A DNA stretch of 64,000 nucleotides from Batkoa obscura (Eukaryota). Location: the NCBI GenBank assembly GCA_030770535.1, contig JASVEC010000002.1, positions 1,178,001 through 1,242,000 on the forward strand, written 5' to 3'. Positions within the stretch are counted from its first letter, which is position 1, and the number at the start of each line of letters is the position of its first letter. Positions 1 to 64,000 of this stretch are shown piece after piece. Both the position numbers and the translations under genes were made by a program. A model generated the notes under the pieces. That model was not told the DNA's origin. It ran no database searches and saw only the letters and a program-made list of their open reading frames with translations.

Positions 1-449
1 TAAAAGCTAAGTAATAGTAAAATAATATTTGTAAGTTTTATTTTTAGTTTAAATTGTATAAAAAGTGGACAAAAATATTAATGAAAAGAATATTTCTGTC
101 AATTATAATTTTTTTTATAAGACACTTTCGATCCTTGTTTATTAGTTTATAGTAATTTTGTAGAGTTTACCTTTTGTTCTTTTTAAATACCATTTCGAAC
201 CCCAATGTAATGCGTTTATACTATAAATGGTTCTTATAAGAAAGATGTTTAAATATCAGATCTTTAAATACCAGATCTTTAATAGTAATAATTTTAATAT
301 TTATAAATAACTATGTTAAATTTATTTTTGAATCTTCTAAATACTAAATACTTAGTTAAACCTAACGTTCGTCTATTGAAATTTAATTACAAATATACTA
401 GAATACCTAATATTAAAAAATTCCAGAGATTATAAATGTTTCAATATAT

Positions 450-511
450 GGGATTGTTTTTTAAATGCAATTTGAGGAGAAAAATTATTAAACTATTGAA
501 AAAACATCCCC
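450..511 (-). mobile_element. MITE family A copy, internally deleted
   Basis: GGGATTGTTTTTT..AAAAAACATCCCC, flanks ATAT/ATAT. Confidence 0.7.
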
Positions 512-859
512 ATATATTAAAAATTACAGATAAACCTCTATACTGTTAGCCAATTTTGAATTCATTTTTTTGATTTTTTCCTTATAAATTTTTTAGTCTT
601 AGACTTTCATTTTCAAAATTAATAATACTTCTATTATTTGTGTTTATAAAACAAAATTTTAAATACTTCATAGAATGCCTTATTACATTAGTCAAATATA
701 AAAATAGTAGCTTCAAAATAAATTTAACTAAGTTTAAAATACCCATTTCATTAAATATGGAATTTCGTATAGTGCTTAAGCTTTTGTTTAAAACCACTAT
801 TTTATTTATATTAATAATATAATTTTGAGTAGTTAAATAACATTCATACCTTAAAATTA

Positions 860-2295
860 CTAAAGGGGCCTTTGTACAACAGCAGAGTTCAACAAATTAG
901 CTTCACTTAAAGTAATATCGCTTTTTTCCAATTTTTTAGTAGGGAAAGTCGTTTGCAACGTAAAGGGTTGGGTGGAGTTTATAGAGCTAGAATGTTTTAG
1001 ATATTATTTAAAAACAATAAAAAGACTTACGCTTGTACATAGTTATAAAGATCAGAAAGTGTGTGACTGTGATTAAATTTCGCAACTAGTCTAAAAATAT
1101 GTAAAAAAGTAGAAGAGATAGATATGTACTTCAATTACCTTCTGCCATCACTTAAACGTATCTGGATGGAAGTTTGAGGTAAATTAGGGTTGATTTCATA
1201 GGTGTGAGATGCATCTTGAATTTGAGATTCATTCTCGATAATGTTATATGGCTTAGCACTTGGTACAATACTAAATCTAAATTAACATATATATCAAAAG
1301 TAGAATAGTATGATGATACCTCCCTAATCTGTTCCCAGATCCTTGGAATGGCTTTGCAGAAACAGATGGACCTTTATAGTCTTCATCCATATTTCTCTGG
1401 ACATGAAGATCAACTCTTTGACCAGGTTGAACTCCAAGTAAACTAATTGGTGCTCTTCTATACATTTATTTTAGTATTGATTTTAAAATTTCTGTAAAAT
1501 TACCCTTCATTAACTCCACGTAAAAACTCTTGACCTTCGGGTGAAGTATAGCTTATTAATGGGCCGTCTTCTAATGCAAGGCCATTTCTCCATAATGTAA
1601 GTTTCTTGACAACCTGAAAATTTTAATCGATTCAAACCTTTGAGATATTTTTTTACCAACTCATTGTTTCTTTGAGGAGTACTTGGTTGTTGTGGAAAAG
1701 AACCTGGCAATGACAAATCTGGGTTTGAGCTAGAAGTAGCTTCATCACTTATTTTAAAGCCTGTGCCAGTAAAGATATTGGAAGGCTTTTTTTGTGAATT
1801 TTCCCCTTCTTCTTCCTCTTCATCAGATACAGGTTGATTGATTTTTGAAAATAGTCCATTTAAAAGTGAATTTACATTCTCAGGCATGTTAGGATATCTA
1901 ATTGCAGTTCCTGATTTTTCCCCTCCAGCAAAGAGATCTTGGCCACCTTCTTCTGGTAGATCTTCTCCTTTCAAATCGTCAAAAGTTTTAAATCTGCTAC
2001 TATTTTTATTGCTTTTTTGATTGTTTTCGTTTCTTGATGAACTAGGTTCGAGGCTTTTTAGATCTTGATGAACCTGTTCCGTTTTATTTTCAATTTGATC
2101 GAAATAGGTTTCAAGTGCCATCTATACATAAAAATATTATATTCATGTCTTAAAATAAGATGCTCTTACTTCAATATCCCAATTGGCTATCTCAAGATAT
2201 CTTTTCGCAGTTTCGGCATCGGCTCCTTCAATAGTTGAAACAAACTGTGAAATGATTTCGTTTTTATTGCCTTCAGTTAAATCATTATTATTCAT
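860..2295 (-). CDS. SHP1: p47/Shp1-like Cdc48 adaptor (UBA-like, SEP and UBX domains), 7 exons
   Basis: Hand-spliced: MNNNDLTEGNKNEIISQFV..AKRYLEIANWDIE (UBA-like); VKKLTLWRNGLALEDGPL..GRAPISLLGVQPGQRVDL (SEP); PFQGSGNRLG (SHP box); TSIQIRLSDGRRLVAKFNHSH..TTFPTKKL..ANLLNSAVVQRPL* (UBX). GT-AG introns. Confidence 0.93.
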
Positions 2296-3063
2296 TTTTA
2301 TGTTGTTTGTAAATAAAAAATAAAAGTTGAAATTTGCTAAAATTGAATGATTTGAAATATATTGGCTAAGCTTATCAGTATTACGTATTTAAATCTTGAT
2401 CAAAATTCAAAAAATAGTAAGCATTTCTAAGGTTTTTGGAACTTTTTAAACTTATCAATAGAATAAATATGCACATCTTTAATTCAGATAAATTTTTTTA
2501 ATCCAGATACATTTATCTCTGCTTATTATTTACCTCGATATCACTTCCTGATTTCAGTGCTTTTAGAATAAATTTAATTTAAGTGATTTTGCTATTAATA
2601 ATTAGATTAGATGATTTATGGCCATCAAATATAATATTTATTTTATTGTATTAATTAATTTTGAAAACTTTCATAGTATATAAGACCACTAGTGGCTTTT
2701 ATAATACTTTGATAGGCTAATGGTGTTTTTTGCAAATCAGTATACTTTTTATAGGATAGTTAATACTTTTATACAAACTTATTTTTTACATTAAAAAAGG
2801 AGAGTCAATCTTTTAAATATATATTTATTCTGTGAAGCTATTGTCATAAAAAAGGGATTTGTACAAATCTTCACAATAATAAAAACTAAAATAAAACTAT
2901 AATAAGCTATTTCATAAAAGTTTTTTATCTAAAATAAACTTTAAGTTTTATTTAGTTTGAGTTAATTTATAAAATAGTTTCTTTTTAAACAAGTTTAAGC
3001 TATTAAATATACAATTATTGTAGTTTAATTTTTTTAATATTTAAAAATATTTTTTTACTATAT

Positions 3064-3161
3064 GGGGATGTATTTTTTGGTTTAAGAATTTTACTAACAA
3101 TCTTTCCACTTAAACAGCGCTTAAAAGATAGAAAAGTGATAAAACTAAAAAAGACACTCTC
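3064..3161 (+). mobile_element. MITE family A copy
   Basis: GGGGATGT..CACTCTC, flanks ATAT/ATAT. Confidence 0.85.
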
Positions 3162-3286
3162 ATATTTTTATTTCTTTAGAATTTAATAAATATTATATAC
3201 TTTAATTATATTAGTTTTAATATAATAAAATATTTCTATAGCTTATAAAATATTAATCATATTTTTAAAAAATTAAAGTAGTATAT

Positions 3287-3385
3287 GGGAGTGTTTTTTT
3301 TGATTTCATTATTTTTTCCATTTTTCAAGTGCTATTTGAGTGGAAAATTTGTTAGTAAAATTTTTAAACACAAAAACACATCCCC
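3287..3385 (-). mobile_element. MITE family A copy
   Basis: GGGAGTGT..CATCCCC, flanks ATAT/ATAT. Confidence 0.88.
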
Positions 3386-4739
3386 ATATAGTATAACATT
3401 ATATTTTTAATCTAAAAGCAATTAATTATGCTTTAACCTTTTAAAAAATACTTTATTCAAGCAAAATTTTGAAACTTTAATTATATTGTTTTAATATACT
3501 GTTTGATCTGTAATTGCTATAGCAAAAAACAATAAATTTAAATATAATTATTATCAAAATAAAATAAAAGCTATAGTAATAAAAAAATTACAGATTATTT
3601 ATTTTTTTATCAATTTTTTAATTAAAAATGCATTTGTAACTATAGTTAAAAAAAATTATTTAAATTTAAATACACATTAGCAAATAGTAAATTATATTAA
3701 TAGAATTTAAGGGACCAAAACTTTTACACTTGTTGTATTATATAAAACTAATTAAAATTTTTAACTTTGTCATTATAAAATATGGTAAAATGAAAAGACA
3801 TAAATCTAGATTAAATGTTGTGAACTATAAAATTTTTAAAAGAGACTAGGAAAGGTTTATAACAACGTTAACTACAAAGATACAATCAATATTTTTAAAA
3901 GTATAGATTTAAGCTATCACTCTATTTTGGGTTTTCAAATCGAGATATTTATGTAATAAAGTTTAACTTTAACAAGAAAAATTATTCCCAATAAAATAAC
4001 TTGTACTCTGTAAAAATATTTATAAAAGTACCTACAGAATACTTTTACTCCAGATTAAAAATACAATGTTATTTTAGATTGCTGTAAGCTGAAACAGTTT
4101 ACTCAAAACCTTCTTATCTTAAATTAAGTTTGACTTAAAATATGGATGTTTGCCAACTTTTTTAAAATGGACCATAACAAAAAACTCCGTTTCAAAAAAC
4201 TATAGCCCATTTTTACTTAAAATCTTAATAATTATTTTAGAATTTTCTGGTTGTAATATATTCTTTAACATATTCATTTAAAATTCAGAGACGAACCGGT
4301 GGTAATATGACTATGCTTTAATCCTATTAGCGAAGCAAATAGCAATAGAAGTTTTAAAGTGAAATGTTGACTTTATATTATCCCATATAATTAAAATTTA
4401 AAGTCATATAAAATTAAATTAGTTTAGTTTTAATTTAAATACCTTGGCTATTTAATTTATTTTTAGGAGTTTAAGCCTGGCTTGGGCATTAATTTTTGTT
4501 TACTTGATTTGCTTGAAAGACCAATGATTTCATACACCCGAGCGTCATAATTTCAATTATACTGGGCCAACAATGAGAAGAATTTCTAAAAATGTAAAAC
4601 ATTCAACTCTAAATAGATTTAGAGTTAACTCAATCATTAATAAATGCTGGACAAATTTAACTGATTTACTTTAATTTGCGGCAAAAAAATTCTATAAAAT
4701 AAGGTCACCAAGAAATTAAGTTTCTTTAACTTATTATTT

Positions 4740-6769
4740 ATGGATTATAAAGGTTACCCACAGCAAGGAGGACACGGTTCCGAGAACTATCCAAATCAAG
4801 GTTATCCTCCGAATCAAGGTTATCCTCCAAATCAAAACTACTCAAATCAAGGCTACGCTCCAAACCAGAATTATGGAGCGCCTCCACATCAATATGACAA
4901 CTATAACCAGGCACCACCTCAGCAGGGACACAATAATTATGGAGCGAATCCACAACAAGATTATAATAATTACTCTCAAAGCCAATACCCTCCACCACAA
5001 AACCCACCTCAATATGATACACCTAATTACAATTCCTCCCCAAATGTAAACACGGATAATAAATTCGAGGGGAAAAAATCTTTTAATGATGTCTGGGCTG
5101 CCATTTTATTTATCGTGCATTTAGCCGCATTTGTTGTATTAAGTGTATTTATGATTAGAGCCATCAATTTCGGATCTTTTAGAAACTCTAATGATGGCTT
5201 TGGCAATTACAACACTTTTATTGGACTTGGCTCTGCTGGTGTGGTATCAGGGGTCCTTGGACTGCTTTATGTATTTTTAATGCAATTGTAAGTTTGAAAA
5301 CATTATATTTTAGCTTATATTAATTCAATTACTTTAGTGCTGCAAGGATTTTGATTATAATTTCCTTTTGGTTTTCTGCTCTATTATATTTGGCAATCGG
5401 TGCATACTATATATATCTTAGAGTATATGTAGTTGGTGTTATCATGATGGTTTTTGCTGTAATATATGCCTTTTTGTGGTTCTCATGGCGCTCCCGTATC
5501 CCTTTTTCCACAATAATGCTTAAAAATGTTTCTTTATTTACAAGACATTATCCTGGAACTATTTTTATTAGTTTTATATTTTTAGTATTATCTATCGCCT
5601 ATACCATTTATTGGGCGTTTACAGTAATTTTTATGTGATTTTTTAAATACTCTTAATAATCTATTTAGCTTATGGGCGCAATTCAAGTATACTCTAAACA
5701 ATCATCCAACTGCACTACTAGAGTTGTAAATGGACGGACCGTTCAGGAATGTAAGACAAACCCAGCCCTTTATGCTATATACGTTTTTACTGCCTTTTCT
5801 CTGTATTGGACTACTCAGGTAGATAAATTTATTATTGAATTCAGCAAAATAATCTATTTTAGCTTTTGAAAGACATTACACATATGACCATTTCAGGGAC
5901 ATTTGCAGCCGATTACTTTTTCCCTTCATCAACATCTACAGCATCAAGATATACATCATTTGCTTCTTTAGGGAGAGCTCTTACTACTTCATTCGGTTCC
6001 GCTTGCTTTGGAAGTCTTTTAGTAGCAATAGTTAGACTTTTAAAAACTTTAGCTTCTCAATCACGTAATGGAAGTGACAACATGCTTTGCGCATTCATAG
6101 CATGTTGTGCTGAGTGTATCCTCGGTAAATATATTGATATATAATATCATCAAAATTATAATACTAACTTGATTTAGCTCAAATTGAAGCACTTTTAGAG
6201 TACTTTAATACATATGCTTACTGCTATTGTGCTATGTATGGGTTGCCTTATATTCCAGCTGGGAAAGTAAACTTTAATCATCATGTTATAGTAGCAACAA
6301 TTAACATTCTTATTTAGGCTACATGGAATTTGATTAAAGACCGAGGTGTAGAAGCAATTATAAATGATTCTTTAATCGGAAATGTGCTGGGATTAGGTAA
6401 ACTACTTCAGTCCAATGTTTTATAATCATATTGATTGTTTGTAGGCTCTGTTTTAATTTCTGTCATATCAGCCTTAGTTGCATATATCGTCACTTCGATA
6501 ACTCAACCCAATATGGATGGAGGAATTATAACAGCAGTGGTAATAATATCGTTTTTCATTGGTCTCTTAGTTTCCAGTGTCATCTTCCAAGTAATTGAGA
6601 GTGCTAACACTTCATTCTTTGTTTGTTTGGCAGAAGATCCTCAAGCACTTGCCTCATACAACCCTGAGTTATTCGAGAGTGTAAGTCATTTAATGTACTG
6701 TTATAAAGATCAATTATTAATTATTTATAGATTCGTCAAACATATCCCCAAGTTATAAACCCTGTTTAA
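4740..6769 (+). CDS. PNS1: PNS1/choline transporter-like (CTL/SLC44) membrane protein, multi-exon
   Basis: Q/P/Y/N-rich N-terminus; FNDVWAAILF, RSRIPFS, SFGSACFGSLLV, EYFNTYAY, AIINDSLIG and FVCLAEDP motifs; last exon IRQTYPQVINPV*. Confidence 0.9.
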
Positions 6770-7577
6770 AGCAATAATTTAATTTCAAATTAACTATATT
6801 CTTTAATAATAAACCAATTATATTTTTATTTTTTATTTTTTACAACGTTTAAAAACAATATGGCGAATGTAATATATTTAGTAAGACATTATAAACATAT
6901 TTAATTTTTTGAAAATATTTGAGATACAATTGAGGATTTAAATAAATTGATCTCTTAAACCATTTTTGCATTAAAATAGGGGGGATTTATGCCAAGTTAA
7001 ATTAGAAAAAGTTGAATTATTTGGTATAGAAGCTTAGCTTAGAATTGTCTAGATCTAAACCATGATTCTAATGTGTTATTTTCAACTTTTAAAAATAGCA
7101 ACACAATCCTTCTTATTTATTCTAATGGTGGTTTCCGCTTTAATTTCTTTCAAAAATTTGTTTTTCTTTCATTATACGAAAATTACACGATAATTATAGC
7201 TAAAATTCAAACCTATTGAATATAATAAAACATAAGAATAAAATATAATAATAAAATAAAATACAAATTATTGATATAAAAAACATTATAAAAATATCTG
7301 AACTTTAAAATAGTATTAATAATATAGCCTAAATTATGATCTTACTTTTCAATATTGTCAAAGTATAACTTGAAGGGTTTAGTAGTCATATTAGAGAAAT
7401 TCAATCATAGTTTTGATAATATTATCTAAAGTTCAATATTACTTTTTAAAAGAACTATCAAATAGAATAGCGTTTTTTGGAATCAACTACTAAAGGTTTT
7501 ATTAATATTTTAGCAAAAAAAATAGATTAAGTAACATATTCATTTACTACTGCTTATACAATATTTTTATATTTAAC

Positions 7578-7665
7578 TTATAATTTCAATATTATTTATT
7601 TATAATTTCAATATTATTTATTTATAATTTCAATATTATTTATTTATAATTTCAATATTATTTAT
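7578..7665. repeat. Minisatellite, 4 x 22 bp (TTATAATTTCAATATTATTTAT)
   Basis: Four perfect head-to-tail copies read directly. Confidence 0.95.
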
Positions 7666-8092
7666 AATAATAGGAGATATTTCATAATTAATAAATGAAG
7701 TTTGTAAGCTAAGTTACTTTTTGGTATACTGTTTGAATACACTTACTATGGAAAGTAACTTTAAATCAACATAATCAATTAAAATCCTTACACAAAAAAA
7801 TAAATCTCCTTAAAGTACGGGATTTCATTTTCATAGATTAAAAGTTACATGAGGATATTAAATATACTCCTTATAGATGCTAGATTATAAACAAATAAAT
7901 TAGCCTAAATACATCAGAATCGAAACTCGGAGCTTAGGCCCTGCTTAAGAGCTAACAAATATATTAAATTAAAATATTTAATATTCGCAAGTTTCTATAA
8001 ACATAACATTGATTAATTAACTACAATAAAATTAAAAAAATTATACTTGTCTTTAAAAAAACAATCTGTAAAGAATTGTTATTACACCACAT

Positions 8093-8189
8093 GGGGGGAT
8101 GTTTTTTTGATTTTGATTTTTTCCTTCTTTTAAACGTTGTTTGAGTAGAAATGTTGTTAGTAAAATTCTTAAACAAAAAATATATCCCC
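8093..8189 (-). mobile_element. MITE family A copy
   Basis: Flanks ACAT/ACAT. Confidence 0.85.
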
Positions 8190-9041
8190 ACATGTTTTAT
8201 TATTACATAGCTTTATGTTAAGTTTTATTATTATGAATCAATGCTACTAATAAATATGTTATTAAGACCCTACTATAATAAATACTACTTCATTATTGTT
8301 TGGCGCTTTTTCAATCTTACTTACGGCTTAAAGCATATATATTAAGTTTTAATAGCTTGTATTAATAAGAAAGCTTTATATCACAATTCCTAAAGTAAAG
8401 GCGATGATATATTAATTTTTTATTTTATTTCTAAAATTAAAAATTTTAATTTATAAAAAGAATGATGGGTCAATTGAAATTAAACGTAAGTATTAACCCA
8501 TACATTTTTATTTCTAATGTAGTATTGATACTTATCAAATTGTCTATCAAAAAAGCTAATAGTACGAATATAAACTTGTCCTGATTAATGCGGACGGTTC
8601 AGATTTTATATATTCAAGTTTATAATTGTTGAATAAAGGCTAAATTTATTTAGTGATTATTATTAAAATATTTAATACTACTATTTTATAATTGATTTTT
8701 CCTCACATTTGTTTATTCTCAAATAAGTAATATTCTCTAAAGTGGTCAACTGGGCCTGGATGGTTAGAATTTGGTTAAATGAAATTAGGCTGAATTTATT
8801 AACCAATTAAAAATAAATTTTATTGATTAAAAGAGGAAGGTATGATTTATTAGTTTACCTTTAATGTTTAATGCATGTTTTAATTTGAATCTTATAATTG
8901 AGTCTAGAATATATATAGTCAAAAGATTGACTTAAATTATTAATAAACGTTTGTAATTTCTTTCAACCTTTTTATTAATAATATAAACTACTTTTTGATT
9001 ACTTGTAATCAATTGTGATAAGCATTAAATTTAGCGTTAAA

Positions 9042-10403
9042 ATGAAAGGCGTAATTGATCAAGCCATCTTAAATTTAGAACCAAAAGTGGGGGATAATAT
9101 AGTAAGCTTTGATATCTCATATACGTGGGGTAAAGACCATATACTTCCAAGGGAATTGGAGCCTTTAAGGTCTATAGGTGATGATTTAGCGCAATCCTGT
9201 CTATCATATTTAAAATACGTCCCTAGCAATTCTTTAAGGATAAACAATGAGTTTCGTTTAAATAAGTTGAAAGAACTGGTTAAAGACGAGGAAACATGTC
9301 CTAAAGAAGTTCGTGAGCTATATAAAGAATTATATCATGTTCCAGAATGGGTAGACCAAGATCAAATCAAAAGAGGCCAAACATTATACTGGTCTTACTT
9401 CCCTCTTATTAAATTGATATTATTAAATTGTAGCTTAGTTGGTGGGTTTTCAGCAGAGAAAATAGTAGCCACGTTAAACTGTACAAATTATTTAAATAGC
9501 CCAACCAAAGCATACCCAAGGTTATTGGAAACTGCATTATTTGTAATGGATTGTATGTGCTTCGATGAACTCAAACCAGAAGGAAGGGGCTGGCTATCCG
9601 CCTTTAATGTTAGAATGATGCATGCTCAAGTAAGGCAACATGTTCTACGCTTACCAAAAGGCTTTTATGATAAAAAATTAAATGGTATACCTGCAAATCA
9701 AGAAGATTTATATTCAACGATACTTGTGTTTTCTTATGTAGTATTGATAAATTTAGAAAGGATGGGGATTAATTTATCAGATCAAGATAAAGAAGATTAT
9801 ATGGCATGCTGGAGATATATTGCTTATTTATTGGGAATAAAAGATGAAAATGGATACCTTGCTTCATTTAACAAAGGACGATGCTTAAGGGAAAGTATCG
9901 CGTTTCATTTGTATGAACCAAACCCTCCCCCATCCGAATCTGCATCTGCCATTGCAACTAATGTCCTTAAAGCTTGCTCATACCAACCCCCTTTCTTCCG
10001 TTCATATCATCATAATGTAGAATTAACCCGCTTTTTTATTGGTGACATTCGTTCAGATTATTTGAAATTACCGCATTCCCAGTTATATAAAATTTTAGTA
10101 CCTATTAAGGTGTTTGTGGCCACTCAAATTGTCAAATTTTTTGTATACATCAATCGTGATTGGGTTATGTCTAGCGCTAAAAGTGTAGGGTATAAAACAA
10201 TAGGAAAGATATTGGGCAAATTAAACCCAACCTACCAGTTTGAGATTCATCAAGAAACTAAACATAAGAAAGCGAATCGTAAGTCATCCGTTCCAGATTT
10301 TACAAGCTACTATTGGATTTTTATATTATTTTTATTTATTTTTACTCTATTTTTACGAAACAGTTTTAGCAATTGGAATAATTTGAAATTGATAAGTTTG
10401 TAA
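9042..10403 (+). CDS. MpaB'/latex-clearing-protein-like (DUF2236) ER-bound heme oxygenase, intronless
   Basis: GDDLA, VPEWVDQDQIKRGQ, RLLETALF, GWLSAFNVRMMHAQVR, GIPANQEDL, WRYIAYLLG motifs; C-terminal TM anchor; first ATG at 9042. Confidence 0.85.
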   Translation: MKGVIDQAILNLEPKVGDNIVSFDISYTWGKDHILPRELEPLRSIGDDLAQSCLSYLKYVPSNSLRINNEFRLNKLKELVKDEETCPKEVRELYKELYHVPEWVDQDQIKRGQTLYWSYFPLIKLILLNCSLVGGFSAEKIVATLNCTNYLNSPTKAYPRLLETALFVMDCMCFDELKPEGRGWLSAFNVRMMHAQVRQHVLRLPKGFYDKKLNGIPANQEDLYSTILVFSYVVLINLERMGINLSDQDKEDYMACWRYIAYLLGIKDENGYLASFNKGRCLRESIAFHLYEPNPPPSESASAIATNVLKACSYQPPFFRSYHHNVELTRFFIGDIRSDYLKLPHSQLYKILVPIKVFVATQIVKFFVYINRDWVMSSAKSVGYKTIGKILGKLNPTYQFEIHQETKHKKANRKSSVPDFTSYYWIFILFLFIFTLFLRNSFSNWNNLKLISL

Positions 10404-12292
10404 TTAAATAAATTATATTGTGCTGTTTTACATTTTAGTCGCTTTTAGGTTTAAACAAGTTTAATGCTTCAAACTAAAACTCTAATTAATTTTAGCCAAT
10501 TTTATTGAATTTTTTGGAGAACTTGGTCTTTGACCTTGTAAGATTGAAGACTCTTGATTACTTTAAACAAGTTGAGTTTTGGAGCAAATGCATCGTACAT
10601 CTACTCCTTTCAAATTTATAGTCTTCTCGCTTCCTTCATTTGAATTCTAGAAAATACACGGTAGAGTGTCTAAAGCTTTATGATGCTTTTAAATTCAAAA
10701 AAGAATCAATTATATCAAAGTTATCTTTGACTTATTTTAAACTAAGAGTAATTTGAATACATTTATCTTATATCCTTTAGTAAGCAATATAAGAAATTGT
10801 ACTCAAACATTAGCTACAACAAATAGATCTAAACTAGGCTTATGTATTCCAGATAAAATTTCCTAATAGATTTGGTAACTACTAGTTGATAAGATGAATA
10901 GATTAGAGCAGTTTACAGTTAGATGCCTTTTATTGTTTTTAATCTCTAGTTAAAGTTTTTTAATATGAGTCTAAAAAGTATATAAATTACAAAAATATTC
11001 AAAAGTTTACAATTATAGTTAATTTTACTATGTACAGATTCAAAATAATAAGTATATAATTGAAGAGATGTAAAAACAATTAGATTACACTATTGAAATA
11101 AAACTTTGAACAATTAAATTTTAAGCTTTCAACTTGTTATATCTCGACGTTATTAAACATAAATTTATAAATTATTTATTAATTTAATTATACTGAGAAT
11201 CTTTACAAGAATATTGCCGCTTAAAAATCCATGAATTGTTTTTATCTAGTGCTTATTAGTTCCTCACATATGGAAGGACCTAATATATTAATTATACTCA
11301 AATCAATATATTCAACTTGAACTGGGAAAAATAGAGGTTTAATATTAACCAAAGTAATCTTTGAAAAAAGTAACATTATTAATGACATTAATATCAATTA
11401 CTGCTATAGTAAAAAAGGATAATAGCTGTTTATAGAGTAATTTTAAACTACAGTTTGAGTATCATTATCATTTTTATTGTTTTTCGTACTGTAGCAAATA
11501 CTTTTATACTGAAAAGAGTTCAAAATCACATCAAGTAGTAAATAGTGCTATAAACGGTACTATTTTAATTTTGATTTATGTTTATGAGTATCGTAAAATC
11601 TAAACTCATGTTTATGTTTAAGTAATAATAATATACTGGGCATAGTAAATAGATATCGAGCTAGAAGTATTTTTTATTATACTAATTAAAACTGTTGCAA
11701 AAACACTAAATTATTTCAAAAAACTAGTTTAGTAAACTTGACTTTGATTTAATAAACTTGCGGTAGGGCTCCTATTTTAACTCAAAGTCTGCTTGACCTC
11801 CCTGGACCCCGATTCCTTATTATAAATTAAATGATGTCCTATATATTATATATTCGTTAAGCTATTTTAAAAGCTCCAAGTACTACTTTACCTTGTATAT
11901 CAATTTAAAAGTATCACACAATCTCTTTAGTTAAACAAATAAAACTGAAAGTGTTATTATTAAATACTATAGTACATACATTACTGTCCCATTGTTTATC
12001 AAAATTTATTATTAAATCTACAACACTTTTTACTTTTTCCATTTTTATACAACACAAAGTTAAGAAAAACTAAAACTATAAAACTATAATTGAACAAACA
12101 TTTACAGTATTCCATTTTAAATCTAATATTTATAGTTTCAATAATTATATCTGTATCTATAGCTTAGTAACATCTATAATACTTTTAATAACAACCTAAG
12201 CTTTTTTAAATTCAAGTTAAAAGTTAAAAATCAAAAATCAAAATAAAGGTTTATTGAATTTTGATATAACTTAATTATTAATAAAAACATCT

Positions 12293-12386
12293 GAGAATGA
12301 TTCTTTTTCATTACTTTTCCATTTTTAAAGCACTATTTAAGTGGAAAAGTTGCTAGTAAAATTTTTAAATAAAAAAATACATCCTT
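12293..12386 (-). mobile_element. MITE family A copy, degenerate ends
   Basis: Shared core AGCACTATTTAAGTGGAAAAGTTGCTAGTAAAATT. Confidence 0.75.
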
Positions 12387-13345
12387 ATATACTAAATTAC
12401 TTTATTAATATATAATGTCGTTATAAATTTTGTATTTTAGATTGATAATTGTTTGTTTTGCTAAAGTTATTTAATAAAATAACTTAAAAGAACAAATTAG
12501 CAAAATTTAAAACTACTATAATAAACCATTATAATAGGATTTAAAATAACGACTCAGATATATTGTAAGCTGTTTTATAACATATTTTTTACTTTTGATT
12601 CAATTTCTATTACATTTTCATTCAGTTTATTATTTTTTTGTATTATATAACTTAAACATGTCTTAAAAAAGCCCAAATTTTAATGTGATATATTATTAAG
12701 GGAAAATAAAATAAATCAATGTACTAAAAATAAAATAATAGATACGCTATATAAAAACCTTTTTAAATTTTATGGGATATAGAAATAGACACATGATGAA
12801 ATAAAAGCTGTTCCCATATATTTATTGATGGTTCTTAATAGTCTCTAAAAATATAAAGGGATTTTAGGATAATATGAGCTTTTTGAATAAATCGATAGTA
12901 TTATAATGCAGCTTTCTATTTAGTAACGTTTTTATAGTGTCATAAAATATACAATTAATAGATTTGAATTTTAAAATGATTTGACATTGTATTATTTAAC
13001 TTCAAAGTTGACAAACAAGTATAATAAGTTAATATAATATTTTAAATTGATTATTTAGTAATATTTTATAAAACAACATTAATTGAATATTAACTGAGTT
13101 TCCCCAGAGCGCAATTTTGGGATCATAGTTCTATCTTGTTCTTAAATTTATCCAATTATTCTCCTAATTGATTTGTCCAATAAGAATAGAGTTATAAAGA
13201 ATGTTCCACTTCAAATGCTTATAAATAACCAACCACATAACCCAAAAAGATAAATAAAGCATCATAATTGGATAGAGATATTAGTTCTAATATAATTTTC
13301 TAAATAGCTTATAATTTGTGAAATTTTTTGTTCCATTTACTAAAC

Positions 13346-14008
13346 ATGACCTTTAGAGCTTGCGACCAATGTCGAACACGCAGAGTCAAATGTGAAGCAT
13401 TTGAAGGAAGTTGTGGACCATGTACCAAAAGAAACCTTGTTTGCACTTTTAGAGATCCAATTCAGAAAAGAGGACCTAAATCAAGATTATCAGATACTAC
13501 TTCACCGAATAACTTTACTCAAGAAATGCAAAGCCCGAATTTAGATAGAGACCATAATAGTGAAAGTAGGAGAGGGGATATACATCGAAGTGAGGTTGAA
13601 AAACCAAGTGGCGTTGAAGAGAATCCTTATTTTATTGATGGAAAACTAACTAAGCTTGGTTTAGAAAAACAGCTAATAGATCATTTTATGAGTAGTCTTA
13701 ATCCAGTATTAGGGAGTCCAGTCAATGCTGTCAACTTAGAAAGGATAAGGTCAAACGATCCTAGTCCTTCTGAAACTTTCTTATTCTTTTGTGTTTGTAC
13801 TTGTGCTGCAATGTATTCAGATTTAGGAATGAGCAATTCAACCACATTGTACTATTATTCCCATGCTGCGCAATTGATACAAATAGCAGATTCACAAAGA
13901 GACGACACTTATTTCAAAGGGTTAGTTATATTAGATTACTTAAAGAGGTATCTATTTAACACTTTATTTGGGAACTCCAAACCGCGAATTCAAACTAATC
14001 AAAGGTAG
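13346..14008 (+). CDS. Short Zn(II)2Cys6 transcription factor
   Basis: ACDQCRTRRVKCEAFEGSCGPCTKRNLVC followed by KRGPK; ~100-aa C-terminal helical domain shared with the genes at 42756 and 48875. Confidence 0.92.
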   Translation: MTFRACDQCRTRRVKCEAFEGSCGPCTKRNLVCTFRDPIQKRGPKSRLSDTTSPNNFTQEMQSPNLDRDHNSESRRGDIHRSEVEKPSGVEENPYFIDGKLTKLGLEKQLIDHFMSSLNPVLGSPVNAVNLERIRSNDPSPSETFLFFCVCTCAAMYSDLGMSNSTTLYYYSHAAQLIQIADSQRDDTYFKGLVILDYLKRYLFNTLFGNSKPRIQTNQR

Positions 14009-15179
14009 TTTGTAATTTAAACATAATTTATACATTTATAAAGTATTCTTTTTCAAGTACTTATATACCTTTGTTAATATTTTGAATTAATATTTTTTTA
14101 TTTACCTAGTAGGAATCATGTAATATTTAACCAGTTTATTAAATCTGTATTTTTAATCTCTATATTTTCACGAATTGTACACTCTTTAATTTTAATCTTT
14201 TGCTAATTATACTATAAAGAAATTTTACCATATGTTGTATATTAGTTAATTGTATATTTGGGTATCATGCTTAAACAATCTAATAGCTCAAACAAAGCTT
14301 TGTTTATATGTATAGTATTCAGAGAATAAAATACTTGCTGATATAGTATTATAGCTAATAAATTGTAATAGGATCCTATCAAAAATGAAATATAATAGAG
14401 ATAAGATAATACTTTTATAAACTTAAAACTTCATTTCAAACTTTATTTTTTGATTATCAGTCTTAAAGTAATGTTTATATAAAATACTTAAAAACTATCA
14501 AATATAAAAGTTTTAAAAAAAGCCCCCTGCTTAAAAATTTGCATCCAAAACCACTTTTAAAAAGGATCATTTATTATAAGTTTTGAAAATTCAAGAACTA
14601 AAAAAAGTTTAATAAGTTATTCTATTTTTTGATTTTTGATTTTTGATTTAACTCTGAAGTTTTACTTTGAGAAACAGTCTTTTTAAATAAAACTATATGA
14701 CATTTTATACTGGTATTTTGGCTTGAAAATTAATTGATTTTATTATATGATAGGTAAAAAAAGTACAGCCTTTCGTCCCTCACTAAATTACTCTAACTTA
14801 TTTTGATAAGTTATTGAAAATAGCCAGTAATTACGATTTCTAAGGATTCAAACTTCATTTAATAAAATACATGGGATCTGAGGTTTATAAAAAGCTATTA
14901 GATTGTATATATTACTTATTAAATTTATTAACTTCATCCTCATTCTATAATTCATAGATGGTTATATTTAATAAAGTTGAGCTACTAGAATGCTACTGAT
15001 ATAAGATAAAAAAGCAACTCAAATACATCACTTAGTTCTCTATAGCTTTCTATTTATTTCAGCTATAAAATTATGTAAATTTACTAATAAATTTCGACTA
15101 AATAAATCAACTAAATATTTATTAAAACATGACAATTCAGATTTAATAAGAACGAACTAAGTTTATACTGTAAGAATTT

Positions 15180-15276
15180 GTGAATGTATTTTTTTGCTCA
15201 AGACCTACTAATAATTTTTCTGCTCAAACAGCACTCAAAAAATGGAAAAAGTAATGAAGTCAAAAAAAACATCCCT
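15180..15276 (+). mobile_element. MITE family A copy, degenerate
   Basis: Shared core ..ATGGAAAAAGTAATGAAGTCAAAAAAAACATCCC. Confidence 0.75.
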
Positions 15277-16340
15277 ATCTCGATACAAGATAGAGAAATA
15301 CCAAATGTCAAATAAAAATGACATGCGACTTACTCCAAATACATTCTACTATAACAATATATATAATATTATTGTTTCGATATAGAGGTAAATTAAACAT
15401 TTAAATAGAATGTATATTTAAAGTATCTTAAATAGATTTGTATAGCTCTGTAAAATAAACTCAGCCAATTTACTAAGTAGTTATTAGCAAGCTAGTCAAA
15501 TTTGTTTTCCAGAGTTATATAAAGAGTAACCTTTTATTGACTATGATTATTTGTAAACAAAAGACTTTTGTAGATTATATACAATTTAAAATACAAAGAT
15601 TCCTTAGAATTTTGCAAATAATAAGTTTTGGGCAACAATAATAGTTAGAATGGCAATACTGAATTAGATTTTTGCATAACTGAACTTTGATGGAATTAAC
15701 AATTTAAAAAATTTATGAATTACCATTTAATATACTATGTCTAGTTCTAAGACTTTATAATCTATTGTAATTTGTTGAAAAACAAAAAAATATCCAAATG
15801 TACAATGAAGTTAAGATTTAAGGCATTTTAATATAAACTTATTATTTAGAAGCTATAAAGAATTAAAATTTCTACTATTATTCTCTTAATAGGTTTTTTA
15901 CCTTATTTTAATAATTAATTCCAGAACTGGATCCCATTATTTGCTTTGTTGTAGCTGTATTACTACATATAATGTTTGTATAAAAACTTTCCATCTTTTA
16001 TCACAATAATAGGCTAATATTGATAATTAATACTATCTATTTGAAAGTCTCCTTATTTATTTTTACAAAAAAGCTGACATCATCTTTCTTTACGATTTAT
16101 GCTAAATTAAACTATCTTTAAATAAAAACGATGGTAATAAATAGTTCTAATCCTAGATATATTATAAAAATGGCCATTTATTATAATTTTATTAGTAAAC
16201 TAAAAATGAACTAAAAAAATAGGAACGATAAAACTTTCGGCCCGAGGTTTATCATGGCATTGAAGAAACACTTAGACTGTTTTTTTTATTTTAAACAAAG
16301 ACTAGAATCTTTCTATGACAATAAAAGTTCCACACACTAT

Positions 16341-16736
16341 ATAACTTCAAAACCATGAGTACTTTTGAGGTTATGGAAGATAATATAATTGGATAAGAAT
16401 AGAAACTTTTTAATTAATTCATTTAGAATGATGAAAATAATCAGCCAATTAGCCTAATTCAATTAAATCCTTTTTGGATTAATCCTTTCTCATTGGATAT
16501 TTTGATAGATTAGAAAAATCAATGATTGATTGATTTGAGAATAAAATGTAATTTTAGCGAAGGAGTGATTCTATTTGGCCAATAGTTGAATAAATTTACA
16601 AAAATCAATGAGTACCTTTGAAGTTATTGTTAAAAGTCAATTCCATTCCAACCATTTATGTTTTCAGTTAGAGAATAAATTGATTCAATTGATAATTTTT
16701 AATCACTATTACGGAATAGAGTACTTTTGAAGTTAT
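16341..16736 (+). promoter_or_regulatory. Repeated 18-bp element GAGTACYTTTGARGTTAT, candidate zinc-response element
   Basis: Copies at 16357-16374, 16610-16627 and 16719-16736, plus an inverted partial copy at 16341-16352; all upstream of the ZIP gene. Confidence 0.65.
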
Positions 16737-17060
16737 CATATTTTACAAAAGACAAAAATAAAAAATATTTGTATATTTCATATCTGACTATTAAATGACC
16801 ATCACAATTGAACACTAACAGGTAGGTTCTAATCACACTTTAGTCACCATTTATTTAGCTGATTACTAAGAAAATTCTAGCCTTAGCACAAAGTATTGAC
16901 AATTTCTTAAAATAATAAAATCTATGGTCACATTTATCTATAGAATAAAATTAGCTTCTAAGAATAAATTAATAATCAATTAAATTTAAAAAATGGTATA
17001 AAAGGAGAGAAATTACAACCCATCAATTTCAAAAGTTTTTCTTTTTATAATTATTTCGAT

Positions 17061-18173
17061 ATGAAATTTTTCATCTTTATTCTCACTTTATTTGGTGTCT
17101 TGGCTTTATCTGAATCTTTAAATCAATTATCGTCCAGCTTAGGAGAGAGTGGTTCAATTGAAATACCACGAAACCATGTTGTTAATATAAAGCGTAGACA
17201 CGGGGACCATAGTCATGCTGAGGATGAACATGAACATGAACATGAACATGAAAGCGTATGTGGTGAAATAACTGTACTGAGAGAGTATGACCTTGGTTTA
17301 CACATTATTGGTGCAGTAGTATTAGCAGTAGCGAGTTTCGTTGGGTGCTCTATGACAGCAATTAGTAAACGCCAAAGTTTTATCAAAATACCAACCATAA
17401 TCATTGATATTGGGCGTCATTTTGGGTCTGGAGTAATTTTGTCAACTGGGTTTATTCACATGCTAATGTCCTCCGTTTATAATTTATCCCATGAGTGTGC
17501 CCCAAAAATATTTAAAACTTATAGTGCTTTCCCTACTTTAATTGCAATGATTGCTGCCTTGGTCCTTCACCTTTTAGAGTATTTACTATTAGCTCATTTT
17601 AATAGAGATAAAATTGAAGAAGTAGTAAAGGGGAGTGACTTAATAGGCGAAGAGGAGCACGGCTGTGCAATGCATTGCAGTGATTCGCTTGAAACAAGAA
17701 TAACCACTTACATATTAGAATTAGGAATATTATCCCACTCTATCTTTATTGGTATCTCTTTAGGTGTAACTTCTGGGACACAATGGGTTACTTTATTAGT
17801 AGCTATTGTATTCCATCAATTTTTTGAAGGAATTGGCTTAGGTGCTCGTATCTCCGATTTAAATTTTAATACTGTCTTGAAGCCTATATTTATGGTGTTG
17901 TCTTTCTCAATAACTGCATCTATTGGAGTTGCTATTGGAATCTTAATTCATACCTCTTATTCCGATACTTCGCCAACTGCTTTAGTTATTCAAGGTGTAT
18001 TCGATGCGATTTCTGCTGGTATTTTAATTTACACCGCTTTGGTAGAATTGATTGCAAGAGAAATTTCTACCAAATCGGAATTTGTTTTAAAATCCAAAGT
18101 TGCTAAAATTTTGTGTTTCATTGCTCTTTACCTCGGAGTTGCCTCGATGGCCATCATCGGGATTTGGGCCTAA
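17061..18173 (+). CDS. ZIP-family zinc/iron permease (Zrt1-like), intronless
   Basis: Signal peptide, HEHEHEH tract, HFGSGVILSTGFIHML, LELGILSHSIFIG, FHQFFEGIGLG, SAGILIYTALVEL, IGIWA end; TATAAAA at ~16997. Confidence 0.95.
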   Translation: MKFFIFILTLFGVLALSESLNQLSSSLGESGSIEIPRNHVVNIKRRHGDHSHAEDEHEHEHEHESVCGEITVLREYDLGLHIIGAVVLAVASFVGCSMTAISKRQSFIKIPTIIIDIGRHFGSGVILSTGFIHMLMSSVYNLSHECAPKIFKTYSAFPTLIAMIAALVLHLLEYLLLAHFNRDKIEEVVKGSDLIGEEEHGCAMHCSDSLETRITTYILELGILSHSIFIGISLGVTSGTQWVTLLVAIVFHQFFEGIGLGARISDLNFNTVLKPIFMVLSFSITASIGVAIGILIHTSYSDTSPTALVIQGVFDAISAGILIYTALVELIAREISTKSEFVLKSKVAKILCFIALYLGVASMAIIGIWA

Positions 18174-19304
18174 TTTTCTTTTTATCCATCAAATAAAATT
18201 TAATTTATTCTACTTTAATTACTAGTTTAAAACCATCTTGTTTTTTAGTAAAATCTGCTAAAGAAATAATAAAATCCCACGAAAAATTATTCAATCAATC
18301 CCGTCCATTTTTTTACCTTTTTTTATTTGCAACTTATTTTATCAGGAATCCACTTTTTTATCGATTTTAATTGATTGATTTGACAGTCAATAGTATACCT
18401 TATATATAAAGACTAGTTAAATAATTTGTTAAAAAGTCGACAACCTCAATCAACTTTTATTTTGTTTTCTATAAGTGAGCTATTGAATTAAAAAGTTGAC
18501 TTAGATATTTATTTTGGCCTGTTTTAATTGTTTATTCTCTTTATTTTTATTTTAAATAACTTTATGTTTAGAATAAAAGTAGGAAAGTTTGATCTCACTT
18601 TGTTTTTACTTTTCATTATTTTAACTTGTAACAAAACCGCCTTTAAAAAGATTATCAATTAGTTGAGTTAATGGAAGAATTCTATTTTATTTAAAATTTA
18701 CCGAAGATTGTACATGCTATTTTAAAAATAGGTATAACTATTGTCTCATTCATTAAACTGACCTTTAGAATCAAGTTTTATTAGTACCATTTTAAATCAG
18801 CTTTTATTTATTACAGGGTCAATACTAGTTTTTAGTCTTATTTATAATTCTGAGATTTTATAAAAGACCTGTAGCTACACATAGATTTTAATCGATGTCA
18901 TCAATTTATTAAATAGATTCTTAAGTCATTGCTTTTTATGTTCTTGAAATGGATAAGCTCCCAAGTCAGTTTATTGACGAATATTTTTAAAACAACTAAT
19001 GGAACTGTAAGCCACCTTAAATTTAAAATAAGTGTTATTTAGATTATCAAATAACTGAAGCTCAGTACAATAAATTAGAATAAAGAAGTTTAGATTATCT
19101 TTTTAAAAGTATCTTTTAATTCTATATTAATTAAAAATATCTAAAGTAAAAACTTAGATATAAAGACAAAATGAAAGGCAGAGTCTTAGATTAAACAGTA
19201 AATAACACTATTAATTATGTTTTTCTGTTTTGTAGCTATTATAAGGCTTCTATATCTTATTCTTCACGCTTTTATCTAAACTCATTTTATCACTATTGTT
19301 ACAC

Positions 19305-19446
19305 TAGTAGAGGTCTCTGGTAGTTACTCCTAAAAGTTGATTTATTTAGTAAAATACGACGAAATTTTTACTAGATTAATTAAATTCATTTTCGTATTTT
19401 ACTAAATAAATCAACTTTTAGAAGTAGCTACCTGAGATCTCTATTA
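19305..19446. mobile_element. Foldback/hairpin element with ~55-bp inverted arms
   Basis: TAGTAGAGGTCTCTGGTAGTTACTCCTAAAAGTTGATTTATTTAGTAAAATACGA is matched by its reverse complement ending at 19446, with few mismatches. Confidence 0.7.
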
Positions 19447-19564
19447 ATCTATAGCGAATTTAATTTAATTTGATATTGACGTTATTTTTAGTTATATGAC
19501 TTATTTTTAACTCTTGAGAAGTTAGTTCTATTATTAAATTAAGCTAGCATTATATTCTATATAT

Positions 19565-19658
19565 GGGGATGTGTTTTGTATTTAAGAATCTTACTAACAA
19601 ATTTTCCACTTAAATAGCACTTAATGGAAAAAATAATGAAGTCAAAAAAGACATTCCC
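19565..19658 (+). mobile_element. MITE family A copy
   Basis: GGGGATGT..CATTCCC, flanks ATAT/ATAC. Confidence 0.85.
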
Positions 19659-21706
19659 ATACTTTATTTTGAAATATTAGCTTCAATATCACAATTATTT
19701 AATAAAAGCTAATACCTAAATTCAGATTATTTATTTATTTATTAACATAAATCGTAAAATGAAAGAGAGTAAAATTAAATATAAATTATTAATTTTTATT
19801 TTGTAGGCAGTTTTTCCTGTCAGTATTTAAGTTGCTGTTATTGAAAGTTATATTTGTTTAATTTTTAAACTCAGCTATTATTTGCCCATATTAAAGGCAT
19901 CAGATCCAAAAATTATAACCCTTTATTTGACTTTATTTAGAGGTAAAATAAAAAAAGGAAAGTTATTGGAAGGGTCACTAATTTCTACATGACTTTAGAT
20001 AATTAAAGAATATAGCAGGAAATTAAGTATTTCCCACTTCTTTAATATGTGGTCTGATAAAAAAATTAATTAGATTTCAACGAGTAAAAGAGGCCTTTTA
20101 TGAGGAGTAGAGACCAATACAGTTTAAAATAAGCTTAATAATTGAAATGGGCAAAGTAACTATTAATTGATTATAAATTACACTTTTTTGATATAAAGTT
20201 TAATTTGACTATTATTTATTAAATAAGTAATAAAATAAATAATGGACTCTTCTACATAAAGTAAGTCAAGCTCTAAATTTTAAAAACCATTACCTCGCTT
20301 TAATGATTGAGCCAGTTATTATATTATCTCATGACAATCTATAAAATATAATAATATGATAAATAATTACTGCATCAAGATTATATTACATTGATAATAA
20401 TCATTACTATAAAAGAATTGTTTCTATATAAATAATATATACTTTTATTTAAATAAAAGTAAAAGCACTTCACAAATCAATGTCAATATATTAATAAGCA
20501 ATCTTCATTAATTGAAAATAATAATAGGAAGTAAAAATAATAAAACAAAAATAAGAGAGATTTAAATAACTTTATTCAAAGCACAAATTATAATTTAATA
20601 TATACATAACAATAATTCATAATATAAAATTCATCAAACTAACACTATTTAAATAGTTGAGATTAAAACATTTCAAAAGTTTATTTAAACTAAAATTAAA
20701 GTAGCTTTTTTTATAATAAATAACGAATATTACTATAAGAATGAATGTAGGATTAATCATTTTATTTAATAGATTGTATAATTCTTCATAATAGTGTTTT
20801 TTTTATAACTTATTTTATAATTTATTTAATTTATCTTAAAACTTGCACTACAATCATAATCTTATGATTTGCTTTGTATAAATAAGATATTTTTTACAAA
20901 CTGATGGAAATAATATGAAACTCATAAATGAAGCTTGAATTGTAAACTCATGATGCTGATAAAAGAATAAGATGGGTAATTGTTAAATGTAATTTATAAC
21001 ATAAATATTAAGTGTGACCTGGTTAATAACCGTGATTATTATCTTTATTGCCTTTTAATTCAATTTTAATCTGTAGCTATTATGCGCAATCATTACTATT
21101 GTGATTTAGAAATTTAGTTTTTTATAGTAGAAATTTAAATGAAGAATCAAACCCCCTCCTTTTTAATCTTTTTAGTTAATCAAAATAATCAAATAAAATA
21201 TTTTATTTAATTCCAAATAATATTTACTTATTTTAATAAAACACCAAAACAACTATTGTGTTAATGAATAGAGGTAAAATCAAAAAAATCTGTCAACCTG
21301 AGAATAAGACCAATCACGGTTGAGTATAAACAATTAAACCACTTTTATTAGCCAATCAATCTTAATTTATTTTATCCACCCCACGTAATAAGCCCCCAAA
21401 CTAAATTAATAAAATTTCCCAATTTTATGCTGTTAATTCATGATTCAACTCCCATTTTTGGGTACAAATTGATAAAAATAGTCTTTTTAATAAGGCCTAA
21501 ATTCTAATTGGATTACACTGAATTTTAAGCTGTTAAAACCTTTATCTTTCATGTGAGGAATATGTACTACACAGGAAAAAAAGGTATATAAGGAAAACAG
21601 AATCAAGATCAAATTTATTCAATTTATTTTATTTCATTCTGATTTTTTAACTATTATTTCCAACTTCAATTCATTATTTATTTTTTGATTCATATTACAT
21701 TTAACA

Positions 21707-22198
21707 ATGGTATACTTATATGAACAACCAATCTATCAACCATTTCCAAACTACAACTCATATGTAGCTGAACTTGTAAACGGTGCGATTTATGTCCCAA
21801 TCAAAGATATGATAAATCGTACAAGAGTACCTGAATTTATGCTATACATCGATACGTTGTTAGCTGAGATTCAAATTAAAAAACTTACAGCAGTCATTTG
21901 TTTAATTTATTGTGAACGTTTAAAAAACAGGTTACCAAGTGATGCTAAAGGAACTTCGGATACAATTCATCGAATTTTCACAGCTTCTCTATTACTTGCT
22001 TGTAAATACACAACTGAGCCATATAATAACAGAGCAGTATCTAAGGCCTCTAAGATATATTCAATAAGAGACATAAATAATATGGAATTCGAATTTCTCA
22101 CATTAATTGATTATGAAATTTGGATTACTAAAGAAGACATTTGTAGCTTCATGACGGAAAATTCAGAAGGTTTGTATATCATTGGGGAATTGAATTAA
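21707..22198 (+). CDS. Minimal Pho85-type cyclin (Pcl1/2-like)
   Basis: LIYCERLKNRLP, TIHRIFTASLLLACKY, DINNMEFEFLTLIDYEI cyclin box; TATA at ~21585. Confidence 0.88.
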   Translation: MVYLYEQPIYQPFPNYNSYVAELVNGAIYVPIKDMINRTRVPEFMLYIDTLLAEIQIKKLTAVICLIYCERLKNRLPSDAKGTSDTIHRIFTASLLLACKYTTEPYNNRAVSKASKIYSIRDINNMEFEFLTLIDYEIWITKEDICSFMTENSEGLYIIGELN

Positions 22199-24095
22199 TT
22201 TGTTTGATGTGTGTTCGTTCTACTAACTCTTGGTTGTTTCTAATTCAAATCTCATTGTATTATTAGTTGTTGTTTTTCTTTTACCTTTTTTCAATAACTA
22301 TCTTTAGTGCCGGTTGTTATTATATTTCTTCTCTTTATTATCTTTTTAATAAATAAGTATAATATAATTTTTCTTTCAAATTCATAAGTCTGTAATATTT
22401 TAGATATTAAAGTTGCTTAGTTGATATGTCTTAAAATTTATTGAAAAACTGAGCATCAAAGTAATTTAGATAACAATCTACCAATTAAATTGAGTAAGCT
22501 TATCAACCATCAATAAAGTTATAACAAATATAATGGCGTTGATTTTAATTTATTATCATTTATTAACTGCTAATTACTTTATTTAAATCGTTTATTAAAG
22601 GCTCTTTTTTATTATTGATCTAAGAGATTATGGCATAAATGCTTAGATTAAGTTAACTTTATTTTAATCTAGATTTAGTTGATCTTTTTTGTTAATTTCC
22701 GTATACTAAGGTTTGTTACAGTTTACTTAAAGTAGTAATTTAAAATATTGACAAGCTGTTGTCTTAGTATGAAATTCAATGTCTGGTTATATTATTTGCT
22801 TATTGTATAAAATATATAAGCAAAAACTTCATTATATGTGGTTATTTATTATATGATATATAAATTTGTCATTTTAACATAAAATTCAAGCTACGATTTA
22901 ATTGTAAAGAATACTGGTTTGCATTTAGAACAACTTAGTGAATAGAATAATAGTGAAGAATATCAAATAGATATTTTCACACAAGACAATTTTTACAAAG
23001 TTGATAAACAAAAGTTTTGGATTTTAAGCTAAATTCAAGAAGAAATGGAGGGTATTAAATTTGATTTATTTGATGTTTCTATTTGAAATGAAACTGTTTT
23101 AATACAAAAAAATAAATTAAAAATCAATCTGGTTATCCCTATTTTTCAAAAAAATTATTTTACTTTTATAAACTACAAAAATGAGTTAGGATAAAATAAT
23201 AGTTTACCTCTAAAAGTAATATTTCTGTTACCAGCCTCTTGGCTAGAGACTTTAGTTTGAACCCCTATTTAAAACAATTTAAGCTACTCTTATGTAGTGA
23301 AAAAGATAGTATCCGTAAATCTATGAGGGCTTAGCAATTATCTATTTAGAATCTTACACTTTCTATGCTTTAGATGCTTAAAGATTTCGAGGTAGGAGAA
23401 TTTAGTAACAATTTTCAACAATATAAGGTTTATTTTTACTCAAAAGCCTTTTTGATTTTATGTAATTTAGGCTTAATAAAAGTAGACTCTATTTTTAAAA
23501 CTATTGAACAGTTTATTATATTAATAAAAAATACTCAAACAAAATCTAAAAATAAACATGCAGTATATTTATAAAGTAATAAATTGAGATTTTAACATAT
23601 TACACAACATAAAAATACAATAAACTAGAATAGTATTTGCCAAATAAAGCTAATTCTTTATTTATATTAGGCACAAAAATTGAGCAACGTTTTATAACAT
23701 GGAGTTTGTTTGTTTATTTTAAATGTCAATCAATACAAAAAGGTTTTTCTCATAATATTTTAACCTGAAAATGATCCAAATGGCAAGACTTTTACATAGA
23801 GCTTCCTTTTATCATTATTGCTAAAAGCTTTATACTTTTGAAAAATGATAGTTTAATTAAAAATAATAGTCAACTTCTAAAACCAGTGGTGATCTTAAAA
23901 TTTAAAGTGTTGAAAAAAAAAATTTCTCACCTAAATTTATTAAGAAGAATAAAAGAGAAACTTACCAATGATATCATAACTAAAGGAATAAAGAAGAAGC
24001 TATTTGATCAAAATTTAAATTGGTTAAAAATTAAATTAATAGTAAATTAAAAAAAAAGTAATATTCAAAATACTATTCTTAACAGACTACCAAGG

Positions 24096-26085
24096 ATGAA
24101 AATTGTCGATTTATTAAAATACAATAAGAACAGTAAAAAACCTTCATTTTCATTTGAATTTTTTCCTCCAAAAACGTCAGAGGTAGTACCATTAATTTAT
24201 CATTGATTTTATTAAAACTAAAAAACAGGGTAAAAAAAACTTAGATTTAAGAATAGCAAGATTACAAGAATTAGGTCCAATATTTAATAGTGTAACATGG
24301 GGAGCAGGAGGAAGCACTAATGATAAGAGTCTTGAGTTGGCAAATACGATACAAAATGACTTGGGTTTAGATGTATTGTTACATATTACAGCTACGAATA
24401 CAAGCAAAAAAGAAGTGTTAGGTTATTTACAAAAAGCAAAAGAACTCGGCATCGAAAACATATTAGCATTAAGAGGTGACTCCAGCAACGAAAGCTTATT
24501 TTTGAATGATGAGGATAAGGAAGACAGACTTGAAACAGTTATTGATTTAATCAAGCTGATTAAAAGTGAGTTTAAGAATCAGTTTAATGTTGGAGTAACA
24601 GGTAATAAAAGTAGAATATCTAAAATATAGGCGATTAAAGTAATTATTTAGGTTATCCGTCTTCACACCCAGAAAGTCAAGGGTTGGAAGAAGATATCAA
24701 GTATTTAAAACAAAAGGTTGAATCAGGAGCCGATTTTGTTTTGACTCAGTTTTTTCTTTCTAACGAGGAGTATGACAATTGGTATAATGAAATCGAAAAA
24801 AATGGACTTAGGATTGATATTATACCTAGTATATTAATAATACAAAGTTATATTTCATTTAGGAGATTAATAAATTTAACTGGAATTAAAATACCAAAAG
24901 AGATACTAGTTGAGTTAGAAGAAATCAAACATGATGATTTACTAATTAAGGAATATGGAATTAACTTAGCAATTAAATTAATCAAAAATATATTAAACAA
25001 TAACAGTGACAGTAATAATAATCAAATTCATTGTATTCATTTCTTCACGATGAACTTAGAAAAATCAGTCCATGAAGTACTAAATAGATTGAAATGGATC
25101 AAGGATAATAACAATAATTTTACTATTGAAAATCAAACTTTATTAAACACGATTGAAGGGTGGGATAACTTTCCAAATGGTAGATTCGGAGATGCTTCAT
25201 CTCCAGGTAAATGATATATTAAAGCAATATAAATAACATAAATAACAAACAATATAGCATACGGTAATTTAGAAGGATATAGAAATGGATTAAAAATAAG
25301 TCCAGGTAAAGCACTTGAATTATGGGGGCACCCAAAAAGTAAAGAAGAGATAAGCGCATTGTTTATTGCCTTTTTAAATGGCAAGTTAAGTGAATTACCA
25401 TGGTGTGAAACTGGAGATTTGGACCCAGAATCTGAATTAATTAAAAATCATTTGATTAAAATCAATCAAAATCTTTCCTTCACTTTGGCTTCTCAACCTT
25501 CCCTAGATGGTATTAAATCAAATCATCCTATCTATGGCTGGGGACCCAAAAATGGCTTTATCTTTCAAAAGGTAATTTTATATTTTGGGATTTATTTCAG
25601 TACTTTTGTTTATATTATATATCTGTAGGCATTTATTGAAGTCTTAATATCCAAAGCAAAGATCAATGCCTTTTTAGCTAAAATGATAGCTCTAGATCCA
25701 AATATCACTTATATGGCGATTGATTCCGAAGTAGGTTTTAATACAACATATAGTTTATAATTAACTCTTTAATTAGGGCCATTTCTTAAGTAATAAAAAT
25801 AAAGATGGTGAAGAATATGAAGCTAACACCGTAACATGGGGGGTATTTCCACATGGGGAGATAGCACAAGCAACTTTAATTGAAGTATCTTCATTCAAAG
25901 CATGGGCAAAAGAAGTATTTCAAATTAGCAATGAGTGGAGTAATTTATTCCAAAAAAGTAATAGGGAATCCTTCAACTTGATCAATGATTTAAAAGATAA
26001 TTATTTCTTATTAAATATTGTACAACCGGATTTTAAAGTAAAATCAGACGCTTTTTTTGATAACATTATTAAAGCTTTAAATTGA
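24096..26085 (+). CDS. Methylenetetrahydrofolate reductase (Met12-like), 6 exons
   Basis: FSFEFFPPKT, VTWGAGG, NILALRGD, GADFVLTQFF, HFFTMNLE, WDNFPNGRFGD, GWGPKNGFIFQKAFIE, NTVTWGVFP. Confidence 0.93.
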
Positions 26086-26148
26086 ATTTTAAATTAATAA
26101 AGGTTGTATATAATATATATTATATTATGTCATATAAATATAATTTAT

Positions 26149-27302
26149 TCAAATGATTGAAGTAGAATTCAAATCGATTTTCTCCAAAAGACTATTACGT
26201 AACTTAATTATAATTGAATGTTCTGGATTTAATTTGATTTCAGTATCAAATTTAGCTCGATATTCCGTCAGGCTATCCTCTCTAAATTTAATAGTACGGA
26301 TTGGTAACAATAATCGGGAAGTACCTTCATTAAAAAAAAGAATAAGTAATAAACAAAAAAGTCAACATAAATTACTTGTAATAAAAGCAGCTGAGTAACT
26401 TTGACTGCAAAGTTCATTTAAGCTTGGAGCTACAAACTCTGTTTCAATGTTCATTTGTTTAGCCAAATCAATGACTATACTTTGAATTGTCCCTTTTAAT
26501 ACTCTATTATAAGGAGCGGTTAATAATTTAAATTGACCATTTTCTTCTTTTAAAACAAAGAAATTAGAAGACAAGCCTTCTAATACTTCTCCATTTGATT
26601 CTACTAACAGTACTTCATTGCTATCTTTGCTTTTGCTTTTTTCAGCATGATCTCTTTGTCTAAATAACTCATAAGCATCTTTTTTAAAAATAGTGAACAC
26701 TTACTTACCCCACCCATATAGTATCCTTAATTGTTGGATTATTACGTTTTAAGTTAATTAATTCTACCTACAAATTTTTTAATTTGTACAATAAATAAAT
26801 AGAATACTATTACTTTACAACTAGATTCAGTAGGTACATTAAGCGAAGATAAGTGAAGTTTTAAGTAAGCTGAATCTTCATTTGAGTAAATTAAATAAGA
26901 TAATTTAGCTTCAAACTGTGGAAAGAGGCTGTCTAGATCACCTCTATTATCCTCTACTAATTCTGGCAAACCAGTATTTAAATAGTTATAATAAGATAGT
27001 AATCCAACTTTAGTTAAATGATTAAGTTTTGACTTTAATTCTTCCTTATCTATTTCATTCCCTTTTTTACTAAATCCTTGAGTTAACCTACTGCAATGTG
27101 CTTCATATTCTAATACTTTTTTATGATTCACAGTTCTACATCCAGTATATACACCATTTGGCTCTACTTTATAAAACTCGTTTGGTGTTAGGGTGCTTTC
27201 TTTTAGTACTAATTTATTGCTCTGATAATTGACATAATTTATTATCAGATTCTTAGTAGTCATTGTTGAATAGACTTTAGTTAAATTCGAGCTTTTTAAC
27301 AT
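26149..27302 (-). CDS. PLP-dependent aminotransferase class IV (D-amino-acid aminotransferase/ADC lyase-like), 4 exons
   Basis: GVYTGCRT, HCSRL, RNNPTIKDT, NEVLL, VLEGLSSNFF, VLKGTIQ, AFITSTSRLLLPI. Confidence 0.85.
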
Positions 27303-27988
27303 AACTTTAAAGTTTTGATTTGGTCACTATTTCTTACGTTTTTTTGGTAGCCAATGGGATTAAAAATTGGTAAAGCAAATTAAGGTTCATTTTTTTCTGA
27401 CTTCTATTTCACGTAAATATAAAAGTATAAATAGTATGAAAGTGAATAAATAAATAAATTTTTTGATCAAGAAATTGACTAAAATACTCTTTTACATTTC
27501 AAGCGAGTTGGAGATAAAAAAGCAAATAAAAATATCGATGAGGTCCCCTTTCAGCATTAAGCTTAATTTATACGCTAAATTTTGCAATATGAATTAGAGG
27601 GATCAGTTTTAAAGGTTTAGGGTACCGAAAAAATATTTGAAAAATTTAAAACTTAAAACCATAGAATTGAACTTTAAGTATAAACTTGCCCATTTTCTAA
27701 AACTTAGGTCAAAATTTTACATTAAAAAATAATTATAATACAGCAATGTAATATTACAAACGTTTGAACTTCTAGCTTTAAAAATGACTATGATTTCATC
27801 AATCATGTTTTAAAAAAATAACTCAAATTTGTTAAAGCTAATAATTAATGCGAAACAAATAAAGGGAGAAAAAGGGGAGATAATTAAGGGAAAAGGAATA
27901 TCGAGAGGAATAAGAGGATTCATCCATTATAAAAACAGTGTATAAATATAAAAGTCTTTACATAAAAAGTTCATTAAAATTGTAAACA

Positions 27989-28231
27989 ATGAGATATACA
28001 TCAATAATAATAGCCTGTGTAACTAGTGTAAACAGCTTTATAATACTAACCAGTGGTTTACAATGTCCTAATAAAAATGACGAATGTCACTTTGGATACG
28101 AGGACTTTAGGTTTAGTGATTCCAACGCACCTGCATGCTGGAAATACGAAAACAATCAATGGAGCTGTCAACCTAAGTATGGAAATGGTTGTGATAGAAA
28201 TAATGGCTGGATTGATATCTCTTACTGTTGA
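27989..28231 (+). CDS. Small secreted cysteine-rich protein, 80 aa
   Basis: Signal-like N-terminus MRYTSIIIACVTSVNS; 6 Cys in the mature part; TATAAATA at 27941; ACA-ATG start context. Confidence 0.75.
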   Translation: MRYTSIIIACVTSVNSFIILTSGLQCPNKNDECHFGYEDFRFSDSNAPACWKYENNQWSCQPKYGNGCDRNNGWIDISYC

Positions 28232-28405
28232 ATAATTTTAATAATATTAAGAACACTTTTATAATTATATAGCCTTATCTAGTCATGAAATATCATTTAC
28301 ACAATAATACACTATTAGTTCAAATTAAATAAAATTTACAAGCATAAAAAGCAATTTTTTAAAAGTGTTTATACTTTTCTTTTTTATATATTTAAAGGTT
28401 GAAGA

Positions 28406-29771
28406 ATGGATGTTGAAAATAAAATAAATATAATAAGAAAAAAATTCAATCAAGATAACTTTATTACTTACTATTACTTAACGGAGGAGGATAAATATGT
28501 GTGGAAAGTTGATTCCGACAGTGAAGTAAACGATAATAAAATAAACGAAAATGAAGATAAAGCGATAAAAAGGTATATAAATAAACAAAGTTAATTTATT
28601 ATTATTAAATAAATGAAGCTATGAATTAACTGGGCATGATTGGCGGCTAATAGAAACTAGGGATGGATACCGATTCTTTTACAATCCATATACCGGAGTT
28701 TCAAGCTGGGAAGTACCAAAGGAATTAAAAGAATATGAATCAGAGTTTAACAATGTCAATAATGAAACAACAGAGTAACTTAATTACTTGAAAAAGCTAG
28801 TAAGTGTTAATCTATTTAGAATGGATGAAGATGATGTTGCCTACCAGTTACAAATGATGGGAATGGGTGATTTATCGGACTATAATAATCATAATAATGA
28901 TTATGACTTGCCACCAGAGGTATTGTTACATCAAAACGTATTGCAGTTTCAGGTATGTCGAATAATATATATATAATAATGATCAATTAACCATACGTAA
29001 AAAGGATTTACTTAAAGATCTACAAGTTACTGAAATGGACACATGGGATTTACTATTACCTAAATTAAAAGAGGAAGAAGCTTTTAAAAGTATTTTATTA
29101 TTTAGATATTAAAACACAATAATTGAATTTTAGTTATTGATAATGAAAGGTTATGTCAAAGTATATTTGAAAACTATTGTAAAAAAATAAGTGAACTTCC
29201 AGAGCTTAAATCGGATAAAAAAATAGAAGATAAAAAAGTAAGCTATATTTTATATTTAACTAATAATGATAATAGATAAATAATAAATAGATGAACATGG
29301 AAAATTATAGGCAATTGGTTAAAGAAAATACTACTTATAAAAGTGATTGGAATGTGTTTAATAAGAAATATTTTAATGATCCAATAAGTAAAAAATTAAA
29401 TTACAAAGAGAGAGAAGCTATATTTTCAGAACATGTTCAAGGTCTTATTAATATTAGAAAAAAAGAAAAAGAAGGTAATAAGATAGTATATATATTTAAT
29501 TGATAGCAGTTATAATGTTTAAATAGAAAAGAGAAAGGAAAAAGAAAAATACAGACAAGAGTTTATAACCATGTTAAAAGAAATGAAAGATTTAAGATAT
29601 AACTCAAGCTGGAAAAAAGTAATAGTCTTTGTTTATTTATTTCAATATATTCACTTGTTTTTTTAGACAAAATTATTGATTGAAAATGATACACGATATA
29701 AAAATATTAAAAGTGCAAATGATTGTGAGTATTATTTTAGAGAGTATGCTGCAAAATTAAAAAAAGAATAA
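28406..29771 (+). CDS. WW + FF domain protein (TCERG1/Urn1/Dre4-like), multi-exon
   Basis: WW domain DWRLIETRDGYRFFYNPYTGVSSWEVP; FF-like repeats FQDLLKDL..TWD, EREAIFSEHV, FITMLKE..SSWKK..DTRY. Confidence 0.8.
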
Positions 29772-29865
29772 GTAAATTTGAAAGTTTCTTATTGGTTTAT
29801 CTTTTTTATAAATTTGATATTTTTATTTTTTATACTTTTGATTTCAAGTGGTTGTATTATAAATT

Positions 29866-30753
29866 ATGGATAAAATTGAAGAAGATAAAGCTGAAAATAA
29901 GAAAGATGAAAAAGCAAGTTTAATTCTTTATTATGAAATGGATGAAGATGATAGCGATAACGAAAGTGAAAACAAGAAACGAAGAAATGAGGAGCTAGGG
30001 ATAGTATGCAGTATATGTTTACAAAGTTATGAAAATAAAGTTTATTTAACGCCTTGTTACCATCAATATTGTTTTAAGTGTATAATCGAATGGATAAATT
30101 ATAAAGTAGAATGCGGAATATGTAAAAGGGCAACCCATAAAGTGATATATAACATCAATGCCAAAAAAGAAACAGTATATTTTATAACAATAGATATACT
30201 AAAGTTATTCTCAAGCGGTAATATAGTAATATTTAGTGATGCTTTAATGGCATTAAGTTATTTTAATGATTTGAAAAGTAAAACTTATTTAGATAGAACA
30301 TTAATTTATATTTTAAATTTAAACTTTCCAAGTAGTAATAACGTATTAGATAAAGTTGATAATATAATAAATAGTAATAGTGGTATTAATTTGACTGTTT
30401 ACTATAATAATAGTAAGGCCAATGACAAGCATAATATAAATAAATATCTCTACAAGTTCATTAAGAGGGAAATAAAAAGTATTTATTTAATTAATAATCA
30501 AATATTAAACAAAGAAATGAAATTGATAATCATAGGCACTATTAATTTAATATTTAATAACAAGCACAAAAATAAAGAACATTTGATTGATAAGATAGCT
30601 CCTTATCTATTTAATAATCGAACTATTTCACTCCTATTTTTAAAACAAATCTTGTATTTTTTATTTAATCCTTTCTTTATTTTCAATAATTATACGATTA
30701 ATTCGCTAGCTTCCTTTGATTCCTGGGTTAAATATACATTAAATAAAGAATAA
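29866..30753 (+). CDS. C3HC4 RING E3 ligase, Topors-like
   Basis: CSIC..PCYHQYCFKC..W..CGICK; C-terminal FIKREI..IAPYL..FLKQILYF..ASFDSWVKY resembles the conserved Topors helical region. Confidence 0.75.
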   Translation: MDKIEEDKAENKKDEKASLILYYEMDEDDSDNESENKKRRNEELGIVCSICLQSYENKVYLTPCYHQYCFKCIIEWINYKVECGICKRATHKVIYNINAKKETVYFITIDILKLFSSGNIVIFSDALMALSYFNDLKSKTYLDRTLIYILNLNFPSSNNVLDKVDNIINSNSGINLTVYYNNSKANDKHNINKYLYKFIKREIKSIYLINNQILNKEMKLIIIGTINLIFNNKHKNKEHLIDKIAPYLFNNRTISLLFLKQILYFLFNPFFIFNNYTINSLASFDSWVKYTLNKE

Positions 30754-30935
30754 ACGAACTCTGTATAATATATATTATTGATTTTTATTTTGATTCATAT
30801 CTTGTATCAATTTTTATTACCATATTAACTATTTAAATTTAGCAAGTTTAGCTTTGACACTATAAAATTAGATTATAAAACAATTATTTTGTATTGTTAT
30901 AAAATAACTTTTCTTTTACTTTTAAAGCTGCAAAA

Positions 30936-31871
30936 ATGGTTTATTATTTTACAAGTGATGGTAAAAATAGAGAGTAATTTATGATACTTTATTAATAGTT
31001 TTAGTGACTACACCTAATGGAAATATATTCATGGGCAAAGATAAACATGAAAGTAATGTACAATTCAATTTGAACCTAACATATAATAACAAAAAACAGA
31101 TGAAGACTTAATAAAACACGGGATAGAAGAAGACGTATGGTAAATAAATATACAATTGTTATTATTGTTATGACTTATAATTTCAAGGTTTCATGTAGAT
31201 AAATTATCTAGTGCACACATTTATTTAAGGTTAGATGGTTCCTATAACTGGGAAAACATACCTGAAAGCTTGTTAGAAGATTTAGGACAGTTAACAAAAG
31301 CTAATTCTATTGAAGGTATATTATAATTTTATCAAGTTTATTATTAGCTATTTACTATATTTCAATATATTGCCAGGTAATAAAAAGGATAATATTACAA
31401 TCATTTATACACCATGGAGCAATTTGAAAAAGAGTGGGGATATGGCAGTGGGCCAAGTTTCATTTCATAACCCCAAAATAGTAATAATAAATGTACATTG
31501 TATTGTATTCCTATAGTAATAATAATTTAAGGTGAAAAGAGTATATGTTGAAAAAAGAAAGAATCATATAATCAATCGACTAAATAAAACAAAGAGAGAA
31601 GAATATCCAGATTTATATCAGGAAAAGATGAATTATATAAATAAAAAGAATAAAAAGGATAAAATTAATTTTGAAAGGATGGTAAGTTTGTTAATTATAA
31701 TACACTCATTTTCAAACTAATGGTTTCTAGGAACAAGTTAAAATAAAAAGAGAAGAGTATGCTAAAAATCAAAAAGAATTAAAGAGTTATAAAAGTATAT
31801 TTGAAGACGATACTACTGAATATAGAACTAACGAAGATTCTAATCAAGATATTGATGACGATTTTATGTAA
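30936..31871 (+). CDS. CCDC25: CCDC25/Jlp2 (NFACT-R, DUF814) protein, multi-exon
   Basis: [76 protein letters not shown]. Confidence 0.93.
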
Positions 31872-32147
31872 TACAAAATAAAAATTAAAAGCATATTTTT
31901 ATCTTATTTTATCAATGATTAGCAGTGGTGCCTTAGGTTTCCTTTTGTATTTTATTATAATTTCATATATTGAACCTGCTTTAGAAATTACATTTAGTTT
32001 AAATGCCTAGTAGACTAAATGGGCAAAAAAGCATAAAAAAATAAATGCCCAATAAATTTCAAGTAATAATAAAATTTCATCAATAATGAAAAAAATACTT
32101 TTTATAAAAAATAGGCTTAAAGATTGAAATAAAAGAAAAGTCCTAAA

Positions 32148-35100
32148 ATGTTTCAAGTCACCAAAGATTTCATGGGAAAACCAGCACCGCCAAATTATGT
32201 GGCTGGTCTTGGAAGAGGGTAAATAAATACTATTTATTAAAAATAGGAAAATATTTAGTTAATCTATTAGTGCCACCGGGTTTACAACACGATCCGATAT
32301 TGGTCCTGCAAGAGAAGCCGTACCAGTAGATATATCAAAGTAAATAATGTGCAAAATAAAGAAAAAAAATTGAAAGTTTTTTAGTCAGGATGAAGGAGAA
32401 GGAGAAGATTCTGAGAAATATCAAGATCCAGATAACGAAACAGGCTTATTTTCAGGGATACCTTACGAGCAAGATGATGAAGAAGCGGATAGGATTTATG
32501 AGTTAATAGATAAAAAAATGGATGAAAGAAGAAAAGTTAGGAGGTAAGTAATAATAATATTAATAGTAATAACAAATGTTAATATTAAAACAAAATAGAG
32601 AAGAAAGAGAAAAAGAAGAGTTATTAAAATATCGCAAAGAAAGGCCAAAGATACAACAACAGTTTGCAGATTTAAAAAGAGGATTAGCAGAAGTATCGGC
32701 TGAAGAATGGGCTAGTTTACCAGACGTTGCTAATATTTCTGGTAAAAATCGTAAAAAGATTAATGCCAAAGAACGGTAATTTTTTTGGTTTTGTGTTTAT
32801 TTTTGTTTATTTCTATTAGTTTTGCTCCAGTACCAGATTCCATTCTTGAAAAAGCAAGGGAAAATGCTAGTTTTAATACAGTTTTGGATCCTATTGAACA
32901 GGTAAACATTTATCTAGATTAAAATTTTTAACAAAGTAACAATAATATAGAAATATGGTGGATTTGAGACACCAAATAACCCCGACAATAGCAATGGGGC
33001 ACTAACTAATTTTGTTGAAATTGGGCAAGCAAGGGATAAAGTATTAGGATTAAAATTGGATCAAATGTCATTTGATTCAGCTAGTGGAAAGAGTACTATT
33101 GACCCACGCGGTTATTTAACTGATTTAAATAGCTTAAATATAAAAAGTGATGCTGAAATTGGGTATTTGATTTTCACTTATTATAAATATATATATTGAC
33201 TATTTACTTTAGTGACATCAAAAAGGCACGTTTATTGTTAAAATCTGTAACTGGAACAAATCCAAAGCATGCCCCAGGATGGATTGCAGCAGCAAGATTA
33301 GAAGAAGTAGCTAACAAATTCCTTCAAGCTAGAATCACCATTGCTAAAGGTATTGAGCAATGCCCAGAATCAGAAGATATTTGGTTAGAAGCAGCAAGAT
33401 TAAATGTAAACTAAATTCCTATTTACGCTTTTTTCAGTTCTAACTTTTATAGACCTCAGAAGCTGCAAAAAGCATTTTAGCAGATGCAGTCCGTCATCTC
33501 CCGAATTCAGTTAAAATATGGGTATTAGCAGCTAAATTAGAAGAAGACAGATTAGCTAAAAAAAGGGTATATCAAAGAGGTAATGTTAAATAATTTTTAG
33601 TCTTATTTTGTTTATTAAAAACCAATTAGCTTTAGAACATAATCCAACTTCGTTAACTTTATGGCAATCTGCCATTCGATTAGAAGAAAATCCAGAAGAT
33701 GCTAAAATGCTATTAGCTGAAGCTGTAAAATTAATCCCAACTTCTATAGAATTATGGCTAGCATTAGCTAAATTAGAGACATATAAAAAAGCACAAGCTG
33801 TTTTACAATCCGCACGTAAAGCTATACCAACCAGTCATGAAATTTGGATTGCAGCCGCTCAGTTAATGGAACAAAATGGGGAGCTTGAGAAAGTTGAAAA
33901 AGTTATCAAACTTGGTCTTAGAACATTGCCAAAATACGGAGCTATTTTGAGCAGAGAAGAATGGATCAGTGAAGCTGAAAAATGTGAATTACAGCTCAAA
34001 GCTACTCCTACAGCTCAAGCTATCATCCGAGCCACTATTGATATTGACCTTGACCAAGAAGATCAAGAAGAAACCTGGCTCAAGGATGCAGAAGCTATTA
34101 CTGAGCGTGGGGCCATTGAAACTGCAAGAGCGGTTTATGCCTATGCACTTCAAGAATACCCTGGATCAGATAATATTTGGATACAAGCAGCTTATTTTGA
34201 AAAAGAGCATGGTACAAAGTAAGTTTTAATTTAATTTGATTTAATTTAATTTGAATAAAAACTAAACTTCGATATAGGGAATCATTAGATGAGACATTAG
34301 CTGCTGGAACTAAGAGTTGTCCACACTCAGAGATTTTATGGCTCATGCACGCCAAAGAAAAATGGTTAGATGTAAGTTCAATTAAATAAGTAATCAATTA
34401 AATACTAAATTTTAACCTATTATAGGGAGATCTCAGTGGTGCCCAAAGTATCTTGAATAAAGCATATGATGTCAATCCTAAAAGTGAACAGATTTATCTG
34501 GCTGCAGCTAAATTAGAAATTGAAAATCATGAGTTTAAACGCGCTAGAACTTTCTTTACTAAAGCAAGAGAGAATGCAGATACTGAAAAGGTAAGCTAAT
34601 CGTTTATACAATTTCTAATAAAAGCTTATGATTGTCTTTAGGTTTGGATGAAGTCTATTGCTTTGGAAAGACAATGTGGTAATATCGAAGAAGCGATTAA
34701 CCAGCTCGAAGAAGCAAATAAAAAATTCCCAGACTTTGATAAATTATGGATGATTCGAGGACAAATTGAAGAAGACAATGGAAATATTTCAAAAGCTAGA
34801 GAAATTTATGCTCAAGGTTTAAAACATTGTGTTAATTCAATCACTCTCTGGATTTTAGCCGGTAGATTAGAAGAAAAGGCACAGTTGTTAATTAAAGCAC
34901 GTTCAATTTTGGAAAGAGGGCGTAAGCTTAACCCAAAAGAACCTTTATTATGGTTAGAGGCAATAAGGGTTGAAATAAGAGCCAATAATGCTTCAATGGC
35001 AAAAGTACTTATATCTAAAGGTATTTATATTTATTGATTTATATAAATTGTTAACTTTATTGAAAATTATAGCATTACAGGAATGTCCATCCTCAGGATT

Positions 35101-35537
35101 ATTATGGAGTGAAGCTATCATGATGGAGCCACGCCCACAACGTAAATCTAGAGTATCCGATGCTATTAAAGCTTGCGATAATGATCCAATTATATTTACG
35201 ACAATGGCCAAATTATTTCAAACAGATCGTAAAATTGATAAAGCAAGAACCTGGTTTCAAAGAGCAGTCAAATTAAATCCAGATTATGGTGATGCCTGGG
35301 CTTGGTTTTATTTATTTGAAACCAAGTTTGGTACCAAGGTAAATACAAGTACTATGAATCAAAAAAATCACTAATGTTTTATTTTAGGAGCACCTTGAGC
35401 AACTAGAAACTAAATATTTACAAGCAGATCCTAAACATGGGGAAATTTGGCAATCTATTTCGAAGAAACCAAGTAATTATTATGTAAGAGGAATGGATCT
35501 CTTAAAGTTAGTTGCTAGTACTTTGGAATCCCAATAG
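32148..35537 (+). CDS. PRP6: Pre-mRNA splicing factor Prp6 (HAT/TPR repeats), ~13 introns
   Basis: [77 protein letters not shown]. Confidence 0.97.
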
Positions 35538-36161
35538 GTTATTATTAAATATCTATAGATAATAAGATTATTTCTATATAGTTAAAATTTGAGATCTTCA
35601 ATTCATTTGATCTTTTTTGGATTTTTATTGGCTGGAAAATTAATAAACTAGTTTCAAAAAAAGAATGCTGATTTTTTCGATTTAAATACTTGATCTAACC
35701 AAGATAGAACGATTTATCACCAGTGATGGCTATTGATTTAACTATTGAATGGTGAGTCCACTTAAGAATTTTCTTAAATTGTTTGAAGTATGCATTATAA
35801 GGTGCTATTTTTTCAATAATACAACGGTACTAATGTTCTTTATTTGAAATGGAGTTGTTTATTAAAATAAAACATTTTTAACTAAAGTACGATTTAGCTT
35901 TTAAAGGAACTTGAGTCTTTAATTTTTCTTTTTTACAAAGGAATTTTTCTGCTAAAAATTATAACTTTTATAAAAAGATGATTCAAAATTAAATAAAAAT
36001 ACCCTTAGCAAATATAAACATTTTAATATTTAAATAAAACAAACTATAATAGAAACCTATATTATTTCTGAAGATATATTTGACGAATAGTAAAAAGAAA
36101 GACTAGATAAGATAGAAAAATAAATTGTTGATAGAGCTAAAAAAAAGCAGGTAAAAAGCAA

Positions 36162-37133
36162 CTAGCTTTGGCGCTGCTTCTTACTTTCCTTTGGAAAAAG
36201 CTCTTGGATCAAAAAATAGGCTGAAGAAGATACTGGACTATTCAATGAGGCATGATCAAGGATACATTTGGCATATGGATAAAACTCTACTTCTTTAACA
36301 TAGAGTTTATAGTCCATTAGACGAAGAAATGATGCCTCTGTAAGGGATGTCTCAATGGGGGTAAGCCCAACAATCTTTGCCCATGTTTTGTTTGAAAAAT
36401 TGGCGTCTTGGAGATACTTTGATGCGCAAATTAAGGAAGCTAAGAACATTCTACGACCACAAAAGGCCGCGTTCTGGGTAGCATTTTCACCAACTCTAGT
36501 AATTAGAACCTGGCGAGTAAGAGCTACGGTTTCCTTAACTTTAAGACAATACATTAAAGCTACTTGGACGACAGTCTTAGTAACACGAGAACGTTTAAAG
36601 ATTTCAGTTACATAATGATGGAGTGACTTACGATCATCTTTGGAGGAGCCTTTTGAAGTTAGGCCCCAGACCTGTTCGATGGTCATCACTGCAAGATCTA
36701 TAAGACAACTAACCATTTGGTTAGAGTTGGAGCCGGAAGTTGGTGCGCGGCAATATTTTTGCTGTTGAGCAATTTGAAGACCTTTCCTAATAGATCGCTC
36801 TAAAGTTGAAGCTCCAGCTTGACGTTTTTTATCTCTGTTCTGAGCTGCGACAGAAGTTGTATGAGCAGGATTAATAAGATCCTTGATAGCAATACGAGAA
36901 TAAGGGTGAGTCTTATCATTCTTAAGCTGTTGAGGATATGATGGGGTGGGTAATCCATGAGTATTAGATTCTGCTCCATTGTAGTTTTGTTTATCATGTG
37001 AGATATAATTATCTGGTGAAGGCAGGTGTGAGTTTGAACTAGAAGAATAAGCATCTGAAGCATGGAGCTCAGGAACCTCAAAAGAGGCTTCTGAGCTAGC
37101 TATTGTTTTTAATGAAAAATCTATGGCTGACAT
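36162..37133 (-). CDS. Pcl5/Clg1-like Pho85 cyclin, intronless CDS
   Basis: EIFKRSRVT, CGRRMFLASLICASKYLQDANFSNKTWAKIVGL; LPSP and LPTP phosphosite-like motifs. Confidence 0.88.
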   Translation of the reverse strand: MSAIDFSLKTIASSEASFEVPELHASDAYSSSSNSHLPSPDNYISHDKQNYNGAESNTHGLPTPSYPQQLKNDKTHPYSRIAIKDLINPAHTTSVAAQNRDKKRQAGASTLERSIRKGLQIAQQQKYCRAPTSGSNSNQMVSCLIDLAVMTIEQVWGLTSKGSSKDDRKSLHHYVTEIFKRSRVTKTVVQVALMYCLKVKETVALTRQVLITRVGENATQNAAFCGRRMFLASLICASKYLQDANFSNKTWAKIVGLTPIETSLTEASFLRLMDYKLYVKEVEFYPYAKCILDHASLNSPVSSSAYFLIQELFPKESKKQRQS

Positions 37134-39555
37134 ATTATTAATTTGTTGTTGTTGTTGTTATAAAAGAAGAGTTATAAGATGTTGTTAAAGTTGAACCAGA
37201 TAAATCTTTGGAAACTCTTCAATCAATTAGAGGTATTAACACTGGGTTACTTACGGACAAAAAATACCAGCCAAAAAAGTTGTTGTTTGCAGCTAATAGA
37301 TGCAATAAAAAGATAAATGAATGAAAACGGATACCACCTGTGAAAAATTAGGGCCTAGATTAATATAATATAAAACTAAAATTGGCCTTGCGTCTCTTAC
37401 GAGTAGGAGGGGTGTGTATGTAGATAGGCTTAAGTAAGGGTACGGGGGTTACTGAAGTCTCAGATGAATAGAGTTGAAAATAGAAAAAGTCTAACCAGTC
37501 AGGGAAAGAATGAAAGTGTTGTTTTTGTTTAGTTGGCTTAAAGTAAAGTGTTTGTAAATGTGTAGTGCTTTTTGTATCTAATAAATCGAAAAGAAAATCC
37601 TCAAGATAAACCTGGTTCTTTGATAGGTTCTGATTCTTAAAAATTATACTGGAAAAACTGAAAAAATTTAGCAAAGGAGAAAAGCCATGGTGGCTCTTAT
37701 AAAAAATACAGTCGCTTGGTTTGGGGCCGCAGGGGGCAGTTGATACTAAAAATAAAATTAAAGTGAAAAAATTAAAAGCTTGCTTTGTTGAAAGTTGCTT
37801 GTATTAGGCTCTATGCAAAATATGCTGCGAGAACCTAGGAGAAGATATTTTATTTGAGAAGGTTAATTTTCTTTTTAAATCCTAGTAGTTAACTGCGGTT
37901 TACTAGCTAAGTACTTATTGTAATAAACTTAAAGTGGTAAGTTCTTGAAAATTGGTGATTGACTTAAAAGAGGAGGAGGAATTTCAATTGTTAATATCGC
38001 ACTTTATCTTCCTAATGACTGGTATTAAATAGTTTAATCTCTTTCCATAGGATCCTCAACTGATTGGCTATGGTATCTTGATTAATAAATAATTTGGTTC
38101 AATATGTATTAAGTGATTCTGATTGGTGGTATGGGCTTACTGATTGGATTTTATTATTAATGATGTCTCATTTCATTAGCAATGCTTAGCCAATGGCTTA
38201 TATTTATTTATTAATAATGAACAAACTAAGTGGTTAATCTCTTGAATGGTAGGTTGGTTAAGAACAACTGATATTTCAAACTTCAAGTTAAGCAACTGCG
38301 GAATTTTATAGTGACATAATTTTTGACTTAATTTACTAAAATAGGTATAATAAGTATGGTGCTAAATGATTCCTATCTATTTTTATCTAATCACTACAAG
38401 CATTAGCAGGTGCTCAGCGTCAAAAAAACCACTAAGAAAAATCAATCGATTTAATAAAATTAAATTCAAGCAAAATCTGAGTTGCAAGGTGGGAAATGGA
38501 TAAGGTAAAACAGTAGCCAAACAAATACGTCATAATCTATGAAACTATGAATCTTTATGATTAATAAGTCAAGACAAGCAAAAGCGGACATATTATGACG
38601 CATACTGAGCTTAGTCAATCTTAGAGTTTAAATTACTAAACACTTTTAAATAACTAAAATAAAACATTTCTATCATTGATAATTATACTGTTATCAATAT
38701 AAAAGTGTTTATTACTTTAATATACAATATGAAATTAATATACGTTAATGTTATTTTAACTTCCATTTAGTAAGTGCTCAAATAAAAACTATAAATAAGA
38801 TAGTATTTACTTTTAGCAATTAATCAAACTAAAGTATTGTTTAAGATGAGCTATGATTACATTTATAATATACATTGATATGTGTATACTAATACTATAT
38901 TAAAATAATACATCAAAGTTTTATATTATTGTTTAATAATTATAAATTATTTAACAATCAAATGTATATCTAATTAATAGTGAGAATAACTTAACCTTTA
39001 TTTTTACGCTTTACATTCAACCTTAGTCATTCTAGATAAAATGACTAATCAAAATTTAAATCTTCTAAAATTATAGTTGTTACATCTCTTTTGAGATCGA
39101 ACTAACTGCTCATTTAAGAGAAATATTTGTGTTAAAATTAGATCAAAATATAAAAATTAGTCAAAAAGTTAATCATACAAACAATTTAACTATAAAAATT
39201 AACATTAAAAACTGTAAAAGAGTTGTAATAGCTCTGCTAAGCTTATAAATTTTGCAAAAAGTTTGATATTAAATCTTAATAGTTTTTTTTAATTTACATT
39301 ATTTTTGATATATTTACCAAAATGATATGAATTCTTTATAAATGCTAATAATTATATCAAAAATAAAAAGTAATGCAAGTCACTATTTAAGATTTATTAT
39401 TATTAAATGTCTTAGTAATTTTAATTTATTTTTATTTTTATTTTTAACATGTTTAATAAACTTACAACTTAAATAAAAAATTGATTTAATAGCGCATTAT
39501 TTTTTTTAAAATAAAAGAAAGCTGAATATATATAACATTTAAAACTTAATTATAT

Positions 39556-39651
39556 GGAAAATGTATTTTTGCGTTTAAGAATTTTACTAACAATTCTTCC
39601 GTTCAAATAGTGCTTAAAAGATAGAAAAAGTGAAGCCAAAAAAAGTACCCC
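39556..39651 (+). mobile_element. MITE family A copy
   Basis: Shared core, flanks ATAT/ATAT. Confidence 0.8.
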
Positions 39652-40213
39652 ATATTATTAAATTATTGTGCTTTTGAAAATAATTATTATAACATTATAA
39701 TTTTAAATTGAATTAAAATTTCTGTTATATTTATTATTATTTTATACAATTTGTCAACAAATGTTTTGTTTTTGTGATGTTTTATATAACTTACTTTTTA
39801 TTATACTTTATGCTTATAAGTTAAAATTAGTTTTAATTATATAACTTAAAGTTTATTAATTATATCAGCTTTGTGTTTTTTATTTAGATCTTATTGTTAT
39901 AATTTTATATTTTATATACTTTTTTAAATTTAGCTTTTTATAACTAATACAAACATTTTAAATTAAAGAATATTAATATTTTATCATAAACTATTCAAAC
40001 AAGTATAAAAGTTCAAATAAATTTATAGTCTTTAAACCAAATTAAATTAATAATATGTATGATTTTAACTTTGTAAAAATTATTTCAAAAATTATTTATA
40101 AATATCAAAACTAAGATCAATTTTATCTAAGTATATTAAAATCAGACATTAAACTTCATGATAGCTATCACTTAAAAAACCACGTTAAATATTAATACTT
40201 TTGATTATAATAT

Positions 40214-40421
40214 AAAGTTATTTTGGTTTCATCATTATTTCCGCTTTTTGTGCAATTTGGAAGAAAAATTAGTAAAATCATTAAACAAAATACATCCCCG
40301 TATATTGAATTTTTATTAAAATTATTAAGAGTGTTTTTTAGCTTTGTCATTTTTTTTCATTTTTTAAGCACTATTGAGTGGAAAATGTGTTAGCGGATCT
40401 TGAAGAAAAAGAGACATCCTG
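40214..40421 (-). mobile_element. Two adjacent degenerate MITE family A copies (~40214-40299 and ~40327-40421)
   Basis: Each ends in an ACATCC motif and keeps part of the core. Confidence 0.65.
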
Positions 40422-40847
40422 ATTATTTATATTCTTATTTGCTTTGATTTAAACTTTAAACTTTAAACTTTAAACTTAAATAATAATACGCAGAATAATA
40501 GTGAAATTAAAAATAATTATTTAGTTTTGTGTAAATGTTTATAATGTTTTCAAAATGACACTTTAATTCATAGTTTACAGAAAATAAAGTCCCAAAAAGT
40601 AATAGCTAAATACATAGAAGTCAGGTTAAATATACTTGTAATTAAAAGAGCTTTACTTAAAAGGAAGATTTCGCTTTATATAATGGATATTTATAATGCT
40701 TGTAAAATAGACAATTTAATGATTGTAGAAGTTATGATAAATTTTAAGTAATGAGATAAAAATCAATATATCCTTTGTTCTAAAAATAGGTTTCTTGTTT
40801 TTATACCTCATTTACATTTAAAGATATTTTATCCTTAAAGAATAGAT

Positions 40848-40946
40848 GGGGATGGATTTTTTTATTTAAGAATTTTAGTGATAGCTTTTCCACTCAAATA
40901 GTGCTTAAATGATGGAAAAAGTGATGAAACCATAAAAAGCACCCCC
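40848..40946 (+). mobile_element. MITE family A copy
   Basis: GGGGATG..CACCCCC, flanks AGAT/ATAT. Confidence 0.85.
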
Positions 40947-42755
40947 ATATCTTCAAAGTAAAAGTAGGAATCGTCCTTACTTTTTTGGTAAGATACCGAT
41001 TTCATATATGCATAACAAGTATAGCTATTTAAAAATTAGTTTTCTTGATAACGACTGGGTTTATTTTGTTTGTAATACTATTGTCATTTTCTTTTCTATT
41101 ATGTTGAATACCTTAGGTTCAAAAGTCGAAATATACCTTAATAAGATAATTTTAAGTATAATTCTTAAAGGCTTTAAAGAAGTTTATATTTCTGTTTTAA
41201 TTTTCCACAATTAAACATGTTTGATAATTATAGTATTCAATTTTGAAAGAATTTCCTCTAATTTATATCTTCGAATATTACCGCGTTTGAGTAATAATCT
41301 ACTTTTTATAGACTTAATTCTTATCCATAATTTTAAATGCTTTGTCAAATTTGGGATGTAAGAAAGCCAAAAAATTGCGCTCAATTCCCTTAACAAGCTA
41401 ATTGAGCGGAAAAAGATTACACAAAAAGCACGTGGTATTTAGTGTAATACTATATTTTAAAGCTCAACTGTTTGCTAATATAACATTTATTAAATGGCCT
41501 TCAGTATATTCTTTAAATCAGTTATTCAGCAACTAAACATTAAAAGGAATTAGGCAGTCAAAGGCCCTGCACTTAGAAACCCATATTTCGGCTTCTCTCA
41601 ATAGCATTTTATGGCTTATAATATCCAGCATAATTCCTTCCCACTTTAAGCTCAGCTAATTATCTTTAACGAACTTGGATTGAGTACTAATGTCATTAAA
41701 TAGGTTGCTTGGAATAATTGGGGAATCTCTAATTACACTATTTCACTTTTATTTCACATACCAAATAATCATCCATAGATATAGCATATTAGTCTATTTT
41801 TATTTAATAGAAGTCCTTTAAATTTGTATAAAAAGTACTGTCAATCTATTTATTATAAGTATCAATATAATTATAAAGCATTAGGTAATTTAACTAAATC
41901 AAAGAAAAAAGTAAAAAAAAACAGCGATAAAATTTATATGGGAGTAAAAATAGCCAATAATTGCTCTAATTTTTTATAGGATAGTATTTTTTAAAAATAA
42001 TTAATTCCGAGTAAATTTGAGCGAGATAAAGTCATAAAAAACCTGTTATTGAGCATAGTGATATTCTAAATATTATTTTTCTTAAAAATTTAAAAAAAGT
42101 ACAAAACCCCATGTGGTAAGGCAGTGATTTATCGATTTCCAAAAGTTTATCAAAGTAATAAATGATATTTATAATAAATCTCTATCTTTGTAATAAATCT
42201 GCAGATTCTACCTGTTTGTATTTAATCTTGTAAATACTTTTTATTTTGAATCAATTACAAACCTGGGTTTCTAATTTCCACATTACCTTGCAGAATTTTT
42301 AATTCGCAACATCTAAAGTTAATAAGTTACGCATTGAAATATAGTAATAACACTGTCTATATTTAAATAAAAAACAAACAGGTTTTCACTAATACAAAAT
42401 AGCCAATAAAGTACTATTTCAGAGCTTGAAAATATTTTCAACCAATTATTTTTATAATCATTTGATATACTTATTAATTGACTGACCTATTTATAATAAT
42501 AATTTGTACTACATTCTAAATATCTTAATATTTTTGTACATCTTTAGTCTAAATAAAAATTTATTAAGTTTGGTAACTTCCAATTACAATTTAAGGCCCG
42601 TCGTTTTCATTTTATTACATCAAATCCTATACTAATAAAAAATAAGCTTTGATAACAAAAAAAAGAGATATAAATAGGCAAGAAAAGACAAAAATTAAAT
42701 TTAAACTTATTTGTTTTATTATTATTATTTAGTGTTTAATACCATAATATACATA

Positions 42756-43439
42756 ATGACCCTAACTGAAGAGTATAATAACACTGTTTTCATTCCTTAC
42801 GAGGCTAAAGTTTCAAATAAATCCCCTAATAACAAATCTGTTAACACTAGGTTTAATAGTGTTAAATCTCATAATAAATCTGCTAGTACCATAAAAAACA
42901 AATCAAAAAAGGGATCTCATTTAAGTATCACCACAACTTATCCATCCATCATTCCTTATCCATCCCATTCAACTAGTAATAATAGCTACTATCTTCATAA
43001 TCAAGATATGCTAAGCACTCAAGGAGCTTTTGAAGCCCCTGAATCAGTTTCAATGCTACCAGATTCTCCAGGTTCAGTCACTTCCTTCAACAGCGAACAA
43101 GCAATAGGATTATCAGAATACGATTTACTCGAGTATTATATGACCAATATCAATCATGTATACGAAGATGCAATAACTTATGACATCATTAATAGACTAC
43201 AATGCGGTACACCTACGCCTACCGAATCCTTTTTATTTTTTTCAATTTGCTCAATGTCGATAATGCTTAAAACAGAAGACATAAAAGGACCTATGTTCAC
43301 ATATTATTATTCATCAGCAATTGAATTAATGTCAACAATTAAGCATGAGTCAAGGGACTCTATTTATTATTTTTCATGTGGCCTCATGGAATTTATAAAA
43401 ATCTACTTAGATATCAGCATTGTTAACAAATTGTATTAA
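42756..43439 (+). CDS. Paralogue of the 13346 TF C-terminal domain, no Zn cluster
   Basis: PTPTESFLFFSIC..YYYSSAIELM..RDSIY; TATAAATA at ~42669; first ATG at 42756. Confidence 0.8.
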   Translation: MTLTEEYNNTVFIPYEAKVSNKSPNNKSVNTRFNSVKSHNKSASTIKNKSKKGSHLSITTTYPSIIPYPSHSTSNNSYYLHNQDMLSTQGAFEAPESVSMLPDSPGSVTSFNSEQAIGLSEYDLLEYYMTNINHVYEDAITYDIINRLQCGTPTPTESFLFFSICSMSIMLKTEDIKGPMFTYYYSSAIELMSTIKHESRDSIYYFSCGLMEFIKIYLDISIVNKLY

Positions 43440-45259
43440 AAATTATTTATAAAATCATAAGATTTACTCTCGTTCGCTTATCCCTCCTCCTTCCCATCGT
43501 TTCCCATTTAGATTTATTTTATAATAAATTACCTTAATTTTTTAATATTGACTCTGTTATTTTGTTTAGTATAAAAATGAAATTTTATAAGTATAATTCT
43601 TAAAAATGAGGTCAATTCAAATATAGCAATAACTTTGTTATTATAATATTCAATATCATAATTGATATTATAGTTGGTATTATAATCGATATTTGTTAAA
43701 GTGACAATTGCTTTAAAAAATTTCAAAATTAGTACATGGGCGTTTGATGGCCTAAGAAAGATTTTAGATTGGTTTGATAAAAGATAGAATAAGTAAACAA
43801 TATAATCACATTAACAATATTACTGCTAAGCTTAAAAACTTGTTTATGACCTAGTTATCTATACCAAACTATCTTATTAAGTGATTTAAATTATATTGAC
43901 CAAGCATTTACTGTGCCTATTTAGAAACTTTTAACTCACTTATTCTTATAGAATGAATACTTTGATTATTCCACATACAATGATTTCGTTGTTAATTCTC
44001 CACATTAATTTTTACTATTTTCCTTAAAATAAATGCTTAGACTTGGTAAAATATAACTGTTGTATTATATTAAATCTTTAGAACATGATTATAAAGAATT
44101 GTTTAGTGAATAGTTATTATATTCTTTCCACTATAAGCTATTTTCATTACATCTAATGATGATATTTAAATAATATGAAATAGCTAAATTATACTTTGTA
44201 AAGATGCTAAATTACCTGATAAAGGTTTGAGAATAAACTGAGGTTTGTTGATAAATTTGTCCAATCTACAGAAATATAGTTTAATGTTATAAAAAAGTTA
44301 CTTAATTTTAAATACAAATTAATAATCATACTTTTAACTAATATATATATTATGTTTTACTAGTTCTAATATCAGCTTTATACCTTACATAGAAATCCAA
44401 ATATTATTATACTTCGACTGAAAGTGATTTGATTGCACCACTATAATATATAAATATTTCTATCTACAAAAGGTCTGGGCTATCTTTCAACATTTATATT
44501 TAATCTTAAATTTCTTGAGCCTTTGGGAATAAAATTTTACAAAAAAAGTTGATCCGCTTTCACATCACATGCTTTTTTAAATATTTTTATAACTTTTATA
44601 TCTTTTTAAAAATACTAATTTACAAATACCTTGTTGTCTAGAATAAAGGATCTTTATAGGTCATTAGGCGTCTTAAGACTATCGTTAAAGTTGTATAGTT
44701 CTTTTTAAATGATCAATTCTCTTTAATCATTCTATCCAAACTAATAAGCATTTACTCAATAAGGCTCAGGATTTCTTTAAATATATAAATATAAATTAAT
44801 GCTGGTATTTTATATTATTTTGGAAATATTAAATACCATTTTATTATTATATGTCATCTTAGAAAATATTTTGATGGTTGCCGAATATTTCTTAATATAT
44901 TATATACAAATTATTTAAAAATAGAATTAAAATGACCTATTTTATATTGAATTGTAGAGGTACATTATTGCACCGTACATATAAATGACTTTTTTTTCAG
45001 AAAAGTTTCAAGTGTGGTTTTGCTATAGCAATAGCTTATGATCAAACTTTATATATTTATTAATTTTAAATAATGGTTTTATTTTTCTATATAAAAATAT
45101 AGTATAATTATATAATTATATAATTATATTCGTATAATGTTATCAAGTATTAAACATAGGTTCATTCACTAAATAATTAATTGTTTTATTAGAAACTACT
45201 AGCATAAGTTAAAATAAGTTGAATTTGTTATATTAATGTTAAATGATAGAATTGGATTA

Positions 45260-46469
45260 TTATGAATGTTCAAATTCTTCCTTGTTAAATTCACCTGGAT
45301 TAGCAGACCACCTAGAATTCTTGATGTCTGAATCTAGGCCTTTTTCGAATGGCTCTGAGTATCTTTTTAACAACTGTAGCTTAATTTGATACTTTAAATT
45401 ATTTAAATAAGGATCTATGTTGTTTGCTAAATCCTTCAAGTTTGAATTAAGTGGACTTGCCTCTAAACTTTTTGGATTTAATAGATTTAGTCTTTGATCT
45501 AAAAGTATGGTTGGAACATCGGATTCTGGCCTCATTTTTTCGCTTGTTTTATTGATATTTGTTTCGATATCCATATTTGGCTTTAGGTAAATATTATTAC
45601 CATTATCATTAGTATCAATAACTGACTTTGGGGTTGTGGTTGAAGCCAACTTCAGTTTATTTAACTTTTCGCTCTCCCTTTCAGTTTCCCTACTATTGAA
45701 CGCTGAAGGATTTAAATCCCAACTAGAATTATTGAACGCTGGGCTTAAATACCATATTAAAACTAGCGAGATTAATATAACTGAAAATATTAAATGAATT
45801 CCATATAATAATAAAATCGATATTAAAAGGGGTTTATCTTCGATTACACCATCAACTAAAATTTTTAACGCTTCATCACGGGATTGATAGACTAATAAAG
45901 TAACATGAAAGGCAGTCCATGATTCCCATAGTATAATCAAAAAAGCAAGCTATTAAAGTAAGATTAGTAAACTAAACTACTGGCTATTAATTAATATTAC
46001 AATTCCTAAATATTTTCTACCATTACTGTTTGATGATAAAGTGCCAAAAATAGCTTTTGGAATAAATAAAATAGCAATAACTATACTTGATATATATGTC
46101 TGTTTGACTAAATTTATAATGAATAATGCCAAGTTAATCGCCTAAATAAGTTAATAAAATATTTAAAACAAAGAAAATAATGCCCACTGTCTGTGCTAAA
46201 ATGAAAGATTTTAAGCATAAAAATAGCCTACGCTCTGTCCTATTGTTAGATGTAAGGAATTCGGACCAATAGCTAGCGCGAAGCCTTGTTACATTACTTT
46301 TAGGCCTTGTATATGGAAATATGGGTTGATCATTTAAATCCTTAGCATTTATATCGCTTACTTTATTATTATTGCTAAATGAATTGTCTACATTTATAAC
46401 ACACTCTTTACACTTTTCATCACTTAATTTACAACTACATTCGTTTAAACCATTAATACTAAACTTCAT
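45260..46469 (-). CDS. Uncharacterised ~4-TM membrane protein, 370 aa, 3 exons (46469-46188, 46141-46001, 45949-45260)
   Basis: Two phase-0 GT-AG introns join the track ORFs into one frame with four hydrophobic segments and polar tails. Confidence 0.7.
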
Positions 46470-47051
46470 TGTTGATAATAATTAGCTTATAATCTAAATA
46501 TAATAAAAAAACATTCAAACTATTTCAATCTTCACTATTACTATGTTTTATATAGTTTATATTGTTTTTTATTTTCCGAATAACTTTTGTTACCGTTATT
46601 AGTTAAGTTTGTTGACACCATTTACTTTCATGTTAAGAAAATTTACCCAATGATGCATAAAATTCCTTCTTTTTATTTGATGGAATTATTTATTAGCTAT
46701 TTACAGTCACTAAAATAGGAAAGTGAATGTTGTAAATTTATTTCAGTAAATTTATTTTTCAAAATTATGAAAAATCTGAAGCTTGACAAGTTTGAATAGG
46801 TTTGCATTAGAATTTGTAAGCAAAGGCATTTTTTAATTGTATAATAAATTCTATTAAGGAATTAGCACTAAATTAAAATTTACAAACATAAAAGCTTATT
46901 GAAATAAAACCTTTGAATTAAAGTAAAAGTAAAAGGAAGCATTAATATCTATACCTTTAGTTAAATGATATTATATTAAAACTAGTTAGTTGAAACTTTG
47001 GTACCAGACTTGGTACAAAAATAAGTTTAAAGGCAGTTTAATAAACTATAC

Positions 47052-47150
47052 GGGGGTGTTTTTTTTGACTTCATTACTTCTTCCGTTTTTTAAGCATTAT
47101 TTGAGTAGAAAAATTGTTAATAGAATTCTTAAACACAAAAAAACATCCCC
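47052..47150 (-). mobile_element. MITE family A copy
   Basis: Flanks ATAC/ATAC. Confidence 0.88.
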
Positions 47151-48874
47151 ATACTATCATTTAAATATGCCAAAAAATTTTAATAAAATTTAATAGTAAT
47201 TATTTAGTGCAAATTTTCTACTGATTGATGCTGAGACAAACTTGAAACATGTATTTTCTCACTAGTAATTATATTTTTGAAACATTGTAAGCTTAGGTTT
47301 TTGATACATATAAATATTATTTTTTAAAGCCTTTAAACTTGTGATATTAAGACTTAAATACCGACTTCTCGCCTTAAGTTGAGTGTAGTCTTATAGCTGT
47401 TGGATGCTAATTATGATAGATCCCACTCATAATTTTGTAGTATATAACTTTTATTTTTATACACGATATTTTTAACACATTACGACTATTGTAGGGAATT
47501 TTTTGAACAAACTGAAGTGAAAAAATTAAGAATTTTCGTTACGATATTTTAAATTTTGATCAGTTTTGTATAAAATTATATTCAATTTTATCATATCAGT
47601 TTATTTAAATCTTTTTTTACTACAACCGCGGTGTATTAAAAAATACTATAAAAATAAAATTATGGTTTTATTTTTACAATATTGTCCAATTTTTTTATCA
47701 AAATTTTCATACTTGCCTTAATGCTTGAGAAAGAAAAATAATAAGTAAAACTTTAAAATATTTCTTTTTTAAATTTATATTGTTAAAAAGATAAATGCAT
47801 CGTAACATAGACAAATGGTGCAAAAAGCGGAAATTTAAATGAATAGAATATACTAATAACGCCAAGTAAAAATTTAAGCCATGGGTACTTTTATATTTGA
47901 AGATAAAATTCTCACTCCACTTAATCAGTTCAAGGGTGTATAATACGTATGTTAAACATATTAAATTTCTTAAAAGGGTTTCCATTGAAATAGCAATTGC
48001 TTTTAAATTAAAGTGTAAGTGTACTTAAAAAGAGTTTTTAATGCACCATTATTTATATTGAATCCATAAAATCTGATAATATGCCCCGGTTTATAATGCT
48101 AATTTTAAGTAAATTCTAATAATGAATAAATTTCAAATAACAAAAATTTTCTGGAGATAGTTAGTGTATACCAGTTCAAAATCAAACTACTGTTTTATTA
48201 AAGTTTAATTCAGTGTTGAGTGAAAGTTAATTGATATAGCGAATTCTTTTTGTATTTGATTATTTGATAGTATATGTACAATAGACTATTTTTAGCTCTC
48301 TTAACATTTACAAAACAAAAAGTTATGTTCTATAAATAATTGTAAGTTTTATTAACTTACTCATAGCTATAAGTTGTTTATGCAAGATGGTATAAATTAT
48401 TATTAAGATCACAGATAATAGAGCCGTTTTGCTAATTTTAGAATAGTAGTAATAGAATTTGGATGTCGAATTAAAAAACAATCAACCGAATTAAGTCATA
48501 AAAGTTTTACCAGGAATAATATTACCAAGTGACCAAGATGTTATTTTTAAACTGGTTATGGTTAATCCAATTTCATCAAATTAACAAAAGTAAATGGAGG
48601 TTCAGCACAAATCATTGGGTTATATCGGAAGAACCTTACTCTATTTCTATAATTCTTGGAAATAGTACTTCGAAAACTTAAAGAATATTAAAATGATAAA
48701 ATATTAAATTTGAATACTAATTATAGCGTGTACAACAGTCAAGGAATGAATGAAATACAATGTCAAAACAATATCAGATTCCACGTGGATAAGATTCTAC
48801 AAAACCAAAGACATAGAAGTAATGAACGATTAATATTAAAATAATTTATTAAACAAAGTACAAAGATATTTTTT

Positions 48875-49456
48875 TTATAGGGTCCTTAATAAGTATTCAC
48901 CCAAATATTGCATAACGAATATACCATTAAAATAAGACTCATCTCTTGATTTCTTCGGTATGCTTTCCATTAACTCCAGTGCTTTTGAGTAATAATTTAT
49001 ACTTATTTCTGATTTTGGACCATAGTTATTACCTATAATTGAGGCACTTGCACAAATAGCAAAAAATAAAAAGGTTTCAGATAACGAAGGGTGGCTTGAA
49101 TATATTTTATAAATAGCACTGTCCTCAATATGGACACTTAAATATGGACTTACTCTACGCTTAAACTCTACTATCAGTTTAGCTTCGGCATTAATTTGGT
49201 TTGATTCTTTCTTTAAGTCATCATTATATCCGTCTAAACGTAAATGAGAAGACCCATCAAAAGTAAACGTATCAATGTCCAAATCAGATAAAGAATCGCT
49301 GCTACTTAATAGAGGGGTTGGGAAATGCTCTTTTGGTTCCGATTTAATCCATTTAGAAGCCTCTTGATTAAATGATAATCCTTCTAAGAGGTAATTATCT
49401 TTATTAGCGTCGACTGCAAAGATATTATTTGTGTAGTTAAAACAAGCGAAAGACAT
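48875..49456 (-). CDS. Paralogue of the 13346 TF C-terminal domain, no Zn cluster
   Basis: PSLSETFLFFAIC..YYSKALELM..RDESYFNG; TATATAAA on the minus strand at ~49565. Confidence 0.8.
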   Translation of the reverse strand: MSFACFNYTNNIFAVDANKDNYLLEGLSFNQEASKWIKSEPKEHFPTPLLSSSDSLSDLDIDTFTFDGSSHLRLDGYNDDLKKESNQINAEAKLIVEFKRRVSPYLSVHIEDSAIYKIYSSHPSLSETFLFFAICASASIIGNNYGPKSEISINYYSKALELMESIPKKSRDESYFNGIFVMQYLGEYLLRTL

Positions 49457-50678
49457 TAAGTATTATTAGTTGGTATTATATTTAGGATAAAAAAATAAAT
49501 ATTTTGAAAATGGAGAGGTGAAAAAGCAAAAAGCTGTTTTATTTTGATTTCAATTTTTAGTTTATATATTTTTTTCCTCCTTTTCAATGGCACTTTCTAT
49601 TTTTACTTAATTAATCTTTTAAGAACCGGTTTGTTTTGTACGCAAAATCAGATGCTCAATTAGAAGATTGAATTTGTTATCTTTAAGTTAAAAAAGGAAA
49701 TTTCAGTAGTATTTAATTTATTAAATGTACATTATTAATTTATCCAACAAAAAACTATATTAATAAATTAAATTATTACAGTATAACATTAATAAAATGT
49801 CCAAGATTTTTTAATAAATGATATTCAATTAATATGAATTCAATTAATTAATAATAGTATATGATCAATATGTACATATATTAGTATTTAATCATTGTTT
49901 TTGGTATATAATATAATTAAATATGTTTGGAACCACTCAAATTCAAACATTATTTAACTCGGAGGAATTATTGCATTTTCAAAATTACTCCATAGCATCA
50001 CTTTAAAAGTAAGCTAAAAAGTCAACTAAAGCACAATATAATATATTAAAAGCAGAACATAATTGTTAGTTACCAAAGAAATGGTAGTATCTGTTATTTT
50101 AGTAGTCTAAAATAGGAACATTCAATAAGAATATAATCAGAATAAGGTAGCAATTTTAGAATGTTATCTTGTTAAACAAATTAACGCAATATTTTACATA
50201 CACAAAATAATATAAAAGTGATAAAAATAAATATTTAGAAAGTTGTTTCTAAATTATTTGGACATTAGTAGTTGAAATAAAAAATAAAACATGTATTAAA
50301 AATCTAAACTTTATATTTTGATTGCATAAAATAACCAAAAGATACTATAAATCTAATGAATATATGTGTCATTAAATAAAATAAAAATGAAAAACTAGAT
50401 GTTTGATCAACTAATTTTAATGTTAATAACAACCTAGCTTGAAGCATTAAAGTAATAAAGGCAATAAAATAGCTTTGAAAAACACTTATTCATTTTTGTT
50501 TAGTTTATACAAAAACGGTGACTTTGTAGTTTAATCAATATATTTCTAATTAAATTAAGTTAATCATTCTGTTATATTATATATTCTGCTATATTTGATC
50601 ATTATTTGATAAAGGATTTTAAAGTATAAAATTATATTACATTAAGTTATTCATACTTTTAAATTTAGATTTAAATAT

Positions 50679-50879
50679 GGGAGTATTTTTTTCAATTTCA
50701 GCACCTTTTTATCTTTTAAGTAGGAGTGTTTTTTTTTGACTTGATTATTTCTTCCATTTTTTAAGTACTATTTAAGCGGAAAATTTGTTGGTAAAATTCT
50801 TAAACACAAAAATACATCCCCAAGTGTTATTTGAGTGGAAAAGCTATTGGTAAAATTATTAGCAAAAAAATACATCCCC
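50679..50879 (-). mobile_element. Nested MITE family A pair (inner copy 50722-50821)
   Basis: Outer flanks ATAT/ATAT; inner flanks AAGT/AAGT. Confidence 0.88.
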
Positions 50880-51460
50880 ATATGGTGCTTTGTAATAAAA
50901 ATAAGTGTTTTAATGAGAGGTTACTGTTTATATTAATATCAATTTTTGTAATATGTTATTGTTAACTATATAATTGATTGAAGTAAAATAAAAATCCTTT
51001 TGAAAAATAGCAGATACTTTGCAAATGAACTTTTAATAATCAACAGAGCATTTGAGTACCCTTTGATATATTTAACATATACTAAAAAAGATAAGAATAA
51101 ACTTTACAAAATAAATTTAAAAGTTTTATTTTTATTTTTAACATTTCAATAGTACATTTAATCAAATTTATCTCTGTTGTAGTTAAGTGTAACTTTAAAT
51201 TAAGCTTTAATCCAAATAATGTATTTTTGTTAGATCTTCTTTTAGAGTAAGAAGTTGGAGATCTTTGTAAAGCATATATGATTGGAGTTGATACAGCTAT
51301 AATCTTTTCCTAATAATAAACAGAGAGAAGATTCTGGTGCTTTTTAAAAACTTATGAGACCCTCTTTACAATTAGGTTTATTTGTTATATTACATGTGTT
51401 ATTATTATAGAGGAAAATGAAATATTATATTATAAAATATATTTTTCTATCAAGTCTTCT

Positions 51461-51665
51461 TTTTTAAAACTTGGGAATTGATTGATCAGTACATTGTTTA
51501 AGTTTGAATGTGCGCTAGCTAATTGTTCATTGTAAAGTAAATGTTAAACTAACAAGTCTCAAATTAGGATGGTAGAGTAAGTAGTTGGCTATAAAATTTA
51601 TCATTTACCAGCGCACATTCAAACTTAAAGAATGTACTGATTAATCAATCCCCAAATTTTAAAAA
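51461..51665. mobile_element. Foldback element with ~65-80-bp inverted arms
   Basis: AAAACTTGGGAATTGATTGATCAGTACATTGTTTAAGTTTGAATGTGCGCT pairs with AGCGCACATTCAAACTTAAAGAATGTACTGATTAATCAATCCCCAAATTTT. Confidence 0.7.
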
Positions 51666-51864
51666 TAACAAAAGGGTAATAGATAAAAAACATTCACATA
51701 TACTATCGTTATCTGTACATAGTACCATTGTGATGATCGTACGAATTGTAGGCTCAAAATATATCTCTTCTCTTAATTCGACTCCAAACGTAGGTTTATA
51801 TTGAGCTAAAGGAGTCAGCTCATTTCTTATTTATAGTTAATCTTCTTGATATATTTCTATCATT

Positions 51865-51963
51865 GGGGATGTATTTTTGCGTTTAAGAATTTTATCAACA
51901 AATTTTCCGCTTAAATAGCGCTTAAAAAATGGAAAAAATAATGAAGTCAAAAAAAACACTCCC
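51865..51963 (+). mobile_element. MITE family A copy
   Basis: GGGGATGT..CACTCCC, flanks ATT/ATT. Confidence 0.88.
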
Positions 51964-52178
51964 ATTAATATCACAATTAAATTCAATAAATGAGTTAGGT
52001 TATAAGTAACTTTAACTTTAACTTGATGTTTATTATTTCAATTGTATAGTATATAAATGATCTTTCTATTATTATATTGTTAAAAAATAAATCATTGATT
52101 TTCTGTGTTTAAGTTTTTACTAGTGATAAAATTAAACTTGAGTCTTGATTATTAGTTTATTAAGCTTTGGCTATTATT

Positions 52179-52273
52179 GGCGATGTTTTTTTGATTTCAT
52201 TATTTCTATTTTTTGAGTGCTATTTAAGTAGAAAGATTGTTAGTAAAATTCTTAAACACAAAAATAAAGCCTC
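52179..52273 (-). mobile_element. MITE family A copy, degenerate ends
   Basis: Shared core, flanks ATT/ATT. Confidence 0.75.
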
Positions 52274-52685
52274 ATTATTAACTGGAGCTTGATTCTATTT
52301 AATATGTAACATATGGATATGCTTTTTAGACATTTAGCTAATATCTTTTTTCATTTTAAGCTTGAGAAGTGCACAAATATCTAAGAAGTAATTCTGTGTA
52401 ACTCAACTTTAATTTTATTATTACTCATCATCTTTAATTAGATGGGAGCATATAGGGGATTTGGAGGATATCATACTGCTTTTTTCATTAATGTTAAAGA
52501 TTATTGTAACTTAGGCAATCTTCTTAAATACTAATACCATCACTTATACAGATATACACTATATCAATTCCAAATTTTGAGTAAAAAAAAATGGAATTAT
52601 GATTGGTTAATTTATATCAATTCGAAAATTAAATAAAAAAGAGAGCTTTTATTAAACAATCTTTTTTAAAAGTTCAACAAACAAG

Positions 52686-55005
52686 ATGGCCGAAAAAGTA
52701 CAAGAGAGATTGGAAGCTATGCTTCCAGAACTAGAAGATCTTAAATCCAAAAGTTTATTTAATGAAAAAGAGATTGCTCAAATTGTAAAAAAGAGAACTA
52801 GTTTAGAATATTCTGTATCTAGAAGGATAGCTAAAAAAGCTGATTATATTCGATATATAGAGTATGAAATGAACTTAGAAAAACTTCGTGTAAAAAGAAA
52901 ATCTCGTTTTAGCAAAAGTAAGTTTATAATAATACTTTATTAATTTTATTAATTTTATTTTTTATAGATAAGAAAACTACTTTAAGTGATTATGCTGGAG
53001 TACGAAGAATTTACAATTTATTTGAAAGGGGACTATTGAAATTTAAAGGGGATTTGAAATTATGGTTACAATATATTGATTTTGCAGAATCCCAGAATTC
53101 TAGTAAAGTAGTATCGAAAGCTTATGGTAAAGCAATTAAGTTATTACCAGGTGCAGAGATCCTATGGATTCAAGCAGCCAATTTTGAGTTTTCAAAAAAC
53201 TTAAATATGGAAGCAGCACGTGTACTAATGCAAAGAGGAGTTAGGTTAAATCTAAATAACAAAATATTGTATTTAGAGTTTTTTCGATTGGAGTTAAAGT
53301 TCATTGAAAAATTAAAGTTAAGAAAGGAAATTTTATTAAAGGATAAAGCTGAAGGTCATTCTATTGAGATTGATAATTTAGATCAAGAAAATCAAGAAGA
53401 AGGGTTAGAAATGGAGGGAAAAATTAATGCTTCTTTACAAGAGGAGGATCCATTACTTCAAGGTGCTATTCCAAAAATTATTTATAATAATACAGTACAA
53501 AAATTTCCAACTGATTTCGATTTACGTGCTAGATTTTTAGATATTTTAGACAGTTTTAGTCCAATTGTAGAATTACATAGTTATATCTATAATTCCATTC
53601 TAGCTGATTTTGCGGATGATGATAGAGCTAAGGATCTCATTTTCAAAAGAGATATGCTTCATTTAAATGAAAACTCTGCTGAATTTGTCGATAAACTTTC
53701 AGCATGTATTGAAAAATATGAACAAGCATTAAGTGCTAAAAGCAGCCCATTATTGCTTTCATTATTTGTCGGATTTTTATTTAATTATTATCAAAGTATC
53801 AAGGAAGCTAATTTGGTAAAACTAATATTATAATCTACAAAAATAAGCTGACTTTTTTTAGAAAACCTTTTTTAGCCTCAAATTAAAAAAAGTATTAAAG
53901 GAGGGGTTAGCTCAATCTCAAAACGATAGTTATTTGTTGACAAAAGAGTTCTACTTTGTATATTTAAATTTTATTCAAGATTGTATTAAAAGTGATAGGC
54001 TTTGTAAGTAAATTGTAAATACATAATCATCAATTTAACTCTTTATTTTTTAGTATCCCAAGTAGCTACCGAGGCATGTAAGAAATACCCTAACATTGTT
54101 GAATTTTGGTTAGTTAAATTACAAACTATTTCAGAGAAAGGTAACCCTTTTATTTATTTATTAAATTTTGTTAATAGTATTAGATCTTAATAAAATAAAT
54201 GCTATCTTATCGGAGGCTATAATTTACAACCCAATATCCAATAATTTATGGGAAAAGTATATAAATGTTACACTTAAGTCAATTGAAAATAATACGTCTG
54301 ATAAATATGAAGGAGATATTAAACCAGATTTTAATAAACAAGAATTAATCTTTTTGGTAAGATAAATATAAATGGATATTTAAATATGTTAATGATTGTA
54401 ATAGAATTCATTATATAAAATAGAGTCTGTCCATTCAAATAATGAAGTGGAAGCTGAAGAACGTAGATCATGTCGAGAATTCATTCACAGTAATATGTTG
54501 AAATGGGCATTTGACATAAAAGGAATAAACTATGTTAGAGAATTAGCAGAGAGGTAAATTGAATATAAAACTAGTTTGTTTATTTATTTGCTAAAAAACA
54601 TGTAATAGGATTTCTAAAAAGGTTCCATTAAGTGTAGTTTTTTATAAAGAGTGGATTCAACTCGAATTAAAAGACTATGAACAAAATATTCATGGAGATA
54701 AATCAGAACCAAAGAGTGAAGAGATGTATCAAAGTTTCAAGAGTTTATTTGATAAAAGAATACTACAAGTAGCCAATAGTAAATTTGATAAGATAAAGAT
54801 ACTTTATGAAAAATTATTACGATTAGACTCAAATGATATTGAGCTTTGGTTGGATTATTTAGCATTTTTGAATCATGCTGCTCCCTCTCATCATGCTTCC
54901 ACTCTTCTTTTAAAAGCTAAACAGACCCTTTCTAAAGAGCTTTATTTCGCTTTGGAACAGGAATATAAGGCTTTTATTACTTTAAAAAAGGATCAAGAGT
55001 TATAA
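52686..55005 (+). CDS. UTP6: U3 snoRNA-associated protein 6, multi-exon
   Basis: MAEKVQERLEAMLPELEDL, IVKKRTSLEY, DYIRYIEYEMNLEKLR, HAT repeats, YFRLEL-like motif. Confidence 0.93.
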
Positions 55006-55225
55006 GCTGTTAGCATTTGCTTTTCCTCTTTTATAGATTTTATTGATAGAATTCTTTAAATTAAAATTATAATACATTATTTTCATTTTATTGTTTTCTT
55101 ATTAATATATAATTTAATTTTTGTATAACAAATTTAATAAAAATAGTAATATTACTGCTCATTTTTAAATGTAAAATTTGATTTATTAAACTCAAATCCA
55201 AAACTTTCTTAATCACTTTCTCTAA

Positions 55226-55950
55226 ATGTCTGACGAAATCAAAGAAATTGAAACAGTTGAAGAGATAACTATATTACAGCCAAGTAAAGAAGGAGGGGCT
55301 ATAAAATTTGATCCAAAAGATATATCAGTATTAGAGATATTATTAACATTTACTGAACTTCAAGGGTTACGTGTTGGGTGGTTTAAATCATTGGATAAGT
55401 AAGTTAAAATTCAATAGTAAGTAAAGGAAAAAAGAGTAATAATACTTAATACATATAGTTATTTTAAATCGTACACTGAAAACAAAATCTCGGTTGAAGA
55501 ATATAGATCAAAAAATGAAGTACTTAAAGAAGAACAAAAAAAATTCACTCATCATTGTTTAGCTTTGATCAATAACTTGAAGGATGAAGCTAGTTACAAA
55601 CGACCAGACTTAGGGGATAAACTAGAAAATATTTTGAAATTGGAAAAGTTACTGTTAGAAACAGTGAGTCTAATTTATATGCTTGATTATTATTATTATT
55701 AAATAAATTGATATAATTAATCAATAGACAGCTCAATTGCAAACCGCTACTGTTTTAGACGCTACTGAAGATAGAGATTATTCTGAAGATAAAACAAGGT
55801 TAAATGCAAAGTAAGCGGATTATTAAATCTTGATTGTTTTTTTTGTTTAATATTGTTATATTTAATTTTAGAGTGGAAGAGCTAAGAAAAGAAATATCTG
55901 AAGCTATGTTTGAGCTTCATGAAGACATGGCAGATTTATATGAAGAATAG
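55226..55950 (+). CDS. REX1-B/C19orf60-like helical protein, 179 aa, 4 exons (55226-55398, 55459-55663, 55728-55810, 55872-55950)
   Basis: Hand-spliced exons total 540 nt in frame; LLTFTELQGLRVGWFKSLDNYFKSY and RPDLGDKLENILKLEKLLLETTAQLQ resemble the REX1-B family. Confidence 0.7.
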
Positions 55951-57250
55951 ATAAGATCAAAATGAAAATAAATTAATTTTTAATAGCTTTAATTCGTAAA
56001 AGGGTTGTATTGTATTCTTCTTTGAGTTTCTATTCTAATGTAATTTATATTATTAGATACTTGTATATGTTCATTATACAATTTAAGTCTACTTTTTCAT
56101 TTTGATTGTATTTATACAAAGATACATAAATTTTAAATAGAAATAAAATTTTGAAGATATTTATTTATAATCTATAAATGATTATAAACTGATTAAATAA
56201 TTATTTAAATGATTAAAATCAGAAAGTATAGATTAATTTAATCAAACTTTCATGTCTAAAAATAGATCCGTTTCAGCCTAAACACTAGATAGGGGGCATG
56301 TTTTTTATATAGAAAATGAACTAAGAGTTTATCAACATTTTAAGTCATAAAAAGTGAACAAAAAATATCACAATAAAAAAACAGTCCGTAACAGTTAAAG
56401 GAAATTGATGTTCTTCAATGAGAATAATAAGTACAAATGGATAATAAATAGTGAACATAAATTTACTATCTTTTAATGAAATCTACAATTTTATTAAAGC
56501 TAATTAATATAATAGTCTGAAATAATAGGAAAAATAATTGCCCGTTGAAATAAATAAAGCCAAGTTTTCAAATTCGCAACCATTGGGCAAACTTCATTAG
56601 TCTATTTTCAATCATAAGGTAAACTGACTCACTTTTCCATTTGGTATGCTGCGGTATTTAACAATAATAAAGTAGACTAATAATTTCTACAGTTTAAAAA
56701 TAAGAAGGGAAATTTAGTATAATAATGATATTATTTTGATAACTATTTAAATCAATAGAAGTATCTTTTAGAGATTAATCTCAAACTTTCTTAATAGAAG
56801 GATTAAGAATAATAGAGCATGACTTCAATAAATATAATTGCCCAAATCTTAAAGTCATTTGTTAGTTTTAAAAATTATGAAACTTGACTATTCTTTTTTA
56901 AAACATTGGATTCTATAGAAATTTAAGCCAACTATTTTCCTATTATTATCATAAAAGTGGATTTTATATTCTAATAAAAATATTATTCCAGCTGAATATT
57001 AGGTTGATATTTCTTTTGTTATCATATGGTAATATTCGTACTAACAAAAAGAGTTTATTGAACCATAAATAAACTTATCTCAAGTTCTAAGTTCAATAAA
57101 TGACTGCGACTTAAATCAAGCAGAATAACACTTAGGTTTTGGATGACGTTTATTTGACTTTATTTCCAACAACTAAAAGTATAAAAACCTCTTCCAACCT
57201 TCAACATTAAAATTATAAAAATATTGTAAATTATAAAAAAGAAAGAAACC

Positions 57251-57791
57251 ATGCCAACTACTGAAAAAACTAATGTTACTAACGAAACTTCCCCTCAAGC
57301 CTTAAAGGCTGGTCATGCTCCTGCTGGTAAATTCAATTTTAATAAATAGTATATAATGACTTAATAACAACCACCTTTTTAGTTAAAGTAGGTGGTATGC
57401 GAGTACCTCAAGCTAATCCCCATGTGAGTGTCAAAGTGTAAGTAGTTTGTTATATATAATATATAATCATAAGTTTCAATTTCAGTTTTAACTGCCTCTT
57501 CTTTTTGTCAAGAGACTAATCGATTTTCAATTAACTAGTGATCCACTTCCTGGTAATTTATCACGCGCTGAAAAACAAGCGCTCACTAATAATGAAGATT
57601 TTTCACATGACCAAGAAGAGCAGATTGAAAATGCTAAAGAAGAAAAATTAAAAGAAGAAAAATTAAAGAGAGCTGAACAAGGTCAAAAACAAAAGGATTT
57701 GGAACGTAATACCCTGCCTAAGAATCAGGATATGAATATGAGAAATAATAATACTAGAGTTTTTCAACCTAATAAACATATGGGAAATTAA
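57251..57791 (+). CDS. DAP1/DAPL1 (death-associated protein)-like, 127 aa, 3 exons (57251-57326, 57383-57437, 57539-57791)
   Basis: Spliced KAGHAPAVKVGGMRVPQANPH versus human DAP KAGHPPAVKAGGMRIVQKHPH; C-terminal RVFQPNK versus HIQQPRK; TATAAAA upstream; ACC-ATG context. Confidence 0.85.
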
Positions 57792-58060
57792 ATGCCCTAA
57801 AGCTATAGCTAATAGTTTGTTTAAATTTAAATTTATTTCATTTGTACTATTATCTTTTATTGTTTGTTACTTAGAAGCTTATTATATAGGCTATTCAAAT
57901 GGTTTGATGGCTTTTACTATTATATACAAAGGACAAATACACCAATTAAAATCAATCAAACATATCATTAATACTAAGAATTAGAATATTTATTCTTGAT
58001 TAGTAGAAATAACATTTTAATTTCAATTAGATTATGAGAAGACATTAATTGAAACACATT

Positions 58061-59876
58061 TCAAAAATACAATTCTTGATTAATAAAATTAGGTAATTCA
58101 TGAGGTAATTGATCACGTTGTGGATAAAAAGTATAATTCAGTGGATAATCATTTAAATTTTCTAGCTTGGAAGTATATCTAAATAAAAAAGAAAAGATTA
58201 TTAACGATAATACAACAATATAAATAAGGTCAAAAATAAAAATACAATAGACAATAGTATATGGTGAAATAAACTACTTACAAATCTGCAAATGTTCGAA
58301 CTTTTTTTGCAAAATAGGTTGGATTATGATGAGTTCGAAATAAACTACCAAATTGTAAATTATACACTTGCTTCAAAGTATTTCTATATTGCTTCCTTTC
58401 TAATCTCCATTGTTGTACTAAATCTCCCAATTCCTTACTTTGATCTCCGTTATTACTAGCTAATAATAATAATTGCTCTAAATGTAATAAATAAGATAAT
58501 CTGGATCTAGCTTGTGGTGTAGCTGCATATTCCATTTCAGTTTCCAATTCGTCAATAATTGCTCCAGTACGCCAGCCTTGTTGAAGGGTAGGGTCAACTA
58601 AATCCGAGTAAATATGATCCCCTATATACATCACTTTCTGTCCACGCCAACCAGTTAATTTAGAAAACTCTTTTAAATTACCACCTTGATATACTTGACC
58701 TCGTTGAAATTTAGAAACAGCTTCCATATCTAATTCAATGCTGTTTTCTAGAGTCTAAATGAACAAAATGAAATAGAAAATGATATTAAAAATAGAAACA
58801 AAAAAACAAGGCAAAATAAATTACTTGGTTAGCTCGATCTCCATTTGTTTTTACTCTTCTAAAAGGCCTATGAGAGGTATAAAAACTTGGCTTTTTACTA
58901 CTAACTACTACAACATCAAATAAATCCCTCCAATCTTTACTTGATGTTAAATATTCCATGCCTTTATTTCTATATTAATGATTTATTAACAATTATAATA
59001 TGAAATATAAAATATATAAAAAACTTACACGAATAAATAACCTGAGTTCGTTAATAAAAACAATTCTTTCTTACCTTTTCTCAAATTTTGTAAATAATTT
59101 ACTAGCTTATTTGATGGCTCTAAATATTTAGGGACTTGTTTCAAGATTTCTAAATGTAATAATCCGACTCCAAATGGATGATTATAGGCTGAGGAATGAA
59201 TGGCTTCTCCCATTGCTCTTACATCGTCATATAAATGTCTTGGATGAAATTGAATTTGTTTTTCATTAAAATAATCAATAATATCAGCCAATAAACAAAT
59301 CTCTGGTAATGAAAACATATCGTTTAATTGAGTTAAATTTTCCAACATATATTTTGGTGAAATATGAGTACCATTATGTAATTCAATAATAGTGTTAATA
59401 TCTTTTATAGGTTGTTTACCAAAATAAACCGTATTAAGCTGAATATTATGATAAGCATCTACTTTCATTAAATACCCTGTTTTAACATCATAATGTAAAC
59501 CACGTACAGCAAAACTAGGATCGTAATTGAATTCTAACAATGCCTTTGGATAACCCATTCTAAGAACTAACATATCTCTTAACATTGTGAATATTTTTTT
59601 AGGTAATTCTTGAGTATAATTAGCTAATGTATAATCATAATCAAACCCATAAGTTTGTATAAAATCTAAATTTACTTCATTGTGACAAAACACTCCATTG
59701 GGATTGAGTTCCGTGGGTGTAATTAGAAAGTTTTTATGGGGCAAATTCGTTTTGGGCTGAAAATGTTGGGATTTTATCTTTTGATATGCTTCTTTGAGTT
59801 GATGAATGGTTAAAGTATTTGTACTATAATGACGAGTGGTAAGTTGGGTTTTGAGAAGATTTAAGGCAAATTTCAT
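58061..59876 (-). CDS. HAD-superfamily 5'-nucleotidase (NT5DC2/3-like), 4 exons
   Basis: YGFDYDYTLANY, FAVRGLHYD, LFLLTNS, WRDLFDVVV, MYIGDHIYSDL, GWRTGAII, FGSLFRT, FADLYTS, LPHE. Confidence 0.93.
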
Positions 59877-60215
59877 TCTTTGATTTTTAATGAGAGGACA
59901 AGCTTGATCAATTGTAGGTTTAAGGGTGTTATTGTGTTAAATTTATGACAAGTTATAAAATATCAAATGTTATTAAAATAATAAGAAAAATAAAAAATAA
60001 GATTCAAGTTTTTTGATTTTTGATTTTATAATTTGAATTTTGGCTAAATTGATTATGACAGGTCAAAGTTTCATTTGATTCGTAATTCAAAACTTATTTA
60101 AAGAAAAATTTATAGAAAAAAAACAAGTTGGCTATTATTGGCTCTTTTTAATTTGCAATTTTTTTTAAAAAATTAGCAAAAGGGAAGTGGGAACCAAAAG
60201 CTTAAGTAATGTTTC

Positions 60216-61172
60216 ATGAACATAATAGTTAAATCCATCGCAAACCATTCACTCTCTTTAAATATAAGGAGCTTGATTTATAATCATTCTTTTGACTCAA
60301 CGACTTATTTTCCAAAGGTTTATTTCAAATTCAATATTATTACAAGGAAACATACTACCATCTCAGTGTCAAAAGATAATCACATAGCGAAAGATGTCTT
60401 AACACAGAATACAGAAAAAGGAATACGGTTGCATCAAGAATTAAATTTAGACAAAAGGATAATAATAGAGCATAGGACAATAATAACTCAAAGGATAACA
60501 AAAGAACTAATGGCGTATAGTTGTACTTCCCAATTAACTAAACAACAAGTTCAATTGTTAATATTATTTACTAAGAAATTAAAAGACACTACTTATTTTC
60601 AACAAATTCAATTATTAGAATTAATAATACAAGAAGGGTTATATCAGCATATTTCGGACTTACAACTAACAACATTATATAATTTATGGGTTAGAAGTAT
60701 TGATGGTAATAAAGTATTGAGACATCCGAAACAATTGATAATATTACTTAATTTAATGTTAGAAAGAAAATATATATTTAATGAAATACAAATTAATGAG
60801 TTAAGTAATTATATATTATTAAAACAGCCTAAAAGGTTAGCAAATTTATTTGTACCTTTATTGTTTAGGATATGTAAGGAGAATAATAAGGAAAATAACG
60901 ATAAAAATAGAATATCATATATTGAAATATATAATAATTGTTTTCAATCTTTATTAATGAATCATCAGTTTATAGAATGCAATTATTTATTAAATAAAAT
61001 GAGAGATTATAGAATACCCTTGATGAGAAATACAAGGGAATTGATTATGAAAATGGATATTAGAAAAGATTTTTGGCTAATGAAAAATGAATGTTGGCTA
61101 TTAATTAAATGGAAGTTGAGGAAATATCCGATAATTGAAAGTAATAATTATATAAAGGAATCAAATTTGTAG
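60216..61172 (+). CDS. Hypothetical helical protein, possibly mitochondrial with one PPR-like repeat
   Basis: 318-aa ATG ORF divergent from the NT5DC gene; IEIYNNCFQSLLMNHQFIECNYLLNKMRDYRIP is PPR-like. Confidence 0.55.
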   Translation: MNIIVKSIANHSLSLNIRSLIYNHSFDSTTYFPKVYFKFNIITRKHTTISVSKDNHIAKDVLTQNTEKGIRLHQELNLDKRIIIEHRTIITQRITKELMAYSCTSQLTKQQVQLLILFTKKLKDTTYFQQIQLLELIIQEGLYQHISDLQLTTLYNLWVRSIDGNKVLRHPKQLIILLNLMLERKYIFNEIQINELSNYILLKQPKRLANLFVPLLFRICKENNKENNDKNRISYIEIYNNCFQSLLMNHQFIECNYLLNKMRDYRIPLMRNTRELIMKMDIRKDFWLMKNECWLLIKWKLRKYPIIESNNYIKESNL

Positions 61173-61624
61173 AAGAAAAAAAATAAATTAATTCAGTTAC
61201 ATGTTTTATTAAAGTTATTTATTTTGTTTTAAAAATTTGTAGCATTTTTTTTCTTTTTTTTGAAACTTAATTTAAAATACACTTATCCCACTAATATTAG
61301 AAGCCGTAGGATTCCAACCAATTAATTAACTCACTAAAGTTTTATTACCAAAAATACATTTGTTAAAAATTTAAACTAATAAAAAGTAGATAAAAAATTA
61401 TAAAATAATATCACATAATATTATAATATATACAATATAAATAGCATATTCCATATTCTAATAACAATAATTAAAAAGTAAATAATATCAACCTTTCTTT
61501 TTTAAATTAAATTTACAAAATTCATAATGAAAAATTTAAAAAGTATACAAAAATTATTACAAAATATTTTATAAAATAATAGATACTAATATATTAAACT
61601 ATCTAAATGAATACTTTCATCTAC

Positions 61625-64000
61625 TTATTGAAAAGGTCTTGGTCCCATTGGTCTATCACGACCATGATCATCTGGTTGTTCCGGATAGTTAGGTGGTTGA
61701 GGCATATGAGTTGGGGAATGTTGTTCAAATTCATTATTATTAGAATCATTTGAATAAGAATTGCCAATAGCGGAACCAACCCCAGACCCATATTGATAAT
61801 TAGTTTGTTGAGGTCCAATATCAGGAGAATGCGATCTTCCACTATTGCTTTCATTATCATCATAATAATAATAAGGTTCTGGACGATCCATTAATTCATC
61901 GTCGGAGTTTTGATTATAATAAGCGTCTTCTGTTTCCTTTTCTTCCTTAGCTGCTCTTTCACGACGACGAACGGAGCGACGACGACGACGTTCATAGTCT
62001 TCCCATCGACGCAAAGATACTTTACTAGCATCAAAATCACCTTCTTTAGCACTGTGATCTCCACCTTTACCTTCACCTTGTACAACACGAGTGGCCCCCC
62101 AAGAGAAATCATCAAAATGCCAGTAAGAATAAACTGGTAATATAAAGTTCCATACAGGTAAAGCTAAGAGATAAACAAACATCCATAAAACATAAATGAT
62201 TTTACGAGAAGTAATTAAAATCAACAAAGCTGGTGAAAATAATACTAATAATAACATAACTAATGGTAATGAAGTAGCCAAACTATTAATTGTTGATGTA
62301 GCTATGGTTCCTATCAATACAAAAGTCATAACAATTGCTACAGGTAATACAACAGTACCAATTAATTCCATAAAAATAACAAATTGCATTGAAAAACAAA
62401 AGGTACCGCATAAATTTCTAACCAAAACTAATTCTAATAAATTGTGAATAGTCGAATTAATCCATCTTCTACGTTGAGATAATAAAACACTAAATTCATC
62501 AGGAACAACAGTTTTGCAAATAGCTTGTGGAACAAACATCATTTTACGATTTGGGAAATTACGTAACATTAAAGTAGTTAAAAATCGATCTTCACCTAAT
62601 AATAATAAATTCTTTTGATGTAATGTTTCTACTACATTTTGAGAATATTCTTGTACAATTTCAGGTTTAGTTATAATAGGTACCCAATCGGAATCTCCTT
62701 TAGGTGCCTTTAATCGATACATACAAAAGCAACCTGGTAAACAAGTTACACCACCAAATACAGATTCAAAACCTTTACCAAGATGATGAGATATATAATA
62801 TTCAAATACTTGAATACCGGTAACCCAAGAATCTCTTTTATTGGCTATTTTAGTTTCTCCACATAACCCCATAATTAATGGATCATTAATTAAACAATAA
62901 GTTAATAATTTCAATGAATCAGGATAAACTTTAGTATCTGCATCTACCATTAATACTGTTTCAAAGTTATCAGGTGTGACTCCCATTAAATGATGGATTT
63001 TTCGAAATAAATCATAATCTAAAGGAGTCATACGTTCATTATAAATTACTCTTGAAAAAAAGTTCATTAGTATTAATTGAGAATCTCTTTTACCCCTATT
63101 TCCTGCTTTTGGTTTCCCATCTTCTTCAGCATTACCACATTTAATAATAACTAAAGTAGGTACACGATGAGATTTATAATTAAAATGACCAGCATAGACT
63201 TTAGCCCTATTATGTTGTTTGTGACCTGCTGCAACAGCAATATAGCTTTGCGGCTCAGGATCCGTAAAATTAGGATCTAACTCAATTAAATCTAAACAAA
63301 TATCTGGTGTAGATTTATCATTTCCAGAGCCAACAATGATACCATCCGCTACAATAAACAATAATTTTTTATCATCTGAATAATCGGTGCCAGCTAAAGA
63401 TTCAATAGTTGTACGCATTGAGGCTTCGCCTTCAGAATAACAGGTAACTAACATAATATTAAACAATTCATTAGGATCATCAGATATTCTACGTGGCGTT
63501 CCTTTTACACCCCATGGTGCTTGATTATTAGTAATTAAGGGACGACGAGAATTATTGTAAGGCCTTTTGGATAATCGATAAGAAATAAACCAATGGAATA
63601 CAAAAGCCATAGCAAAACGAGTGATGATGATTGAAAGAATAACAATTAAAGAAACGGTCATAAACATATCAACAGCAAAACAACCCACTTGGGCTTTTTG
63701 TAAATAACCCGTACCAAATTTTTGTTTTAAACAAGGAATTGTGTTTTTAATATCTGGATCTCTAAAAAAAAATTTAGTAGCATCTACACTACTGGCTAAT
63801 CTTACTGCTTGTTTAATGGCCATGTCTAAATCATCATAATATACATCTCCATCATAAATTTTTAAATATGCGCCAAAATCTAAAACGGCCCCATCAACAA
63901 CAACAATATTTTTATAAATATCATTCCAAGAAAAACCAGCCATAACATCTTGACCATCTACTTGAAATTTTTGTAAATTAAAATTGTCTGCTACTTGGTC
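61625..64000 (-). CDS. Chitin synthase class IV (Chs3-like), 5' part outside the window
   Basis: [72 protein letters not shown]. Confidence 0.96.

Follow-up and report, generated by a model that had tools for sequence, protein, structure and literature searches.

The closest described systems to the gene reported here are the Dap proteins of vertebrate ribosomes. The C-terminus of Dap1b fills the ribosomal exit tunnel and places an invariant glutamine at the position of the nascent-chain end; in zebrafish the hypusine of eIF5A is the bonding partner of this glutamine, and binding is lost when the glutamine is mutated, while the residue just ahead of it (Gln in Dap1b) forms a hydrogen bond with 28S rRNA in the vertebrate structures (10.1101/2021.11.03.467131). 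Coral and worm Dap1 also bind rabbit ribosomes, and tunnel-plugging Dap proteins have been described as conserved across animals (10.1101/2021.11.03.467131). In the accessible part of a 2024 review the only sources given for Dap1b are frogs and fish, and the range of each hibernation-factor family is called unclear (PMC11102965). Excerpts of other papers place Dap1b in vertebrate oocytes and present SNOR as a fungal tunnel/eIF5A factor (PMC13345908), state that no plant homolog is known (PMC12647502), confine their sequence comparison to animals (PMC11204009) or deal with DAP in fish ovaries (PMC13588334).

The full-text literature that we searched described no fungal DAP1 (most subscription journals and the Leesch extended alignment, where one could appear, lay outside its scope) and mentioned PF15228 and IPR024130 nowhere; the supplements of PMC9026835, PMC6158513, PMC10406608, PMC10079182, PMC6040629 (12 of 16 files) and PMC10282164 held no DAP entry. 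This agrees with an earlier note on the same DNA, whose author knew of no characterised fungal member. What is new here, as far as that literature goes, is a fungal DAP1/Dapl1 homolog described from sequence; what was already known is a gene record with an automatic Pfam tag.

A three-exon gene that is spliced and transcribed

The layout of the gene within the window (the whole 64-kb stretch of DNA analysed here) is shown in Table 1. Joining the exons gives 384 nt, an open frame of 127 amino acids plus stop that encodes a small, basic protein (14.3 kDa, pI 8.9, computed from the 127-residue translation). The GC content of the introns is 0.20-0.25, against 0.32-0.44 for the exons. The gene is absent from the ORF track because unspliced exon 1 reaches a stop codon no more than eight codons past its donor. 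Since 13 donor-acceptor pairs for each of intron 1 and intron 2, those of the earlier reader included, would give in-frame joins on paper, transcript evidence was required.

Splicing was checked in eight public runs from seven studies, out of 21 runs listed. X10 alone is recorded as RNA and the RNA nature of the other runs is a guess; they were taken as transcripts because spliced joints cannot arise from genomic DNA, and also because of the poly(A) tail. The intron 2 joint (57437/57539) was present in all eight runs, and in six under a strict rule of at least 31 letters on each side. The intron 1 joint (57326/57383), for which the earlier note sought RNA support, was found in five of the eight, four of them under the same rule. 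At intron 1, X2 and X3 contain loose ends compatible with the joint and nothing more, and X5 an unspliced contig alone; both joints are crossed by single contigs in X4, X6 and X7. A poly(A) tail begins in X2 and X3 past 57807, 16 nt beyond the stop codon. The gene is confirmed as spliced and transcribed, and the three in-frame exons proposed earlier (57251-57326/57383-57437/57539-57791) had been placed correctly. X1-X3 have high contig depth across the gene, a measure that cannot rank expression and says nothing of spores.

Contigs of X1, X3 and X5 leave intron 1 unspliced, and its retention would end translation inside the N-terminal motif. A 2127-nt contig of X1 begins in exon 3, covers 579 nt of the window (57600-58178) and then leaves it, heading toward a convergent 5'-nucleotidase gene; the 3' ends of the two genes may overlap.

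Of the 15 coding differences found across the runs, 14 taken from the difference tables and one an amino-acid-changing base at the intron 2 joint, 12 were silent, against an expected silent share of 0.34 for transitions (p = 3.4e-4, a guide only, the differences being pooled over runs, non-independent and partly from one second variant). These differences show purifying selection on the gene. The second transcript variant lies beside the reference-like form in X2, X3 and X10; it is several percent diverged with mostly silent changes, and in X2 its 5' leader also differs. Its origin may lie in a paralogous gene, a divergent allele or a mixed sample.

Table 1. Coordinates of the gene, its motifs and other genes of the window.
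Feature	Position	Strand	Remarks
Coding exon 1	57251..57326	+	Met1 to first base of Val26; covered by spliced contigs
Ser-Pro site	57290-57295	+	In exon 1, just ahead of the N-terminal motif
Intron 1	57327..57382	+	56 nt, GT..AG, phase 1 in the Val26 codon (N-terminal motif); joint in X1, X4, X6, X7, X10
Coding exon 2	57383..57437	+	Latter half of the N-terminal motif
Intron 2	57438..57538	+	101 nt, GT..AG, phase 2 in Val44; joint in 8/8 runs
Coding exon 3 through stop codon	57539..57791	+	99% identity to P0001; transcript-covered
DAP N-terminal motif, residues 18-32	57302..57402	+	Split by intron 1; Pfam PF15228 profile 1-21; Xenopus Dapl1 E 1.2e-5
Predicted charged α-helix, residues 66-102 (54% K/R/E/D)	57603..57713	+	AlphaFold2 of P0001 (helix 74-110 in P0001 numbering)
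C-terminal motif Val118-Phe-Gln120-Pro-Asn-Lys123	57759..57776	+	Profile alignment, column counts
Gln120 codon	57765-57767	+	Aligned with the invariant DAP Gln
Poly(A) addition point	57807	+	Loose ends in X2 and X3, both from one study
Utp6-like HAT-repeat gene	52656-55005	+	PF08640, E 8e-27
Probable spliced gene, at least 3 coding pieces	55226-55950	+	Upstream of the DAP gene; one scanned piece, best Pfam E 0.11
ORF with MpaB/rubber-oxygenase catalytic domain	9009-10403	+	PF09995, E 5e-12

The public record holds a mis-spliced model

The sole protein retrieved by exon 3 was KAI9296887.1 (K502DRAFT_328700; P0001), listed as hypothetical for Neoconidiobolus thromboides (Entomophthorales) and carrying a precomputed PF15228 tag (PF15228.12). 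This model has 135 aa; its intron 2 acceptor at 57514 adds eight extra residues, and one further residue differs from the window. Acceptor 57514 was used in none of the eight runs, and the 135-aa model was rejected. In the public record the gene is therefore present but mis-spliced and unnamed, so that the description of the gene as hidden was overstated, although true of the ORF track.

Full-length homolog searches found nothing but the gene itself, and tblastn found no second copy within the 64-kb window. Insect contamination was considered and rejected: the contig is fungal (it bears a Zn2Cys6 gene), and the gene agrees with the record from N. thromboides. The neighbours are the Utp6 gene and a spliced gene upstream, and the convergent 5'-nucleotidase gene downstream; nothing suggests a functional cluster.

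The protein is a divergent DAP1/Dapl1 homolog

Pfam DAP (PF15228.11) was the only family matched by the 135-aa P0001 (E 1e-5, over positions 1-21 of the 98-position profile), and the score of 26.8 bits fell just under the gathering cut-off of 27. Exon 2 alone had DAP as its sole Pfam match (E 0.1). The best matches among PDB sequences were ribosome-bound Dap proteins, Xenopus Dapl1 (7oyc_s1, E 1.2e-5) and zebrafish Dap1b (7oya_s1, E 0.035); the C-terminal 32 residues alone gave no match there. A motif search with residues 8-47 returned 22 non-self proteins, every one tagged PF15228 (E 0.013-2.5 in a large database); the 16-residue motif is identical in eight of them, and the seven with species names come from a mite and from molluscs. 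An exhaustive search of representatives returned the gene's own protein and one unrelated-looking protein of 3743 aa. Scanning metagenomes for the motif, with a pattern blind to genomic copies that have an intron inside it, gave 35 loci, of which 34 were DAP-like and all of animal type and one was a chance match; viral contigs and prokaryote genomes gave no match.

A profile was built from 53 distinct animal-type sequences, consisting of 33 of the 35 metagenome loci together with motif-search and PF15228-tagged proteins; L020 (the chance match), L024, P0011 and P0026 (cut by introns), P0001, P0002 and duplicates were left out. 'Animal-type' here means resembling the species-named sequences, most of the 53 being unnamed. 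Residues 14-123 of the 127-aa protein aligned to this profile with 35.4 bits, whereas the best of 2000 shuffles reached 9.5. The N-terminal motif was the criterion for choosing the set, which makes its match circular but leaves the comparisons of the centre and the C-terminus free of that circularity; taken by themselves, the last 30 residues scored only 2.6 bits. With the sole Pfam match, the Dapl1 match and the profile score all in agreement, the homology to DAP1/Dapl1 proposed in the earlier note is upheld. Judged by its sequence, the protein is a divergent DAP1/Dapl1 homolog and not a canonical animal-type DAP1.

Both terminal motifs are kept and the middle is lost

Among the 24 columns conserved in at least 80% of the 53 sequences, the protein agrees at 16, comprising the start Met, every one of the 12 in the N-terminal motif, one central Pro and the terminal Gln-Pro. 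Seven of the eight mismatches fall in the middle of the protein. The N-terminal motif P-A-V-K-A-G-G-M/K-R is matched at every position except for an Ala to Val change at the K-x-GG position, where Val is found in 31 of the 53; the motif is intact.

At the C-terminus, Gln120-Pro121 aligns with columns fixed in all 53 sequences, and Lys at Gln+3 is shared with 32 of the 33 that reach that far. Against the consensus I-Q/H-Q-P-R-K/R-x, the Gln, Pro and Lys agree, and the Val at the Ile position is found in 3 of 53. The flanking residues are atypical: none of the 53 has any hydrophobic residue at Gln-1, where the protein has Phe, and none has its Asn at Gln+2. The C-terminal match seen by the earlier reader (VFQP with IQQP) holds at its core, hydrophobic-x-Gln-Pro-x-Lys, and not at these two positions. 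A hydrophobic-x-Gln-Pro so near the C-terminus has a chance of 0.002-0.003. The spacing of the two motifs is 99 residues (81-100 in the animal-type set), the last 25 residues carry a net charge of +3 (+1 to +5), and seven residues follow the Gln, against two to six.

The central block Gly..Phe..Ala..His..Lys..Pro is absent. In the set its Gly is found in 53 of 53, His in 52, and Ala and Pro in 51 each; most of the block is present in both ribosome-bound vertebrate proteins, Dapl1 and Dap1b, 18-36 residues ahead of the Gln and within reach of the tunnel. This absence and the two atypical flanks were overlooked when the likeness to DAP was first drawn. AlphaFold2 of P0001 predicts two helices, among them a long charged one at the position of the block, and coil elsewhere (pTM 0.22 from single-sequence input, a low-confidence model).

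Xenopus Dapl1 (7OYC chain s1) and zebrafish Dap1b (7OYA, 7OYD) are likewise small, mostly disordered and basic with a C-terminal Gln-Pro, and with Dapl1 20 of 25 aligned residues of the N-terminal motif are identical or similar. In contrast to these proteins of 109-113 aa, the fungal protein lacks the central Asp-Phe-Pro..His..Pro block, has a predicted 37-residue charged helix, and has Phe before the Gln and seven residues rather than four after it. With invertebrate DAP1 proteins (PF15228) it has in common the 16-residue motif, identical in 8 of the 22 motif-search matches, the Val at the K-x-GG position and a motif spacing within their range; the fungal protein differs from them in a Pro content of 7% against 11%, in exceeding their range of 97-118 aa and in having no central block.

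Intron 1 lies in phase 1 within the Val codon of the motif, and the first intron of human DAP appears to be phase 1 in the same Val codon as well. An intronless animal-type DAP1 occupies 314-649 (-) of a 3.7-kb metagenome contig (L007), and a 25-kb contig (L024) bears a second animal-type DAP1, without an intron inside the motif. Intron positions therefore differ among animal DAP1 genes, although the search pattern could find only cases without the motif intron.

A candidate plug of idle ribosomes

We lean towards the view that the protein acts as a hibernation factor, plugging the exit tunnel of idle 80S ribosomes beside eIF5A. By analogy with the vertebrate structures, the C-terminal tail would thread up the tunnel until Gln120 occupies the position of the nascent-chain end and forms a bond with the hypusine of eIF5A, the N-terminal motif would provide an anchor close to eL31, at the mouth of the tunnel, and the ribosome would be kept from translating until the plug is released. 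Judging only by the anatomy of the protein, the upper tunnel could be occupied by the 17 disordered residues that link the predicted helix to Gln120, and the vestibule or the space outside it by the charged helix, which would replace the animal central block. The best argument for a conserved mechanism is that evolution has replaced the middle of the protein yet kept both of the ends used by the tunnel model, with their spacing unchanged. The case for tunnel plugging is weakened by the loss of the rRNA-bonding residue and of the central block. The longer tail need not be a fatal objection: Dap1b itself extends beyond the nascent-chain end, and MDF2 of microsporidian spores, according to the part of its description available, passes the peptidyl transferase centre further than Dap1b (10.1101/2024.11.25.625233). 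Family membership does not guarantee activity, because in rabbit lysate repression of translation by zebrafish Dap and binding by Drosophila Dap were not observed (10.1101/2021.11.03.467131).

The N-terminal motif accounts for nearly the whole homology score, and the corresponding vertebrate region cross-links to Rpl31 outside the tunnel (10.1101/2021.11.03.467131). Together with the lost central block and the two atypical C-terminal flanking residues, this would suit a genuine DAP homolog that uses only that motif to attach to the ribosome surface or to another partner, its C-terminus having drifted and plugging no tunnel. We judge this unlikely: Val-x-Gln-Pro-x-Lys is retained at the expected spacing despite the unalignable sequence between the motifs, and all five differences listed between 57713 and 57758 are silent.

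The protein might instead be mainly a TOR-controlled brake on autophagy or stress regulator like mammalian DAP1, its contact with ribosomes being incidental. According to the accessible part of one paper, DAP1 restrains autophagy and is silenced by mTOR phosphorylation (PMC3757434), and the disordered fungal protein carries a single Ser-Pro immediately ahead of the motif, with a counterpart in Xenopus Dapl1. However, Ser/Thr-Pro is found ahead of the motif in just 15 of the 53 animal-type sequences and the fungal protein has none in its middle, tunnel binding is the only molecular mechanism in the Results of 10.1101/2021.11.03.467131, and in the excerpts available the autophagy and ribosome roles may be one pathway. 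We regard this account as quite improbable.

A tunnel plug would have company in the fungal lineage. SNOR/Rtc3 of fission yeast is, in the part of the paper available, a dormant-ribosome factor whose C-terminal tail lies in the exit tunnel and contacts hypusinated eIF5A (PMC13345908); it differs in its folded SBDS domain and in promoting restart, and we found no sequence relation to the fungal DAP. The two proteins would need overlapping sites on the ribosome. MDF2 is a charged, tunnel-binding hibernation factor of fungal-lineage spores (10.1101/2024.11.25.625233); according to the excerpt, the sequences of MDF2 and Dap1b show little conservation, and we set MDF2 beside the fungal DAP by description only.

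Distribution among fungi and origin of the gene

In the ESM Atlas the top cluster (score 0.92, 203 of 256 features) has 234 members, 99% of them eukaryotic, with Mucoromycota as the commonest phylum and PF15228 on 18%. The next clusters are chordate DAP1 (0.88), and a Basidiomycota cluster of 72 members (0.85) is a lead only. The top cluster may be the protein's own and has many fungal members either way; its low share of PF15228 would fit proteins matched through the N-terminal motif alone. As summarised in the Atlas, it suggests a wider fungal DAP branch. Structure matches in the Atlas all had TM below 0.5, a second Atlas query, on unnamed clusters, gave no usable feature match, and the full-length, representative, motif and metagenome searches recovered no sequence of a fungal relative.

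Every species-named homolog sequence that was recovered (7 of the 22) is animal, and the motif is identical to that of mollusc DAP1 across 16 residues, as might be expected had an insect-pathogenic lineage acquired the gene from an arthropod or other animal host. We consider such an acquisition very improbable, given the predominance of Mucoromycota in the nearest Atlas cluster and its PF15228 tags, a protein body unlike that of any animal DAP, two spliced introns, and AT-rich codons like those of the fungal contig (Zn2Cys6 gene). Ancestral retention in fungi is the likely origin, a preference that draws on the Atlas cluster summary.

On a broader and more tentative view, which may well prove wrong, the DAP1 plug would predate the split of animals and fungi, and early-diverging fungi, perhaps with some Basidiomycota, would keep a two-motif form whose charged helical spacer helps to lock spore ribosomes, beside or alternating with SNOR at the site facing eIF5A. 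A fungal branch, if true, would date the DAP family to the opisthokont ancestor. The fungal protein would then amount to a deletion experiment made by nature, in which two terminal motifs and one glutamine are the parts that outlast a billion years. The corrected gene model provides the right protein for tests, and the question would shift to culturable fungi with true dormant spores, in which knockouts and cryo-EM of spore ribosomes are practical.
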